Shown here piece after piece: positions 1-64,000 of a DNA stretch of 64,000 nucleotides. This DNA comes from an uncultured Thermococci archaeon. GTDB lineage: Archaea > Methanobacteriota_B > Thermococci > Methanofastidiosales > B48-G16. Within the stretch, counting starts at the first letter, position 1, and every line of letters starts with the position of its first letter. Made by a program: the position numbers and the translations under genes. The stretch covers positions 64,001-128,000 of the forward strand of contig CAZQQT010000007.1 of NCBI GenBank assembly GCA_964595645.1. The letters are read 5' to 3'. The notes under the pieces are model-generated. The model ran no database searches, was not told the DNA's origin, and saw nothing but the letters and a program-made list of their open reading frames with translations.

Positions 1-969
1 AGAGCCCCAACGGGAAAGAATTATAACAAAAAGAATAAAAAGAAAGTATTTACTATCTTCTAACCACGCAAAAGCGCCTGTACTTACAGATATCATCGTT
101 CCTATTATGCTTAAATACACAATATTTTGTGTCTTGCCATCCATATAATTACTAAATACATACCCACCAAAAAGTGAACTAGGAATACCAGCCAGAGCAA
201 ATACCATGGATCCTAACCCAACCATTATTGGGCTGAGCATACACCCCTCTTCCAGCCATGGCGTAAGCCATGTCATAGTTCCTCCAATTTGAAATAATGC
301 GATAAACAATATCGCGGATAGTAATAGAATGGAAGGAGTTAGTACAATGTCTTTTTTGTTCATGACCGAAAAACCGGCAATATAGTTTTCTTCTCGAGAA
401 TTGTTACTAAAAATATAAAAAAGAGTTAGTACTATAAATCCTAAAATAGCATAGAGTCTAAGCAGGGATCTCCATGGATATATCCCAATGAGAATTGGTG
501 TAATTAACAGTACGATCCCAGATCCAAGAGTTAACGACGCCAATTGCATACTTACACCTAATGATTCTTTTTTTGAAGGGAGCCAAGAGAGTATATACAC
601 GATACAAGGGGATGTCATTGAGGCTGCGCTGATCCCGATCACGGCCCTCGTAGCTAACATGATATTAAAGTTAGAAGTATATGTAAAAATAAAAGAGGAT
701 ATACAGGCAATCAGCAACCCCCCTGTCATGACTTTTTTGGATCCAACCATATCACTTAATATGCCTGTAAACACGTTGCTGACACAATAAAAAGCTGTAT
801 AAACCGTCATCAATAAACCTGCTTGGAAATGATTTATACCGGTATCTCTAATTAATGACAGTATTATTGGAGGTATCGAAAAAATATTTATATAAAGAAC
901 TATTACAGATACGCAAGTAATAGATACTGTAATCCATGGGGACTGAGACTGAAATTTTCTTGATATCAT
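1..969 (-). CDS. MFS transporter (runs off the window start)
   Basis: Manual minus-strand translation from ATG at 969: MISRKFQSQSPWITVSITCVSVIVLYINIFSIPPIILSLIRDTGINHFQAGLLMTVYTAFYCVSNVFTGILSDMVGSKKVM. Contains MFS motif A (GxLSDxxGxK) and several TM helices. Not in the ORF track because the stop lies outside the window. Confidence 0.85.
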   Translation of the reverse strand, partial: MISRKFQSQSPWITVSITCVSVIVLYINIFSIPPIILSLIRDTGINHFQAGLLMTVYTAFYCVSNVFTGILSDMVGSKKVMTGGLLIACISSFIFTYTSNFNIMLATRAVIGISAASMTSPCIVYILSWLPSKKESLGVSMQLASLTLGSGIVLLITPILIGIYPWRSLLRLYAILGFIVLTLFYIFSNNSREENYIAGFSVMNKKDIVLTPSILLLSAILFIALFQIGGTMTWLTPWLEEGCMLSPIMVGLGSMVFALAGIPSSLFGGYVFSNYMDGKTQNIVYLSIIGTMISVSTGAFAWLEDSKYFLFILFVIILSRWGS

Positions 970-989
970 ATATTCGTGAGGATGGAACG

Positions 990-2864
990 TTATCTGTTAG
1001 GACTCTTTCCCACCAATTGCTTAGCTATATCGTTTAATCCAAGATTATCCAATGTTTGTTTTGTAGGTAATCCTCCCGTGTCCCATCCATGAAGAGCGTA
1101 ATATCGATCCAACATCTTATCCCACTCGTCTAGATCAATACTATATTTTCCATCTAAGGATGTACTTACAAACCTTTCTGGAGGGAGATCTTCTTCTCTG
1201 CCCCAATCTGTATGCAAGACGTTAAACGCCTTCTCAACATTTTGGGTTCTCTCGCCTATACGCAAGACATCATGCCAATCAATAGATTTTCCAGTAGCAG
1301 TAGAAAACAAAAGAGCGTAATCCTCTGGAACTAACATGTCCACTCTCAAACTGTTGGTAAACATACATATTCCTACACAGTCCAGAAACGCTTCTAACCG
1401 CTCGAAGAAATATACCATTCTTTCTTTATTTTTGTATTGGCTTATTCCCCCTACCGAAGGAACACCAAAGTACCGTTTGCATATCTCACCATCAAGGTCA
1501 ACTAACCTATTTTCAATTACCGCCCCCCTCGTATGCCCACCTCCTCTTGGGGATACCATGGTACCAAGGGCCCATGAAGGAGATTGCCATAGACACTCAA
1601 AGAGCTCTTGTCCTTTGACATGGATGCAGTACTTTTCTGTTCCTCTTTTGATTTTTGCTGAGGCTCTCTTGCATCCTTCTGCCAAGAGATCACCAAACCC
1701 CTCTCTAAAAGCAATTTTTCTTAAGAGCTCGAAAACAGCCTCAGAGTTCCCCCACTTCAAAGTCAGTCCGTCTGTATCATCTTTTGTCAATAACTCCTTT
1801 TCGTAGCATTCCATTGCCCAGGCTATAACACCGCTAGCATTGTCAACATCAAGACCGAGATCATTGCAAAGTGCATGAGCTTTGAGAACTGTTTTAGCAT
1901 CGGCTAAATCCAATTTGGCACCAAAATTATGGGGATCATTTCCCTGTAAAGCTTCTATATGAACTAATTTACCATCCTCTTTAAACTCATGAATTGTCCA
2001 GCATTTTATCGGACAAGAGGAACAACTCTTTTGATCTACCTTATACTTCAAGAAAACATCCGGCATTAACTGTTCTTTGTTTTCAGGAGGTGGAATTTCA
2101 CCAGAAAAATTTCTATAAGGACTTTCAATATTCCAGGGGGGGTAACAAAAAACGCCATATCTCATTCTCAGCTTGTTGAACTTGTTATTTCTCAACTTCT
2201 CCTTTAGAGTTTCAGCAACTTTCTGAAATTTCTCAGGATCATAGATGTCTATACTCTTGTTACCCTTTACAGCTACAGCCTTAAGGTTTTTTGATCCCAT
2301 TATTGCTCCCAATCCGCATCTTCCAGCTGCCCGTGCTCCATCAATAATGACACAGGAAGATCTCACGAGATTTTCTCCTGCAGGACCTATAGATAAAACT
2401 TTAACATCTTTGTGCCTTTCTTTGAGGATTTTATCTGTTTCGGTGGTAGTCTTTCCTTCAAGATCGTTAGCGTCGATTATTTCAACATCCTCATTGTCGA
2501 TTAATATATACGAAAGATCTGGACATCTACCCCTTACGATTATGTTATTTACTCCTGCAAAGCGCATCTCTGAGGCAAAGTGTCCTCCGGCATTGCTTGA
2601 GCCTATTCCCCCTGTAAGAGTATTCTTAGAGTCTATACTAAGCCGAGATGCACCTGGCGCTTCCGTCCCACAAAGTATACCTGCTCCCAAAGCAAGGATA
2701 TTTTCGGGATCAAAAGGAGAGATACCTACGGGCAACTCATGGAAGAGAATATATTGATTGACACCCCTACCACCAATAAATTCTCTATATTTAGAGAAAT
2801 CTTCGTAAGAAACTTTAAAATTTGACAAGTCAATGTGCAGGATTTTACCCTCTAGGATTTTCAT
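990..2864 (-). CDS. Aldehyde:ferredoxin oxidoreductase family (tungsten WOR) protein, divergent
   Basis: FIGGRG, SIGPAGENLV, GRCGLGAIMGSKNLKAV, CxxCxxxC, DLGLD, YYALHGWD motifs. Start placed at MKILEGK (GGTG SD upstream); the ORF track starts at 2894. Confidence 0.92.
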   Translation of the reverse strand: MKILEGKILHIDLSNFKVSYEDFSKYREFIGGRGVNQYILFHELPVGISPFDPENILALGAGILCGTEAPGASRLSIDSKNTLTGGIGSSNAGGHFASEMRFAGVNNIIVRGRCPDLSYILIDNEDVEIIDANDLEGKTTTETDKILKERHKDVKVLSIGPAGENLVRSSCVIIDGARAAGRCGLGAIMGSKNLKAVAVKGNKSIDIYDPEKFQKVAETLKEKLRNNKFNKLRMRYGVFCYPPWNIESPYRNFSGEIPPPENKEQLMPDVFLKYKVDQKSCSSCPIKCWTIHEFKEDGKLVHIEALQGNDPHNFGAKLDLADAKTVLKAHALCNDLGLDVDNASGVIAWAMECYEKELLTKDDTDGLTLKWGNSEAVFELLRKIAFREGFGDLLAEGCKRASAKIKRGTEKYCIHVKGQELFECLWQSPSWALGTMVSPRGGGHTRGAVIENRLVDLDGEICKRYFGVPSVGGISQYKNKERMVYFFERLEAFLDCVGICMFTNSLRVDMLVPEDYALLFSTATGKSIDWHDVLRIGERTQNVEKAFNVLHTDWGREEDLPPERFVSTSLDGKYSIDLDEWDKMLDRYYALHGWDTGGLPTKQTLDNLGLNDIAKQLVGKSPNR

Positions 2865-2880
2865 TTTGGACACCAATACA

Positions 2881-3636
2881 CTATTTATTTTCAATGTCTA
2901 TATCAGGAAATATAGTCTTTTTTAACTTTTTATAATCTGTTTTTGGAAACGAAACACGACTTTGTTTTAATCCAAGCGAAACAAATAGCTCAGCGACCTT
3001 TATTGATACTCTTGCAGGATTAATTATTGGAATATCCACCCCATTTTTGACCATATCGTCAATCGGTAGAAAGGCCAGTGACATACACCCTAACACAATG
3101 CTTGAAGCTTTATTATTTTCTACAATCTTTTTTGCTTCTTCTAAAAATACTTCGGCGACCTTTTTTTTGCTTTTATTAATTTCTAGAACTGGAACATTAA
3201 TTACCTCTATAGAAGCACATTTATGATCCATATCATATTCCCTTAGAATCCTCCAAGTACTTGGAACTATTGAATCGAGCACTGTAACTATAGAGAATTT
3301 CTCCCCCACCATTGACGCAACAGAGATAGACGACTCAAGTGGTCCAATTATGGGGATATTAGCAAATTCTTTGGCTGGAGTTAGTCCAGCATCTGCTGCA
3401 CAGCCGATAATTGCTACGTCGTATTTGTTTTGAACTTCAGCAAGTTTCTTTAATGTACCTCCAATGCTTATGTACTCTTCAACTGAAGATTCAATAGACG
3501 CCGGCCCTTCATCGATATCTTCTACAATTACCTTGTTTTTATCACTTATAAGAAATGAGTTTGCGAGCTTTTCTCTCCTTTTTTTTTCTTCTTCCGCTAA
3601 CCCTACAGCTGGAAGTATGTACAAAACTCTTGCCAT
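2881..3636 (-). CDS. Asp/Glu/hydantoin racemase family protein
   Basis: GPASIES, IIGCAADAG and IVLGCMS (two catalytic Cys), IPIINP; hydantoin/allantoin racemase-like. Confidence 0.88.
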   Translation of the reverse strand: MARVLYILPAVGLAEEEKKRREKLANSFLISDKNKVIVEDIDEGPASIESSVEEYISIGGTLKKLAEVQNKYDVAIIGCAADAGLTPAKEFANIPIIGPLESSISVASMVGEKFSIVTVLDSIVPSTWRILREYDMDHKCASIEVINVPVLEINKSKKKVAEVFLEEAKKIVENNKASSIVLGCMSLAFLPIDDMVKNGVDIPIINPARVSIKVAELFVSLGLKQSRVSFPKTDYKKLKKTIFPDIDIENK

Positions 3637-3683
3637 ACTATCTCAAGTCCCTATTCATTATTAATTCTTTCTCTGATTTCTTC

Positions 3684-4886
3684 CTACTTCCACACTTTTT
3701 TAAGCACCCTCAATGTGTTTCCTCCGATCACTTTCTCAATCTCTTCATCTGAGTAGCCGTGCTTTACCAGCCATCTAATAATATTCCACGAAGCTTCTGT
3801 GGGATTTTCCAGTCCTTTAACATACTCTACCTCTTCATGTGTGCTGAATGCCTGTTTTATTGACAAATATGCTGCAAACACATGGTGCAACTCTACATGA
3901 TCTCCATACAATGTATCTGGACCGAATCCAACATGATCAATCCCCACAAGATCTTTGATATATTCGAAGTGTTCCATAAAAGATTCTATACCGTGTTCTG
4001 GATGCTTTTTAGTAATTGTGGTGTGTGGAGCAGCTTCGACTCCTATAACACCGCCTTTTTCTGTACAGGCTTGGAATATCTCATCAGGTTTGAGTCGTTT
4101 AACATCCCATAACTCTCTTGAACCTGTGTGAGTGATAAATATTGGCTCTTTACTAGCTTCAATTGCATCCAAGGATGTGTCATCACCACAATGCGACACA
4201 TCAATCGCCATCCCTATTTTATTCATTCTCTCTACTGCATCATGTCCAAAGTACGTCAATCCGCCATCCTTTTTTTCTTTCAGTCCTGAGCCAAGAGCAT
4301 TTGACTCACTATAAACAAGACCCATCATTCTCACGCCAAAACCGTAGAGTATATCAATTCTGTCCACTTCATTTTCTATCATGGCGCTACCCTCTAAGGT
4401 AGGCACAAGTGCGATTCTCCCCTCATCATGTGCCCTTACGATATCGTCCACGCTTTCGCATCGTATCACAAAGTCCTGATGTGCCAAATCACAGATTCGC
4501 ATTCCCAGGTCATGCAATACATCGTTCCACTTCCATCCTCCCTTAGAATGTATGGTACAGGTCCCATCCATTAGGTTGTCGAAGACAGCGTCCAAACAAG
4601 AATGACTTAGTTCTTCGTATGCGGCAAAATGTCGCCCCTCCCTGTTGTACTCAAACATCTTGCTCATGTCCTCTAACCACAGCACAGGATGGTCATGGAG
4701 AGAGATGACAATGTACTTCTCAGCTATTTCTTTTACTGTTTCCTCCTCGCTATCCGATAATGGAACTTCGTATCGCCACTCTTTTTTTTCTTTCGCCAGC
4801 TCAAATCCCTTGTAGTCCTTTCCTTCTTCCAGATACTGATAGGCTTTATACCCAGAATATTTTTTATTTATCCCCATATTTTCCAT
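3684..4886 (-). CDS. Membrane dipeptidase family (peptidase M19)
   Basis: SLHDH, LEG, GVRMMGLVY, MAIDVSH, ITHTG, GIDHVGFGPD, IGGNTLRV motifs. Confidence 0.9.
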   Translation of the reverse strand: MENMGINKKYSGYKAYQYLEEGKDYKGFELAKEKKEWRYEVPLSDSEEETVKEIAEKYIVISLHDHPVLWLEDMSKMFEYNREGRHFAAYEELSHSCLDAVFDNLMDGTCTIHSKGGWKWNDVLHDLGMRICDLAHQDFVIRCESVDDIVRAHDEGRIALVPTLEGSAMIENEVDRIDILYGFGVRMMGLVYSESNALGSGLKEKKDGGLTYFGHDAVERMNKIGMAIDVSHCGDDTSLDAIEASKEPIFITHTGSRELWDVKRLKPDEIFQACTEKGGVIGVEAAPHTTITKKHPEHGIESFMEHFEYIKDLVGIDHVGFGPDTLYGDHVELHHVFAAYLSIKQAFSTHEEVEYVKGLENPTEASWNIIRWLVKHGYSDEEIEKVIGGNTLRVLKKVWK

Positions 4887-4889
4887 CTC

Positions 4890-5870
4890 CTAACTCAATA
4901 CAACTTCAATTCTTTCTTTTTCGAGAAATTTTGTTCCAAATTCCTCTGAAAGTTCTTTTATTTCGCAAACTACATTTTTTAAATCTCTTTCTTTGGGCAA
5001 AGTCGGTTCAAATACCCCTTTATCGGATTTAGTAATGTAGATAGGATGAGCATACACTTTCTCTAAACCATTCTTAGAAAGTATTGTCTCAATAATTAGA
5101 GTATTCTGAGGATATGAAAACATTGTATCGAACAGAATATTGCCCAAACTATAACATACTAATTTTCCCTTATAGATCTCAATTCCTTGCAGACAATGCG
5201 GATGATGGCCCAGTACTACATCAGCTCCTGCTTTGATCGTATCATGAGCCAGTGCTTTCTGGTGGGGTGCTACCGTTCTACTCAGATCAACTCCCCAATG
5301 AAATGAAACAACCACCACATCCGCCTTTTCCTTAGTATTTTTTACATCTTCTTTCATTATCTGTAGATCCCCTTTGTCTATATGCGGCGTCTCTAGTAAA
5401 GGAGAAACATTGATTTTTGCTACTCCGGGTATTCTTTCTTTTGCCTCTGCACCGAAAGACCAAATGGTGCATTCATAAGCCAAAAAAGCTATTTTTAATC
5501 CTTCTTTTTTTATTATTTTAGGTTCGTGGGACTCTTTAAAATTACGACCCCCACCTACATGCTGTATTTGTTTTTCTTCCAGTATGTTCATAGTGTCTAT
5601 CAAGCCTTCGGGACCATAATCTGTGGTGTGGTTATTTGCAAGAGATACAATATCCATTCCTGCTTCTACTACACCTTCCACCATAGAGGGAGGAGTTTTA
5701 ATGGGTACCAATCTCCCTAAAGAAGCAGAGTCTCTAGTAGTTAGTGGTGTTTCTAGATTACCAAATACCACATCTGCCTCTTCTAGTAGCGGTGTGATCT
5801 TGCTAAACGCCGCTTTGGGATCATCTCTCTTCAGATACACATCTCCTATCGACATTAAGGAAACATTCAT
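4890..5870 (-). CDS. CapA / PGA_cap family metallophosphoesterase-fold protein
   Basis: GD, FGNLETPL, SLANNHTTDYG, SFHWG, GHHPH, YSLGN motifs; no signal anchor. Confidence 0.9.
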   Translation of the reverse strand: MNVSLMSIGDVYLKRDDPKAAFSKITPLLEEADVVFGNLETPLTTRDSASLGRLVPIKTPPSMVEGVVEAGMDIVSLANNHTTDYGPEGLIDTMNILEEKQIQHVGGGRNFKESHEPKIIKKEGLKIAFLAYECTIWSFGAEAKERIPGVAKINVSPLLETPHIDKGDLQIMKEDVKNTKEKADVVVVSFHWGVDLSRTVAPHQKALAHDTIKAGADVVLGHHPHCLQGIEIYKGKLVCYSLGNILFDTMFSYPQNTLIIETILSKNGLEKVYAHPIYITKSDKGVFEPTLPKERDLKNVVCEIKELSEEFGTKFLEKERIEVVLS

Positions 5871-5879
5871 TTTTTCACC

Positions 5880-6704
5880 TTACAAAAACTCCAAAACTCG
5901 CTTAATTACATCGCCAGTAAATGTCCAGTGAGCTACCTTTTGTCCCCAGTTCCCGTATATTATGGATGTGAGGATAATACATACCAAAATAAATATGTAT
6001 ATGTAGTCCAACATACCGAATTTCCATGTCTTTCGAGAAACTCTCTTGAAGCCGCTTCTAAATCCTCTTGACTCCATAGAAGCTGCCATTAGTTCCGAGT
6101 GCCGCATGGATGACTTTATGGCGGGTATTAACAACGGGATCCAAGCTTTTCCCTTTTTTATGGGATTTCGAGTTTTAATTGCCCATCCTCTAGCTTGTTG
6201 TGCATCCCGTATGTCTCTCAATTCATCAATGAATACCGGTATATAGGAGAGACCTATACCTAAGGCAAGTACCAGAGAGTCAGGAAGTTTTATTTTATGG
6301 AGAGCATCTACCAACTCTGATACTGGAATCACCTCTGTCAAACATGCCATCATCAATAGGATGGTAAGAAACCTAAGTACGAGTTGCAGGCTAAAGGTGA
6401 TCCCATCTAACGTAACCAAAAGATAGTTGCTAAAAAGGTAGAACTGGTATTCCTCGTTGAAAAGCGGGTGGGAATGGGGGTAATATAGGAGGTTTGCTAT
6501 AAACAAAAAGGCCACTAACAAACCTACCGTAAAGGTGAGTGGCCCCAATACCTTCTTTAAGCTAACATTTCTTAAATAAATCACTGAAGCTAGTGGAGTC
6601 ACCATCAGGAGCAGGACCCACAAGACATCATAAACCATAATTCCGGCGAAAAAAACAACGACATATAGAAAGATTAACGTTCTGGGATCAAATTTAGCTT
6701 TCAT
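5880..6704 (-). CDS. ecfT: ECF transporter transmembrane T component
   Basis: DPRT N-terminus, AQQARG and MESRGF X-Arg-X motifs, TM helices. Confidence 0.9.
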   Translation of the reverse strand: MKAKFDPRTLIFLYVVVFFAGIMVYDVLWVLLLMVTPLASVIYLRNVSLKKVLGPLTFTVGLLVAFLFIANLLYYPHSHPLFNEEYQFYLFSNYLLVTLDGITFSLQLVLRFLTILLMMACLTEVIPVSELVDALHKIKLPDSLVLALGIGLSYIPVFIDELRDIRDAQQARGWAIKTRNPIKKGKAWIPLLIPAIKSSMRHSELMAASMESRGFRSGFKRVSRKTWKFGMLDYIYIFILVCIILTSIIYGNWGQKVAHWTFTGDVIKRVLEFL

Positions 6705-8434
6705 TGTTTATCACCGCCCAATACTGTTTTAATATAATCAGCCATTTCCTCCACCCTCAACACGTTCTTGGGCAACCATTGATCCAATTTTTGACCCAAT
6801 GTAGTCACTGGAGGTGGATGAAGGTTAGTACTTTTTAATGTATCTCCGTGTGAAAATACCTCTCTGGTACGCCCATCTAGTAATATTTCTCCTTCTTTCA
6901 TAACAATTAGTCTATCGACCCATTTCGCACACAGTTGCATATCATGTGTTATCACGATACAAGTAATGCCTCTATTGTTGTATTCTTTTACAAGTTTCAT
7001 TATCTCATCGCCACGGAGGTAATCCTGGCCCGTTGTCGGCTCATCAACTATTAATACTTCCGGCTCCATGGCTATCACTGAGGCAACGGCTACACGGGTT
7101 CTCTCTCCTAAGCTTAAGCTGAACGGATCCACATCTAAAAAATCAGAAATCTCCATCCGATTGGCAGCCATTTCTACTACCCTTTTAACTTCTTCTTCGG
7201 AGTGTCCTACATTTTCAGGCCCAAATGCTAACTCCTCTCTTACTTTATCTTTGAATATCTGATCGTCTGGATTTTGGAAACAGTAGCCAACAGTAGTGGC
7301 CATCTCATCCGCCCTAAAATTTTTAGTATCTTGTCCCTTCACATAAACCGTACCTTTAGTAGGATATAGCAGGGCATTGAAATGTTTTACCAAGGTTGTT
7401 TTGCCTGAACCATTTTGGCCTACAATACCCACAAACTCTCCTTTTTTTACTGTTAAAGAGCAATTTCTCAGGGCTTCGGTACCATCTGGATATGTGTGGC
7501 TGATATTTTCAGCTTTTATCACCGTTTTTGTGGAAGGAGGTTCTTTTTTATCTTCTATAGGTTTTACTTTCACGTCTCGTTCTTTTAATAGCGGCTGTAG
7601 ATACGTAACCATTTCATCTACGGTGATGGGAACTTCATTGAATTCGATTAAATCTTTGAGCTCTTCCCACAACAACACCATCTGGGGGACTCTCACGCCA
7701 ATTTTGGTAAGCTCTTTTGTGTTTCGTAAGATTTTTTGAGGTGGTCCGTTAAAAACAATTTTTCCTTCATCCATCACAACCATCCTATTGACAAGAGGCG
7801 CTAATGTATCAATCTTGTGCTCTACAAGAACGACTGTCATATCCTGGGCAGATTTTAACGTTCTTATCACAACATCAAAAACTCTAGAACTCCCAATTGG
7901 ATCAATATTGGAAGTGGGCTCATCCAAGATCATTATGTTTTGTTTAGATGCTAAAAGAGCAGCAATGACGCATAATTGTTGCTCTCCTCCAGATAGGGTA
8001 TGAGGATTCTTGTCTCTGTATTTAATTAGTCTTACCTCTCTCATTTGCTTTTCCACTTCTCTATTTGTTATCTCCGGAGGGGTACCGAAGTTTTCAAGGC
8101 TAAAGGCAATTTCATCTTCGACTGTAGGACAAATCAACTGACTCGCTGCGTCCTGACCAATATAGCCAATAATCGGTGACAGTTCACCCATGGTAGAAAA
8201 ATCCTCAATAGTAGACTTGCCATCGACGAAAACATTACCTGTGTATTTCCCCTCAAAAAAGTGGGGGACGGCACCGTTTATCAGTCTGCATAATGTTGTT
8301 TTCCCTGCACCGGCCGGTCCTGTAACTAACAGAACGTCTCCTTCATTTAGCTGCAAGGTAACATCATCTATAGCTATCCTTTCCCCTTCACCATAACTAA
8401 AACTAACATTGCTTATCTGGATTCTTTGCTTCAT
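6701..8434 (-). CDS. ECF transporter fused double ATPase (A-A')
   Basis: Two ABC domains: GPAGAGKTT/LSGGEQQ/ILDEP and GQNGSGKTT/LSLGE/IVDEPTTGQD. Confidence 0.92.
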   Translation of the reverse strand: MKQRIQISNVSFSYGEGERIAIDDVTLQLNEGDVLLVTGPAGAGKTTLCRLINGAVPHFFEGKYTGNVFVDGKSTIEDFSTMGELSPIIGYIGQDAASQLICPTVEDEIAFSLENFGTPPEITNREVEKQMREVRLIKYRDKNPHTLSGGEQQLCVIAALLASKQNIMILDEPTSNIDPIGSSRVFDVVIRTLKSAQDMTVVLVEHKIDTLAPLVNRMVVMDEGKIVFNGPPQKILRNTKELTKIGVRVPQMVLLWEELKDLIEFNEVPITVDEMVTYLQPLLKERDVKVKPIEDKKEPPSTKTVIKAENISHTYPDGTEALRNCSLTVKKGEFVGIVGQNGSGKTTLVKHFNALLYPTKGTVYVKGQDTKNFRADEMATTVGYCFQNPDDQIFKDKVREELAFGPENVGHSEEEVKRVVEMAANRMEISDFLDVDPFSLSLGERTRVAVASVIAMEPEVLIVDEPTTGQDYLRGDEIMKLVKEYNNRGITCIVITHDMQLCAKWVDRLIVMKEGEILLDGRTREVFSHGDTLKSTNLHPPPVTTLGQKLDQWLPKNVLRVEEMADYIKTVLGGDKQ

Positions 8435-8478
8435 TTGCTGCTCCTCCTAAAAAATAATTATTTTCTATTTCTAATTCG

Positions 8479-8685
8479 CTATTCCTTCTTGTGTACTTTG
8501 TTTAGAACATAGGCCACAACACAAATCAATGCGATAGTCAGCACCGCACCTAACCATTTATATTGTTCCAGCAACGTGCTCTGAAGTTCACCAGATGCAA
8601 CATATCCTTCCAAAAGCCAGTACACTGCTCCAATGATAGCCACTATTACCAACAAGAGTACAGCGTATGTTGTATTCTTTTCCAT
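8479..8685 (-). CDS. Small two-TM membrane protein within the ECF operon
   Basis: MEKNTTYAVLLLVIVAIIGAVYW...WLGAVLTIALICVVAYVL; GGAGGGAG SD before ATG at 8685. Confidence 0.7.
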   Translation of the reverse strand: MEKNTTYAVLLLVIVAIIGAVYWLLEGYVASGELQSTLLEQYKWLGAVLTIALICVVAYVLNKVHKKE

Positions 8686-8687
8686 AC

Positions 8688-9332
8688 TTATCTCCCTCCA
8701 GGCCATCTCCAGTTTGGTTCTGGTGTTTTGCCACCAGGCGAGATTGCTCTAACCAAGACCACCACGAGAGTAGCTTGGACGCCTATCCATATTAAACAAG
8801 CTCCACTTGTCCAAGCGAAGACGTACGTGGGCCAAAAGGGCCAGTATCCCATAACATTCGCAGCCATATACATTAGCACAGTGAGGAAAATGGCAAAGAA
8901 AATACTGTACACTACGTAAATCACTGGGATCTTTACCTTCCAAGAAGCTTTCCATAGTTTCAAATCTTTCCATATGAAAGCCATTATTGGCGCTGCAATA
9001 CCGTTACCAAGCCAGACCATAGGAGGGAAAGGCGTAGGGAGGCCCCCCATGATCGATATTATGAACGAAACTATGGGCCCATATGCAAATGCAGTGAAAA
9101 CATAGATAGCTTCTCTGATATCAATGACAAATCCAGGAACTGGCATCGGAATGACAAGCCCTAATGCTCTCCACGCAAAACACAATCCTCCAAGCGTTGC
9201 AGCAATGGCAATTTGCCGTGTTGTCAAAAGGGGTCTCTTCTTCGTTGAATTTTTGTTTTTATCTACCGCTGCCCCTATGGCGGCTCCAACTACTCCACCT
9301 AGGAGCAACCCGACTAACGTTTTTTTACTCAT
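8688..9332 (-). CDS. ECF transporter substrate-specific S component
   Basis: TTRQIAIAATLGGL (typical S-component first helix), about six hydrophobic segments, adjacent to the A-A' and T genes. Start placed at MSKK (GGTGA SD). Confidence 0.75.
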   Translation of the reverse strand: MSKKTLVGLLLGGVVGAAIGAAVDKNKNSTKKRPLLTTRQIAIAATLGGLCFAWRALGLVIPMPVPGFVIDIREAIYVFTAFAYGPIVSFIISIMGGLPTPFPPMVWLGNGIAAPIMAFIWKDLKLWKASWKVKIPVIYVVYSIFFAIFLTVLMYMAANVMGYWPFWPTYVFAWTSGACLIWIGVQATLVVVLVRAISPGGKTPEPNWRWPGGR

Positions 9333-9399
9333 ATATTTCACCGGCATAAATCGTGAGGCTAATATTTTTAAACCTTTGTTGACATAGCATGTTTACAAG

Positions 9400-9966
9400 A
9401 TGATAAAAATGAGAAAAAAATTTAACATTTGTAACACAACACTCTATAAAGGTGAAGAATTTATTAATGAATTACTAAAAAATCCTAAACAAACGTTTTC
9501 CAAGTTGGCGGAGAAATTTGATACATATAGGCAGAATATATGGCGAAAAATAAAGAGGTTAGAGAAAGAAAAAGTAATCTGGGGATACACTACAGTAATA
9601 GATGATGAAAAAATAGGGTGGAAAACTTTTGTAATTCTAATGAAAGTAAAGCCATTCACCGAAGAAGTAGCAACACTTCAGATAAAGAGGCAAAAAGAGA
9701 AAATACCAGAAAGGGATGGTGTCAGAATTATAGAGTGTCTTTACGTGAATGGTCCTTACCAGTGCATAAATATTTTTGCTGCAAAGGATCTGGTTACTGC
9801 GCAGAGGTACTATGACACTCTACGTGGCATATATGCAGATGCCCTAGAAGAAAAGCCAACACTTATGGATGTAACGTTTGCATCAATAAAACACGGGAAG
9901 ATAAATCCTGAAATAGAGAAACTCAAAAAATTTGTTCCAATAGAAGACCAAGAATCTGAAAAATAA
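9400..9966 (+). CDS. Lrp/AsnC family transcriptional regulator
   Basis: N-terminal HTH (FSKLAEKFDTYRQNIWRKIKRLEKEKVIWGYTTVID) and a RAM-like C-terminal domain (VNGPYQ); divergent from the ECF operon. Confidence 0.85.
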   Translation: MIKMRKKFNICNTTLYKGEEFINELLKNPKQTFSKLAEKFDTYRQNIWRKIKRLEKEKVIWGYTTVIDDEKIGWKTFVILMKVKPFTEEVATLQIKRQKEKIPERDGVRIIECLYVNGPYQCINIFAAKDLVTAQRYYDTLRGIYADALEEKPTLMDVTFASIKHGKINPEIEKLKKFVPIEDQESEK

Positions 9967-9983
9967 AAGAACTATAGAACTTC

Positions 9984-10002
9984 ACTCCTTTCTGAAAGGA
10001 GT
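9984..10002. repeat. Perfect inverted repeat ACTCCTTTC-T-GAAAGGAGT
   Basis: Read directly; lies 18 nt after the Lrp stop codon. Confidence 0.7.
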
Positions 10003-10204
10003 TATACGGAAGTGCTCTGGAGATTCGTAACTGTCGGAGAGAAAGACACATTTTATAATGATGGTTAATGCCTCCCTCTTACCTATTTGAGTATTTCTTT
10101 ACAAGTTTTTTCATCACGTAACGAAAAGTTTATAAATAAGGATTTGCATAATACGTATATGAAACAAAAAATGTTGTTTTGTACGATCTGCCTAAGGTGA
10201 GAGA

Positions 10205-10696
10205 ATGGCAATTTTTGGACTGATAGCAGTTGGGTTCCTCGGTATCGGCTACTTTCTATACTACTCGCTGAAAGCACTGGCATGGGTTATCTCAACATTT
10301 TACAACACGTACTCCGCATCCACTAAAGAGAAAACGGAACGGCAGAAACAGAAGTACAGGGACAAAGTCAATGAGGAGTTCGGGAAGACATCCCGACGCA
10401 AATCCACGAGAACACGATCCCACTATAAAAAGACGTATTCATCACACTCATATCATAGTACAAAATCGAGAGTTGCATCACAATCTCATCGTAGTACAAA
10501 ATCGAGGGTGGCGAAGGCACTCCATCTCCTTGAAATCTCACGGAAAGCATCCATAAAAGAGATAAAACGTGCTTACAGAAAGAAAGCGAAGAAGTACCAT
10601 CCCGATACAAACGGTGGTCATACAACAAGAAAATTCATCGAACTCACCAACGCGTACAAGCTCCTCCTCACACTTAAAAAACAGGGGGCGATCTAA
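10205..10696 (+). CDS. Membrane-anchored DnaJ-domain protein
   Basis: N-terminal TM helix; C-terminal J domain EIKRAYRKKAKKYHPD; AGGTGA SD. Confidence 0.85.
   Translation: MAIFGLIAVGFLGIGYFLYYSLKALAWVISTFYNTYSASTKEKTERQKQKYRDKVNEEFGKTSRRKSTRTRSHYKKTYSSHSYHSTKSRVASQSHRSTKSRVAKALHLLEISRKASIKEIKRAYRKKAKKYHPDTNGGHTTRKFIELTNAYKLLLTLKKQGAI
10441..10512 (+). repeat. Tandem 36-bp duplication (SHSYHSTKSRVA / SQSHRSTKSRVA)
   Basis: atcacactcatatcatagtacaaaatcgagagttgc followed by atcacaatctcatcgtagtacaaaatcgagggtggc. Confidence 0.85.
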
Positions 10697-10966
10697 ATGG
10701 GTACACTCACGGATCTCATCGTCGACGTCATCTCACGAAACTTAATCAGATCGAAAGGAGAACGCCGGATAGAAGGGCAGACCGCTGCGATGCTTCAGGC
10801 GCTCAACGAGGAGAGAACCGCGCAGGGAAAACCACCAATTGTTGTTGAACAGCGAGAAGGATGGGTCACAAAAGTGGCGAGAGGGTTGGCAACGTTCTTC
10901 ATCGTGCTGCTGTGTGTGCTGATTATTCTCCTCATGATCGCCGCCAAAGTGTTAGTCGTTCCGTGA
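10697..10966 (+). CDS. Small hypothetical protein with C-terminal TM helix
   Basis: ATG directly follows the upstream TAA; hydrophobic C-terminus. Confidence 0.7.
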   Translation: MGTLTDLIVDVISRNLIRSKGERRIEGQTAAMLQALNEERTAQGKPPIVVEQREGWVTKVARGLATFFIVLLCVLIILLMIAAKVLVVP

Positions 10967-11011
10967 TCAAGAAAAATTGAGGTACAGTATGCGAGTAATG
11001 AGGTGAAAAAC

Positions 11012-11140
11012 ATGGGATGTAAATGGATAGACAACAGAGAATGTCCTCGGGAGAATCCCACCAAAGGAGAGTGTACCAACTGTCTCCTCGCCTTAGTACA
11101 TGAGGATCTCTGGAAGATTGCAGGAAGTAGTATTGTATAA
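11012..11140 (+). CDS. 42-aa Cys-rich micro-protein (possible zinc finger)
   Basis: GAGGTGA SD then MGCKWIDNRECPRENPTKGECTNCLLALVHEDLWKIAGSSIV*; four Cys including CxxC. Below the ORF-track cutoff. Confidence 0.65.
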   Translation: MGCKWIDNRECPRENPTKGECTNCLLALVHEDLWKIAGSSIV

Positions 11141-11212
11141 GAACTGTAGTCGTAGAAATCTAATTCAGAAAATTTAATAAGTATGCAAAAAATGTGTATG
11201 TGAGTGATAGGA

Positions 11213-14200
11213 ATGGAAGAAAAGTATGAAATCAGGGATGTGAGAAGTGTTAAAGTTTGGATGACGATATCAAATTCAACCTAAATTATTTTGATGGTGG
11301 ACACACACATCACGTTCTTAATAAAAGGGGTTATAAAGAGATTAAATTGAATCAAGACCCTCAGTTAAAGAGAAAATTTATCAATTGGTGTAAGACTAAT
11401 GATTTACCCGAACTGCTTGAAAGAGTAAAAGACCTTGATAAAGGAAAAGAAAGAAAGGATATTATACTCTTAGTACCTCCAAATTACGGTCCGTCCGAAG
11501 AATATCATTTACTGGGAGCATCCTCGTTTTCGAAGAGATACACTGAAGAAATGAATAGCAGGATAGAAACCACTGGATACATGTACTCGGGTTGGAATTA
11601 CAGTATTAAAGAAGAGAAGAAAAAACATCTCTCCGTGCCCTTCCGGTTATATGTAGGTGAGAAGAAAAAGGTAAAGGGCTATTTCCGTGTAGTTGACTTT
11701 TGGACTGATATTGAAGAAGATAAAGACTTAGAGAAGACATTAAATGATGAAAACTGGAGAGATCATTTTCGTGATGATGAACCTACTATAGATCCTACTC
11801 AGTGGAACAGTACCCATGAAGAAATGTGGAAAACAAGAACGATCTTCAAATATGACAAAGTCGAAAGATTCTCAGAAGAAAAAGACCTAAGTGAGTTTGA
11901 AAATATTGAAGGCGAAACACCTCAATTCTATCAAAAAGGATTTGACGTAATTTGTGAAAAGAAAGAGGAGGGAAGAAAGATGGATAAAGATATGAATATT
12001 ATAGGCGTAGTGGCTAAAGTTGCATGGTCTCATAACAGATGGAAGGGGTTTGATGAGGAGGGATATCGAAAAAGAGAAAATTATAACTATAAATTTGTGA
12101 GAATAAGCGGTCACGCCCATGAATGGTGGGGATTTTATGAAGATTTCGATAAAGATTACTACTATGGACATGTGGCGATGAGTGAAAGAACACCTAAGAA
12201 AAAGTTTAAAGACGCCTTAATACCTGTTATATCATATAACATTAATAATCGGGAGTTCTATCTTGTAGGTTTTTTTGGAAATGCAAAATTTACTGGAGAA
12301 AAATATAAAACAGAAACGAAAATGAAAAAACTACTCTCAGAAGACTGTATTGATAGTTTGCCACAAATTGCTGATAAATTTGATCAGGAGGATTGGAAGG
12401 ATGCTGCAGAACGTATGAGAGACTTTATAAAAAACAAAATAAAGTATGACGGGAATATTAAAGCACCGAAAAAATTTTCTACAGTATTTGAAGAGGAAGC
12501 ATATATTAAAATCGATCCACAGGAGGATCTAACCGTGGGGAGACTCGGACAGGCTCCCTACATGTACATCGGACATACCGAAACAGTCCCTCCAGAAAAT
12601 GTTCATAAGTTACTGCTTAAAGCAAAAGAAAGACACGAGACGATCTTAAAAAATACTCAAGATGTAAATAAGGAGGAAGAAATTGAGGAGATAATTGAAA
12701 AAATTGATCGTGTGGTAGATAAATACTTTTCCGAAGTGGAAAGAACTGCAGGACCCATAAATTATTACCTTGAAGTCTCTGCAGCGCCTTGGCAGGGTCC
12801 GATAGGAAAAATATTGGAAACAGGAGTAGATAGTAAATACAAAATGATGCAGGAATTAACTCCTGGAGACGTTGTAATTCATTATAGACCAAGCAGAGTA
12901 AGAAAGTATCCCCAACGATTTGTTGGCTATTCGAAAGTTAAGAAGAGCGCAAAAACATTTAGTAGAGATGAATTGGTGCAATTTTTAAAGAATCGTGACA
13001 TTTTGAGTGAAAAGTATAGAGAATTTGCAGAAGAAGGTGTTCTAAGCTATGATAAAGCTTGGATAGTGGAATTAAAAGATTTTAAAGAATTTAAAAATGA
13101 GAAAAAACCAAGCTACCACACTGTAAAAGATCAACTTGGATTTAAGGTTACTGAAGGCTACCTTCATTCGTTAGATAAAGAAATTGCTGAAGGAATAATT
13201 AATCTAAGCGATCTAAAAGAACCGAACGAGAGAAAGGAAAAATGGAAAGACAAAAAACAAGATCTTGGCTACGAGATAGAGAGAAAATTCACTATCAATG
13301 GCCTATTTTTCCCCGAAGGAGAAAGGGAGACTCTTGAAAAACAGATCACTACGGCAATAAGAAACAGGAAACATATCATTCTCATTGGAGCTCCTGGAAC
13401 GGGAAAATCAAAGCTGGCAAAGGAAATTTGTGAATTCTATGTGGGGAATAAAAACTACATTATGAGTACTGCAACGTCTGACTGGTCAACGTTTGATACG
13501 ATCGGTGGGTACCATCCTGACAAAGAAGGAAAACTGAATTTCAAAAGTGGTATATTCTTGCGATGTTTCAGGGACAGTGAAACTCTTAACCCTGAGGATC
13601 GATGGTTAATAATAGATGAAATAAATCGGGCGGACATAGATAAAGCGTTCGGTTCATTATTCTCAGCCCTTACTGGAGACACCATCACACTGCCATTTGA
13701 GGTTGCAGATGAACAGATAGAGGTCGTAGGAGATCCAAATGATGACGATGAGATTCAAGGGAACAAATTCATAATCCACCCAGACTGGCGGATTATCGCG
13801 ACGATGAACACCTATGACAAAGCTTCACTCTATGAAATGAGTTACGCATTTATGAGACGGTTTGCGTTTGTTCCTGTAGATGTCCCCAATGAAATTGACG
13901 AAGATCTAATTCGAGAATATTTAGACATTTGGCATCTTGAAAGAGAGGAAAACGCTGAGTTAGTTGATAAAGTAACGAAGCTGTGGAAAACTATCAACAA
14001 CTCCAGGAAAATAGGTCCGGCGATCATTAAAGATATCTATGAGTACCTCACTGAAGAGGATGATCTCACCAGCGCCGTGATCATGTACGTGTTGCCACAG
14101 TTTGAGGGATTGCCAGAGGACAAAATATGCACCTTTGTGGATGAGTTAGATATTATTGAAGCAAAAGATGAACTCATAGATTTCTGCGTGGATTTCTTTG

Positions 14201-14238
14201 GAATTGCACGAGAAAAATTCAAAAAATCATCTGAGTGA
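11213..14238 (+). CDS. mcrB: McrB-family AAA+ GTPase with a long multi-domain N-terminus (includes an EVE-like domain)
   Basis: GAPGTGKS Walker A, LIIDEINRA Walker B, ATMNTYD McrB signature, AFMRRF. The open frame starts at TTG 11257; an upstream ATG at 11213 (MEEKYEIRDVRSVKVW) joins it if one G is added near 11260. Confidence 0.85.
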
Positions 14239-15615
14239 AGATAATGAAGGCAGGAGCTAAAACATTATTGGATGATATCGCTGAAGATTTCGTTCAGTAT
14301 CTCAAAAGTGGTAATTTAAACATTAAATCGTTTTCTAAAAGGATAGATCCTACCCTCAACATCGATAATATTGAAAAATTGCTGAGGATACACTTTGTAC
14401 TCACAGAACAACGAGGAGAACACGGTGTTGGAGTAATTGATTTTATTGACAACCTCTCTGAAAGGATACGACGAATAAAAACGACGGTGAAAAAGACAAG
14501 AACGTTATTCAGAGGAAAGGTGCGAGGAAAAATATGTTGGAAAGATACACTGCGGTATCGGTACAACTCAAATCCAAAGGATAGTACTCTTTTCGTCTGT
14601 GACAGACGGGAAAAAAATTACGAAATCTCAGAGAACCTAGTACTGAAAAGACTCCTTCAAATTATCCATGAGATTGTGTATACCGATCTACGAGTCGCGC
14701 TTGAAAAAGAGTACGAGTGGATCGGGGAATGGGCGTCGGAGGAAAAAAACCTAGAGAAAACGTTGAATCGGATATTCTTTAGAAATGTCTATCTGAGAAG
14801 AATTGATCTGACAGACGTGAAAGTCACTAATAGAATGATCAGTAGAGCGAAACGATCGAGACAGCCACTGTACAGAGAAGCAGCTGTGCTCCTCTCGCAG
14901 TATAGGGAGCTGATGAATTACGAGTTTGATCCGGAAGAGGCAAAAAACCTTCTGAAAAATACCTTCATCAACCCGGAGAAAACGGAGGTACTGTTTGAGC
15001 TGTACTGGATAATTAAAATCATAAAAAAATCACTTTACCGATCCGAAGTTCCGGTTGATCGTTCCCGGTGAGAATGTGGTAGCAGAATGGGTATCCGACG
15101 ACTCTACATACAGGATCTACCACGATTCCTGTGGGAGTTTTAAGTTCAAAGAGAGTATTGCATGGCTTAATGTTAATGCACAACTAAAAGACAAAGATAA
15201 CTATCTTGGTCGGGAATTGCAAGTGATAGACATGCTGGAAAAAATGACGGGGAAGGGGTCGCAGGACAGTCTGTGGGGTGGCAGACCGGATATCGTACTC
15301 GAAAAATACGATGAGAACGGTGACATTGTGTCAGTGCTAATAGGTGAGGTTAAATACACGGACAGCAAGAATTACGCGATTCAGGGCCTCAAAGAACTAC
15401 TCGAATATATCGCATTGATCAAAGAAGGTGAGAACTACAAACTACGCTATGAGGATTTGTTCGAAAATATAGACGCAGTGAAGGGATGTTTATTCCTCGA
15501 TGCGATCGCTGACTGGGAGATCGAAGAAGAAAAGAACATCTCAGTAGTGATGTTTGGTGAGGATTCTACCACGTTAAAAAACGTTATAGAGGGAGTGAAA
15601 CGTGACTCGCGTTGA
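14235..15615 (+). pseudogene. mcrC: McrC-like PD-(D/E)xK nuclease split by a +1 frameshift in an A7 tract (15023-15029)
   Basis: ORF 14235-15071 (VRGKICW, YEISENLVLK, LFELY) plus ORF 15055-15615 (RPDIVL...IGEVKY). Removing one A gives the continuous reading IIKNHFTDPKFRLIVPGEN. Confidence 0.75.
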
Positions 15616-15994
15616 CCGTGCAAAAAACCGAAACATCATTGATATGGCACTCTCGTTTTCTGCGATGACAAGAATCTTTGAGAAAGGATCCACCGAAAAA
15701 GTACGGAAGAAGTTCTACAAGGATATTGACAAATTCTTCAGTATGCACCACGAAGAAGCTTCAACGAAAACAAACTGGACAAAAAAGTACTATATCGTTG
15801 CATTTTTAGAACTCAAGTATCCTCCAATTGATAGCACTAACTACAGAGAGTATGAAGCAGAAATCCAAAACAACATGCACTACCGCCGCGGAGATTTCGA
15901 GCGACACGATAAAAGTTTTATCCTGAAAGGAACAAAGAACAGCGGGTGGCTTGAGAACCCAATCCGAATCGACGCGGGGGAGACGAGGAACTAA
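15602..15994 (+). CDS. Hypothetical protein (possibly truncated or chimeric)
   Basis: Overlaps the mcrC end with a GGAG SD; no motif recognised. Confidence 0.45.
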   Translation: MTRVDRAKNRNIIDMALSFSAMTRIFEKGSTEKVRKKFYKDIDKFFSMHHEEASTKTNWTKKYYIVAFLELKYPPIDSTNYREYEAEIQNNMHYRRGDFERHDKSFILKGTKNSGWLENPIRIDAGETRN

Positions 15995-16264
15995 CTACCT
16001 CATGAAAAAAGAAATTGCGCAGTACAAACTAAAAAATAAAGAAAAACGAGGATTAAATAGGTGTTATTGTAGGTAGGTTGGAGGAATCTATAATTCCCTT
16101 GGTTCATGATTGTAGAAAATAGTAGCTTCGTGTGGTTAGCGTATCTTTAAATTGAGATTTCTATTTGTTTTAATTTGTATAGAAATCTAACTTTTATAGG
16201 TACTCTTTCGAAATGGAGAAAATATTTATAGAAAGACTTAGAAGTATAATTGAAGGAAATTCCT

Positions 16265-17431
16265 ATGAATAAAAATCTGGTTCAAAATTTGTATGGCGAA
16301 TATGAAGAAAAAATAGATTCAATCATAAAAGAACATGGTGAAGAAGACGGTTTTATAACGGAAGGAAAGATGTGGTGGGACTATTACAAAGAGTTAATAG
16401 ACGAAACGTTGGACAAGATTAAAAACGGCGAATTGACAGAAAAAGATGCTAAAAAGTTTTATAAAACTTTTGGATTTGGTCCCAAACTTTACGGCCGCAC
16501 ATTTATCGAAAATGGGTTATCTAGCATAGAAAAGTTATTTCTCTTCTTAGCCGATGGTGATATTCCTGCGGAAAGAAAAATCGCTGAAGTAGTAGAAGAT
16601 CCAGAAAGTGAAAACTATTTTAGAGGCGTAGGTATCAACTTTGTTACTCTCTTCTTAACGACTTTTTTCCCTAAAAAATACGTGCAATGGAATAGGCAAA
16701 CAGATGGAGCTTTGGAATTGTTAAAGATCTATCCGGAGAAGGAAAGAGGAGAGAAAAAATCTGAGTTCTATTCAAAAATAAATAGTGTCTGCAAAGAGAT
16801 CGGTAGAACTGTGGATGTCAATTTTTTACCGAAGATTGATAACTTCCTTTACTGTCTAAACAAAGGATATATTGGAACAGAAATAGTTGAACCTGAGTAC
16901 GAAAAGGAAGCAAAGAAAAAGGAAGAACTTGAAGAAAAAGAACTGAAAACGGAAGAGGTAAGAACCCATACGAAAATGATGTACTATCTTATAAAAATAG
17001 GATTAAAGAAAAACTATAATGTGTGGGTTGCTAAAAATGACAGAAATAAAGAATATAGGGAAGAAAAATTTTCAGACCTCTGTTTAAGCGAAATACCAAA
17101 TTTTACAGGACCCGATACATTAGCAATCGCAAAGTATATAGATGTGATATGGTTTAGAAAAAATACTTTACATCCTGTCCGTTTTTTTGAGATAGAACAC
17201 ACCACAACAATTTATTCTGGATTATTGCGATTAAACGATGTTGCAGTGGATTATCCTATTGGCAAAGCAACGATTGTCATTCCGGAAGAAAGGATTAATT
17301 TATTTGAAACACAGATAGATAGACGAACCTTCAAAGTGGGCACCGATTTATCGGATGTATGTGACTATTTAACTTACGGAGATCTAAAAAAGTGGTATGA
17401 AGCAGTAAATATTGATTCAAAATACTCATAG
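16265..17431 (+). CDS. Putative restriction endonuclease-like protein (C-terminal PD-(D/E)xK domain)
   Basis: C-terminal YIDVIWF...FFEIEHTTTIYSGLLRLND motif; helical N-terminal domain (GVGINFVTLFLTTFFPKKYVQWN) and a charged linker. Confidence 0.6.
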   Translation: MNKNLVQNLYGEYEEKIDSIIKEHGEEDGFITEGKMWWDYYKELIDETLDKIKNGELTEKDAKKFYKTFGFGPKLYGRTFIENGLSSIEKLFLFLADGDIPAERKIAEVVEDPESENYFRGVGINFVTLFLTTFFPKKYVQWNRQTDGALELLKIYPEKERGEKKSEFYSKINSVCKEIGRTVDVNFLPKIDNFLYCLNKGYIGTEIVEPEYEKEAKKKEELEEKELKTEEVRTHTKMMYYLIKIGLKKNYNVWVAKNDRNKEYREEKFSDLCLSEIPNFTGPDTLAIAKYIDVIWFRKNTLHPVRFFEIEHTTTIYSGLLRLNDVAVDYPIGKATIVIPEERINLFETQIDRRTFKVGTDLSDVCDYLTYGDLKKWYEAVNIDSKYS

Positions 17432-17644
17432 CACGATTCACTCCAAGATTTGATAACAACACTGTGTAGAGGAAAGAGTTGAATTCGTAAAACTCTAGAA
17501 AGATCCTCGCAAGAGAGGAAAGGAGGATAATATTCGCTTACCAGCCTCGTAGTTATTTTACAGTTCAAAGTAGATACTCACGAGGAAAGGATAAATTTTA
17601 AATAGAATCTAGTGGAATAATAACAAAGAGTAGGAGGAGGAATA

Positions 17645-19171
17645 ATGCAAAAAAAACTAGGAAAAATGACACTTGATAGGCTTGAATCACATTTATGGGA
17701 GTCTGCAAACATTTTGAGAGGAAGTATCGACTCATCTGACTACAAGAATTATATTTTTGGTCTACTGTTTCTGAAACGGCTGAGTGATGTATTCGAAGAG
17801 AAACAAGAAGAAATCAGGAAAAATCATGGAGAAGAATTTATCGAAGATAGAGACTTCCATGAGTTTTATGTGCCTGAGAGAGCCCGCTGGGACAACATCA
17901 AAGAAAAAACACAAGACATTGGTGCAGAACTAAACAAAGCATTTGAAGTCTTGGAGGAAGAAAACAGTCTTTTAGAGGGAGTATTAGTCAGCATTGACTA
18001 TAACGATAAAGAACGGCTACCTGACAACGTGCTAGAAGAACTCATTCAACATTTCACAACATATGGGTTGGGGAACAAGGATCTGGAGGATCCCGATCTG
18101 TTAGGCAGAGCCTACGAATACCTCATCCGACAGTTTGCCGACGATGCAGGGAAAAAAGGAGGTGAGTTTTACACACCTCGAGGCGTGGTTAAACTGATAG
18201 TGGAGATACTGGATCCGAAGGAAGGAATGAGAATCTACGACCCCTGTTGCGGATCCGGTGGAATGCTGATATACTCTGCAAAGCATTTAGAAGAGAATGG
18301 TCACAGCCCTTCGGAAATATCGCTGTACGGACAGGAACGGAATCTGAATACCTGGGCCATCTGCAAGATGAACATGTTGCTTCATGGGTTATACGATGCA
18401 AAAGTAGAGAAGGGAGATACCATGCGGGATCCAAAGTTCGTGGAGGAAGGAACATTGCAGCAGTTCGATATTGTGGTCGCAAATCCTATGTGGAACCAGA
18501 GTTCGTGGAGCAAAGAGTACCTCAAAAATGCCGAGCCGTATGGGCGCTTCTCTTATGGACTTCCACCAAAGAACTCGGCGGACTGGGCGTGGATACAACA
18601 CATGCTGGCCAGCACACACAAAAAGGGGAAGGTCGGCGTTGTTTTGGATAACGGTGTGCTGTTCAGAAGCAGAAGTGAGGGTAAAATCAGGGAGAAGGTG
18701 ATAAAAGACGATCTCATTGAAGCCGTCATTGCCCTCCCACCAAATCTATTCTACAACACATCGTCTCCGGGAACGATCCTCATTCTCAACAAGGACAAAC
18801 CTACCGAGCGAAAAGATAAAGTCATCTTCGTGTATGCCGAGGAGGAATACAGAGAAGGAAGTGCACAGAATTTCTTGGAAGAAGAGCACATCCAGAAGAT
18901 CGTGGATGCTATCGAAGATTATGAAGATCAAGAGAGATTCTGCAGAGTCGTTGGATATGAAGAGATCGAGAAGAACGACTTTAATTTAAATGTTCCCAGG
19001 TATGTGGATACTATTGAGCCGGAGGAACCGATAGATGTGAACGAAGCATGGGCTGAGTTGAAAGAAGTTGAGCAGGAAAGAGACGAGATTACGAGTGAGA
19101 TGAACGGATATCTGGAGGAGATCGGGTATGATTACTCTATGGTTGAGGGAAGTGGTGGGAAAGAAAAATGA
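17645..19171 (+). CDS. hsdM: Type I R-M methyltransferase subunit
   Basis: LWESANILRG, GGEFYTPR, YDPCCGSGG (motif I), ANPMW (motif IV), FNLNVPRYVDT. Confidence 0.96.
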   Translation: MQKKLGKMTLDRLESHLWESANILRGSIDSSDYKNYIFGLLFLKRLSDVFEEKQEEIRKNHGEEFIEDRDFHEFYVPERARWDNIKEKTQDIGAELNKAFEVLEEENSLLEGVLVSIDYNDKERLPDNVLEELIQHFTTYGLGNKDLEDPDLLGRAYEYLIRQFADDAGKKGGEFYTPRGVVKLIVEILDPKEGMRIYDPCCGSGGMLIYSAKHLEENGHSPSEISLYGQERNLNTWAICKMNMLLHGLYDAKVEKGDTMRDPKFVEEGTLQQFDIVVANPMWNQSSWSKEYLKNAEPYGRFSYGLPPKNSADWAWIQHMLASTHKKGKVGVVLDNGVLFRSRSEGKIREKVIKDDLIEAVIALPPNLFYNTSSPGTILILNKDKPTERKDKVIFVYAEEEYREGSAQNFLEEEHIQKIVDAIEDYEDQERFCRVVGYEEIEKNDFNLNVPRYVDTIEPEEPIDVNEAWAELKEVEQERDEITSEMNGYLEEIGYDYSMVEGSGGKEK

Positions 19172-20679
19172 GAATCCTCTTGGATACGAACATATTGATA
19201 TATCGGGAATCAAACCAGATTCTTTCTGAGGACATCCAAGAGCTGACAAAAATACTGAATCGAGGTGACTTTGATATTCTAATTCACCCCGCAACTTTTG
19301 ATGATATTAGTAAAGACGGGTATGAAAAAAGAAAAAGGATTATGGAATCTAAGTTCAAAACATATTCTACATTAGAAAAACCTCCGAACCCATTGGAAGA
19401 TCAAGAATTTTTAGATCGCGTTGAATGGTATTCACATCCCGAGGACGAGATTGACAATAAAATTCTTTATGCAGTATGCAGAAATGCAGTTGATTTTTTA
19501 ATCACTGAAGATCATGGGATACATCACAATGCTAAGGAGATTGGTATTGATGAACGTGTTCTTCTTGCACAAGACGCTTTGAAATTATTTGAACAAAAGG
19601 AAGAAAAACCTCCGAATGTACCTCCATCGTTGGAAAAAAATTATGTTTACAATTTGGACATTTCCGATCCTATTTTCGATAGCTTAAAAAGAGATTATCC
19701 GGATTTCGAGGATTGGTTTGAGAAAATATCGAAAGAGGGAAGGAAATGTTATGTTAACCGTAGAAAAGACGGTAAAGTAGGTGCTTTGTTGATATATAAA
19801 CTGGAAGAAGAAGATATGACCAACACAAGTCCACCTTTACCATTGAAAAGGAGATTAAAAATATGTACCTTAAAAGTCACTCATGTCGGTTATAAGATAG
19901 GAGAACTATTCATTAAAACCTCAGTAGACATGGCATTGAAAAAAGGTTGTGAACAAATCTATCTCACACATTTCACAGAACCCGACGATAGATTGGTATC
20001 ATTGATAAACGATTTTGGGTTTTACAAAGGAGCGGTTAAACATTGGGATGATGGTCGAGAAGAAGACATTTTTTTGAAAGAACTATTTGCCGGAGATGAC
20101 GTAGAACAATTATCCCCGCTAGAGATCTCTGAAAAATATTATCCAACATACTATCATGGAAGAAATGTTCGCAAATTTATTGTACCAATAGTCCCAAAGT
20201 ACCACGATAGGCTATTCACCGACTGCGGGGGACGACAAACCTTTTTACATGAACATGCTGGCGAGTTCGTAACGGAGGGAAACACAATAAAAAAAGCTTA
20301 TTTAAGCCATTCAAAAACCGGAATGGTAAGACCAGGCGATATTCTGCTCTTTTATCGTTCTCATGATCAACAAAGAATAACTTCTCTCGGTGTTGTGGAA
20401 AAAGTTCATGATGAACTTACAAATGCAGGTGAAATAGCCAGTATTGTGGGTAAACGTACTGTCTATTCGTTAAGAGAAATAGAAGAAATGTCAGAAAAAG
20501 AAACAAAGGTAATTTTGTTTAGACATCACTTTCACTTGCCTCTTCCACTAGATTATAAATTCTTGAGGAAACAATCCATAATCAAAGGGCCTACAAGGTC
20601 TATAACTAAAATCGACCACGATAACTATTTAAAAATGGTTGAAAAAGGTGGTATAGATGAACGTTTTACTGTCGATTAA
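19168..20679 (+). CDS. PIN-GNAT-EVE/PUA-like fusion protein
   Basis: PIN (ILLDTNILI...D..LITED), GNAT (LKICTLKV...GYKIGELFI), C-terminal PUA/EVE-like part (GNTIKKAYL...RPGDILLFYRS). Confidence 0.8.
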   Translation: MRILLDTNILIYRESNQILSEDIQELTKILNRGDFDILIHPATFDDISKDGYEKRKRIMESKFKTYSTLEKPPNPLEDQEFLDRVEWYSHPEDEIDNKILYAVCRNAVDFLITEDHGIHHNAKEIGIDERVLLAQDALKLFEQKEEKPPNVPPSLEKNYVYNLDISDPIFDSLKRDYPDFEDWFEKISKEGRKCYVNRRKDGKVGALLIYKLEEEDMTNTSPPLPLKRRLKICTLKVTHVGYKIGELFIKTSVDMALKKGCEQIYLTHFTEPDDRLVSLINDFGFYKGAVKHWDDGREEDIFLKELFAGDDVEQLSPLEISEKYYPTYYHGRNVRKFIVPIVPKYHDRLFTDCGGRQTFLHEHAGEFVTEGNTIKKAYLSHSKTGMVRPGDILLFYRSHDQQRITSLGVVEKVHDELTNAGEIASIVGKRTVYSLREIEEMSEKETKVILFRHHFHLPLPLDYKFLRKQSIIKGPTRSITKIDHDNYLKMVEKGGIDERFTVD

Positions 20680-21061
20680 ACCAAAATATGTTGAAAAGAT
20701 CGCCGAGGGTGAGAAGAAACTGGAGTTCAGAAAGGTGATCTTCAAGGACGAGAACAGGCCGGACACCATATACATATATTGCACCTCTCCTGTCAAGAAG
20801 ATAATCGGCTATTTCACCACCGGTGAGATCTTCGAGGACGACCCGGCCGAGCTCTGGGACAGGTTCCATAACCTTGCAGGTATAAGTGAAGAGGAGTTCT
20901 TCGATTACTTCTCGGGAAAGGAAAGAGGATACGCCATCGGTATCGAGGACTTCAACCAGTTCGACAACGCTATCGACCCTTACGAAGTGATCCCGGGATT
21001 CACACCACCCCAGTCCTTCTGCTATATGAACGACGATCTCCAGAGGTATCACGATGTCTGA
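20657..21061 (+). CDS. ASCH domain protein
   Basis: LLSIKPKYVEKIAEGEKKLEFRK, YCTSPVKKIIG, PPQSFCY. Confidence 0.88.
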   Translation: MNVLLSIKPKYVEKIAEGEKKLEFRKVIFKDENRPDTIYIYCTSPVKKIIGYFTTGEIFEDDPAELWDRFHNLAGISEEEFFDYFSGKERGYAIGIEDFNQFDNAIDPYEVIPGFTPPQSFCYMNDDLQRYHDV

Positions 21062-22376
21062 GTACAAGGAAGTGCAGATCGGGCCCAAGACGGTGGAGAT
21101 ACCTGTGGAGTGGGATAAAGTTAAAGTTGAAGGTATTTTCGAGATAATTAAAGGGCAAAGTTATAAAAGTAAATATTATGCTGATGAAGAGGATGGGTTT
21201 ATATTCATTAATTTAAAATGTATAAACAAGAAAGGAGGATTTAATAAAGAAGGTATAAAATTTTATCAGGGACCTTTTGCAGAGAAAAATTTTGTTGAAC
21301 CAGGAAATTTGATAATGGCCAATACAGATTTAAACCGTGACGCAGAAGTAGTAGGATATCCTCTTTATGTACCAGAATTTAATAATGAAAAAAAAATAGG
21401 AATATCTATGGATGTCTCAGTGTTAAGAAAAAAGAACAGTTGTGTAATTGATAAATATTTTTATTATTTATTTAGCAATGAGATTATTCACGGTGCAGTA
21501 CAAAATTTTGCTGAAGGATCAACTGTATTACATCTTGATTTAGATTCTGTAAAAAATTTAACAATCCCCCTCCCACCACTCCCCGAACAGCGCCGTATCG
21601 CAGAGATCTTATCTACCGTGGACGATGCCATCCAGAAGACGGATGAGGTCATCGAGAAGGCGGAGAGGTTGAAGAAGGGGCTGATGCAGGACCTGTTGAC
21701 CAAGGGGATAGGGCACGATGAGTTTAAGGAAGTGCAGATCGGGCCGAGATCTATTAAAATCCCCAAAGAATGGGATATTAAGAATTTACAACCGTCCAAT
21801 GGGATTGTAAAAAAAGTTACTGATGGATCCCATTACTCACCACCCCAAATAGAAGAGGGTGAATATCTTTACGCAACCGTTACGAACTTTAGCGATAGGG
21901 GTATAGATTATGGAACATGTAATAAAATAAATGAAGAAGAATATCTTAAGATGGTAGAAGGGGGTAATAAACCTCTGAAAGGAGATGTACTTTTCAGTAA
22001 AGATGGGACTATTGGAATCACTGATGTATATGAAGATGATGAAGATGTGGTATTACTTTCGTCCATTGCAATCATTAGGCCTATACAAAATCAAGTAAAT
22101 CCAATTTATTTGAAATATTTTCTATCTTCAAAAGAAATCGAACATCAAATACGTTCTTTTAAAAGTGGAACTGCGATTCGCCGTGTAGTTCTTAGAGATA
22201 TCAAAAAATTCAAAATTCCACTACCATCTCTACCCGAACAGCGCCGCATCGCAGAGATTCTATCAAATATCGACAGTAAAATCCAAAAAGAAAAATCCTA
22301 TAAACAAAACCTCCAGAAACTCAAAAAAGGATTGATGCAGGACCTGTTGACAGGAAAAGTGAGGGTGAATACATGA
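21054..22376 (+). CDS. hsdS: Type I R-M specificity subunit
   Basis: Two TRDs flanked by repeated EVQIGP..IP.EW and PPLPEQRRIAEILS...LKKGLMQDLLT conserved regions. Confidence 0.95.
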   Translation: MSEYKEVQIGPKTVEIPVEWDKVKVEGIFEIIKGQSYKSKYYADEEDGFIFINLKCINKKGGFNKEGIKFYQGPFAEKNFVEPGNLIMANTDLNRDAEVVGYPLYVPEFNNEKKIGISMDVSVLRKKNSCVIDKYFYYLFSNEIIHGAVQNFAEGSTVLHLDLDSVKNLTIPLPPLPEQRRIAEILSTVDDAIQKTDEVIEKAERLKKGLMQDLLTKGIGHDEFKEVQIGPRSIKIPKEWDIKNLQPSNGIVKKVTDGSHYSPPQIEEGEYLYATVTNFSDRGIDYGTCNKINEEEYLKMVEGGNKPLKGDVLFSKDGTIGITDVYEDDEDVVLLSSIAIIRPIQNQVNPIYLKYFLSSKEIEHQIRSFKSGTAIRRVVLRDIKKFKIPLPSLPEQRRIAEILSNIDSKIQKEKSYKQNLQKLKKGLMQDLLTGKVRVNT

Positions 22377-25300
22377 CACAGGATTGGACTGAGTACCACC
22401 TGACGGAGAAACCAGCATTAGATCTTCTAGAAGAGCTGGGGTATACAGTCTACGATATCAATGAGACCTTTGAACGACCGGAACGAGACTTGTTGCGAGA
22501 GGTGCTGTTACTGAACAACGTACGGTCGGCGATTCAACGAATTAACCCATGGATCTCAGAGAATAACCTCAATAAAGCGGTGAACATGATCCGTCCCACA
22601 AGAATCCGGGCCGCTGGAATGATAGAAGCCAACGAGATCACCTACACCCGACTGGTCAAGTACATCTCAGTTCCTCAGGATCTGGGAAAAGGAAAAAAGA
22701 ATCAGACGGTAAAGTACATTGATTTTGAGCATCCTGAAAACAACGAGTTCTTGGCACTGAACCAGTACAAGGTAAAAGGACACGAGAAAATAAAACCGGA
22801 CATCGTGATCTTTGTTAACGGCATTCCCATCGGCGTCATCGAGTGCAAAAACGAGACTACCTGCGATGATCCAGAGGACGATGCCATCGATCAGTTGCGA
22901 CGGTATCAGAACATTCGGTACGAGAATGAGAATGAAGGTGCAGAGCAACTGTTTTATCCTAACCAAATACTTGTAGCAGCCTGGCGGGATTCTGCCTCCT
23001 CCTGTGCCATTGGTGCACCAGCCCGACAGTTCAAAGCGTGGAAGGATCCCTATCCACACACAAAAGAAGAGATTCGATCCGTAGTCGGAAGAAACGTTAC
23101 CCTCCAAGATATACTCCTCTTCTCCCTCTTCAAAAAAGATCGTCTGCTAGATCTCATTCAGAACTTCATCGTGTTTGAACGCGCAGGAAACAAGCTCATC
23201 AAAAAACTGGCGCGGTACCAGCAGTATCGAGCAGTAACCAAAGCTGTCGAACGGATAAAGAACGCAGACACACTGATTGATCGGAGTGGTACTGTCTGGC
23301 ACACTCAGGGATCGGGGAAGTCTCTCTCCATGCTCTTTTTGGCCCTCAAACTGCGACGAATGGAAGGACTGGGAAATCCCACACTTCTCGTAGTAACAGA
23401 CAGAATCGATCTCGACGACCAGATCACCGGTACCTTCGAACGGTGCGGATTTCCAAATCCAATCCAAGCGCAAGATACAGACAATCTCAAAGAGTTGCTC
23501 AGAAGAAACGTCGGAAAAACGATTATGACGACGGTGCACAAATTCCAGGAACGTGTGAAGGAGAAATACCCTGTTCTCACTGAAGATACGAATGTGTTTG
23601 TAATGGCCGACGAGGCACACAGGACACAGTACAAAGACTTGGCGGCAAATATGCGAAGAGCCTTGCCCAACGCCTGCTACTTGGGATTCACGGGGACGCC
23701 TATCGACAAAGAAGAGAGAAGCACACTGCGGACCTTCGGATCCTATATCGACACCTACACCATCGATGAGTCCGTTGACGATGGAATGACGCTCAATATC
23801 CTTTACGAGGGAAGAATCCCTGAGTTACGAGTTGAAGGACGCGATCTCGACGATTTATTCGACAGAATATTCAAAAACTACTCCAACGAAGAGAAGAAAA
23901 AAATAAAAGAGAAGTACGCAACTGAACGAGACATTGCTGAAGCAAAATCCAGAATTGAACGGATATGTCTTGATATCATCGATCATTACGAATCAAAAAT
24001 ATATCCCCTCAAAGGACAGATAGTAACAGTGAGCAGAGAAGCAGCCGCCAGATACAAGGAAGCAATGGACAGGTTTAACGGACCTGAGTCTGCTGTGATC
24101 ATCAGCAGTGATCAGAACGATCCGCCGCTTCTCAAGAAGTACCATACATCTGCTGGTGAACGAAAGCATCTTATTGAAACATTTAAAGATCCGGAAAGTA
24201 ATCTCTGCCTCCTCATTGTCTGTGATATGCTGCTGACTGGATTTGACGCACCAGTAGAGCAGGTAATGTATTTAGACAAGCCGCTCAAAGAACATAATCT
24301 CCTGCAAGCGATTGCACGAGTGAACAGACGGTTTGAAGAGAAAAATTATGGTCTTATTGTGGACTACTATGGCGTGTTTGATTACCTCCAAGAAGCATTG
24401 GCCGTCTTCAATAAAAAGGATATAGAAAACGCTGTCACCCCCATCAAGGATGAAAAACCGAGGCTGGAGAGAACGTATAGACAGGTTATGCAGTTTTTTG
24501 AAGGAGTGGATCTTGATGACCTCGATGAGTGCATCCTAACCTTTAAAGACGAAGACAAACGACTGAAGTTCAAACGTGCTTTTAAAGCCTTTGCAAAGAG
24601 CATGGATATCGTTATGCCCGATCCAATCGCGGATCCGTACCGTGAGGATCTCAAAACACTGGGGAAAATTTACAAAGCGGTGAGAAACCACTACCGTGAC
24701 AGCTCTTTGGACATAAAGGGTGTTGGTGGGAAGGTAAAGCGGCTAATAGATGAACATATTCGCGCAACCGACATCAAAATACTCAATGAACCGGTCTCTA
24801 TTCTTGACAAAGAGGAGTTCGATCGTACTGTAGAAGAGCATGAAAATATTGAGACTAAAGCTAGTGAGATGGAACACGCAATCCGAAGTGAGATTAGTGT
24901 GAAAATGGAAGAGAACCCTGTCTTTTACCAATCGCTGAAAGAACGGTTAGAGGAAATTATCGAAAAGAGAGTCCAGGGAAGATTCACCTTTACCAAACAG
25001 TTAGAAGAAATGAGAGAGATAATCCACGAAATTCGAGATGTGAGGACAAAAGCCGAGAAGCTAGGATTGAATGAGCGAGAGTTTGCTCTCTACGAACTGC
25101 TCCTCGACGAAAGAGAACATGAACGGGTGGAGACAGTGAGTGAGAGTACGGGAGCCTACCATCCTGGTGGTCCTGAACTGCATATTAATAAAAAGGTTAG
25201 AGATTTATCCAAACAATTAATGGACGACCTTGAAGACATGAGAGTCGTGGATTGGAAGGAAAAGAAAATGATTCTAAAAGAAATGAGAAAAGTGATCAAA

Positions 25301-25387
25301 CTCACGTTGAGTGAGTACAAAGAATTCAAGAAAAATCTGGATAGCGTCACAACGAAAGTGATCAAACTCGCGAGGAATATCCTATGA
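22373..25387 (+). CDS. hsdR: Type I R-M restriction subunit
   Basis: PDIVIFVNGIP...ECK nuclease, WHTQGSGKS, DEAH, FTGTP, MLLTGFDAP, QAIARVNR. Confidence 0.96.
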   Translation: MTQDWTEYHLTEKPALDLLEELGYTVYDINETFERPERDLLREVLLLNNVRSAIQRINPWISENNLNKAVNMIRPTRIRAAGMIEANEITYTRLVKYISVPQDLGKGKKNQTVKYIDFEHPENNEFLALNQYKVKGHEKIKPDIVIFVNGIPIGVIECKNETTCDDPEDDAIDQLRRYQNIRYENENEGAEQLFYPNQILVAAWRDSASSCAIGAPARQFKAWKDPYPHTKEEIRSVVGRNVTLQDILLFSLFKKDRLLDLIQNFIVFERAGNKLIKKLARYQQYRAVTKAVERIKNADTLIDRSGTVWHTQGSGKSLSMLFLALKLRRMEGLGNPTLLVVTDRIDLDDQITGTFERCGFPNPIQAQDTDNLKELLRRNVGKTIMTTVHKFQERVKEKYPVLTEDTNVFVMADEAHRTQYKDLAANMRRALPNACYLGFTGTPIDKEERSTLRTFGSYIDTYTIDESVDDGMTLNILYEGRIPELRVEGRDLDDLFDRIFKNYSNEEKKKIKEKYATERDIAEAKSRIERICLDIIDHYESKIYPLKGQIVTVSREAAARYKEAMDRFNGPESAVIISSDQNDPPLLKKYHTSAGERKHLIETFKDPESNLCLLIVCDMLLTGFDAPVEQVMYLDKPLKEHNLLQAIARVNRRFEEKNYGLIVDYYGVFDYLQEALAVFNKKDIENAVTPIKDEKPRLERTYRQVMQFFEGVDLDDLDECILTFKDEDKRLKFKRAFKAFAKSMDIVMPDPIADPYREDLKTLGKIYKAVRNHYRDSSLDIKGVGGKVKRLIDEHIRATDIKILNEPVSILDKEEFDRTVEEHENIETKASEMEHAIRSEISVKMEENPVFYQSLKERLEEIIEKRVQGRFTFTKQLEEMREIIHEIRDVRTKAEKLGLNEREFALYELLLDEREHERVETVSESTGAYHPGGPELHINKKVRDLSKQLMDDLEDMRVVDWKEKKMILKEMRKVIKLTLSEYKEFKKNLDSVTTKVIKLARNIL

Positions 25388-26121
25388 AATCTACAGAAAA
25401 AGTCTCCCTTGGAAAAACAACAATTCACTACAAAATTGTTCGGAGTAAGAGAAAGACGTTGGGAATTAAAGTTGGACTTGAAGAAGGAGTAATTGTTAGA
25501 GCACCGACTCACTTACCGGTGGACGTTATACGAAAAAAGGTACAAGAAAAGGGGGACTGGATTCTACAAAAACTTGAAAAAATGGGTGAAATTGAGCCGA
25601 AACCAGCTCCTAAAGAATTTATGAGTGGAGAAAAATTGCCGTATTTAGGAAGAAGATATAGGTTAAAGGTTAATAAGGAAAATAATAGTTCTAAAGAAGT
25701 TGATGTGAGATTATATCGTGGTAAATTTTATATTGGCCTCAGCTCTCAGATAAACGAGAGTGAGAGAAGGACGAAAATACGGCAAGCGCTAATCAAATGG
25801 TATAGATCGCACGCACAAAAAAGAATCGCAGAAAGAGTAGAGAAGTATCAATCCAAAATTGGTGTAACGCCTGCGAAAGTAAAGGTAAAGCATCAAAAGA
25901 AACGGTGGGGGAGTTGCTCCAACAAGCGCAACCTGAACTTCAACTGGAGAATTATCATGGCCCCGATATCGCTTGTTGACTACGTGGTAGTACACGAACT
26001 TACTCATCTTAAGTACCCACATCACTCAAAAGAGTTCTGGGATACTATTGCATCAATTCTTCCTGACTATAAAGAAAGACGTGAAAGGTTAAGGGTAAAG
26101 GGAAACACGTTAGAATTTTAG
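25384..26121 (+). CDS. YgjP/DUF45 (SprT-like, M48) metal-dependent hydrolase
   Basis: RWGSCS, LNFNW, DYVVVHELTH (HExxH), HSKEFW; common hsdR neighbour. Confidence 0.9.
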   Translation: MKSTEKVSLGKTTIHYKIVRSKRKTLGIKVGLEEGVIVRAPTHLPVDVIRKKVQEKGDWILQKLEKMGEIEPKPAPKEFMSGEKLPYLGRRYRLKVNKENNSSKEVDVRLYRGKFYIGLSSQINESERRTKIRQALIKWYRSHAQKRIAERVEKYQSKIGVTPAKVKVKHQKKRWGSCSNKRNLNFNWRIIMAPISLVDYVVVHELTHLKYPHHSKEFWDTIASILPDYKERRERLRVKGNTLEF

Positions 26122-26178
26122 ATAGAGAGAATAGTATAGTAGAAGATTTATAAAGATCATCTGCGAAGAGAGAGGAGG

Positions 26179-26889
26179 GTGTGTGGTATGAAAAATTCAT
26201 TCACGCTTCGTGAACTGCCAGAAGAAGAAAGACCAAGAGAGCGTCTTCAAACTCTTGGAGTGAATTATCTCTCAATGCAAGAACTATTAGCCTTAGTAAT
26301 TGAAAGGGGAAGTAGAGGAAAGAATGTGTTGACTATTGCCCAAGAACTCCTCGCTACGTTCGGGAACCTCTCCAAAATCAAAGAAGCTTCCATAGAACAA
26401 CTTCAACAGGTCGATGGAATCGGGATTGCTACTGCATGTAAGCTAAAGGCCTCGCTAAAATTAGGTGAAAAAGCATTGATCGTGCACGAACGGTATGGAC
26501 AAAAAGTGGAATCACCGGAAAATATATTCCATTTACTTAAAAATGACCTGGGAAACAAAAAGAGAGAACATTTTAAAATAATCTTATTGAACACGAAAAA
26601 ACATATTATAGCCATTGAAAATATCTCTATCGGATCTTTAAATAGTAGCATTGCACACCCACGAGAGATATTCCGTTCTGCTATTCAACATGCAGCGGAT
26701 TCTGTAATTTTGGTGCATAATCATCCTTCGGGTGATCCTAGTCCAAGTGATGACGATATTGAGCTCACTGAAAGACTCATAAAGGTGGGAGATATTTTGG
26801 GTATAAAAGTAGTAGACCATGTGATTATCGCTGGTAAGTCCTTCGTGAACCTTCGGGGGGAGGAAGAAACTGCTGGAATATGGAAATAA
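26179..26889 (+). CDS. radC: RadC / JAB domain protein
   Basis: ERPRERL, HhH (VDGIG), HPREIF, HNHPSGDPSPSDDD, DHVII. Confidence 0.93.
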   Translation: MCGMKNSFTLRELPEEERPRERLQTLGVNYLSMQELLALVIERGSRGKNVLTIAQELLATFGNLSKIKEASIEQLQQVDGIGIATACKLKASLKLGEKALIVHERYGQKVESPENIFHLLKNDLGNKKREHFKIILLNTKKHIIAIENISIGSLNSSIAHPREIFRSAIQHAADSVILVHNHPSGDPSPSDDDIELTERLIKVGDILGIKVVDHVIIAGKSFVNLRGEEETAGIWK

Positions 26890-26934
26890 AGTATCTTAAG
26901 CTCATATCAAATCTTTGCATAGGAGTACCACAAT

Positions 26935-27174
26935 TTACTTCTCCTCTTCTATCTCCTCAAGTCGCTCCTTGTATTTCCCCATCATGGAGAGCGAGATACC
27001 AAACGCAATGGCCAGGATCATGAAGGGAATGAACGCTGCCAGCCACCACGTCGAGTCGAGCACCTCAAGTACCGCGGTAAGAAGCGCCGGAGGGAACAGT
27101 GCACCGCCCAAGATCTTGGTATATCGCCTCCAGTGAGCAAGCTGTGATCTGAGAGTTCGTTCGTCGTCATTCAT
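26935..27174 (-). CDS. Small two-TM hypothetical membrane protein
   Basis: Two hydrophobic helices, charged termini. Confidence 0.6.
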   Translation of the reverse strand: MNDDERTLRSQLAHWRRYTKILGGALFPPALLTAVLEVLDSTWWLAAFIPFMILAIAFGISLSMMGKYKERLEEIEEEK

Positions 27175-27261
27175 TATGGAGCGTATCTCACCACATCTTA
27201 AAGTAGATTGTGCCCTGGGACCATCACAACGTTTTTAAAGTGATAGACTAGAATATTATAG

Positions 27262-27630
27262 GTGACTACTCAAATGTGCTCACATACCTCACACCACAAA
27301 AAACCCGTCGATAGACGGATAGAGAGACTCCAGGAGCTGGCAAAGGCCCTCCACTGTCCCACACGGTGGAAGATCATCGCAATCCTCGGATCGGAGACGG
27401 CAACGACAAGCGAGATACGTGACGAGCTCCACACCCACGGGTACGAGATCACGCAGTCCTGTCTGTACTACCACCTCGCCGAGCTAAAAAATGCAGAACT
27501 CATCGAGGTTGCAGCGTTCGTCGAGGAAGGACAGGGAGCCCCCGAGAAGACGTGGAAACTCACCAGCGAACAAATCGTTATCGATCTGATCGAGACGGCA
27601 GGTGACGCCAATGAAGATCATCCGCGCTGA
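27262..27630 (+). CDS. ArsR-family winged-helix regulator
   Basis: ALHCPTRWKII...LYYHLAELKNAELIEV...GAPEKTWKL. Confidence 0.8.
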   Translation: MTTQMCSHTSHHKKPVDRRIERLQELAKALHCPTRWKIIAILGSETATTSEIRDELHTHGYEITQSCLYYHLAELKNAELIEVAAFVEEGQGAPEKTWKLTSEQIVIDLIETAGDANEDHPR

Positions 27631-28537
27631 ACAGCTCGACAAATCCTTCGACGGGATCCACGCCGTTGACGGCGTCTCCTTCTCGGTATCCAAGGGCGAG
27701 ATATTCGGGTTTCTCGGGCCCAACGGCGCCGGCAAAACAACGACGGTGAGGATCTTCACCGGGGTGATCACTCCCGATGTGGGAACCGCCTGGATCCACG
27801 GGAAGAACGTCAGAGAAAATCCAACCGGTGCGAAGGAGAATATCGGTATCGTCCCCGAGACGGCAAACGCCTATATCGATATGACCGGCTGGCAGAACAT
27901 GATGCTGATGGGCGAGCTCTACGGTGTCCCGAAACAGCGGAGAGAAGCACGGGCAGAGACGCTGATGGACCGTTTCGGCCTTAAAGAGCGATCCCACGAT
28001 ATCGTCAAGGGGTACAGCAAGGGGATGAAAAAGCGGCTGCTCCTGGCCATGGCCATGATCCACGACCCCTCGATACTGTTTCTCGATGAACCCATCGCCG
28101 GACTGGACGTGCAGAGCCAGCGGCTGATCAAGCAGCGAACCCGTGAACTCCACGCCCAGGGAAAAACAATATTTTTAACAACGCACAACATCCCCGTAGC
28201 CAATGAACTCTGCACCCGGGTGGCAGTGATCAACCACGGAAAAATCGCCGCCATCGACACCCCCGAGACCTTAAAAAGCGAGATGAAAGGAACGCAGTCC
28301 GTCGAGGTACGGTTCGCCTCACAGCCGCCGCAGAATATGCTGAAGGAACGCATCAGCGCAGAAAAAATCGAAATACGAGGCGATCGATACCGAATTTACA
28401 CCGCCGATCCCGTCGCCACGGTGGAAGCACTCCTCCAGCTCGCACGGAACGAAGGGAGGAAAATCCTCTCACTGCAGACGCTGGGCCCCAGCCTCGAAGA
28501 CGTCTTTGTCGAGCTCACGGAGGGTGCGCGCCCATGA
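27611..28537 (+). CDS. ABC-2 type exporter ATP-binding protein
   Basis: GPNGAGKTT, YSKGMKKRL, LFLDEP, SLEDVF; start placed at MKII after GGTGA. Confidence 0.92.
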   Translation: MKIIRAEQLDKSFDGIHAVDGVSFSVSKGEIFGFLGPNGAGKTTTVRIFTGVITPDVGTAWIHGKNVRENPTGAKENIGIVPETANAYIDMTGWQNMMLMGELYGVPKQRREARAETLMDRFGLKERSHDIVKGYSKGMKKRLLLAMAMIHDPSILFLDEPIAGLDVQSQRLIKQRTRELHAQGKTIFLTTHNIPVANELCTRVAVINHGKIAAIDTPETLKSEMKGTQSVEVRFASQPPQNMLKERISAEKIEIRGDRYRIYTADPVATVEALLQLARNEGRKILSLQTLGPSLEDVFVELTEGARP

Positions 28538-29277
28538 TCCAACTGAGCAAATCCATTGCCGTCGCCAAGAAGAACCTTCGTATTTACTACGCGAAGGGAC
28601 CGGTAGTCATCTTCGGTATGTTGTTACCCTTCTTCTTTTTCCTGGCATTCTGGATGGGGAGGGAGATGCCCGCCACCATGCTGGGCACAGGACTCGTGGG
28701 AATGGCAATCTGGTTTACCGCCACGTCCATCAGCCCGGTGATCACGCCGTGGGAAACGAGGACGAAGACGCTTGAACGGCTCGTCTCATCTCCCATCAGC
28801 CACGCCGGAATCTTACTCGGTGATGTCCTGTCCTCGGCGTTGATAGGTATCGTGATGACCGCAGCGCCGGTGCTAATCGCCCTTTTCTTTCTCGAACTGA
28901 CGATTGTCCACCCGCTCCTCCTCTTCATCGGGATTCTCCTGGCAAGCCTGTGCTTCTCGACCATCGGCGTGCTGATGGCGGCCTTCCCCACCGATACGCC
29001 TGCAGACGTGATGATGCTCTCCACGTTGGTCAAGTTCCCCATGGTCTTCATCAGCGGGATTTTCATTCCGATCCACGAGCTTCCTGCGTGGGGAACGGCG
29101 GTGGCCCATCTCTCCCCGCTGACCTACCTCACCGATCTCACCCGCCACTGTTTTGGCGGGGGTGACGCATTCTGGCCCTCACCACTCCACGATATCCTCA
29201 TCCTCATGGGATTCACCGTGCTCTTCGCGGTAGTAGCTGTGGTATCCCACAGAAAAACACTGCCGGGCAGGCTGTAA
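28534..29277 (+). CDS. ABC-2 type permease
   Basis: Six TM helices, LERLVSSP, FISGIFIP..ELP.W, SPLTY. Confidence 0.9.
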   Translation: MIQLSKSIAVAKKNLRIYYAKGPVVIFGMLLPFFFFLAFWMGREMPATMLGTGLVGMAIWFTATSISPVITPWETRTKTLERLVSSPISHAGILLGDVLSSALIGIVMTAAPVLIALFFLELTIVHPLLLFIGILLASLCFSTIGVLMAAFPTDTPADVMMLSTLVKFPMVFISGIFIPIHELPAWGTAVAHLSPLTYLTDLTRHCFGGGDAFWPSPLHDILILMGFTVLFAVVAVVSHRKTLPGRL

Positions 29278-29373
29278 TACTGCGCGAGTGTACCACGGAG
29301 CGACCTTGTTGACTGTTGAACGTGGAGAGAGGGTGCACACCATGAAACCGAGGTTTACTGAGCAGGTGATCAC

Positions 29374-31176
29374 ATGTCGAAAACGAAAAGGAAACATCCA
29401 AGAAAAAAAGGTAAGCGCACGAACACCCGCATGATCCCCACGTTGGGGAGGTTAGGCGGATACGCCCGACGCCACTGGCTGAAGATTGCCGGTGCCATGG
29501 TAGCCGTGGTGATCTCCACGGCCTTGGGGCTCGTTCCTCCCTGGCTCATCCGGTACGGCGTGGATACCATAATACTGAAAGGGAGGACGGATCGTCTCGT
29601 GATTATAGGGTTGGCAATGGTCGGTACCGCCGTACTGAAGGGGTTTTTTGACTTTGTAAAAAGTTATGTATCGGAGTACATCGCACAAACCATCATCCAT
29701 GACATCCGCGTGAACCTGTACGAACATCTCACCACCCTCTCATTTTCCTTTTACGATGAATCGAGAACAGGCGATCTCATGTCCCGGCTCACCGCCGATG
29801 CAGACTCACTTCGCCGTTTCCTGGGGAGAGTGAGTACCTACGTTTCTGAGAATATCCTGACCATCGCCGGTATTCTAGTGGTCATGATGATCTGGGACTA
29901 CCGTCTGGGAATGCTGTACCTGTTGCTCCTTCCGTTCATGGTTTTCGGAATGACCATATACGCCACCAGAGTGAGACCGATGTTTCGGAAGGTACGGCGA
30001 ACATTTGCCGCGCTGACCCATGTAGTCCAGGAAAACTTCGTTGGCATCGAGGTAATCAAGCTTTTTGGAAGAGAACGCGAGGAAGAAAAAAAGTTTCACG
30101 CACAAAACAAGCAGTACATCGACATCAATATAGAAGCAGCTAAAGTCTCAGCGTTGTGGATGCCGTATGTCCATTTTCTTATGGGGTTGGGCACCGCGTT
30201 AGTTGTGTGGTACGGCGGTCGGCTGGTCATCACCGACGTGATTTCTCTGGGGACGTTGGCAGGGTTTATCAGCTACATTGCGATGCTGCTGCGTCCTGTG
30301 AGACAGACGGGAATGATGATAAACTTCAGCAGCCAGGCTGTGGCTGCCGCCGAAAGAATATTTGAAGTGATGGACACCTCCTCGGAGATAGAAGACGCCC
30401 CCGATGCCTACGATCTACCCGCAGTGGAAGGTGAGGTAGAAGTTAACGATGTCAGTTTTTCCTACCGGGGAGGAACACAGGTGTTGAAGGATATCAACAT
30501 CCACGTAGCGCCGGGACAGACAGTGGCGATAGTGGGCCCCACCGGCGCCGGAAAAAGCACGTTGCTCCATCTCCTCCCTCGATTTTACGATCCCGACGAG
30601 GGACAGATCCTCATAGATGGACACGATATCAGGGAGGTCACACTCAACAGTTTGAGAAAACAGGTGGGGATTGTACTGCAACACACCTTTCTGTTCGGAG
30701 CCTCTATCAGAGAGAATATCTCCTACGGTAAGCCGGAAGCCCCCATGGACAAGATCATTGAATGTGCTAAAATTGCGCAGATCCATGAGTTCATTGAATC
30801 GTTGCCCCTCGGGTATGAGACGCCGATAGGAGAACGGGGCGTGAACTTATCCGGAGGGCAAAAACAGCGGTTGGCCATGGCCAGAGTGTTACTGACCGAT
30901 CCGGCGTTACTGATACTGGATGAACCCACCTCCAGTATCGATGCTGAGACAGAGGAGAGAATGCGGGAGGCCATGAAGGACGTGATTAAAGATAGAACAA
31001 CGTTTGTGATTGCACATAGACTGTGGACGGTAAAACATGCAGATAAAATTCTGGTAATTAAAAACGGCGAGATAGTAGAAAAAGGAACACATCACGAACT
31101 ACTTTCTCGTGGCGAAGGGTTCTATACGGACGTATATCAACAGGTCCTGAAAAACGAAGAGGCAGGTGAGAAATAA
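29374..31176 (+). CDS. ABC exporter (TMD+NBD), heterodimer subunit 1
   Basis: TGDLMSRLT, GPTGAGKST, LSGGQKQR, LILDEP. Confidence 0.92.
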   Translation: MSKTKRKHPRKKGKRTNTRMIPTLGRLGGYARRHWLKIAGAMVAVVISTALGLVPPWLIRYGVDTIILKGRTDRLVIIGLAMVGTAVLKGFFDFVKSYVSEYIAQTIIHDIRVNLYEHLTTLSFSFYDESRTGDLMSRLTADADSLRRFLGRVSTYVSENILTIAGILVVMMIWDYRLGMLYLLLLPFMVFGMTIYATRVRPMFRKVRRTFAALTHVVQENFVGIEVIKLFGREREEEKKFHAQNKQYIDINIEAAKVSALWMPYVHFLMGLGTALVVWYGGRLVITDVISLGTLAGFISYIAMLLRPVRQTGMMINFSSQAVAAAERIFEVMDTSSEIEDAPDAYDLPAVEGEVEVNDVSFSYRGGTQVLKDINIHVAPGQTVAIVGPTGAGKSTLLHLLPRFYDPDEGQILIDGHDIREVTLNSLRKQVGIVLQHTFLFGASIRENISYGKPEAPMDKIIECAKIAQIHEFIESLPLGYETPIGERGVNLSGGQKQRLAMARVLLTDPALLILDEPTSSIDAETEERMREAMKDVIKDRTTFVIAHRLWTVKHADKILVIKNGEIVEKGTHHELLSRGEGFYTDVYQQVLKNEEAGEK

Positions 31177-32966
31177 TGCGAGGCGGATTCGGTCGTAGAA
31201 TTTCATCGGGTGATGAAGAAGATTTCTCCTTGAAACAGCTGGATAAACGAGCACTGAAATTTCTATTGAAATATCTCAAAAAACACACGAAGGTCCTATT
31301 GATCGCCATCGCCTGTATGGTGATAGTCACGTTGGCCAGTCTCGCCGGTCCCTTTTTAATCAAGATAGCCGTTGATGACTACATCATGGAGGGGGATATG
31401 GCTGGACTGAACTGGGTAGTGATACTGATGGTACTCTCGTATGGGATATACTGGCTTTTTTCCTACTTTCAGACCTACCTCTCCAACTGGATAGGGCAGA
31501 AGATCGTGGGAGATATCAGAGAGGATCTTTACCGTCATCTTCAGGAACTCTCCATCGACTTTTTCCACAAGCGCAATACAGGAGACATCATGTCTCGGGT
31601 TACCCATGATGTGAACGCCCTCTCCGATCTGGTGTCAACAGGGTTTGTCCACCTGCTCAATGATCTCCTCACCGTCACAGGGATTGTGGTAATAATGGTG
31701 GTATTAGACGTGAAACTGGCCCTGGTAAGTTTCATTACCATCCCCTTCATTTTCTTTGTGGTATACGTTCTTGGCAAAAGGATGAGGAAAGCATACAGAG
31801 GAGTCAGAGAAAAGCTGGCCGAACTAAACGCTGATGTTGAAGAAAATTTATCTGGAATTAGACTGATTCAAGCGTTAAATAGAGAGTCAATAAACACGGG
31901 CAAATTCAGTAGGTTGAGCTGGGAAAATTTAAAGGCAAACCTGAAGGCGGCCTCCTACTTCTCCCTTTTATTCCCAGTAATGAACCTGAGCAAAGTGTTC
32001 GGAGAAGCGTTGGTACTGGGATACGGAGGCTGGGGAATTGTTGAAGGAACCATCTCGTTAGGAGTTGTAATGGCTTTTATGGAATATGTACGGAGATTTT
32101 TTGCGCCGCTGGCTGATTTAAGCCAGGTGTACAATACGTACCAATCTGCCGGTGCGGCCTTAGACCGAATCTATGAGTACACGTCCATCGAACCCACAAT
32201 TGAAGAGCCGGAGACCCCCGTATCGCCGGGAACGGATGTAAAGGGACGGATCGAGTTTAACCATGTGACGTTTAATTACGGGAAAGAACCGGTGATCGAT
32301 GGGTTGAACCTGCGGATTGATCCGGGAGAGGTATTGGCCCTGGTAGGTCCTACCGGCGCAGGAAAAACAACGATTGTGAACCTTTTGACAAGACTCTACG
32401 ATGTGGATCACGGTGAAATTTTAATAGATGGAATCAACATAAAACAATACTCTATACACACTCTTCGATCCCTCATTTCAGTTGTGCCCCAGAATATATT
32501 CCTTTTTGATACCTCCATAAAAAACAATATTCGCTACGGTAAGCCGGGAGCCAGTGACAAGGAGATAGTTGAAATAACCAAACAGGTACAGGCCCATGAG
32601 TTCATCAAGGATTTGCCTAAAGGATATGAGACCCGTGTCGGTGAAGGAGGAGTCAAGCTTTCCGGCGGTCAGAAACAGTTGGTTTCATTCGCCCGGGCAA
32701 TGCTGGCCGATCCTACAATACTGATCCTTGATGAAGCCACCTCCAGTGTGGATGCCTACACAGAAGTCCTCATCCAGCGGGCCATGGAAACGTTGTTAAA
32801 AGGGAGGACGGTACTGATGATCGCCCACCGGTTTGCTACGCTGAATAAGGCAGAGAGAATCGGTGTGGTAGAAAATGGAAGAGTGACCGACACCGGCACT
32901 CATGACGAGCTTATGGAAAGAAACAAGGTGTATCGGGATCTGTATACCACGCAAAAAAGGGGTTAA
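31176..32966 (+). CDS. ABC exporter (TMD+NBD), heterodimer subunit 2
   Basis: TGDIMSRVT, GPTGAGKTT, LSGGQKQL, ILDEATSSVD. Confidence 0.92.
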   Translation: MRGGFGRRISSGDEEDFSLKQLDKRALKFLLKYLKKHTKVLLIAIACMVIVTLASLAGPFLIKIAVDDYIMEGDMAGLNWVVILMVLSYGIYWLFSYFQTYLSNWIGQKIVGDIREDLYRHLQELSIDFFHKRNTGDIMSRVTHDVNALSDLVSTGFVHLLNDLLTVTGIVVIMVVLDVKLALVSFITIPFIFFVVYVLGKRMRKAYRGVREKLAELNADVEENLSGIRLIQALNRESINTGKFSRLSWENLKANLKAASYFSLLFPVMNLSKVFGEALVLGYGGWGIVEGTISLGVVMAFMEYVRRFFAPLADLSQVYNTYQSAGAALDRIYEYTSIEPTIEEPETPVSPGTDVKGRIEFNHVTFNYGKEPVIDGLNLRIDPGEVLALVGPTGAGKTTIVNLLTRLYDVDHGEILIDGINIKQYSIHTLRSLISVVPQNIFLFDTSIKNNIRYGKPGASDKEIVEITKQVQAHEFIKDLPKGYETRVGEGGVKLSGGQKQLVSFARAMLADPTILILDEATSSVDAYTEVLIQRAMETLLKGRTVLMIAHRFATLNKAERIGVVENGRVTDTGTHDELMERNKVYRDLYTTQKRG

Positions 32967-32967
32967 A

Positions 32968-33125
32968 AAATAGAAGATTTCTTGAAGAAGGTGGAGAACA
33001 GATATAATCCGGAAAAAATCCTTGTGTTCGGCAGTAGAGCACGGGACGATCACCTCACTACCAGCGACTATGACGTGGTCACAAGTTTGAAGATATCCCC
33101 TTTCTTGAGAGAATCTCTCAACTCC
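32968..33125 (+). pseudogene. Minimal nucleotidyltransferase (MNT) remnant
   Basis: KIEDFLKKVENRYNPEKILVFGSRARDDHLTTSDYDVV, then a frameshift to KFEDIPFLERISQL; no proper start or end. Confidence 0.65.
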
Positions 33126-33245
33126 CCTTCATTCATCATACGATGCATCATATTTCGCTACATGTACGTAGGTTGTAGTTCTCCTAAGTGCCTAGAATAA
33201 GAATATACCATATTGGAGATATATTTAAATAATACGAAACGCTAG

Positions 33246-33596
33246 ATGTACATGGAGATGGAGAGAAAAATGAAAGAAGTAAAAGAAGTGTCGGAGGCAG
33301 TGAAAAGCATTCTAGACGAGATGGGAGTCGAATATAGAGAAGTGATGTTATTTGGGAGTAGAGCTACAGATATGTCTGAAAAAGAGAGTGATTGGGACCT
33401 TTTGGTGGTCCTTAAGAATCCTATCAATGCAAAAGAAAAGAAAACCCTGTGGGTTGAGATACATGAAAAATTCCATGAACGGTTCCCCTTTACGTCTATC
33501 GACATTATCGTAAAAGACGCAGACTCGTTTGAGAGGGAAAAAACAATCGCGAATACCATCTCCAATGAAGTGTATTTGGAAGGAATCCGTATATGA
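33246..33596 (+). CDS. Minimal nucleotidyltransferase (MNT) antitoxin
   Basis: MLFGSRAT...SDWDLLVV, IDIIV. Confidence 0.88.
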   Translation: MYMEMERKMKEVKEVSEAVKSILDEMGVEYREVMLFGSRATDMSEKESDWDLLVVLKNPINAKEKKTLWVEIHEKFHERFPFTSIDIIVKDADSFEREKTIANTISNEVYLEGIRI

Positions 33597-33878
33597 AAGA
33601 AAAAATAGTACTCCGTTGGATGGAAAAGGCAAGGAATGATCTGAAAGTTGTCGAGCATTAAATAGGCGTAGACGACGCACCCACAGATATGCTCTTATTT
33701 CATTGTCAGTAAGCCGTTGAGAAATACCTAAAGGCCTACTTGACATGGTGCGATGTCCGAATTAGAAAAACACATGATCTTGAAACTATTCTCTATCACT
33801 GTATAGAAAAGGGTAAAAAATTTTATAGCCGAAAGACTAGAGAAAAAAGGATTTAAAGGTACTAAAAATAATGAATAG
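33593..33878 (+). pseudogene. HEPN domain toxin pseudogene
   Basis: MKEKIVLRWMEKARNDLKVVEH*...FHCQ*AVEKYLKAYL...KTHDLETIL. In-frame TAA at 33659 and 33710, plus an apparent internal deletion/frameshift before VKNFIAERL. Confidence 0.85.
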
Positions 33879-34026
33879 AACGAGAAGATTACTATATAAT
33901 ATTATTTATTTCAAAAAGCGTTGAAAACGCACCAAGGCTCTGTATATCAAGACCCTGGTACCTGTAAGTGTACTATTCTGTGATCGGAAAGGAAAACATA
34001 TTTAACGATATACCCACAAAGAGGGT

Positions 34027-35043
34027 ATGGGATCGGTGGAGAACACACGAATTATCGTGATATCAGACACACACCTGGGACACAGCCGCGCGAATGTCAC
34101 AGCGTTCAATGCGTTTCTACAATGGCTCGCCAAGGGAGATCTCCGGGTACGAACAACAGACGGGGAACGGGAGCTGCCGTACCCCGATACGCTTCTCCTC
34201 CTCGGTGATATCCTCGAACTCTGGGAGCCGGCGAACGACAGTTTCGGATCGGTGGGAGACCAGTCGAAAATGCTGCTGGAGAAACTGATCGAGCTCCCCT
34301 GTAAGAAGATCTACGTTCTCGGGAACCACGACACGAGTCTCGAGGAGCTGCGGGCGAAGAAGTACCGGCTGCCCGGTGGCGACTTCGAGATATTCTACAA
34401 CCATTTTCCCGCAGAGGTCACGGATACGGTGACCATCGGGGCACAGAAGTACTTCTTTATGCACGGCCACCAGTTCGACAAAGACACGCGGAAGTTCGGG
34501 AAGTGGGGTGAGATCGGTCCGTCGATCCTCCTCTCCCTACAGAAAATCAATAAGAAGATGTTTCGTCTTCACGGGTTCGGATCGCTCCTGCTCGCACTAC
34601 TCTTCTACTGTCTCCACCTGTACTTCGGCGATACCTGCCCACTCTACGGGACTGCCGCCCTCTCCCCCTTCTGGGGCACGAATCTCCTCTGGCGGATGGG
34701 ACGGCCTGTGGCGAGACGGTTCTGTAAGGCGCGGGAGGAGCGTATCTACTCTATTGTGGAACATGGATGGTACGAGGCTGCACGGGACACCATCGCCGCA
34801 GACAACCTCGTGTTTGCCCACACGCACGCCCCAGGAATCGAACGGGGCGACAGGCTGGAGCGTACCACAGGGAAACGGGTAAACAAGGAGCTGCTGGTGA
34901 ACAGCGGGTCGTGGTTTTCCGGGGAGACAATTGAGAACACCTTTCTCTATATCGATGCCGACGCGATCCTCCTTTTTAAATGGGGGGAGATACCGGAGCT
35001 CGTGATGAAGCACTCCGTGAGAGGAGAAGATAAATTTAAATAG
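34027..35043 (+). CDS. Calcineurin-like metallophosphoesterase with membrane segment
   Basis: ISDTHLG, LLGDILE, LGNHD, MHGH, FAHTH, NSGSW. Confidence 0.85.
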   Translation: MGSVENTRIIVISDTHLGHSRANVTAFNAFLQWLAKGDLRVRTTDGERELPYPDTLLLLGDILELWEPANDSFGSVGDQSKMLLEKLIELPCKKIYVLGNHDTSLEELRAKKYRLPGGDFEIFYNHFPAEVTDTVTIGAQKYFFMHGHQFDKDTRKFGKWGEIGPSILLSLQKINKKMFRLHGFGSLLLALLFYCLHLYFGDTCPLYGTAALSPFWGTNLLWRMGRPVARRFCKAREERIYSIVEHGWYEAARDTIAADNLVFAHTHAPGIERGDRLERTTGKRVNKELLVNSGSWFSGETIENTFLYIDADAILLFKWGEIPELVMKHSVRGEDKFK

Positions 35044-35071
35044 AAAAAGTAGAAGAGGAGTATAGAGTCCT

Positions 35072-35326
35072 ATGAAATCAGTAGATATTCCTGAGGATGT
35101 ACTAGCCTCAATAAAAATACCGGAAGAAGATATGGAGAAAGTGTTAAAGGTAGAGTTGGCGATAGCTCTTTATCAGCGGGGTATTATTTCACTAGGAAAA
35201 GCAAGAAAAATGGCAGAAATGGACAAATGGGAGTTTTTGGAGGAACTTGGCAAACGAAAAATTTCGCCTCACTACACAGAGAAAGAATTGAAGGAGGATA
35301 TAAACTTTGCTAGAGGTAATAAGTAA
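35072..35326 (+). CDS. UPF0175 family protein (putative antitoxin)
   Basis: ELAIALYQRGIISLGKARKMAEMDKWEF...YTEKELKED. Confidence 0.88.
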   Translation: MKSVDIPEDVLASIKIPEEDMEKVLKVELAIALYQRGIISLGKARKMAEMDKWEFLEELGKRKISPHYTEKELKEDINFARGNK

Positions 35327-35794
35327 CTCATCGCCGCTCATCCATCTTGCGAAAATAGGAAGATTAAATCTATTATCATGCTTTTTTGATGGAGTAGTTA
35401 TTCCTGAAGCAGTATATAGAGAATGTGTTGTTGAAGGGGAAGATAAAAAGGACGCAAAAAGGATTAAAATGGCGGAATGGATTAGTGTAGAAAAAATAAG
35501 AAATAAAGAGCTAAAAAAAGCATTTATGATGATTTTAGATGAGGGAGAAGCAGAAACAATTGTACTAGCGCTGGAAAAGTCTGCCGATCTTCTCCTCCTA
35601 GATGAATATGAAGCAAGAAAAGTGGCAAGAACCTACAACTTACCTATTACGGGACCATTGGTATACTGCTAAAGGCAACGTATGGAGGAAAAATACCAAC
35701 ACTGAAGAATGAATTGGACAATTTAAGAGGTACGGGTTTCTGGTTGCATGAAGAATTATATAAGAAAATATTGAGAAAAGTAGACGAATTATAA
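35307..35794 (+). pseudogene. DUF3368 PIN-domain protein, frameshifted near 35654
   Basis: VISNSSPLIHL, LDEGEAETI, LLLDE. The expected ITGTIGILLKA reads acg-gga-cca (one A missing); the shifted frame continues ...GFWLHEELYKKIL to TAA at 35794. Confidence 0.8.
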
Positions 35795-35811
35795 ATTTAA
35801 AACCTCTATTC

Positions 35812-36992
35812 TTAGATCTCCGGTTTCGCTTTATACTTGAACTGTTTCTCGTACAGCTGCTCCGCCCGTTCCAGGGTATCCGCATCCTCCGGTGACTTAT
35901 CGTACCGAATACTCGTGATCCGCGCAAACCGGAGCATACCCTGACTCGTACTGCGGACTCTGCTGGATCTCATTAAACGCGACTTCCACCACAAGCTCGG
36001 GCCGAACGTAGACCGTGTACGCATCTTCATCCCGTTTCAACTCCAGCAACGTCTCCGTGAGCTCCTGGAACTGGGCGTCCGTGGGCCCCTTGAAGGTTTT
36101 CCCAGCATATGCCCCTTCCGGGTGGCGAGATGGTAGTTGCTCAACCAGTTCTTCCTGCGTCCATGGCCCCACTCCGCCGCGATGATGAGGAGATCCAGGG
36201 TCTCGGTGGGCTTGATCTTTTTCCACGTTTTCTCGCGTTTTCCCGGAATATACGGGCTGTCCAGCTCCTTCACCATCACTCCCTCGTGGCCGGCACTGAT
36301 CGCCTCCTCCAGAAAATGACGAGTCTCCTCCTTCTCGTCGGTGATAATCCTCTTTACCATGAAGGATCCGGCGAACTCGCTGAGGAATTCCGTCCGTTTT
36401 CTATACAGTTCATCGAGGAGCGTCTCGCCATTCAAATAGAGAAGATCGAAGAGGTAGAGCTTCAGCGGAATCTCCTCGGTAGCCGCCATCACATCATGGA
36501 TGCGCCGAAACCGTCGGAGGAGCTCCTGGAAGGGTAACGGTTTTCCGTCTTTCTCCGCGACGACCTCGAGAACGATCCCCTCGCTGGCACCGATTCGCAT
36601 CTCTCCAAAGATCGTCTTCACGATGTGGTCTGCTCCAGCACGGAGGCCTGGCTGAGAAGGCTGGCCACAATCTGCTCCTTCCGTTTCCGCTGCGAGGTGC
36701 GCGCGATCTTGCGGAAGTACTCGGACACATCCGTGATAGTCAGCTCCTGGTCGATCAGGGTTTCCTGGTGTTTTTCCCGTGCCTTCTGGACCGTGTTCCA
36801 CGAGACATCCAGTGTCGTGCTCGACGACTCGGGAAATATCTGGCCGGTGATGAGGAGGACGGCCGGCGCGATCTCATCCTCATTCAACTGCTGCAGAAAC
36901 GTAGCGAGGTACTGAATTTTCTCCAGCCGCTTTGTGGTGGACGCCACCCGCTCACAACACGCTGCCAGCGCCCGGAACTTCATGATATCCAC
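35812..36992 (-). pseudogene. lig: ATP-dependent DNA ligase pseudogene
   Basis: Fragments in several frames: N-terminal domain (RLEKIQYLA), GEMRIGASEG, PLPFQ, LYLFDLLYLNG, HEGVMVK, YIPGKR..WKKIK, AEWGHGRR..WLS, VVEVAFNEIQ.SP.Y, FARI..IR.DK. The KxDG motif region is missing. Confidence 0.9.
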
Positions 36993-37996
36993 CTGTCCAA
37001 CGACGACGTCCCGTGGAGACGGCGCATTCTCGTGGTGATCCGCTCGATGCTCGTGTCGGAGAAATCTCTGACCCGGAGGAACGCCACGAGCTCGTCCTCG
37101 CAGTACTGCGTGTACTCGAGCGTGTACTCGTCCGTGACCTTTGGATGTAAGAAAATCTCTTTGATCGCGCTATAGGTGTCCGGAAGGTTTTCGCGGATCT
37201 CCGACGGGAGATCCTCCAGATGTCCATGGGATTTGAGGAGCTTCAGGCCTGTTTTGGGACCGATACCACTGATACCCTGGGTGAAGTCGTTGCCGATGAG
37301 AATAGAGAGTTCCACGAGCTGTTCCCGTGTGATCCCATGGTGATCCAGGAACTGCTGGAGATCGATAACCTCCGGTTCGTACTTCCTGAACCGTCCTGAC
37401 GACGGAAGGTGCTCCTTCCCCTGAATGGTTACGTACCGTACCTGGCGGTTCGCCCCGAATAACAGCGTGTCGTAGTCCCGGCTGGCCGCAGCGTAGACAT
37501 CCTTCGTCATGTACGCCGCCTGTACCTCCGCCTCCGACGGCGCTTGCACATACGGGATGCCGAGATACGTCAACAGTTGTTTCGCCTCCTCCACCATCTC
37601 GTTGGTGAGAGACGAGGTCATGGTTGATTTTGAGTACGCGGTGGCGTAATCCTCCTTTTCCAGTGCCTCCTTCCACTCCTCCCATGCCTTCTTCTTTACC
37701 TCCCGCCGTTTTTCGATCTCCGCTTGTTTGAGCTGAGGTGGTGTGCCATCGAACACGTAGACCAGCCGGAGATGGTGATCGCTGAGCAGTCGGGTAGCCC
37801 TGGAGGCGAGTCCGATCAGATGAGAAGTGACGTTGCCTCGGCTATCGGTGAGAGATCTCCCGCTGCGTGTCCTGATTAACGCGAGAAACTGGTAGAGCAC
37901 GTTGTTCGCATCGACCGCAAGTGTCGTGCCCGAGAGCGCGGAGAGACTCACGACTTTTTTCGTGATAATCGGGGTGAAGTTCACGCCCATACCCAT
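36980..37996 (-). CDS. fen: Flap endonuclease-1
   Basis: MGV, AVDANNVLYQFL, VFDG, APSEAEVQAA, SRDYDTLLFG, GNDF, GIGPKTG; C-terminal PIP-like SSLDRW. Confidence 0.93.
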   Translation of the reverse strand: MGMGVNFTPIITKKVVSLSALSGTTLAVDANNVLYQFLALIRTRSGRSLTDSRGNVTSHLIGLASRATRLLSDHHLRLVYVFDGTPPQLKQAEIEKRREVKKKAWEEWKEALEKEDYATAYSKSTMTSSLTNEMVEEAKQLLTYLGIPYVQAPSEAEVQAAYMTKDVYAAASRDYDTLLFGANRQVRYVTIQGKEHLPSSGRFRKYEPEVIDLQQFLDHHGITREQLVELSILIGNDFTQGISGIGPKTGLKLLKSHGHLEDLPSEIRENLPDTYSAIKEIFLHPKVTDEYTLEYTQYCEDELVAFLRVRDFSDTSIERITTRMRRLHGTSSLDRWIS

Positions 37997-38020
37997 AAGA
38001 GGGAACGAAAGTATAAAAGT

Positions 38021-39163
38021 TTACTCAAAAAGGTACGCGTACTCGTTGAACAGCGGATCGTCCATGAACGCTTTCTCCGCCTCCTGGAGACTCATGGGGA
38101 GTGAGGTCACGCCGTTTTTTTCCCGTGCAGCCTCATCGTACTCGTAAACGTTATCTTTCACAGGATTGGGAAGCGTGCCATCGCCGGAGAGCCCTGCCTT
38201 CAACAGGAAGAAAAAGGCGAGATAGGGGTTGCATGTCGGATCGGGAGAACGTATTTCTATTCGTCCTGAAGGCGGCACACGGATCAGCGCAGAACGGTTG
38301 GAGTGTCCCCAGCAGACGTACTTCGGTGCTTCCTGCTCACCGAACCGCTTGTAGGAGTTCTTCACCGGGTTCGTCACGCGGGTTAACCCCCGGATATGGT
38401 AGAGCTGTCCCGCGATAAACCGTTTCCCACGATCCGTCAGTTTACCGTTATAGAAAAGGTTCTTTCCATTCTTTCGCAGTTCTTGGTGAACGTGCATCCC
38501 GGAGCCGGCCTCATTTTCAAACGGTTTTGGGAGGAACGATACTTCGACACCGTACTGCGTACAGAGCCGCTTTAATGTTTCTCTACAGAAAAGAATGCTA
38601 TCTGCCACGCGCAACGCAGCGGTAGGAAGAAACTCCAGCTCGTACTGGCCTCTTCCGTTCTCATGGTGAAACTTCTCCACAGAAATTCCTTCTCTCTCCA
38701 GAACCACAACGAGATCGTCGAGGATTCGGTGGCCGAGCGTATCGGCAGTGGTGAGGTACGAGTCTTCATCTATCGGGTCTCCTCCTTGTGTCAGGAAAAA
38801 CTCCAGCTCCGGTTTGAGGGTATACGCCGCGTCCTCTTCAGCTAACGCTGTCTTCAGCAGTGAACGTGTGCACTTCTTGTACGGTTTTCCGTCGGGATGG
38901 ACGATATCACACATAAGCCATCCCTCTGTTCTCTCTCCATTCACTATTTTTAAAGAGGCGAGATCCGGTTTGAGCCGCATATCGCTTCGGAAAATGCTGC
39001 CGAATCGGGGAATGGATGAACTGTCAAATCCAATGCCCTCCTCCCTCGCTTTCTCAAACACGGACGGCGTGATGGAAAGTGTGTAGATCCTCCCGGGTAC
39101 ATCGACAAATTTCAACCGGATAATCGCAATTTCCTGTACGACATCCTCTATCTCATGATTCAT
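38021..39163 (-). CDS. glnA: Glutamine synthetase type I family protein (short)
   Basis: FDSSSI, PELEFFL, HHENGRGQYE, FLPKP, GSGMHVH, NSYKR, EAP, NRSALIRVP, RIEIRSPDPTCNPYL. Confidence 0.82.
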   Translation of the reverse strand: MNHEIEDVVQEIAIIRLKFVDVPGRIYTLSITPSVFEKAREEGIGFDSSSIPRFGSIFRSDMRLKPDLASLKIVNGERTEGWLMCDIVHPDGKPYKKCTRSLLKTALAEEDAAYTLKPELEFFLTQGGDPIDEDSYLTTADTLGHRILDDLVVVLEREGISVEKFHHENGRGQYELEFLPTAALRVADSILFCRETLKRLCTQYGVEVSFLPKPFENEAGSGMHVHQELRKNGKNLFYNGKLTDRGKRFIAGQLYHIRGLTRVTNPVKNSYKRFGEQEAPKYVCWGHSNRSALIRVPPSGRIEIRSPDPTCNPYLAFFFLLKAGLSGDGTLPNPVKDNVYEYDEAAREKNGVTSLPMSLQEAEKAFMDDPLFNEYAYLFE

Positions 39164-39493
39164 GTAATTTATTAGGAGGAAATCTATAAAAAACTTACGA
39201 AATAGGTTTTATAAACATTTGGAGAACTTCAATACGAAAAATGTAGATTTTGTTTATCTTTTATCCAATTTTTTGTGATAGTATGTACCTAACTTAGCAA
39301 GAAAAGAACATGTGTGAAAAACACCGAGAGTGTCTTGATCACTTTTGCGAAAGGGAAAATGTTTTAGTAAAAAGGCGAAAATATAAGCTTATTTGTGTAA
39401 AAAAGCTTATAAATAGGCTTATATCAGTAATAGTAGTGATAAAAATGAGAAAAGAAGAAATAACAAAAATCAAAAAATTACGAGGTGAGAACC

Positions 39494-39553
39494 ATGGAAG
39501 GATTTGAGCTTGTGTACATACTGGAACACGAGATGAGACAGAAGAAGAAATAA
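39494..39553 (+). CDS. Putative 19-aa micro-peptide MEGFELVYILEHEMRQKKK
   Basis: GAGGTGA SD 5 nt upstream, TTATAAAT TATA-like box near 39407, and a long T-rich tract right after the stop codon. Confidence 0.45.
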   Translation: MEGFELVYILEHEMRQKKK

Positions 39554-39750
39554 TTATTTTTTTCTCTTTTTTTCTGATCACATTTTTACATCCGCTATCC
39601 TGTGATCGTTTGCCCATCACCTTATGTCATCTTCCGTGTACCTCTATCCTGGTATGATGGACGATCGATGGAGAAGGAAAACCATCTGACATTCATATAC
39701 TCCCTCACTTCAGCGATAAAGTTTTAAATGCTACCATATACGGAATTGTA

Positions 39751-40701
39751 ATGAATAAAAGAGAAAAGAAACCAAGTTTTTGGGAGATGGTACGGTTACC
39801 CTTCCTATTCGCTATAATAGTTCCTCTAATCTCTGGTACTGTAGTTTCAATTTCTATCTCTGGTTCTTTTAACTTTTTTGGATTTGCACTTGTATCTATT
39901 ATTGGAATCAGTCTCCACATCACAACGAACGTGTACAACGATATATACGATACAAAACAGGGGGCAGACAATGAAAAATCGAAGAAGAGTGAATTTAGTG
40001 GTGGATCGGGGATACTCGTTGAACATCCAGATCTCCTTCCACAGATGTATACGATCGCCAGAAGTGGAATCGTCGTGGGACTGATATGCACCTTCTTACT
40101 CATGTTCTTTATCGATCCGCATCTATGGGTCCCTCTCTGGGCAATCATCGGTATCTCAGTGTTTTTTAGTAAATATTACACGGCTGAACCCATCAAGTTC
40201 GCGTATCGAGGAGTGGGTGAGATCGTCGTATGGATCGGTTTCGGTCCTCTCGCTGTATTACTCGCTGGGCTCGGCCAAAATATAGGTTTTCATCCCACCT
40301 TGGTATCCATCTCCCCTATCACCGGGTTTGCCACTCTTTTCATCGTGTGGATGGGTGAGATGGTCGATCTCCCGACGGACATTGAGGGGGGGAAGCGAGG
40401 GTTGGTGGTCCGGCTGGGATTTAAAAAGTCGAGGTACGGCTTGATTGCAGTCCATATACTCGCTCTAACCAATAGTGCGCTTGTAGCATTTCTCATTTTT
40501 AACCCGGGCTGGCCTCTCTTGATCACCCTCGTTCCCTATGCTGTATTTTGGCCAAAGATATGGTCTGGGATGAAAGGGATGAATAGATACGAGGAAAAAA
40601 TAAAAAATATCTCTAAACTGAATTTTGGATTGTATGCTTCATTTTCTTTTTTTCTAATGGGTGGATATGGAATTGATCTGTTGTTAAAAACATATTTTTA
40701 G
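39751..40701 (+). CDS. menA: UbiA-family prenyltransferase, MenA/UBIAD1-like
   Basis: RLPF, NVYNDIYDTKQGAD, GGSG, YTAEP...YRGVGE, DLPTDIEGGKR. Confidence 0.8.
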   Translation: MNKREKKPSFWEMVRLPFLFAIIVPLISGTVVSISISGSFNFFGFALVSIIGISLHITTNVYNDIYDTKQGADNEKSKKSEFSGGSGILVEHPDLLPQMYTIARSGIVVGLICTFLLMFFIDPHLWVPLWAIIGISVFFSKYYTAEPIKFAYRGVGEIVVWIGFGPLAVLLAGLGQNIGFHPTLVSISPITGFATLFIVWMGEMVDLPTDIEGGKRGLVVRLGFKKSRYGLIAVHILALTNSALVAFLIFNPGWPLLITLVPYAVFWPKIWSGMKGMNRYEEKIKNISKLNFGLYASFSFFLMGGYGIDLLLKTYF

Positions 40702-40702
40702 A

Positions 40703-41734
40703 TCATAATCTCAAAAGTGCTCCTTTTTCCAATAGGTATTTGATTAAGGCAGGAATTGGACCGGGTATGCCCACAGGACTGAAGGAGATCAACCCGTTGA
40801 TATCACCGAGACTTATCACCAAGGGTGTCTTCAATTTCCTATACGTCCTTAAGGATCGGCCTTCTCGGCTCCTTACAATATTTTCCGATATTATTCGAGA
40901 ATGGGAATCTGCATTATGTCCTGTTTTCTCTTCGTCTATGTCGGTTATATCGCCACCGGCAAAAATGGTAGAATAACCTTTCACTTGGAGGTGTTTGTTG
41001 ACCTTTAACGATCCATTTTCAGCGAACGATGACTCATCAAACCTTTGAAATATCCCCGTGTCGTAGCCCAGCCCAGCACTCCATATGCATACATTCGCAT
41101 CGATCTCTCTGCCGTTATCAGTTTCAAATTTACCGTGTTCACGATCGATGACCTTCTCACCAAATATCAGTTTAACGCCGTTCTTCCTGAGATATCTCTC
41201 TGCAAAGAAAGAAGCCATCGGGGGATTCCTCTCGATCAGTCTCTTGTGGGAATGAACCAACACTATCTTTTTATCAGTCTTCGATGCCAGTTCCGCAGCA
41301 GCTTCAGTGCCTATCAGGCCGCCACCCACTATCAGTATAGTATCTGCCTTTTTGACCCTTCTTGACAGCTTTTTTACGTCTTTTCCTGAGTTGAGTGTGA
41401 AAACATCGCGCGTATCATCCAGATAGATCGGGTATCGAGCGCCCAACGCTACCACTAAGATATCGAACTCTGATCTCCTTTCGTCCGTAGAAAAGTATTC
41501 CGGAGTGATCGTGACCACTCTCTCGCTGATGATCTCAGCGTTATCTAAAAATTGAGAATAGCGTTTGATAATCTTTTCGTGATACTCAGGATCGGTAATT
41601 AATTTAGGTAAAGAGGGGTAGTACTCGAAATACTCCTTTTCATCAATCAGAAACACCTCGAGATCCTTCTTCCGATCCAGTCTTTTTGCGACCATCGACC
41701 CGCAGAACCCTCCTCCTAGGATCGCTACTTTCAT
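40703..41734 (-). CDS. FAD-dependent pyridine nucleotide oxidoreductase (NDH-2/AIFM2-like)
   Basis: ILGGGFCG, IVGGGLIGTE.AAE, LQV.G...IFAGGD, EEKTG. Confidence 0.85.
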   Translation of the reverse strand: MKVAILGGGFCGSMVAKRLDRKKDLEVFLIDEKEYFEYYPSLPKLITDPEYHEKIIKRYSQFLDNAEIISERVVTITPEYFSTDERRSEFDILVVALGARYPIYLDDTRDVFTLNSGKDVKKLSRRVKKADTILIVGGGLIGTEAAAELASKTDKKIVLVHSHKRLIERNPPMASFFAERYLRKNGVKLIFGEKVIDREHGKFETDNGREIDANVCIWSAGLGYDTGIFQRFDESSFAENGSLKVNKHLQVKGYSTIFAGGDITDIDEEKTGHNADSHSRIISENIVRSREGRSLRTYRKLKTPLVISLGDINGLISFSPVGIPGPIPALIKYLLEKGALLRL

Positions 41735-41958
41735 ATTTGTATAGAATTTTAGATAGATAAATAGTTTATGTTTGTTTTTTATCCAGATAGAACGATGGAA
41801 AAGATACTTCGGATGTCCTCCCCATCCTGCTCTTTATTTTAAAATTTCTTACAGAAATTATCGTTGCAATATTTTATCTTTTATATAAACCGAGAATAGA
41901 AATAAATTAAAAAAACATTTTTCTATACCAACTGAGAAAGTATGAAGAGGAGTAACAA

Positions 41959-42597
41959 ATGCTGAATGCTGTAGTAGAAACCTTGAAAGAGGGTATAGAC
42001 CTAGAAAATCTTCGAATCCACGGAAAAAGCTTTAAAAAGGGGAGAATGGCGCACCACGAGTATTTTTTTCTCACTGTTGAGACGGACGAGGAAAGTAAAC
42101 GGTTGATGCGTGTGAGTCTGTACCACGGAGACCCTCCTCATTACCATCCCTGGATAGAACTCTTTGGTATCACCCCCGAGCTCACCATCGGTGATAAGAA
42201 GATTGATTTTTTCGATTCGGAACTCGAGGACGCGATTCTAGATCTCTTCTCTCGTCCACTCGGGAAGGGAGGAAGAATTTTCATCGAGTACTACGATGAT
42301 CCGGAAACGAGAAACATGTTATCCGTTGGTGTTCCGAAAAGCTGTACCCGACTCGGATTCAAACTTTTTGAGCGAGGGGTTACCTGGTTTAAGGATTGGT
42401 ACTTTGCTGAAGGGTTCCGTGAAGGGGGACAGAAACTGCAGGCTGAAAAACCCATAGATAAAGAACACAGGAAAAAACATCTGCGATCGATCAAACGTAA
42501 CGCGATGGACTTCCTAAAAAGAAAAGAAGAAAACAAAGATAAATTTAATAAAAGAGCAAGATCACTAATAAACCAGCTAGACGTGGATGGTGAGTAG
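41959..42597 (+). CDS. DUF1122 family protein
   Basis: PWIELF, IFIEYYDDPET, TRLGFKL..G.TWFKDWYFAEG.REGGQKLQAEKP. Confidence 0.85.
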   Translation: MLNAVVETLKEGIDLENLRIHGKSFKKGRMAHHEYFFLTVETDEESKRLMRVSLYHGDPPHYHPWIELFGITPELTIGDKKIDFFDSELEDAILDLFSRPLGKGGRIFIEYYDDPETRNMLSVGVPKSCTRLGFKLFERGVTWFKDWYFAEGFREGGQKLQAEKPIDKEHRKKHLRSIKRNAMDFLKRKEENKDKFNKRARSLINQLDVDGE

Positions 42598-42682
42598 ATG
42601 AACCAAGCGTGATAACTCGCAACTCTCATCGCCATGCGAAGATACCGATCAAACAAAGGTTATTAACCATTAAAATCAATGA

Positions 42683-43024
42683 GTGTATATGGAAAAACGA
42701 CGGGTGACTATTTCGATTCTCACCGGCGCAGTACTCGGCGTATTGTGCATTATCGGCGTAGGTACGAGGATCGGGTTCGAGGAGAACGAACTCTTCCTGT
42801 TCGCCATGTGGTACAACAGAGTGCTCATGGGGCTGGTGGTTGGGTTCGCCGGCGATATCACGATCATCGATGCTGATACGAACTGTATTGTTCGGGGACT
42901 GCTACTCGGTCTACTGGTCACATCGGCGATAACACTCACCAGCGGTTTCATGGATTGGCCCAGTTTTTTCGCCGGTATCGCGTACGGTGTCATCATCGAT
43001 GGAGTGGCAACGAAGTGGGGATAA
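42683..43024 (+). CDS. Small four-TM membrane protein
   Basis: GAVLGVLCIIG, WYNRVLMG, RGLLLG, FFAGIAYG. Confidence 0.75.
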   Translation: MYMEKRRVTISILTGAVLGVLCIIGVGTRIGFEENELFLFAMWYNRVLMGLVVGFAGDITIIDADTNCIVRGLLLGLLVTSAITLTSGFMDWPSFFAGIAYGVIIDGVATKWG

Positions 43025-43160
43025 CAGGACTACGATCGTTATCTTGTAGTATGTTCTATTATAAACTACCTCCGTAAGTCTGTATCCTTTTTCAGAATGC
43101 AAAATATTAATTGTCAATTTGAAATGCATTTTTGTAGTTTAAAAGTCTCTAGAAAAGAGT

Positions 43161-44519
43161 TTATAGGCTATTTATCTTGTCCACGTAGACATCTGCATCA
43201 AATTTTCGCTTCAGTCCGCTCGCGCTCATATACCGCACCTTCCCATATATCGGTCGCTCCTTCCACGCCCGATCATGCTTCCCAAAACACCACGCGACAC
43301 CGGCATACCCATTCGGATCCCGTCCATCGAGCTCGTACGTATCGTTGAGTGTGACAGCTATCCGGTACGCCTCCTTCGGCGTCTCTGCCCACTCGAGAAT
43401 CTTCTTGCCCCAGTACATCCGCATGTAGCTATGCATCTTTCCCGTTTTCACCATCTCCATCTGGGCGGCATTCCAGTACGGATCATGTGTCTCTGCACGG
43501 TCGAGCTGCTCGCATGTGTACGTGTACTCTCGTGGATCCTTTTCATGTGCCATGAGCGTCTCTCTCGCCCAGCCGGTGACCGCATCGAACCTATCGTAGT
43601 GGTCATTGTAGGAGACGAAGTTTATCGCAAGCTCCCTCCGGACGATCAGCTGCTCGAGGAAGGCATCCTGCGCCTCTTTTTCTACTTCCGCGTTCCGCAC
43701 ACTCAGTGCGATCTGAATAGGCGAGATCTGTCCAAAATGAAGGTAGGGACTGAGATCGGAGATACACGCTGCCGTCGGATCATTACTGCACGTAGGATAT
43801 TGCTCCAGCCGATCCCTGATGAACGTGCGCATTCGCGTTTCCGCGGGGGAATACCCACCGGTAAACTGCGATGATGGACCAACACTCGTATCGATATCGA
43901 GATCGTCCAGCAGTTTCTCCGTGTGCTCAACAGATATCTCAGCGAGATCGTAGTCACGCGAAGATACCTTCACCTTTCGCTGTGGCACCGGCGTCAACAA
44001 TCGGGGGAGATTGGTGGTGATCTTCTTTCTGATGGTGTAGGCAGCGTACTCCTCCTTCTCTGATGCCTGCTCAACAGGAACCGCGACATCGGTTTCCACC
44101 TGTACTACACGACAGTCCAGATGGACGAGTTGCTGCCGCCATGCTCTGAGATGTCGAAGGTAACCGCGGTCCGTGACGACAAGTGCCGCATCCTCGCCGA
44201 GATCGGCGGCTCCTTTCCATGGAACCGTTTTCTCCACAACAAAATGGATTCCTCGTTTCTTCAGTGCGTTCTTCACTTCTTTCAATCCCTCGAGCATGAA
44301 CATGTAATGTCGGAGATTCGCCGCAGGGTATCTATCAGTCAGGCCGAAGTAGACGAGTACGGGCAGTCCCATCCCATTGGCTCGCTCAATCGCATACTCC
44401 AGTGCATGGTTATAGACCGTTCGCTGTGCGTGCTGCATCCAGTAGAGCACATACTCCTTCCCAGGCCGCTCATTGTACTCATTTAACTCCTGAATCCTCG
44501 CTCTATCGATCTCTCCCAT
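43161..44519 (-). CDS. phr: Class II CPD DNA photolyase
   Basis: VLYWMQ..QR..NHAL, LSPYLHFGQIS, EQLIVRRELA, THDPYWNAAQ, MHSYMRMYWGKKILEW, DGRDPNG. Confidence 0.95.
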   Translation of the reverse strand: MGEIDRARIQELNEYNERPGKEYVLYWMQHAQRTVYNHALEYAIERANGMGLPVLVYFGLTDRYPAANLRHYMFMLEGLKEVKNALKKRGIHFVVEKTVPWKGAADLGEDAALVVTDRGYLRHLRAWRQQLVHLDCRVVQVETDVAVPVEQASEKEEYAAYTIRKKITTNLPRLLTPVPQRKVKVSSRDYDLAEISVEHTEKLLDDLDIDTSVGPSSQFTGGYSPAETRMRTFIRDRLEQYPTCSNDPTAACISDLSPYLHFGQISPIQIALSVRNAEVEKEAQDAFLEQLIVRRELAINFVSYNDHYDRFDAVTGWARETLMAHEKDPREYTYTCEQLDRAETHDPYWNAAQMEMVKTGKMHSYMRMYWGKKILEWAETPKEAYRIAVTLNDTYELDGRDPNGYAGVAWCFGKHDRAWKERPIYGKVRYMSASGLKRKFDADVYVDKINSL

Positions 44520-44609
44520 GCGTGTTCCTCAGTATGCTCTTCTCATTGAAAAATAAAAGTGTGTCGTTTGAACCGAAATATATTTTACGCTGGGGAACGA
44601 GAGACAGTA

Positions 44610-46181
44610 ATGAAAACGAAATACCTACTCATCATCTCGTTGCTCTTCCTCATTGTCGGCGCCGCTGGGTTACAGTACGTCCCATCTCATATCCCGAGGG
44701 ACACATACACTGTTCGTACACCCGACAATGTCACTATTTCTTACACGCTTTACCGACCTGCATCTCTCCCTGCACCAGTAGTGGTCATCGGGCACGGCGT
44801 GAGTGTCAACAAGGAGATGATGGAAGGGTTTGCGGTGGATCTCGCGGCGAACGGATACATCGTGGCAGTCTTAGACTGGCGTGGCCATGGAAGAAGTACC
44901 GGCGAGCTCAGGAATCGAGCGGATCTCTTAGTGGATCTTGACTCAGTTATCAACGATATTCCATCGCATGTCAATGCCAAGATGGAAGATCTCGTACTCA
45001 TGGGGTACTCCATGGGCGGATCTCCCACGTACCAGTACGCATCTACACATAACACAGCGGCGTGGATAGGACTCGGTACCGGAATTCCTGAAGACATTGA
45101 AACACCGGACAATACGTTAGTCGTCATCGGGAAATACGACGAGGCGTTCTCGCCGGAGACAGTGAGAGCATCGATGGGAAGTATAGTCAGAGGGACTATC
45201 GAGTACAATACACGCTACGGATCCTTCACCGATGGCTCCGCCAGAAAGGTCCATCTCATTGGCACTGCAGATCATCTTATCGTTCCATGGCACCCCAACG
45301 CGATTACCAGCGTAACCCGGTGGGTAGCACGCACATTTGGAGAGGAGAAACCAGCATCAACATTTCTTCCGCGGATGGTACTGCTTGTCCTCGGTACGCT
45401 CGGGTTCCTCGGACTCCTCTACAGCGTATCCTTTCTCCTCACGAAAATTCTGGGAGTGGAATGGCACAGTGATACTCCTTCTCTCTCGGTATCATCGTTT
45501 CTAGGACGGTACTACGAATTCACGCTACTATTGGTTCCTTCGATGATTCTGTTCGTCCCGCTTTTCTTCACACCTCTCCCCTTCACCGCGCTTATCACCA
45601 TGTTCACAGGCGGGTTTGGGGTAGGTGTGGGTGTATGTACATGGAGAATCCTGAAAAAGAAGGAGCAATCCATACGAACAATCCTTTCACGATCACTCTC
45701 GCAGAAAAAAATGTGGCTACTCTCGCTTGTCATCACCGTTCTTGCACTGGTGAGCGTGTATCTACTCATTGGGCGGCATTTCCTCGGGATGGTTCCCTCA
45801 ATGCCAAAACTACCGTACCTCCCACTCTACATACTCGTGCTCTTCGTTGTGTTCCTGTTCTACACACTATTTATCCAAAAAATCGCTCTCCCGATCCTTG
45901 TACCGCATACCGGATGGCTCGGTGCCCCACTCCTCATCTTTCTCCTGATCTACTCGTGGTTTGCGGGTGTCATCCTCGGACTCTGTCTCCTCCAGGGCAG
46001 CTTCTTCCTGGTCACGGTATTGATCATGATGGCGCCTATCTTCCTCTTCATGAGTTGGTTCAGTGCTGTGATGGAACGCCTCACCGGATCGATACTGCCG
46101 TCTACCGTACTTCACGCGGTGCTGCTCGGAACTATTGTCACCGCAATCACGCCTTTCACGCACACACTGAACTTTTTATGA
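44610..46181 (+). CDS. Alpha/beta hydrolase with C-terminal multi-TM domain
   Basis: Signal/TM, GHG, DWRGHGRS, GYSMGG nucleophile, D and H; about eight TM helices at the C-terminus. Confidence 0.8.
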   Translation: MKTKYLLIISLLFLIVGAAGLQYVPSHIPRDTYTVRTPDNVTISYTLYRPASLPAPVVVIGHGVSVNKEMMEGFAVDLAANGYIVAVLDWRGHGRSTGELRNRADLLVDLDSVINDIPSHVNAKMEDLVLMGYSMGGSPTYQYASTHNTAAWIGLGTGIPEDIETPDNTLVVIGKYDEAFSPETVRASMGSIVRGTIEYNTRYGSFTDGSARKVHLIGTADHLIVPWHPNAITSVTRWVARTFGEEKPASTFLPRMVLLVLGTLGFLGLLYSVSFLLTKILGVEWHSDTPSLSVSSFLGRYYEFTLLLVPSMILFVPLFFTPLPFTALITMFTGGFGVGVGVCTWRILKKKEQSIRTILSRSLSQKKMWLLSLVITVLALVSVYLLIGRHFLGMVPSMPKLPYLPLYILVLFVVFLFYTLFIQKIALPILVPHTGWLGAPLLIFLLIYSWFAGVILGLCLLQGSFFLVTVLIMMAPIFLFMSWFSAVMERLTGSILPSTVLHAVLLGTIVTAITPFTHTLNFL

Positions 46182-46183
46182 TG

Positions 46184-46825
46184 CTAGTGGGGCTCCACCG
46201 TTTTTGCAATGTGTTCCCCGCCTTTTTCCGGCACGATCCTGAGGAAGAACTGCACTACAGGTCCAATAGCGAGGGCGAAGGCCACCGTCCCCACACCAAC
46301 TGGTCCCCCAAGGAAAAACCCGGTAACGAGGACCGAGATCTCGATGGAGTTCCGGACGAACCGGATACTTCTCCCTGTTTTCTTACTCAGTCCCAGCATC
46401 AGGCTGTCCCGTGGACCGGCACCGAGGTTTGAGTTGATGTATAGTCCCGAGCCGATCCCCACGAAAATCACGCCCCCTGCTAACATGGCAGCCTGCGAGA
46501 CATAGCCATTCATGTAGGGAACGTAGGGATTGATAATATCGATGAAGAACCCGATGAAGAACATATTGAGCAGCGTCCCGATCCCCGGATAGATACCGAG
46601 GAAACATGAGAGAATAATGATAATAAGCCCGACGAGCTGTGAGATTCTTCCCAGTGTTAACGGCACGTGGTGCGTTACACCGACATGGAACACCCCCCAC
46701 GGACTCATTCCCAGATCCGCCTTGAGCATGAAGACAATACCCGCAGCAAACATGAAAAACCCTGCCATGATCTGCACGTAGGCGAGGGGATCTCTGTTAT
46801 CGAGGTGAAACTTATCCGTGTCCAT
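46184..46825 (-). CDS. YczE/YyaS/YitT family membrane protein
   Basis: LGMSPW, PGIGTLLNM, LGAGPRDSLM, LGGPVGVGT. Confidence 0.88.
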   Translation of the reverse strand: MDTDKFHLDNRDPLAYVQIMAGFFMFAAGIVFMLKADLGMSPWGVFHVGVTHHVPLTLGRISQLVGLIIIILSCFLGIYPGIGTLLNMFFIGFFIDIINPYVPYMNGYVSQAAMLAGGVIFVGIGSGLYINSNLGAGPRDSLMLGLSKKTGRSIRFVRNSIEISVLVTGFFLGGPVGVGTVAFALAIGPVVQFFLRIVPEKGGEHIAKTVEPH

Positions 46826-47118
46826 ACCTCACTTGCAGAGTATATACATTTAAGAGGGTTTGCCCTATCAGTACAGTGAATACTTCTCCTAGTCTATAGT
46901 GTAATTTCCCTTCAGATGGTCCTGGTGCTGAGTACCAACGCTCTCCTTTTTCACGCTTCCAGAGAATATCCTCCATATCAACATTTGAACAAAGAGATGG
47001 GTTTTGCTTTTAAATCTATATAATTCTACTATTCTATATTTGGAGAAAAATAAACAGCTACCACCCAATAGGATGATTCATCAGTACTTTATTTTTGCAC
47101 TATTTTATTACCGTACCT

Positions 47119-47373
47119 TCACCTATCTAATCCATGATAGATATCCTTTCTGTGCCCTACTGTCACTATAAACACTTTTTTCTCTTCTTTATCTATTTCA
47201 AAAATCACTCTGTACTTTCCCACTCTCAAACTCCATAGATCGATGCCCTTCAAATGTTTTCCAAAGGACTGAGGAGTTTTTCCTCACTTTTTTTATCTTA
47301 TTCTGTTCTCATTTTCTTTATCTACCCTGATAAGAATTTTTACCGCTTCGTCTGAGAGGAACATCTCATGCAT
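47119..47373 (-). pseudogene. RelE/ParE family toxin pseudogene
   Basis: MHEMFLSDEAVKILIRVDKENENRIR*KK*GKTPQSFGKHLKGIDLWSLRVGKYRVIFEID...VGHRKDIY; in-frame stops at 47293-47295 and 47284-47286. Confidence 0.85.
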
Positions 47374-47374
47374 T

Positions 47375-47560
47375 TTAACACTTATCAGCTATTTTCTCAT
47401 ATTCCTCTAACGAAACAACATCTCCTTTCTCAATATCTCTCTTACCTCGCCCCACACTCTCCATTAACTCTTTGTCAAAGAGTATACTCAGAATTTCTTC
47501 CATCTCCTCGACTTTCATTTTCAATTCTTTGAACTCTTCTTTTGTAACCTGTACAGACAT
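47375..47560 (-). CDS. RelB-type archaeal antitoxin
   Basis: EILSILFDKELMESVGRGKRDIEKGDVVSLEE; directly upstream of the relE remnant; GGAGG SD. Confidence 0.78.
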   Translation of the reverse strand: MSVQVTKEEFKELKMKVEEMEEILSILFDKELMESVGRGKRDIEKGDVVSLEEYEKIADKC

Positions 47561-47785
47561 GCTTCCTCCTTACTACAACACTATTCAAATTTATTTATCA
47601 TTAGATCCACTCCTCAATAAAAAAATCTTTTTCCTTCTCGCAGACAGGCTTCTTTCATGTCTCCCACTAATAATTCTTCGCGTCTGTATCTTCTACTAGG
47701 TCGTTTTACCCTCTAAAGAGCAATAATACTGATTGGGGAATCTCCACAACCGTCGTGTTTCAAAAGAAAAGTAAAAAAGAAAAAA

Positions 47786-48811
47786 TTAAAACCGTCGGTG
47801 AATCTCGAGCATATCGGTGAGCATGGCGTACCCAGCAGTGGACGCACCTGCACCGGGTCCTACAACGGTGACGTCACCGGTGACATCGGTCTCAAAGGAA
47901 ATCGCGTTCAGCACGCCCATGACATTTGCCAGCGGATCGGTGAGCGGGATCGGCTCCGGTTTCACCTGTGCTTTTACCTCACCGTCCTCTCGCCACGCCT
48001 TGCCGATGAGTTTTATTCGTTTTCCATCGTTTTTCGCCTGGTTCACATCGTCCAGATTGATATTCGTAATACCTTCACACGGGACATCGTCTAGTTTGAC
48101 GTTGCCGTCCATGACGGCATTGGCGAGGATCACGATTTTCGCGAGGGGATCGTGGCCCTCCACATCCGCGGTAGGGTCCGTCTCGGCGTAGCCCTTCTCC
48201 TGCGCCTCTGTGAGGACCTCATCGTACGCTCGTCCCTCCTCCATGTTGGTGAGGATGTAGTTGGTCGTGCCGTTGAGAATCCCTCTGATACTTCTGATAT
48301 CGCAGCCCGCAAGATCCCTCGTGCCGAGGTTGATGGCCGGGGTACCGGAGAGTACCGTCCCTTCGATTCCCATGTACGCGTTGTGTTCCTTAGCGATCTC
48401 CATCAGCTCATGGTACTGTAAGGCGGCGGGGCCTTTGTTCGTGGAGACGATGTGTTTCCCATTTTCCAACGCCGTTCGGTAGTGGGTGAGGCCCGGCTCG
48501 CCCGTCTCGATGTTCGTAGGCGTCGCCTCTACCACGATATCCACATCGGGCTTTTTGATCATCTCAACGCTTTTCAATCCTGTCTGTTCCGCCGGATAAT
48601 CCTTGATTTTTCCTTTCTCCTCGTTCATCTTCAGTACCTTACCGAGATCGAGTCCGCTATCATCGTAGATACTCCCTTTCACCACATCGCACACACCGAC
48701 AACATCGTACTCAAAGCCGTACTTCTTCGCCAAGTGCGCTTTCTTCCTGTGCATGATCTCGGCCAGTCCTGTCCCAACAATGCCGAGTCCTATAAAAACT
48801 ACGTTATACAT
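47786..48811 (-). CDS. hom: Homoserine dehydrogenase
   Basis: GLGIVG, VVEATPT, STNKGP, EGTVLSGTP, GILNGTTNYIL, GYAETDPTADVEG.D, GPGAG. Confidence 0.9.
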   Translation of the reverse strand: MYNVVFIGLGIVGTGLAEIMHRKKAHLAKKYGFEYDVVGVCDVVKGSIYDDSGLDLGKVLKMNEEKGKIKDYPAEQTGLKSVEMIKKPDVDIVVEATPTNIETGEPGLTHYRTALENGKHIVSTNKGPAALQYHELMEIAKEHNAYMGIEGTVLSGTPAINLGTRDLAGCDIRSIRGILNGTTNYILTNMEEGRAYDEVLTEAQEKGYAETDPTADVEGHDPLAKIVILANAVMDGNVKLDDVPCEGITNINLDDVNQAKNDGKRIKLIGKAWREDGEVKAQVKPEPIPLTDPLANVMGVLNAISFETDVTGDVTVVGPGAGASTAGYAMLTDMLEIHRRF

Positions 48812-49955
48812 TTTTTATCACCTCTTCTATGTTATCCATCGCCTTTTCTATATTCTCCATTGAGTTTGCGTAAGAAAGGCGTAAATACCCTTCGCCGTAG
48901 GTACCAAAAGCCGTTCCAGGTGTGACAGACACATTCGCTTCCTCCAGGAACCGTTTCCATACCTCTTCACTGGTGCCGTACTGTGAGATATTGGGGAACA
49001 CGTAGAACGCTCCCTTCGGCATGACCGTCGGGATACCCATCTCGTTGAGTCGTTTCACCAGGTACTGCCGTCGTGTATCGTACTCCTTTCTCATTTCCTC
49101 TACGCAACTCTGATCACCTTCCAATGCAGCCAGCGCGGCTCTCTGAGAAACGGCAGGAGCACAGATACTGGTGTAGACGCCGATCATCCCCATGGAGTGA
49201 ATGATCTCCTTTTTTCCAGCAGCGTAGCCAATTCGCCATCCCGTCATGGCGTACGCCTTGGAAAACCCATTGATCAGAACACAGCGTTCCTTCATCTCCG
49301 GGATGGACGCAATGGAGAAGTGTTTTTCTCCGTAGATAAGTTTCTCGTAAATTTCGTCGGTAAGTACGAGAAGATCGTTCTCTATCACGATATCAGCAAT
49401 TTTTCGTAGGTTTTTTTCCGAGATCACGCTTCCCGTCGGGTTCGCCGGAGAGTTGAGGATCAAGAGCTTCGTGTTCTCCGTGATTTTTTCCTCGAGATCG
49501 TCGGGGGTCAGCGCGAACTTGTTCTTCTCCTTCACCTGTACCGGCACCACACTAGCATTGAGAAATGCACCGACGTAGATATAGTTGAAGTATCCTGGAT
49601 CCTGGACGAGCACCTCATCTCCCGGATCGAGCACCGCCCGCATGAGGAGATCGATGGCATTACCGGCGCCACACGTCACCATGACCTCTTCCTCTGGATC
49701 CACGTTCACATTGTTTTCCCGTGTGAGTTTCTCCGCAATGGCATTTCTCAGCTCGGAGAGTCCAAAGTTCGAGGTGTAGTGTGTGTACTCCGATTCCAGT
49801 GCTTCTTTCCCGGCCTCAATAATGTGATCCGGCGTATCGAAGTCCGGTTCGCCAATAGAGAGGCTTGTGACCCCCTCGTACTCAGATGCAATGTTGAGAA
49901 TTTCCTCGAGCATGGAAGGAGGAGCGTTCTTTATCCGTTCTGCCGTCCATTTCAT
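48804..49955 (-). CDS. PLP-dependent aminotransferase class I/II (aspartate/aromatic type)
   Basis: GEPDFDTP, NSPANPTG, DEIY, NGFSKAYAMTGWRIG, GAFY, PGTAFG, YLRLSYA. Confidence 0.92.
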   Translation of the reverse strand: MKWTAERIKNAPPSMLEEILNIASEYEGVTSLSIGEPDFDTPDHIIEAGKEALESEYTHYTSNFGLSELRNAIAEKLTRENNVNVDPEEEVMVTCGAGNAIDLLMRAVLDPGDEVLVQDPGYFNYIYVGAFLNASVVPVQVKEKNKFALTPDDLEEKITENTKLLILNSPANPTGSVISEKNLRKIADIVIENDLLVLTDEIYEKLIYGEKHFSIASIPEMKERCVLINGFSKAYAMTGWRIGYAAGKKEIIHSMGMIGVYTSICAPAVSQRAALAALEGDQSCVEEMRKEYDTRRQYLVKRLNEMGIPTVMPKGAFYVFPNISQYGTSEEVWKRFLEEANVSVTPGTAFGTYGEGYLRLSYANSMENIEKAMDNIEEVIKNV

Positions 49956-49960
49956 TCAAA

Positions 49961-51739
49961 TCACTCCAGTCCCAGCTCTTTCAGTTTTTTCTTGGTGGGA
50001 TGGCCGTTCTCATCCCAGCCGCGCAGCTCGTAGTACTGAGAAAGCATCTTCTCAAATCGTTCTTTTCCTATTCTCGCCTCGTCGAGCTCCAGGCTTTCCT
50101 CCATAATACGCTGTGGAACCGTCTCATCCTTTCGCGTCACGCCGTTCTTGATATTGAAGAGTTTTGTGAGATTCCAGATCCGTTCTCCGGTTTGTAAATA
50201 TTCTTCCTTCGTATAATCAAAGCCTGTGGCTGTGTTCAGCATCTCTACAAATGTCTCAACGTCCAGTGGTGCAAAATCACAGAGCACAAGCGAGTAGCAA
50301 CACGCCCGTTCATCCTGTCCCTCTTTCACGAACTCCGCTCGCCCATCGATACCGTACCGGGGGGTCAAATCTCCTTGTATCTCCGCATTCACAGTCCAGA
50401 CCCGTTGGTGGCACGCACCGCGGTCGCTCGTAGCATAGGCCAGTCCCATACCAAAGGCACCACGAGGATCGTAGCCCGGGAACTCCAGTCCTTTGGACTG
50501 TATGGCATACTCCGTGCCGCCGTACTTCTCTGACATTCGCTTCACGCCCTCGGCGAGATCGTCGCCGATACCTTCACGGTACGCGATCTTCCGTATCAAC
50601 TCCTTCTGGGATTTTGGATCGCTGAACGTAATATCCGCATCGATAAGACCATTTTTCGCTGCCTCTATGGCAAATGCCACCGCATTCCCGGCAGAGATGG
50701 TATCAAGTCCAAGATCGTCACAGAGATACGAGAGATACGCAACATCTTCGATACTTCCATTGCCACAGTTACTGCCCAGAAGTGCGATGGTCTCGTACTC
50801 TGGACCTTCCAGCTCGTACTCTTCACCATCAAACTCGAATTTTGTCCATTTGCCGCAGGCAATGGGACAGTTGAAACATGATTTATTCTCCTTGACAATT
50901 GTATCGTGCATCGTCTCTCCGGAGATATCCTCCGCATGTTCAAAATTTCCCTGCGAGAAATTGCGGGTCGGGAGCAGCTTATTTTCGTTCACTGGATTGA
51001 CCCATATGGGTGTCCCGTACTTCCTCCGCTGGGGAATAAATGAATTTTCATTGATCATGGTGATTGCTTTTTTTACGGCAGCCTTGTATTTCTCCTCATC
51101 CGCGTACTTCAGCTTTTTCGTCCCGTTGATCACGACAGCCTTCAGGTTCTTCGATCCCATCACAGCTCCTGCACCACCTCGTCCGGCGTTGCCGCCTCTG
51201 CCACCGTGGACCTGGAGATCCGTATTGATACACGCAAACTTCACCTGGTTCTCACCGGCCACACCGATGGAGAGTACTCGTCCTTCCTCCTGTAACAGAT
51301 GTTCTGTATCAAAACAGTTCTTCCCCCAGAGATGTCCTGCATCCTTTATTTCCACATCATCATCGTTAATCGCAATGTACACTGGATTTTCTGCCTTTCC
51401 TTTTATCACAACAAAATCATATCCTGCTTTTTTCATTTCTGCACCGAAATACCCACCCACATGTGAATCAAGATACAGCGAGGTGAGCGGTGACTTCGTA
51501 ACCACACACCAGCGTCCTGAGGTAGGCGTGAGTGTACCGGTCAATGGCCCTGTGGCAAGAATGAGTACGTTCTCTGGAGAGAGGGGATCCACGACGGGAT
51601 CGATCTCGTCAAAGAGCATTTTTGCACCGAGACCTTTCCCACCAATAAACTTTCGAGCGTCCTCTTCATTCAGCTGTTCCCTAGAGACCGTCTCATTCGA
51701 GAGGTCTATCGTGAGAATTGTTCCTGTGTAGCCATACAT
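49961..51739 (-). CDS. aor: Tungsten aldehyde:ferredoxin oxidoreductase
   Basis: GAVMGSKNLKA, CFNCPIAC, GPEYET, DDLGLDTIS, GYDPRG, RGACH, YYELRGWD. Confidence 0.94.
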   Translation of the reverse strand: MYGYTGTILTIDLSNETVSREQLNEEDARKFIGGKGLGAKMLFDEIDPVVDPLSPENVLILATGPLTGTLTPTSGRWCVVTKSPLTSLYLDSHVGGYFGAEMKKAGYDFVVIKGKAENPVYIAINDDDVEIKDAGHLWGKNCFDTEHLLQEEGRVLSIGVAGENQVKFACINTDLQVHGGRGGNAGRGGAGAVMGSKNLKAVVINGTKKLKYADEEKYKAAVKKAITMINENSFIPQRRKYGTPIWVNPVNENKLLPTRNFSQGNFEHAEDISGETMHDTIVKENKSCFNCPIACGKWTKFEFDGEEYELEGPEYETIALLGSNCGNGSIEDVAYLSYLCDDLGLDTISAGNAVAFAIEAAKNGLIDADITFSDPKSQKELIRKIAYREGIGDDLAEGVKRMSEKYGGTEYAIQSKGLEFPGYDPRGAFGMGLAYATSDRGACHQRVWTVNAEIQGDLTPRYGIDGRAEFVKEGQDERACCYSLVLCDFAPLDVETFVEMLNTATGFDYTKEEYLQTGERIWNLTKLFNIKNGVTRKDETVPQRIMEESLELDEARIGKERFEKMLSQYYELRGWDENGHPTKKKLKELGLE

Positions 51740-51743
51740 TCAA

Positions 51744-52688
51744 TCACTTGGGTATTGCTAGATCTGCTGGACCCTGCTCCGACAGTGTAAGCTCGGGGTT
51801 AATTTTGTTGATGAAATCCCGTATAAGCTGTGCATACTTCACTTTGTCCCGTGCCATATTCGCGAGGAAATCCTCTGAGGTCCACGGCTTGTAGATACCT
51901 CCGCCGGCAGCAAGGGTTGTTCCAGGCTCAATTTTGAAGTAACAGGGAGAAGAAACACGTGCGAGTTCTGCACCTTCCCACATTCTATTAAATCCTCCAA
52001 AAGACTCCGAAAGCATTATATGAACGTCTAATGGCATTTTTGTTGCTTTTCGTATCGATGCAAACATCTGAAGTGGGAGATCGCCCAATGGATTGAATGT
52101 GTTCGCTCCTAACTGCTCAAGCACCTTCGCACCGGCTGCACTGGCATGTCCAGCGTATATCGATACCTTGAAGACAGTATCTTTCGGGATAATACCATCT
52201 TCCCGTAGTTTGGAGAGCAGCCAGAGAGCTCCTTCATCAGTGGCAAGGAATCCTCTGAATCCAAGCTCGGTACATCGCACAATATCTGCGATGAGGTATG
52301 AGAGGTTATCGCTCCCCCGGGTCCGCATACCAGAGAGAGAACCTTCTGGTGTTGCCAGCTGTCGTCCAATATCCCAGCCCCGGCGTGGTCCGGGTGTAAT
52401 AATCACTTCCATTTCCTTCTCTTTTGCCAGTGCCGCAAACTCTTCCAGTTCCTCATCGTCTAGATATGTGGAACCCATCACCGTACTGATCAGTCTGTGC
52501 ACTGGCACATTACGTTCTTCCATCTCGTCTACCAATGCTTCAAGAGTAGAGAGCCGTTCGACTCCAGAGATCTCTATTCGGTAGTTCGCACCATCTGGAA
52601 AGGTCAAAGAAGAGGTTGGCAGTTCGTACAGGTCTCTTCCCGGTACTCCATGTTTCTCCATGGCACTCCTAATTTTCTCTATGTCCAT
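51744..52688 (-). CDS. Uncharacterised TIM-barrel protein (family often annotated U32 peptidase-like)
   Basis: LPTSSLTFPDGANYRIEI, GPRRGWDIG, ELGFRGFLATDEG, FKVS, LGANTFNP, PLDVH, FGGFNR, PCYFK; family assignment from recall. Confidence 0.6.
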   Translation of the reverse strand: MDIEKIRSAMEKHGVPGRDLYELPTSSLTFPDGANYRIEISGVERLSTLEALVDEMEERNVPVHRLISTVMGSTYLDDEELEEFAALAKEKEMEVIITPGPRRGWDIGRQLATPEGSLSGMRTRGSDNLSYLIADIVRCTELGFRGFLATDEGALWLLSKLREDGIIPKDTVFKVSIYAGHASAAGAKVLEQLGANTFNPLGDLPLQMFASIRKATKMPLDVHIMLSESFGGFNRMWEGAELARVSSPCYFKIEPGTTLAAGGGIYKPWTSEDFLANMARDKVKYAQLIRDFINKINPELTLSEQGPADLAIPK

Positions 52689-52937
52689 GTATATTCCTCC
52701 AAGTTATTTTTCTAAAATTTTTTATTCTTTACTCCTTTCAATGATATATATGTCTTCTTTGTTTAAATATTTATCCCTTTACTTAACAAACTGAGAAAAA
52801 AGCTTTAAAAATCCATAATATATAGAAAAGGATTGGATAAGTGCAGTGTTGTCTCTGACTAAAGTAGAAAAATAGAGGGGCATGCTCTCGTTTCATCTAT
52901 ACTTAACGCTTAAATAGACGCAAATCAATTTTCAACA

Positions 52938-53855
52938 ATGAAACGGCAAAACTGGGCATACCTTTATGCAGCCGGTGCAGTGCTGGCATGGTCAACGGTG
53001 GCTTCTGCCTTCAAGATCTCACTGCGGTACGTGGATGTGCTCCACCTCCTCCTGTACTCCACGCTGGTATCGAGTACCGTTCTTTTCCTCATTCTCACCG
53101 CACAGAGAAAACTCTCCGTGTTGAAAACCTACACAAGAGAAGAATACGTCCGCTCCGCACTGCTCAGTTTTTTAAGTCCCTTCCTCTACTACATGATCCT
53201 TTTCAAAGCGTATTCACTTCTTCCTGCGCAGGTAGCGCAGCCACTAAACTGTATCTGGCCCATCACCCTTGTGTTACTTTCGATCCCTCTCCTTGGACAG
53301 AAGATAGGATTGAAAAGCATCACTGCCGTTCTCATAAGCTTCTTTGGCGTGGTGATCGTCGGCACCCGGGGAAACTTCACATCTCCCCAAGGATCGGATC
53401 CTCTCGGTGTCTCTCTGGCTGTGGGATCCTCTGTGATATGGTCCCTTTTCTGGATCTGTAACATGCGAGATTCCCGTGATGAAGTGGCAAAACTCTTCTT
53501 AAACTTTTCATTCAGCTTTGTGTTCGTGATACTCACTATTTTCATCGTGTCGGAGCCTACACTGCCACAGTTCGAGGGACTCATAGGGGTGACGTACGTG
53601 GGCATATTCGAGATGGGTGTTACCTTTGTCATGTGGTTAAAGGCACTCACCCTCTCAGAAACAACGGCGCAGGTGAGCAACCTCGTATTCCTCTTTCCAT
53701 TTATCTCGTTGATCTTCATCCGTCAGATAGTTGGGGAATCAATACTCATCTCAACGGTAGTAGGGCTCATCTTCATCGTCACAGGGATCCTCATCCAACA
53801 GTACGCCGGAGTCTCCCAATCGACTCTCCGAGAATCTGTTGAAACGGAGAAATAG
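52938..53855 (+). CDS. DMT / EamA family transporter
   Basis: WSTVASAFK, AQPLN..WP, EMGVTF..WLKAL; about ten TM helices. Confidence 0.88.
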   Translation: MKRQNWAYLYAAGAVLAWSTVASAFKISLRYVDVLHLLLYSTLVSSTVLFLILTAQRKLSVLKTYTREEYVRSALLSFLSPFLYYMILFKAYSLLPAQVAQPLNCIWPITLVLLSIPLLGQKIGLKSITAVLISFFGVVIVGTRGNFTSPQGSDPLGVSLAVGSSVIWSLFWICNMRDSRDEVAKLFLNFSFSFVFVILTIFIVSEPTLPQFEGLIGVTYVGIFEMGVTFVMWLKALTLSETTAQVSNLVFLFPFISLIFIRQIVGESILISTVVGLIFIVTGILIQQYAGVSQSTLRESVETEK

Positions 53856-53897
53856 GAACAGTCCACGTTTTATATAGTGAAGAAAGTAAGGTCTACC

Positions 53898-54269
53898 ATG
53901 GACATAAAAGAGACACTTTCTCAATACCTGAGAGCACTGGAACATGGAAAGTACGATGAGATTACAGCATTGTTCGCAGAGGATGCCACCGTCACCTCTC
54001 CTCTGTATGGAGAGATGGACGCCGCAACATTCTACAAGGCACTGTTTGAAGATACGCAACAATCGACAATTGCACCGCTACACTTCTTCACCAACGAGAA
54101 TGCAGGGGCTGCACACTTCCGTTACGAGTGGATATTGGAGGATGGAACTCCCACTTCGTTCGAATGCGTAGACGTCGTGAAACTTTCTGAAAACGGTAAA
54201 ATAGTGCACTTAACGATTATTTACGATACATATACGATCCGTCAGCAGTTTGAGAAAATGAAAGAGTGA
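53898..54269 (+). CDS. SnoaL-like / NTF2 family protein
   Basis: LFAEDA.V.SPLYG, FECVDV, GKI..L.IIYDT. Confidence 0.8.
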   Translation: MDIKETLSQYLRALEHGKYDEITALFAEDATVTSPLYGEMDAATFYKALFEDTQQSTIAPLHFFTNENAGAAHFRYEWILEDGTPTSFECVDVVKLSENGKIVHLTIIYDTYTIRQQFEKMKE

Positions 54270-54574
54270 TCGTTTCTGCGAAACCCTTATATACACAGAA
54301 AAGAAATATACTACTGTAGGGATTATTAGAAACATGGGGCCTCCCCAACTAAAATATACTTCAATAGGTGGATAAAAGTGGCGAAGAAAAGAAGAACACC
54401 TTTTTGGGAGATAGCCACGTCGGTATGGCAAATAACTGGATTTATTGCCTTCATAATTCTTCAAATATGCATCCCTGTGTTCTACTTCCTTCTCGTCTTC
54501 TATTTTAAGAAATTTTTTATAGGCTAAGAGTATACGAGATGAAGAAAGTTACAAAATAAGAAAAGAAAGAAAAA

Positions 54575-55903
54575 TTACGAGCACGTGATGCCCAAGTTCT
54601 CCGCGATCTCTTCACAAAGTTCGAGCGCTTTCAAGAGTTCATTGTTCGCGTAGATCGTATTCTGTGTCGTGTTCGCGTTATCGAGGTGAGTCTGCATCTC
54701 GTCCAGTAACGCTTCGACGTCATCTGGTATGTCCTCCGGCAAGTTCTCCTCGATACACGCGTGGTATGTATTCACCTGCGCGAGATGGTAGTTTTTCACC
54801 GGCATGAAGGACACAATGGGGTTGATGAATAGCTCCTCTCCAAGCATTGCGCCGTAGATATCATTTGGATAATTCCTGGCATCCATCCAGACAACGATGT
54901 TCTCATAGATTGCTGGATGCCGTTGAAGATTGTTAGGATAGGTGGCTATGGGAAAGACTGTATACGTTGAGAGATCACGACCGTACAGATCATAATTACT
55001 CAACAACCCCGCAGGACCATCCATCCAGACGACGATGTCACCATAGATATCCGGATTGTAATGACACATTCCTCCTGTCGTTATCGGAAACTCTGTATGT
55101 GTTGAGATGGTATAGCCATAGATATCGGAGACCATTGGTCCATTTCTGTGATCCTGCCAGACGACAATATTTCCGTAGATTGCTGGATAGACTTGACCAT
55201 TCGGATCTGTCGTTATCGGAAACTCGCCGACATCATCTCCTGTTCCGATCCTGCCGTCCGGCCCCATGTCGTAGCCGTAGATATCGGGGTTAGCTGACCC
55301 ATTTCTTTCATCCATCCAGACGACGATGGATCCGTAGATTGCTGGATGCCTCTGATGAGATCCACATACTATGCAGAGGGGAATTTCACCGCCATCGTCT
55401 CCTGTTCCGAAGAGACCGTCCGGCCCCATGTCGTAGCCGTAGATATCATCATCTGATGGACCATTTCTATCATCCGCCCACACAATGGTCTTCCCGTAGA
55501 TCACCGGATGGTACTGACCGCTCGTATGTGTTGTTACCTGAAACTCCGTATGAGTTGAGAAATTATAGCCGTAAATATTGCAATCTGTCCAGCTACCGGT
55601 ATCGTCTCTGTAATCTTCCCAGACAACGATGTTCTCATGAATTGATGGATTCTGTTGCACACTCGCAGCCGTGCATATGGGGAACTCTGTATTCGTTGAG
55701 AGGTTGTATCCGTAGATGTCCTCATTCGATGGACCATTTCTGTCGTCATACCAGACGACAATATCACCATAGATATCCGGGTCTCTTTGATCGTTTGGAT
55801 CTGTACATATAGGAAACTCTTGTACCGTATAGCTCGCCGAAACGATACCAACTAGTGAAATCAACAATAATACTACCAATATTCCTCCTTTTATTTTTCT
55901 CAT
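54575..55903 (-). CDS. Secreted/surface protein with seven beta-propeller repeats (Methanosarcina surface-protein type)
   Basis: Signal peptide; seven repeats of Q..P.IYG.IVVW.D.RN...DIYGY; helical C-terminal domain. Confidence 0.88.
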   Translation of the reverse strand: MRKIKGGILVVLLLISLVGIVSASYTVQEFPICTDPNDQRDPDIYGDIVVWYDDRNGPSNEDIYGYNLSTNTEFPICTAASVQQNPSIHENIVVWEDYRDDTGSWTDCNIYGYNFSTHTEFQVTTHTSGQYHPVIYGKTIVWADDRNGPSDDDIYGYDMGPDGLFGTGDDGGEIPLCIVCGSHQRHPAIYGSIVVWMDERNGSANPDIYGYDMGPDGRIGTGDDVGEFPITTDPNGQVYPAIYGNIVVWQDHRNGPMVSDIYGYTISTHTEFPITTGGMCHYNPDIYGDIVVWMDGPAGLLSNYDLYGRDLSTYTVFPIATYPNNLQRHPAIYENIVVWMDARNYPNDIYGAMLGEELFINPIVSFMPVKNYHLAQVNTYHACIEENLPEDIPDDVEALLDEMQTHLDNANTTQNTIYANNELLKALELCEEIAENLGITCS

Positions 55904-56066
55904 TTGATCACTCTCGAGTATGAAAATTTAGTATCTTCTATAATTTAATATATAAAAAGATTTCGGTTAATATTGGGTATCTCGCTCTCTGTGGGAAAAA
56001 ACGATGAGAAAAATATCCTCCCAAAATCCTTTCCTCCAAAATGTGTCAGTAAAAGACAGCAAGAAC

Positions 56067-57332
56067 TCATTTCTCCATTCGTCGTTTGAGCGATCGTGCA
56101 TGCCCATATAACCCTTCCGTCTCTGCAAGCATCCTCGCTATACTACCTATCTTTTCAATTCCCGTTTTCGTCACGCGGAGAGTTGTCTGAAGCTTAACGA
56201 AATCTATGGCACTCAAGCCGCCGGTATACCGCGCACCGGTATTAGTAGGGAGTGTATGGTTGAGTCCGCTGCTGTAATCACCGAGAGCTTCGGCAGCGAA
56301 GGATCCGACAAAGAGCGATCCGTAGTTTCGTAGGCATGGGATGTACTGGTCGGGATCGCGTAGCTGAAGTTCCAGATGTTCAGGTGCCCTTTTGTTCGCA
56401 ATTTTAACTGCTTCGTCTATTCCCTCGGTAAGAATCATCGCCCCGTGCGCTATCGCCTTCTCAGCAGTGGATCGTGTGGGGAGCCCCTCGAGCTGGTGTT
56501 GAAGCTCCGTTGCAACCCGCTCCGCCAAGGTTACCGATGGTGTAACTAAGAGTGGTAATGCATTGTCATCGTGTTCCGCTTGCGCAAGCAAATCGGCTGC
56601 AACGATCGCCGGATCCGCTGTCTCATCGGCAATGATCATGAGCTCGGTGGGGCCTGCGAGGAAATCGATGCCTACAGCACCAAGCACCTGTTTTTTTGCC
56701 GCTGTGACGTACGTATTTCCAGGTCCCACGATTTTATCCACCTTTTTGATAGATTCTGTTCCGTAGGCCATAGCCCCTATCGCCTGGACACCTCCCACTT
56801 TATACAGTTCGTCCACGCCGACACGGGCTGCTGCGGTGAGAAGTGCTGGATGGATGGTACCCTCATAGGTTGGGGGTGAGCAGACAGCGATCTCCTTCAC
56901 TCCTGCAACAACAGCTGGAATGCAGCACATAAGCAGTGTAGAGAGAAGCGGTGCCTGCCCGCCGGGAACGTAGACACCCACACGATCTATCGGGATAATT
57001 TGCTGGCCGGCGAAGACCCCAGGGGCGATCTCCATTTCAAATGCGGTGAGCTGGGAGAACTGACGTTCGGCGAACTGTGTGATGTTCCTCGCAGCTGCAT
57101 CGATTGCGTCCGCCACAGACGTATCTGTCACGTGAACTGCCTCTCTGAACTCGTGACCCTCTACTCGAAGTTTTTCCAAGACCACATGGTCAAACTCGAG
57201 GGTATAGCGCTTCACTGCCCTATCTCCTTTCTCTCGTACCTCTTGGAGTATTGTTCTCACTGTATCCAATTCCTCAGGCTCCTTGTACGTAAAGAACTCA
57301 TCCGTGAGTTCATCTGCAGTAACAATCCTCAT
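56067..57332 (-). CDS. hisD: Histidinol dehydrogenase
   Basis: VGVYVPGG, GGVQAI, GPGNTYV.AAK, AGPTE, QAEH, APEHLEL, GDY, NHTLPT. Confidence 0.96.
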   Translation of the reverse strand: MRIVTADELTDEFFTYKEPEELDTVRTILQEVREKGDRAVKRYTLEFDHVVLEKLRVEGHEFREAVHVTDTSVADAIDAAARNITQFAERQFSQLTAFEMEIAPGVFAGQQIIPIDRVGVYVPGGQAPLLSTLLMCCIPAVVAGVKEIAVCSPPTYEGTIHPALLTAAARVGVDELYKVGGVQAIGAMAYGTESIKKVDKIVGPGNTYVTAAKKQVLGAVGIDFLAGPTELMIIADETADPAIVAADLLAQAEHDDNALPLLVTPSVTLAERVATELQHQLEGLPTRSTAEKAIAHGAMILTEGIDEAVKIANKRAPEHLELQLRDPDQYIPCLRNYGSLFVGSFAAEALGDYSSGLNHTLPTNTGARYTGGLSAIDFVKLQTTLRVTKTGIEKIGSIARMLAETEGLYGHARSLKRRMEK

Positions 57333-58582
57333 TCTTTTCTCCTCCGTGCAAGCTCATAAAATACCTCATCAAGGGGTATCCCTCGTTTTGCCAGCAAAAC
57401 AGTAGAAAAGTATAGGAGATCGGCAATTTCCCATATCACCCCTTCGTCTGTTTCTGCCTCTACTACCTCCTGCGCTTCCTCCAGAATCTTCTCTCTGAGG
57501 AGAGGATCAGTTAGTGTGGCAGTATACGATCCCTGCTGTGGGCTGTTCAGCCTGTCCTGGACTATCTCGTAGAGCTCATACAACTCGTAGTCTCTCTCGC
57601 CGAAACAGGAGTACGATCCCGTATGGCAGGCGACACCTTCCTGCGCTACAGTAGCAAGAATCGTGTCGCCATCGCAGTCTGCCCTCATCCGTATAAGCTC
57701 CTGCGTATTCCCCGAGGTTTCTCCTTTCTGCCACAGACTATCCCGGGATCGAGAGAAGTACCACATCTTTTCCGTCTCAAACGCTTTTCGAAGCGACTCT
57801 TTACTGCTGTACGCGAGCATGAGCACCTGTCCTGTGGTATCCTGTGTGATTGTTGGAATGAGGTCACTATCCCATCTCAGCGAAGCAATGAAGGCTTCTG
57901 TAAGATCTATTTTTCCTGTATAGAGTGCCATGCCGAGTTGAATATCCACTCCCATCCGTGAGAGCTCCCGTATCTCCTTCATCGTGCTCACTCCTCCAGC
58001 AACGGTGATCGGGTTCTCTGTGGTGTGTACCAGCGCTTCCACTACGTCCATGTCAGTTCCCTTCATTGTGCCTTCACGTTCCACGCAGGTAAAGAGGAAC
58101 TCGGCAGCGTATGTCTCCAGATGCGAGACTGTCTCAAGGAGATCGAGTCCTGTAGTGTGTCGCCATGCGTCGGTCACGATCTCTCTGTGGAGAGCATCAA
58201 TGGCAATGATCACTCTGTCTCTTCCCACCGCCGAGACCAACGCTTCAAGAAAACCGTCGTTGATCCTGCCGCTATCAAAGGCTTTCGATCCGACGATGAT
58301 CTTTTTCGCGCCGAGAGAAATGAGCTCCCGTGCATGTTCCGGTGTCCGTACTCCACCACCCACACGACAGTCCCCAATTCTCAGGATCTTTTTTACTGTC
58401 TCAGCATTATCGCCTTTGTTCATGGCGGCATCGAGATCGATGACTGCGATCTCACCGTATCTATCAAACTCTCTGGCAAGAGAAAACACATCCTCACGTT
58501 CAAGCATCTTTTTCCTTCCCTGTTGTAACTGCACCGCCTTTCCCTCTTTGAGGTCGATGGAAGGGATGATCATCGTACGCAC
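57329..58582 (-). CDS. hisA-hisIE: HisA-HisI-HisE trifunctional fusion
   Basis: HisA (IIPSIDL..GKAVQL.QG, IDLDAA, VGGG.R, EREGTMKG, AGGV), HisI (VLMLAY, SRSR..LWQKGETSGN, DCDGD, ACHTG..SCF), HisE (SYTA.L, EEAQE, EIADLLYF). Confidence 0.92.
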   Translation of the reverse strand: MRTMIIPSIDLKEGKAVQLQQGRKKMLEREDVFSLAREFDRYGEIAVIDLDAAMNKGDNAETVKKILRIGDCRVGGGVRTPEHARELISLGAKKIIVGSKAFDSGRINDGFLEALVSAVGRDRVIIAIDALHREIVTDAWRHTTGLDLLETVSHLETYAAEFLFTCVEREGTMKGTDMDVVEALVHTTENPITVAGGVSTMKEIRELSRMGVDIQLGMALYTGKIDLTEAFIASLRWDSDLIPTITQDTTGQVLMLAYSSKESLRKAFETEKMWYFSRSRDSLWQKGETSGNTQELIRMRADCDGDTILATVAQEGVACHTGSYSCFGERDYELYELYEIVQDRLNSPQQGSYTATLTDPLLREKILEEAQEVVEAETDEGVIWEIADLLYFSTVLLAKRGIPLDEVFYELARRRKE

Positions 58583-59322
58583 ACTCCTCTTTTCTTTAGA
58601 TACGTCTTGATCTCCTGTACTGTGTACTCACCGTCGTGAAGAAGGGATGCCAGGAGAACGGCATCTGTCTTTCCGTTTTCCACTACCTCGTATATTTGTT
58701 CGAGGGTTCCAGCCCCACCTGATGCAATAACTGGGATGTTCACGCTCTCAGAGACTGTCCTCGTGAGCTCAAGATCGTAGCCTTGCTGCGTTCCGTCTCT
58801 ATCCATAGAGTTGAGCAGGATCTCGCCTGCACCAAGCGCTTCGCCTTTTTTTGCCCAGGAAATAACATCAACCCCCGAATTATTCCGTCCACCATGGGTA
58901 TAGGCGTACCATCGGGTCCCTCGTTTTTTCGCGTCGACAGAGAGTACGATACATTGGGATCCAAAAGTCTGTGCCCCGCGAGAGAGAAGATCGGGGTTGT
59001 GGAGGGCGGAAGTGCATAGTGCAACTTTATCAGCGCCTGCATTCAGAACAGCACGCATATCCTCAACAGTTCGCAATCCTCCACCAACTGTGAGCGGAAT
59101 GAAGACCTCTCTCGACACGCCCCTCACTACATCGATAAGGATCTCTCTACTTTTATAGGAGGCTCCAATATCGAGAAAGATGAGTTCATCGGCTCCTTGA
59201 TCATTGTACCGTCTCGCAAATTCCATTGGATCGCCTACATCGCGGAGTTCCTTAAATCTTACACCCTTTCTCACTCTTCCCTCGTCTACATCGAGACAGG
59301 GAATAATCCGTGTTGTTAACAT
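58570..59322 (-). CDS. hisF: Imidazole glycerol phosphate synthase, cyclase subunit
   Basis: RIIPCLDV, GADELIFLDI, PLTVGGG, GAGEILLNSMDRDGT, IASGGAG. Confidence 0.97.
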   Translation of the reverse strand: MLTTRIIPCLDVDEGRVRKGVRFKELRDVGDPMEFARRYNDQGADELIFLDIGASYKSREILIDVVRGVSREVFIPLTVGGGLRTVEDMRAVLNAGADKVALCTSALHNPDLLSRGAQTFGSQCIVLSVDAKKRGTRWYAYTHGGRNNSGVDVISWAKKGEALGAGEILLNSMDRDGTQQGYDLELTRTVSESVNIPVIASGGAGTLEQIYEVVENGKTDAVLLASLLHDGEYTVQEIKTYLKKRGVCVR

Positions 59323-59912
59323 TGTCTCACCCAGTTTTTCAGGAGGTTAAGCCCAATTTTTCCGCTCTTTTCCGGGTGAAACTGCACAGCGTAGATCTTA
59401 CCCTTTCCAATCACAGAAGGGTAGGAGACACCATACTCGGTGGTGCCGATCACAATGGACTCCTCTGTACGAACGTAGTACCCGTGCAAAAAGTAAAAAA
59501 AGGAACTATCATCGATTCCTTCCATTAACGGCGAGTTCCGTTTTATAGAAACGTTGTTCCACCCTATCTGTGGTACTTTATACCTTTCAAACTCAACGAC
59601 ATTGCCGCGGAAAATGCCAAACCCCCTCGTATCCTCCGCCTCTTCACTTGTTTCAAAAAGGAGCTGCATGCCGAGGCAGATCCCTAAAAACGGCCTATCC
59701 GCGCGTATCCAGTCATCAATATGCTCATACATGCCTGAAAACACTAGCCGGAGAATCGCAGAACGGAATGCACCGACACCTGGAAGAATCAGGCCATCTA
59801 TCCCTCTAAAATCTTTTTTCGATTCGACAACTTTGTATTGTGTTCCCAAGTATTCTAGCGCTTTTTTTACTGAAAGGAGATTTCCAGCTCCATAATCTAC
59901 TATTCCAATCAT
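59316..59912 (-). CDS. hisH: Imidazole glycerol phosphate synthase, glutaminase subunit
   Basis: DYGAGNL, LPGVG, GICLGMQ, VPQIGWN, QFHPEKS. Confidence 0.97.
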   Translation of the reverse strand: MIGIVDYGAGNLLSVKKALEYLGTQYKVVESKKDFRGIDGLILPGVGAFRSAILRLVFSGMYEHIDDWIRADRPFLGICLGMQLLFETSEEAEDTRGFGIFRGNVVEFERYKVPQIGWNNVSIKRNSPLMEGIDDSSFFYFLHGYYVRTEESIVIGTTEYGVSYPSVIGKGKIYAVQFHPEKSGKIGLNLLKNWVRQC

Positions 59913-60496
59913 ACTATCCCCTTTGTGCTTGGTATAGCGTTTTTTCGCCGTTTTTCAATAGTGCACGCCCTCTTCAACGAATGTCCGAAGGCTTTAAAGA
60001 TTGCCTCGATCTTGTGGTGATCGGAACGGCCGTAATACACGTGCACATGAAGTGTGGCCCCCAACGATCCAACAATCCCCTGAAAAAAATCGTTTAACAA
60101 CTCAGTAGAGAGATCACCAACTCTCTTGTTTTCAAAGGTTGCATGCATGGTGAGATGGGTTCTGTTGGATATATCGACGGCAGTCATTGCCAACGCGTCA
60201 TCCATGGGGCAGACAAAGAACCCCGTCCTACAAATGCCTCTTTTATCACGCAATGCTTTCCTAAAAGCTTCGCCCAGTACAATTCCTGTATCTTCGACAG
60301 TGTGGTGCTGATCCACCGCTGTATCACCGTGTACTTCCATTTCCAGATCAAAGACTCCATGCTTCGCAAAGGTCTCCAACATGTGCGTTAAAAACCCTAT
60401 AGGTGTTTTTACAGTGCTCTCTCCCGTTCCATCAAGGTTGAGCTCTATTCGTATCTGTGTCTCCTTTGTGTTTCTCTCAACAACAGCAGTTCTCAT
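59909..60496 (-). CDS. hisB: Imidazoleglycerol-phosphate dehydratase (monofunctional)
   Basis: RNTKET, FLTHML, DQHHTVED, PMDD, DHHKIEAIFKA, PSTKG. Confidence 0.97.
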   Translation of the reverse strand: MRTAVVERNTKETQIRIELNLDGTGESTVKTPIGFLTHMLETFAKHGVFDLEMEVHGDTAVDQHHTVEDTGIVLGEAFRKALRDKRGICRTGFFVCPMDDALAMTAVDISNRTHLTMHATFENKRVGDLSTELLNDFFQGIVGSLGATLHVHVYYGRSDHHKIEAIFKAFGHSLKRACTIEKRRKNAIPSTKGIV

Positions 60497-61560
60497 ATTG
60501 ACACATCTCCCATTCCTTTTTCCTCTCGGGGTAGAATATCTCTCAGTACGCTAAGAAACGCGGTATTTTCGCTGCGGGTACCGACAGTTACTCGAAGATA
60601 TCCGTCCATTACTGGCAATGAGCTGAGATCCTTCACCAGTATTCCCCTTTTCTCTAAGGCGTTTTTGATACACTCGGCATCCTGTCCCACATTGACCAAG
60701 ATGAAATTTGTAGCCGTAGTACGCGTGTTAACGCCCAGTTTTCTCAATGCACTGGAAAGAAACGCCTTTTCCTTCTGTATATGGTTGACCATGCGACCTA
60801 TATAGGCAGTATCGGCAAGTGCTGCTCTCCCTGCAGCAACAGCTGCAGCATTAACAGAAAAAGGAGAAACCACCTTTCGAAGCTCGTCAATGATCTCTTC
60901 ACTCGCTACGGCCATACCCAGCCGCAGACCGGCCAGCCCAAATGCCTTGGAAAAGCTGTGGACTGTAATGAGGTTTTCGAACTCCTCGACGAGATCGACG
61001 TACGACTCACCGGCAAAGTGGTAGTAGGTTTCATCCAGCACGACCAGTGAGTTGCTCATTTCCTCCATGATGTCAACGAACTCATCTTTGTCGATGCACG
61101 TGCCGGTGGGGCTTCCTGGATTCACAACAACCACAAGCTTCCCTGACTGTGATACGAGGCGTTTCGTTGGAAAGGAAAGATCCTCATTGTACATCACAGG
61201 TACCACCTGTGCTCCTCGTATCTGTGCCAAGATTTCGTACATGGGAAATGTCGGAGAGGGGAGTATCGCCCTATCTCCCTTTCCAATGTACGCGTTCATC
61301 GCCGCTTGAATCGCTCCATTGGCACCATTGGTGAGAAGAATATTTTCAGGGGGTACTGCTAAATACGTTGAAATTTCCTCAACTAACTGAGAATAATCCG
61401 GGTATAAGCTTATATCATTGGAATCCAGAGCGTGAAGAGCTTCTAGTGCCTTCGATGAGCAGCCTCTAGTATTCTCGTTGAGGTTCAGCCGTATAGCAGA
61501 TTTTCGTAATTTAGGTGGTAGATACGGTGAAACCTCAGCCAGTTCCTCACGAGCTCTCAC
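60493..61560 (-). CDS. hisC: Histidinol-phosphate aminotransferase
   Basis: LNLNEN, NP.SPTG, DETY, SFSKAFGLAGLRLG, NFIL, LRVTVGT. Confidence 0.93.
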   Translation of the reverse strand: MRAREELAEVSPYLPPKLRKSAIRLNLNENTRGCSSKALEALHALDSNDISLYPDYSQLVEEISTYLAVPPENILLTNGANGAIQAAMNAYIGKGDRAILPSPTFPMYEILAQIRGAQVVPVMYNEDLSFPTKRLVSQSGKLVVVVNPGSPTGTCIDKDEFVDIMEEMSNSLVVLDETYYHFAGESYVDLVEEFENLITVHSFSKAFGLAGLRLGMAVASEEIIDELRKVVSPFSVNAAAVAAGRAALADTAYIGRMVNHIQKEKAFLSSALRKLGVNTRTTATNFILVNVGQDAECIKNALEKRGILVKDLSSLPVMDGYLRVTVGTRSENTAFLSVLRDILPREEKGMGDVSI

Positions 61561-62411
61561 AGGACCACCTTCCGCAACTCGTACTCCAGAATGTCGGTCG
61601 CACCGAGGTTTTTGAGTTGTGGTATCAGTTTTGCTGTTTCCGTCCGTTTCACCGCAATTTTTACCGCGTACCCTTTCTCCCCATAGAGTGGTGCCATAGT
61701 TGGAGATCGCATGCAGGGGAGACTCTGAATGATTTCATCGGCTCTCTCTTGAGGAACGTTCATCTCAAGCATGACCCGTTCCCGGGCGTCAAGTACCGCC
61801 TCAAACAGCGTCGTTAATTCGTCGATCTTCTCTCGTTTCCAGGGATCCTCCAACGCCTTTCTACTTCCGATAAATCGAGTGGATGAGTTCAAAAGTGTGC
61901 TGACAACGTGGAGGTTGTGCTTCTCGAGTGTCCGTCCAGTGGAGGTGTTATCAACGATCATATCAGCATCGTCAGGAGGAAAAACCTCTGTTGCACCGTG
62001 GGTCCGTAAAAATACGTAGTCGTATCCTTCTTTCTTAAGAAAATTCGTGGTGATTCTCTCGTACTCAGACGCAACGACGATCCTTCTCTCATGGAGATTT
62101 TCGTGCAGAAGATCCTCCGGTACCGCCGCCACAATTTGTACGGGATCGAACCCGAGATCCAGTACCTCCACCACATCCGCACCTGTTTCAAGTACCCAAT
62201 CATGTCCAGTAACCCCGACATCGTGCGATCCCAGCTCGAGAAGTGTTGGGATATTCTGCGGTTTCATTATTTTCATTTCAAGCTCTGTGTCACTGACAGT
62301 AGGTCTGTACGTTCGCTCCTTTACCTCTATCCGTATGCCTGCCTCGTTCAGAAGGCCGATCACATTCCCATGAATCCTACCCTTCGGTATAACAATTCGT
62401 AATGTTGTCAC
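61557..62411 (-). CDS. hisG: ATP phosphoribosyltransferase, long form
   Basis: IPKGR, G.TG.D, VASEY, GATE, D.IVD..STG.TL, C-terminal regulatory domain (PCMRSPT...LGATDIL); GGAGGTG SD. Confidence 0.96.
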   Translation of the reverse strand: MTTLRIVIPKGRIHGNVIGLLNEAGIRIEVKERTYRPTVSDTELEMKIMKPQNIPTLLELGSHDVGVTGHDWVLETGADVVEVLDLGFDPVQIVAAVPEDLLHENLHERRIVVASEYERITTNFLKKEGYDYVFLRTHGATEVFPPDDADMIVDNTSTGRTLEKHNLHVVSTLLNSSTRFIGSRKALEDPWKREKIDELTTLFEAVLDARERVMLEMNVPQERADEIIQSLPCMRSPTMAPLYGEKGYAVKIAVKRTETAKLIPQLKNLGATDILEYELRKVVL

Positions 62412-62443
62412 AAAAGCACCTCCCCTCTTAAAAAGGAGATTAG
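62412..62443 (-). promoter_or_regulatory. Hairpin sequestering the hisG Shine-Dalgarno site, with a U5 tract
   Basis: mRNA AUCUCCUUUUUAAGAGGGGAGGUGCUUUU-GUG: AUCUCCUUU (62440-62432) can pair with AGGGGAGGU (62426-62418), which covers most of the SD GGAGGUG (62423-62417). Confidence 0.6.
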
Positions 62444-62521
62444 TTATCGATGGTGATGCAGTCCCGACACTACCTTAGAAATACCAATGTTCGTAGGTGT
62501 ACATTGTTGGTCAGGATACAT
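62444..62521 (-). CDS. Putative his operon leader peptide (HisL-like) MYPDQQCTPTNIGISKVVSGLHHHR
   Basis: ATG 62521 to TAA 62444; CAT-CAC-CAT at 62458-62450; 32 nt upstream of the hisG start. Confidence 0.72.
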   Translation of the reverse strand: MYPDQQCTPTNIGISKVVSGLHHHR

Positions 62522-62543
62522 CACGCCTCTTTCTCTTTGTCCC

Positions 62544-62560
62544 TTTATAAATGTTTTCCC
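62544..62560 (-). promoter_or_regulatory. Archaeal promoter (BRE + TATA) of the his operon
   Basis: GGGAAAACA-TTTATAAA on the minus strand; standard spacing puts the TSS at about 62521-62524, on the leader start codon. Confidence 0.65.
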
Positions 62561-62795
62561 AGCATAAAGTTTTAAAGGATGTACCTATTCTCATTCGCAT
62601 GCTCCGTTGAAGAAAAAAGAGAGCGTTTTTTCTACATTTTTATTACTTTAATAAACTATTTCTGAATTAGAACGCGACGAAGTATTTTTCAGTGCTTTTG
62701 AGGCATATAAGAGAAAATTGGAAAAAACACAACAGCTTCTGAGAATGAGAAAATCTTTTAAAGACATATATGCAGAAGAGAATAAAGAGAGTACT

Positions 62796-63554
62796 ATGAA
62801 AATCTTTATTATAGCAGCTGCACTGACTCTTACTGTTGTTGCGATCTTTGTGTATACTCAGGAGGAACCACCCATGGAAGAGAAAAACATGACTCATAAA
62901 ATAGAAATGCCTCCCATCGACCTCGATACGCCAGCTGAGACGAAAACGGCAACCTTCGCCCTCGGCTGCTTTTGGGGTGCTGAGTCCACCTTTGGCTGCG
63001 TTCCGGGTGTGATCAGAACTCGTGTCGGATATGCGGGAGGCACCACCGAGAATCCAACCTATCGTAATATCGACGATCATATTGAAACCGTCCAGATCGA
63101 GTACGATCCCACGATGGTATCCTACGAAGAACTCCTCGAGATCTTCTGGAACGCGCATACCCCCACGTCACAACCGTGGAAACGGCAGTACATGTCTGTA
63201 ATATTCACTCATACAAACGAGCAAAGAGAACTGGCTTCTTCAACACGAAATCGCGAGGCGAAAATCCAGAGAGAGATCGCGACAGAAATCATAGCCTTCT
63301 CGAAATTTTATCCTGCTGAGGACTACCACCAAAAGTACCATCTCCAGCAGTATACGAAGCTTATGAACGAGTTTACAACTGTCTACCCAAATTCTAAGGA
63401 TTTTATCAACTCTACCGCCGTAACACGAACGAATGGATATGTGGGTGGGTGTGGCACCCTGGCAGATCTCCAAGAAGAGATAGACCAGCTCGGACTCTCA
63501 AAAGAGGGGAAGAAGTATCTGTTAGAGATTGTGAGTGGAAGAAAATACCGTTAA
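62796..63554 (+). CDS. msrA: Peptide methionine sulfoxide reductase A with N-terminal signal/anchor
   Basis: FALGCFWG, GVIRTRVGYAGG, PTY, H.E, FYPAEDYHQKY; hydrophobic N-terminus MKIFIIAAALTLTVVAIFVY. Confidence 0.92.
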   Translation: MKIFIIAAALTLTVVAIFVYTQEEPPMEEKNMTHKIEMPPIDLDTPAETKTATFALGCFWGAESTFGCVPGVIRTRVGYAGGTTENPTYRNIDDHIETVQIEYDPTMVSYEELLEIFWNAHTPTSQPWKRQYMSVIFTHTNEQRELASSTRNREAKIQREIATEIIAFSKFYPAEDYHQKYHLQQYTKLMNEFTTVYPNSKDFINSTAVTRTNGYVGGCGTLADLQEEIDQLGLSKEGKKYLLEIVSGRKYR

Positions 63555-63648
63555 ATAAGATGAAAAAAAAGAATAGAGAGGAGAGAGCACGGCACGGTAT
63601 GAAAAAAACACGAAGGGGGGCGATACGATAGAAAAGGAACGAGGAGCC

Positions 63649-64000
63649 ATGGACAGTCAGTTGAAATGGAGATGGGGTATCGGCATGACCTTAATGATCG
63701 TGGAAATCCTCCTTTTTATCATCTACCATAGACCAGCCATCGTCTGGCTCGGCAATCTCGGCTGGATACTCCTCTGGATTGCAGCATTTTTGGCAGTAAT
63801 TCCTGTTTTCACTCTCCGCAAACGAGGAGGAGTGACAGAGGGGAAAAGTTATATTGAGACCACGACACTCGTGGATACTGGACTCTACGGGGTGGTACGA
63901 CATCCGCAATATCTCTCCTTTATGCTCATCTGTGTCGGCATTATCCTCGCGGCTCAGGGATGGATAGTGACAGCTGTTGGCATTCCTGCTACGCTCGCGA
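63649..64000 (+). CDS. ICMT/PEMT family membrane methyltransferase (runs off the window end)
   Basis: GAGGAG SD, MDSQLKWRWG...TTLVDTGLYGVVRHPQYL. Confidence 0.85.
   Translation, partial: MDSQLKWRWGIGMTLMIVEILLFIIYHRPAIVWLGNLGWILLWIAAFLAVIPVFTLRKRGGVTEGKSYIETTTLVDTGLYGVVRHPQYLSFMLICVGIILAAQGWIVTAVGIPATLA

Follow-up and report, generated by a model that had tools for sequence, protein, structure and literature searches.

A conserved histidine-codon leader and a hidden Shine–Dalgarno sequence precede the his operon of a Methanofastidiosales archaeon

How might an archaeon adjust a histidine operon of bacterial type to its supply of histidine? The question is raised by a 64,000-nucleotide stretch of the genome of an uncultured Methanofastidiosales archaeon, analyzed here at its full length and called the window. 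A first-pass annotation of its sequence described a short leader ORF with histidine codons and RNA pairing around the ribosome-binding site of hisG. The genome that carries this leader is 1.97 Mb and near complete. Its operon runs in the order hisG-C-B-H-F-A/IE-D. The window HisG belongs to a clade of six proteins (P0001-P0006, support 99) nested among sequences from KSB1, Calditrichota, WOR-3, Planctomycetota and Spirochaetota. Outside this small archaeal clade the nearest hisG relatives are bacterial, and identity to the HisG of Methanofastidiosum is distant, at ~38%. The his operon thus appears to have been acquired from bacteria. Gene fusions occur at several of these loci. HisA and HisIE are fused in the window (57329-58582). 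HisC is fused to a HAD hydrolase, likely a histidinol phosphatase, in one homologous locus (L192:5852-7525) and not in the window, and a HisC-HAD hydrolase fusion is also present at L171:3853-5553, judged by length and sequence. The features discussed below are, in the order of transcription:

62544-62559, minus strand: archaeal promoter, with a BRE-like purine run (62559-62552) and a TATA box (62551-62544).
62444-62524, minus strand: leader ORF, with GUG at 62524 and AUG at 62521, 25 codons from the AUG, ending His-His-His-Arg-stop.
62510-62524, minus strand: 5' arm of helix P1, the predicted first 15 nt of the transcript with both start codons.
62485-62506, minus strand: inner 6-pair stem (62506-62501 with 62490-62485), weak and partly conserved.
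62453-62468, minus strand: 3' arm of helix P1, the Ser-Gly-Leu codons and the first two His codons.
62450-62458, minus strand: putative sensor codons His-His-His, followed by an invariant CGA and UAA.
62432-62440, minus strand: anti-Shine–Dalgarno (anti-SD) strand, the 5' arm of hairpin P2, with its core invariant in five of five leaders and a U5 tract (62434-62430) overlapping it.
62417-62426, minus strand: 3' arm of P2 with the hisG SD (62423-62417), complementary to the 3' end of the 16S rRNA encoded on contig C2 of the genome.
61557-62411, minus strand: hisG, long form with a GUG start, the first gene of the operon.
56067-61560, minus strand: hisC, hisB, hisH, hisF, fused hisA-hisIE and hisD, with overlapping ends.

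The motifs placed by the first-pass annotation (the leader stop, the 3-nt gap, the anti-SD, the SD, the U5 tract, the His block and the stems) all proved correct in position on the minus strand. We compared five related leaders: that of the window and those of L191, L002 (genome G001), L192 and L193, whose HisG proteins are 73-88% identical to that of the window. All five share the BRE/TATA motif and an exact 19-nt gap to an RUG-AUG start. Genome-wide, the TATA-to-ATG distance peaks sharply at 19-23 nt, and the two leader starts lie 19 and 22 nt after the TATA box. Because this spacing falls inside the genome-wide peak, the leader ORF is probably leaderless or nearly so, with transcription starting at or within 3 nt of the start codon.

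Every one of the five ORFs is 25-26 codons long and ends in HH(H)R followed by UAA. Indels within the ORF are whole codons only, and the gap from stop to hisG varies freely between 29 and 35 nt (32 nt in the window, where the leader stop lies at 62446-62444). DNA 5' of the TATA box is 29-49% alike between leaders, and the stop-to-start segment is 76-88% alike. The middle of the leader peptide is not conserved. This run of histidines is the only one among the 32 TATA-linked short ORFs of the genome that carry a triple residue. We regard the leader as real and probably functional. Two further regularities were seen in the ORF. An 8-nt stretch over two Val codons (62479-62469, minus strand) is invariant in all five leaders and mostly unpaired in the folds; a weak SD-like role, an extension of P1 or a constraint on the peptide are candidate causes. 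A CGA or CGG arginine codon directly follows the sensor codon in 5/5 his leaders and in 3/3 trp leaders (62449-62444 in the window), and these codons are not especially rare in the host genome.

The leader could nonetheless sense nothing. It might be a constitutive coupling ORF, a relic or a chance ORF, with the operon under a transcription factor as trp is in other archaea. The comparison covers few leader sequences (n = 5), the his genes of Methanofastidiosum have short leaders that lack a His ORF, and the known archaeal cases use proteins: TrpY of Methanothermobacter and Tar/TK0271 of Thermococcus are DNA-binding proteins that act on transcription initiation of amino-acid operons (PMC6737238). 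That source mentions neither attenuation nor leaders. These proteins perform, in related archaea, the same task that we ascribe to the leader. Such a reading is improbable given the His run kept in 5/5 leaders through whole-codon indels, given the chance of ~2e-4 that the genome's codon usage allows a His triple in an ORF of such length, and given that three other leaders in this genome, described below, also carry cognate codons.

Leaders of this type appear to be narrowly distributed. A covariance model of the leader matched only the window and G001, members of a single genus, among 121 genomes of the class, and among 77 loci it recovered its training sequences and no bacterial locus. No new leaders emerged from searches with short HisG pieces and the neighboring MsrA, and none carrying His codons was found upstream of hisS. 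The sixth clade member (P0006; L194:1-25) has only 25 nt of upstream sequence; a U run and a variant purine-rich SD are kept before its hisG, and the contig ends before the leader would begin. Rfam returned no relevant family for the leader, with no His_leader match at E up to 5.

Downstream of the leader stop, the hisG SD is predicted to be buried. Hairpin P2 begins 3 nt past the stop and pairs 62440-62432 with 62426-62418 (9 pairs, 4 of them G-U), and across the leaders the SD sits 17-23 nt past the stop. Opening the window SD costs 7.1 kcal/mol, a value reached by 3.9% of the 485 SD-bearing genes of the genome. Costs across the leaders are 7.1-8.5 kcal/mol, and the four homologues fall in the top 2-3% on the same scale. 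Seven of eight P2 pairs are invariant in the five sequences while the loop changes in length, and because the pairs are invariant P2 shows no covariation. Formal covariation over the whole leader, which the first-pass annotation had named as a check, was not above the shuffle control with these five related sequences. Conservation and energy together indicate that P2 is real. The annotation's central proposal is supported: a leader ORF with His codons is coupled to a hairpin that hides the hisG SD, and the pair most likely acts on translation.

A consensus scan labels P2 terminator-like. The hairpin is not a typical bacterial intrinsic terminator, because it has only 3 G-C pairs and is followed by only 4 U in a row, and the annotation was right that a GC-rich hairpin with a poly-U tract is absent. 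No alternative anti-P2 helix, of the kind an antiterminator would form, was found in the folds.

What, then, would open P2? On the annotation's account, a stall at the His codons lets the ribosome free the SD directly. The footprint measured for an archaeal ribosome, that of Haloferax, is 27 nt long; its 5' edge lies 12 nt and its 3' edge 15 nt from the P site (PMC7261190). From these values we derived a footprint of A-15 to A+12 and refolded the leaders under it, at equilibrium and 37 °C; folds at 50 and 55 °C gave the same pattern. Counted from the first base of a codon, the distance to the start of P2 is 12-13 nt for the last His codon, 18 nt for the first His codon of the window and 6-7 nt for the leader stop. 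In naked RNA, opening the SD costs 6.7, 7.4, 7.5, 8.4 and 10.3 kcal/mol in the five leaders, the last being L193. With a ribosome on the His codons the costs are 6.6-10.7 kcal/mol. With a ribosome at the stop they are 0.6, 2.5, 1.3, 7.3 and 3.6 kcal/mol in the same order. Thus at the stop the cost is 0.6-3.6 kcal/mol in four of the five leaders, and L192 stays costly (5.6-7.3 kcal/mol). The whole ribosome-binding site behaves in the same way when the upstream RNA is left out. In these folds, a ribosome stalled on the His codons leaves P2 shut, except in part in L193 or if the ribosome reaches further, and a ribosome at the Arg codon or stop opens the SD.

Direct melting deserves a closer look. 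It states that a His-stalled ribosome covers the His-block anti-SD or accessory helices and so destabilizes P2, in the style of cat/secM or the mycobacterial poly-Cys leaders. The constant start of P2 after the last His codon places it at the very edge of the footprint, and allowing the ribosome 2-3 nt more reach than measured lowers the SD cost on the last His codon by 0.6-3.3 kcal/mol. L193 loses an accessory helix when its His region is covered, and its cost falls from 10.3 to 7.3-8.6 kcal/mol. This is the only clear drop; the measured footprint leaves the SD cost unchanged in the other four leaders, contrary to the annotation's claim. P2 is opened much further by a ribosome at the stop than by one at any His codon, so the sign of such a switch would hinge on dwell times. 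P1, described below, is left unexplained. We consider direct melting unlikely.

The second anti-SD proposed by the annotation bears on the same point. The His block (62459-62452) does form 7 of 8 pairs with 62423-62416, and the duplex with the SD reaches -9.6 kcal/mol in three leaders. It decays in the two others, L192 and L193 (-3.5 and -4.6 kcal/mol), and in naked RNA the block is taken up by P1, both of which count against direct melting. The complementarity largely follows from the likeness of His codons to the 16S tail. Two further candidates were set aside. A third anti-SD in mid-leader, with a duplex of -8 to -10 kcal/mol, was no better than random genomic 36-mers (p 0.10-0.56), and a state with two stacked ribosomes did not open the SD more consistently.

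The annotation also offered transcription attenuation, in which the position of the ribosome gates access of the termination factor FttA (aCPSF1) to U-rich RNA after the leader. Termination would fall before hisG, and the hairpins would set pauses or access. The host genome encodes aCPSF1/FttA, and the window has the U5 tract in P2 and a U4 tract after the hisG SD. aCPSF1 binds U4 tracts (PMC8716108), and polarity in archaea is ascribed to FttA (PMC12548453). The U tract itself fits this reading poorly. It is U5 in two of the five leaders and U3 in the other three, and it is buried in the P2 stem, so that no conserved accessible U4 tract, as expected of an FttA/aCPSF1 terminator, was found. 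A His-stalled ribosome would end near 62441 and leave 62434-62430 uncovered, and a ribosome at the stop comes closer. The invariant portion of P2, moreover, is the complement of the SD. The U5 tract and the factor are thus present as proposed, and FttA gating as the switch is rather improbable.

P2 opening taken alone would give more hisG with more histidine, since ribosomes that have passed the His codons open P2. This is the wrong sign. A second structure, at the 5' end of the leader, could supply the right one. Minimum free energy folds contain a 15-pair helix, P1, in which the start codons (62524-62510) pair with 62468-62453, including His codons. Since AUG and GUG read as His codons when reverse-complemented, a pair of His codons can lock an RUG-AUG start. 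The nested stem noted by the annotation is present (62516-62510 with 62468-62462) as only the inner part of P1, and the 6-pair inner stem is broken in some homologues. Because the nested stem belongs to this longer helix, the fold of the annotated span alone is no better than shuffles (z -0.41) and improves to z -2.12 when the 5' end of the leader is included.

Across the five leaders, 90% of the cells of P1 are paired, with one-sided changes in five pairs and a two-sided change in one. We fixed the start codons and randomized the next 10 nt; against this control, four leaders pair significantly beyond the automatic match of start and His codons (p 0.002-0.013), and L193 does not (p 0.32). P1 differs between the two sub-clades. 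In L193 the best fold lacks it, and the hisG start is covered by another helix. The case for P1 is made by conservation and folding energy, since five related leaders give a covariation test too little power. When a ribosome covers the His codons, the cost of opening the first 16 nt is predicted to fall from 10.9, 11.5, 9.0 and 7.8 kcal/mol to 4.0-4.7, 5.5, 2.3-3.3 and 6.2 kcal/mol, respectively, in four leaders; L193 shows no gain.

These results suggest a route in which P1 would act as a latch on initiation at the leader and P2 as a coupling lock on hisG. With plentiful histidine, a ribosome would run through fast and P1 would close behind it, blocking new loading. P2 would stay shut, hisG would rarely be initiated, and FttA polarity might cut the untranslated operon mRNA. 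On starvation, a ribosome waiting on the His codons would hold P1 open. The next ribosome could load on the free 5' end (66 nt would fit two 27-nt footprints), and the relay would continue. Each ribosome arriving at the stop would melt P2 and allow hisG initiation; such translational coupling by RNA unfolding is well established (PMC12548453). When run with assumed rates, a toy kinetic model yields 1.3- to 12-fold induction. The sign is the right one, and the model speaks to the sign only, not to the size. The route has weak points: P1 in L193, the residual structure at the stop in L192, the modest modeled fold change and the 29-35 nt stop-to-start spacing, which lies at the limit of what reinitiation-type coupling allows (PMC12548453). 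We think it very likely that the leader uses the ribosome to sense histidine. That it does so by this latch-and-coupling route is a tentative proposal, with somewhat less than an even chance of being right.

Recoding or peptide sensing would place the signal elsewhere. Here a ribosome hungry for His-tRNA would shift frame or bypass and be driven through P2, or the nascent peptide would arrest at the Arg codon and stop. Any frame shift does carry the ribosome at least 4 nt past the leader stop, and both the CGA-UAA and the Val-Val codons are invariant. The fate of the shifted frames is not conserved, though: the -1 frame fuses to hisG in two leaders, the +1 frame in one, and the others stop at scattered sites. 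The P-site codons (CUG, AUA and His) give no slippery site, and the sequence divergence in mid-peptide speaks against a sensed peptide. We find both forms very improbable and return to the latch and coupling lock as the preferred route.

If the ribosome reads histidine supply here, similar leaders might precede other amino-acid operons, and the same genome has three. Before trpE, ~105 nt upstream, lies a leaderless 21-codon ORF ending Trp-Arg-Phe-stop (C2:141067, minus strand; L205). This trp leader, with 21-22 codons, a Trp-Arg-Phe/Leu-stop end and the same promoter spacing, occurs in three genomes of two families (the host, G001 and G007; L204-L206), and its start region can pair with a segment just past the stop. 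In G001, trpE (L204:1498-1500) has ATC where the host has ATG, behind a strong SD, which may be a non-canonical start, a mutation or an assembly error. The 38-codon ORF before pheA is acidic and contains a single Tyr codon and three Phe codons (C2:134463, minus strand; L203 near 10460-10650); the pheA product has chorismate mutase, prephenate dehydratase and ACT domains. No homologue of the pheA leader was found in genomes G001-G005. The third leader is an acidic ORF containing codons for Tyr, Phe and Trp; it runs in a different frame across the SD and start codon of DAHP synthase (C2:132431, minus strand; L214). It resembles the pheA leader and is kept in G001 (L215), that is, in two genomes. 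In Methanofastidiosum, the aro operons (L216-L229) have a conserved leaderless 22-codon ORF with a Tyr/Phe-rich end at 10 loci or more. Some 50 nt separate it from the SD of the leading aro gene, and its 5' end can pair with a segment adjoining the SD hairpin.

Each leader carries codons for the amino acid that its operon makes. When the trp and aro leaders were folded with a ribosome footprint imposed, SD access did not clearly switch at any position. It is because the host has cognate-codon leaders before trpE, pheA and DAHP synthase that we hold ribosome-mediated amino-acid sensing to be very likely. A fuller picture would have the His codons serve both as sensor and as lock on their own start codon, so that a stall switches on re-loading of the leaderless mRNA and the operon; the leader would be one of a set of His, Trp and Phe/Tyr leader switches built by this archaeal order, not taken over with the bacterial operon. 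Taken whole, this picture is more apt to fail in some part than to hold. That the conserved His leader has Trp and aromatic counterparts within the host genome and its order does suggest that the ribosome serves some archaea as a gauge of charged-tRNA levels.

For bacteria, control by leader-peptide attenuation is textbook knowledge. Xie and Reeve in 2005 reportedly discussed a two-codon Met-Trp leader before trpE in Methanothermobacter. Our literature search, mostly without subscription journals, found no archaeal leader-peptide attenuator or His-codon leader. Because the his leader has no bacterial terminator, its 110 nt could serve as a test bed for open questions, among them the regulation of leaderless initiation, the reach of the archaeal ribosome in melting RNA and FttA polarity as a switch.

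The closest known systems are the mycobacterial polycysteine leaders (Ms5788A), leaderless small-ORF attenuators whose Cys codons pair with the SD region, so that a stall frees the SD directly (bioRxiv 10.1101/834739). The archaeal leader shares with them a leaderless small ORF whose start coincides with the transcript 5' end (judged from promoter spacing only), a 3'-end run of sensor codons, a cognate operon downstream, control at a hidden SD (in the top 2-4% of opening costs) and the lack of an intrinsic terminator. It differs in its archaeal host, in that its main anti-SD lies past the stop and beyond the footprint of a ribosome stalled on His codons, and in that its His codons pair with the leader's own start codons. 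In the computed test, the stalled ribosome did not cover the SD-hiding strand in four of the five leaders. The archaeal leader would thus act like a leaderless-ORF translational attenuator, closest to the poly-Cys leaders minus one defining feature, the coverage of the anti-SD by the stalled ribosome.

Other likenesses are partial. In cat-86/secM/ermC and Bacillus subtilis rtpLP, the position of the ribosome on the leader ORF sets SD access, and the inhibitory stem starts within a few nucleotides of the stalled codon; in the archaeal leader, P2 starts 12-18 nt from it. Another is the coupling of MS2 coat to lysis and of rpmI to rplT, in which a ribosome that has reached the stop of the first gene unfolds the ribosome-binding site of the second and leaves it unobstructed (PMC12548453). 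The computed footprint at the leader stop likewise overlaps the inhibitory helix and not the SD. In those cases, the upstream gene encodes an ordinary protein, and no amino acid gates the coupling.

Like enterobacterial hisL (Rfam His_leader, RF00514), the archaeal leader is a His-rich ORF before hisG. Unlike hisL, it matches no Rfam family, has no GC-rich terminator or antiterminator, places its His codons last rather than early and is separated from hisG by only 29-35 nt. Among the bacterial kin of the window hisG, many have a His leader, which lies 75-190 nt upstream and is often accompanied by a hairpin and a U run. Because the archaeal leader model finds no bacterial locus among the 77 loci searched, we see no recognizable homology between the archaeal leader and bacterial His leaders, and by sequence it stands outside the hisL/RF00514 family.

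His-rich leader ORFs before hisG were seen in Calditrichota, Bacteroidota, Spirochaetota, Acidobacteriota and Aminicenantota. The bacterial His-leader loci are L118, L116, L117, L042, L123, L071, L150-L154, L163, L169, L172, L175-L177, L180 and L185; five bacterial His-leader loci compared with Rfam gave no match at the gathering score. One further case comes from a very AT-rich archaeal bin labeled Methanosarcinales. There, a near-leaderless 10-codon ORF ending His-His-His-stop lies ~120-155 nt before hisG (L171:2811-2843). The 5' end of this ORF could form a helix with RNA just beyond its stop, and its sequence is unrelated to that of the window leader.

Follow-up and report, generated by a model that had tools for sequence, protein, structure and literature searches.

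A probable ribosome-read histidine sensor in the leader of an archaeal his operon, and leaders of similar layout across class Thermococci

The leader of the his operon in the window, i.e. the whole 64-kb stretch of DNA from an uncultured archaeon analysed here, can be read as a histidine sensor that is read by the ribosome and would act on the translation of hisG. Judging from sequence comparisons, we assign this reading a probability of about 0.87. The sensing element would be a short upstream ORF (uORF), which is real and conserved and probably senses histidine, and there is a fair chance that its mechanism is new. As far as sequences can tell, the same layout is present 5' of phylogenetically separate his operons across class Thermococci, the class of the host, which also includes Thermococcus and Pyrococcus. 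With Candidatus Methanofastidiosa in its order, the host probably belongs to an uncultured family of Methanofastidiosales.

Results

The his leader of the window

The initial annotation of the window had described a 25-codon ORF ending with a His triplet, a BRE/TATA box preceding it and a gap of 32 nt between the stop codon and hisG, and all these elements were found at the positions claimed (Table 1); hisG begins with GTG at 62411. The operon order, originally given as hisG-C-B-H-F-(AIE)-D, was confirmed in the form hisG-C-B-H-F-(A+IE)-D. A second in-frame candidate start codon, GTG at 62524, lies one codon 5' of the ATG of the uORF. In the Thermococcus kodakarensis TK0242 leader (see below) the mapped transcription start is located 29 nt past the first T of the TATA box; by analogy, the same spacing would put the transcription start of the window leader at about 62522 and would make the uORF leaderless.

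Table 1. Features of the his operon and its leader in the window
Feature	Position	Strand	Remarks
BRE and TATA box (TATA TTTATAAA, 62551-62544)	62544..62560	-	From the sequence; in register in all four orthologues
Helix P1: 62522-62510 (uORF start region) paired with 62468-62455, first His codon included	62455..62522	-	Predicted
uORF of 25 codons, predicted to be leaderless, end LHHHR-stop	62444..62521	-	ATG at 62521, TAA at 62446-62444; L031, L200 and L201 agree in length, in frame and in the His-His(-His)-Arg-stop end
His codons CAT CAC CAT, proposed sensor	62450..62458	-	From the sequence; the only His codons of the uORF, followed by CGA and TAA; counterpart in L201 is CAT CAT
+1 frame from the His codons, ending with TAA (62442-62440) at the foot of P2	62440..62457	-	Putatively translated
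Hairpin P2 (10 bp, 62440-62418), about -10 kcal/mol, over the hisG SD GGAGGTG (62423-62417)	62418..62440	-	Predicted; kept with different loops in L031, L200 and L201
hisG, long form, heading the operon	61557..62411	-	TIGR00070 and TIGR03455; 65-70% identity to bacterial HisG
hisC, hisB, hisH, hisF, fused hisA-hisIE, hisD	56067..61560	-	Part of the his operon

Three His codons in any frame occurred in 0.36% of 50,000 dinucleotide shuffles of the window leader, and the genome background for a His triplet was 0.62% per 110 nt. The host genome (1.97 Mb) contains 548 TATA-led short ORFs, and none but the window uORF carries a His triplet close to its end. The uORF also contains the palindrome TGTACA (62498-62503), which we take to be the TrpY box consensus. 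This palindrome is present in three of the four orthologues and also 5' of the trp TATA box (G000:C2), and the window as a whole is not enriched for it (15 occurrences vs. 10 expected).

In a midpoint-rooted FastTree phylogeny, the rooting of which does not fix the donor, the HisG of the window belongs to a six-member clade (support 0.99) nested among bacterial HisG sequences. The HisG proteins of Methanofastidiosum and of Thermococcales fall apart from this clade (FastTree).

Conservation in the orthologous leaders

The window family consists of four readable orthologous leaders, that of the window and those of L031, L200 and L201, two of which are 96% identical; L202, with 25 nt only, was left out of the leader comparison. 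The HisG proteins of L031, L200 and L201 are about 73%, 87% and 79% identical to that of the window, respectively. All four leaders have kept the TATA box in register, the 25-codon frame, two or three terminal His codons followed by Arg and stop, and the hairpin at the SD. The peptide encoded by the uORF diverges, most strongly in L201, and the constraint acting on it is weak (pN/pS 0.6), as is normal for leader peptides. The comparison proposed in the initial annotation, whether a His-ended short ORF 5' of hisG is retained in relatives despite peptide divergence, gave a positive answer in 4/4 leaders, with a gap of 29-34 nt. Searches of fragments, plasmids, class-wide DNA and representative genomes found no further orthologues of the window family. 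The distances between the uORF stop and the hisG start in the four leaders are 32, 32, 29 and 34 nt, hence in-frame fusion of the uORF to hisG was rejected as a family rule. A ribosome reading through the normal stop would meet a TGA that overlaps the hisG start in the window and in L200, but not in L031.

Recurrence in other his operons

The Methanofastidiosum-type genomes (family f2) have a second, distant his operon, with a HisG that is 26% identical. In 12/12 aligned leaders of this family there is a 22-24-codon ORF with two or three terminal His codons, followed by a hairpin at the SD. Within the uORF only indels in multiples of three occur, outside it there are indels of 1-2 nt as well. 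Several Methanofastidiosum-type genomes possess two distant hisG copies (L003-L017 vs. L111-L118), and the His uORF is found at the operon copy only.

In Thermococcales, 49 of the 50 hisZ leaders (His-ended uORFs occur, among others, in L283-L329) contain an ATG-initiated ORF ending with His-His and at most four further codons, vs. 0.7% in shuffled sequences; the lone exception has kept three His codons and lost the stop. The uORF ends with YCHHLF-stop in T. kodakarensis (TK0242 leader, L028:485-572) and with HLHHH-stop in Pyrococcus furiosus (L030:543-582). For TK0242 the primary transcription start was mapped to 203450 and the gene starts at 203598 (PMC4247193), therefore the ATG of the uORF (203460) is inside the transcript. 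The His codons of the Thermococcales leaders are 122 CAT and 6 CAC, whereas in the neighbouring genes there are 55 CAT and 184 CAC. Other archaea with His uORFs 5' of hisG are represented by L241, L242, L243 and L245 (G061 group) and by L262 and L264. In the last two, a tRNA-like stretch, by eye resembling tRNA-His, lies approximately 20-100 nt 5' of hisG, between the uORF and the SD.

Leaders of other amino acid operons

The trpE leaders of the window genome (G000:C2, upstream of 141067, minus strand; L222/L267), L232 and L233 contain a 21-codon leaderless ORF with the end W-R-(F/L)-stop. Trp19 and Arg20 are kept across the three genomes and the remainder of the peptide diverges. In all three leaders the start codon of the ORF pairs with a covarying segment just 3' of the stop, and no reading-frame pattern common to the three was found. 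The amino acid thus matches the operon, with His codons in his leaders and Trp codons in trp leaders, and such a match is a hallmark of ribosome-based sensing. The trpE gene of L232 apparently has no standard start codon (ATC follows the SD).

On inspection, no cognate uORF was seen in front of the lys and met/thr clusters in the window genome. A short ORF 5' of a chorismate mutase/prephenate dehydratase-like gene (G000:C2, upstream of 134463, minus strand; L266, L268) has, towards its end, one Tyr and three Phe codons; no orthologous leader was found for it.

Predicted RNA structures and the position of the ribosome

Folding predicts two helices, P1 and P2, neither of which figured in the initial annotation, and all effects of ribosome position described in this section are likewise predictions of the folding model. 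The SD is sequestered in a predicted duplex in all four leaders of the window family. The window leader has a single hairpin, over the SD, and neither a competing antiterminator nor another fold releasing the SD was found in it; the window, Thermococcales and Methanofastidiosum leaders had no match in Rfam at the gathering score, His_leader included.

Counted from the P-site codon, archaeal ribosomes protect 15-16 nt, and their nuclease footprint clears 7-9 nt past the A site (PMC7261190). In constrained folding the SD was shut with the ribosome on the His codons and open with the ribosome at or beyond the stop. With the ribosome on the last His codon the SD stayed shut in all four window-family leaders at footprints of 5-9 nt, because P2 begins 10 nt past that codon. 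When a tight 5-nt footprint was assumed, the cost of opening the window SD was 6.8 kcal/mol in the free RNA, 6.7 with the ribosome on the last His codon, 5.1 at the normal stop and 0.7 at the +1 stop. With a clearance of 7-9 nt the normal stop alone opens the SD (1.5 and 0.6 kcal/mol) and the advantage of the +1 stop is gone. In Thermococcales the effect of a ribosome on the last His codon was negligible (median SD opening cost from 6.4 to 5.8); in P. furiosus and a few others it opened the SD (from 13.3 to 2.9).

The +1 reading frame

In the window the +1 frame entered at the His codons has its stop at -31, only 4 nt past the normal stop. The corresponding frame stops at -16 in L200, ends inside hisG in L031 and fuses to hisG in L201, thus it reaches the hisG start in two of the four window-family leaders. 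In all Thermococcales loci (50/50 vs. 20.3 expected) no stop interrupts the +1 frame between the last His codon and the hisZ start, the corresponding numbers for frames 0 and -1 being 11 and 9, and the +1 frame usually ends with a TGA overlapping the start codon of the first gene. For an open +1 frame over 23 Thermococcales spacer clusters, which are partly related and not fully independent, the joint log10 P was -11.7. This is the signature expected from a +1 slip that would carry the His-starved ribosome to the first gene.

The same +1 pattern was found at single His codons in the leaders of family f4 and the G061 group, with a second site fusing into hisG. In family f4 (L207-L209, L211-L213) a pair of small ORFs lies 30-180 nt 5' of hisG, and each of them contains a His codon in NTT-CAT context. 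A shift by +1 in the first ORF would lead into or up to the second, while hisG is in the +1 frame relative to the second and lacks a separate SD-led start. On the basis of these sequences family f4 is a candidate for a double frameshift. In L241 and L242 the second ORF is SD-led and has hisG as its +1 frame; in L262 the +1 frame runs without a stop over 96 codons, as far as the hisG start. NTT-CAY sites occur in family f4, in the G061 group and in some Thermococcales. For the P-site codons of the window (CTG CAT, CAT CAC) base pairing suggests poor re-pairing of the tRNA after a +1 slip.

Discussion

It was proposed in the initial annotation that the window leader senses histidine by ribosome stalling. 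The first half of this proposal, a sensor read by the ribosome, is well supported by the four orthologous leaders, by the recurrence across the class and by the Trp mini-ORF at trpE. The second half, a simple stalling attenuator, found no support: no antiterminator was found, and because the modelled ribosome leaves the SD shut when on the His codons and opens it when at the stop, simple stalling and melting is unlikely.

As a tentative alternative, for the window leader at somewhat less than even odds and by analogy with its relatives, we favour a +1 slip at the His codons under starvation, combined with translational coupling. When charged tRNA-His is plentiful, the His codons would be read fast, the normal stop would be used and P2 would keep the hisG SD closed. 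When His is scarce, the ribosome would wait at the empty His codon, slip into the +1 frame and bypass the stop. The slipped ribosome would then enter or pass P2 and open the SD, and hisG would be started by coupling or re-initiation. Slow A-site codons favour +1 shifts (PMC5009743), and termination-reinitiation has been demonstrated in archaea (PMC6728339). In a wider form, which we consider possible but just short of an even bet, a shortage of charged tRNA-His would turn on his operons of different origin in class Thermococci through a programmed +1 slip at the His codons, and the window leader would represent a compact form of this, with a gain of 4 nt being enough to open the SD hairpin. 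It must be noted that slippage is suggested for the window mainly by analogy, because the gain is so small and the local codons would re-pair poorly. It is also a disadvantage of the slip that in the window and in L200 the +1 frame falls short of the hisG start, that the benefit of the +1 stop vanishes at the clearance reported for archaeal ribosomes (PMC7261190), and that the three trp leaders do not share a frame pattern. The transcription start of the window leader, translation of its uORF, the slip and the response to histidine are what we infer.

It is conceivable that the ribosome responds to histidine shortage without leaving its frame. The His codons could pair with the start codon of the uORF (P1) and block re-initiation; slow decoding of His would hold P1 open, more ribosomes would load, and each of them would melt P2 at the normal stop, allowing hisG to start. 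Folding predicts P1 for the window family and for most Methanofastidiosum leaders, and relative to codon shuffles the helix is moderately supported, but it is absent in L114, in L200, L201 and the window it is not above shuffles (for the window 9/60 shuffles were as strong), and the consensus fold of the four sequences contains few supporting changes. As a class-wide feature P1 is weak, the permutation test of covariation in Thermococcales giving p = 0.03 on related sequences. The modelled energies are in favour of the dwell-time route: a ribosome on the His codons cuts the opening cost of the window 5' end from 8.4 to about 2 kcal/mol, and a 9-nt footprint is enough for a ribosome at the normal stop to open the SD region (from 13.4 to 5.9). 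The paired start codons of the three trp leaders also fit. However, AUG is complementary to CAU, thus some pairing is automatic, and the open +1 frame of the relatives is left unexplained. On balance, we regard control by dwell time as rather unlikely. Still less likely is classical translational attenuation of the mycobacterial poly-Cys or cat-86 type, the route nearest to the initial annotation, in which a ribosome stalled on the His codons would free the hisG SD directly. The layout is like that of the mycobacterial leaderless poly-Cys attenuators (10.1101/834739), an alternative fold pairs the His-codon region with the 3' part of the SD, and in P. furiosus and a few others the ribosome on the last His codon does open the SD; the shut SD in all four window-family leaders and the negligible median effect in Thermococcales speak against it.

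The ribosome position could instead set transcription termination in the spacer, at a U-tract or by FttA/aCPSF1. In archaea transcription and translation are coupled, P2 with a short U-run scores terminator-like, and several uORF stops are followed by U-rich tracts. We think this very unlikely in view of the U-run being the spacer between the SD and the start codon, interrupted in L031 and L201, and of the missing antiterminator fold and Rfam match. Lastly, the His codons might be the by-product of an RNA or DNA element that binds a protein or pairs with AUG or the SD, in which case the ORF would be no sensor. CAU repeats are complementary to AUG, CAUCACC resembles an anti-SD, the TGTACA palindrome is kept by three of the four orthologues, and purifying selection on the peptide is weak; the last point carries little weight with leader peptides. 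Such a by-product would not account for the amino acid tracking the operon, nor for the fact that 49/50 and 12/12 leaders keep both an ATG in frame and a stop close by, nor for the frame-preserving indels, and we find it highly improbable.

Comparison with known systems shows both likeness and difference. Like the enterobacterial hisL (Rfam His_leader), the window leader has a short 5' ORF with tandem His codons heading a his operon, and the sensing of charged tRNA-His proposed here would be a further common trait. It differs from hisL in the archaeal promoter, in the predicted leaderless start, in the two or three His codons placed next to the stop and in the probably translational output; the mutually exclusive terminator and antiterminator of hisL were not found, the U-run is not conserved, and there is no His_leader match. 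The closest match is offered by the mycobacterial poly-Cys attenuators (e.g. Ms5788A), which share with it a leaderless ORF (predicted here), C-terminal cognate codons, an SD in a duplex and, probably, translational output. In those leaders the sensing codons themselves pair with the SD and stalling frees it (10.1101/834739), whereas the window SD is hidden by a separate hairpin beyond the ribosome footprint, which a modelled stall alone does not open. The window leader thus lacks some of the defining properties of both the hisL and the poly-Cys types. As to the slip, the +1 frameshifts of prfB, antizyme and Ty1, reviewed in PMC5009743, resemble the proposed event in that a slow or empty A site leads to slippage past an in-frame stop; here the signal would be the uncharged tRNA of the pathway product, and the shifted frame usually ends at, and is not fused with, the regulated gene. 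Passages of that review treat the natural role of hungry-codon shifting as unclear, and in the open-access literature we found no published case of a natural frameshift used as an amino acid sensor. If the +1 slip is true, it would be a frameshift serving amino acid sensing.

The nearest archaeal precedent lies in trpY, whose only Trp codon, at position 2, was reportedly suggested by Xie and Reeve in 2005 as a possible sensor of charged tRNA, but it involves no uORF. End-product control of archaeal amino acid biosynthesis is exerted by TrpY and Tar (TK0271), which regulate operons for aromatic amino acids and, unlike the leader described here, are DNA-binding proteins (PMC6737238). A T. kodakarensis transcriptome paper from 2014 stated that in vivo regulation by attenuators or riboswitches lacked direct experimental backing in Archaea (PMC4247193), and our search of the open-access literature found no report of an archaeal his leader peptide. 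Elements of the type first seen here in the genome of an uncultured organism also occur in T. kodakarensis (TK0242) and P. furiosus. Both species have genetics, and for T. kodakarensis there is a mapped start, thus the idea of the ribosome as an archaeal amino acid sensor is directly testable.

Inheritance of the leader from the bacterial donor was considered and rejected, no bacterial leader resembling that of the window at the DNA level. Many bacterial relatives have His-rich leader ORFs of their own, and uncultured bacteria (Calditrichota, Spirochaetota and others; L036, L038, L070, L095, L160, L199 and more) showed His-rich leader ORFs 5' of hisG. Finally, a divergent msrA-like gene is located at 62718-63554 (+) in the window; it adjoins hisG in L201 and is near hisG on the P0004 contig.
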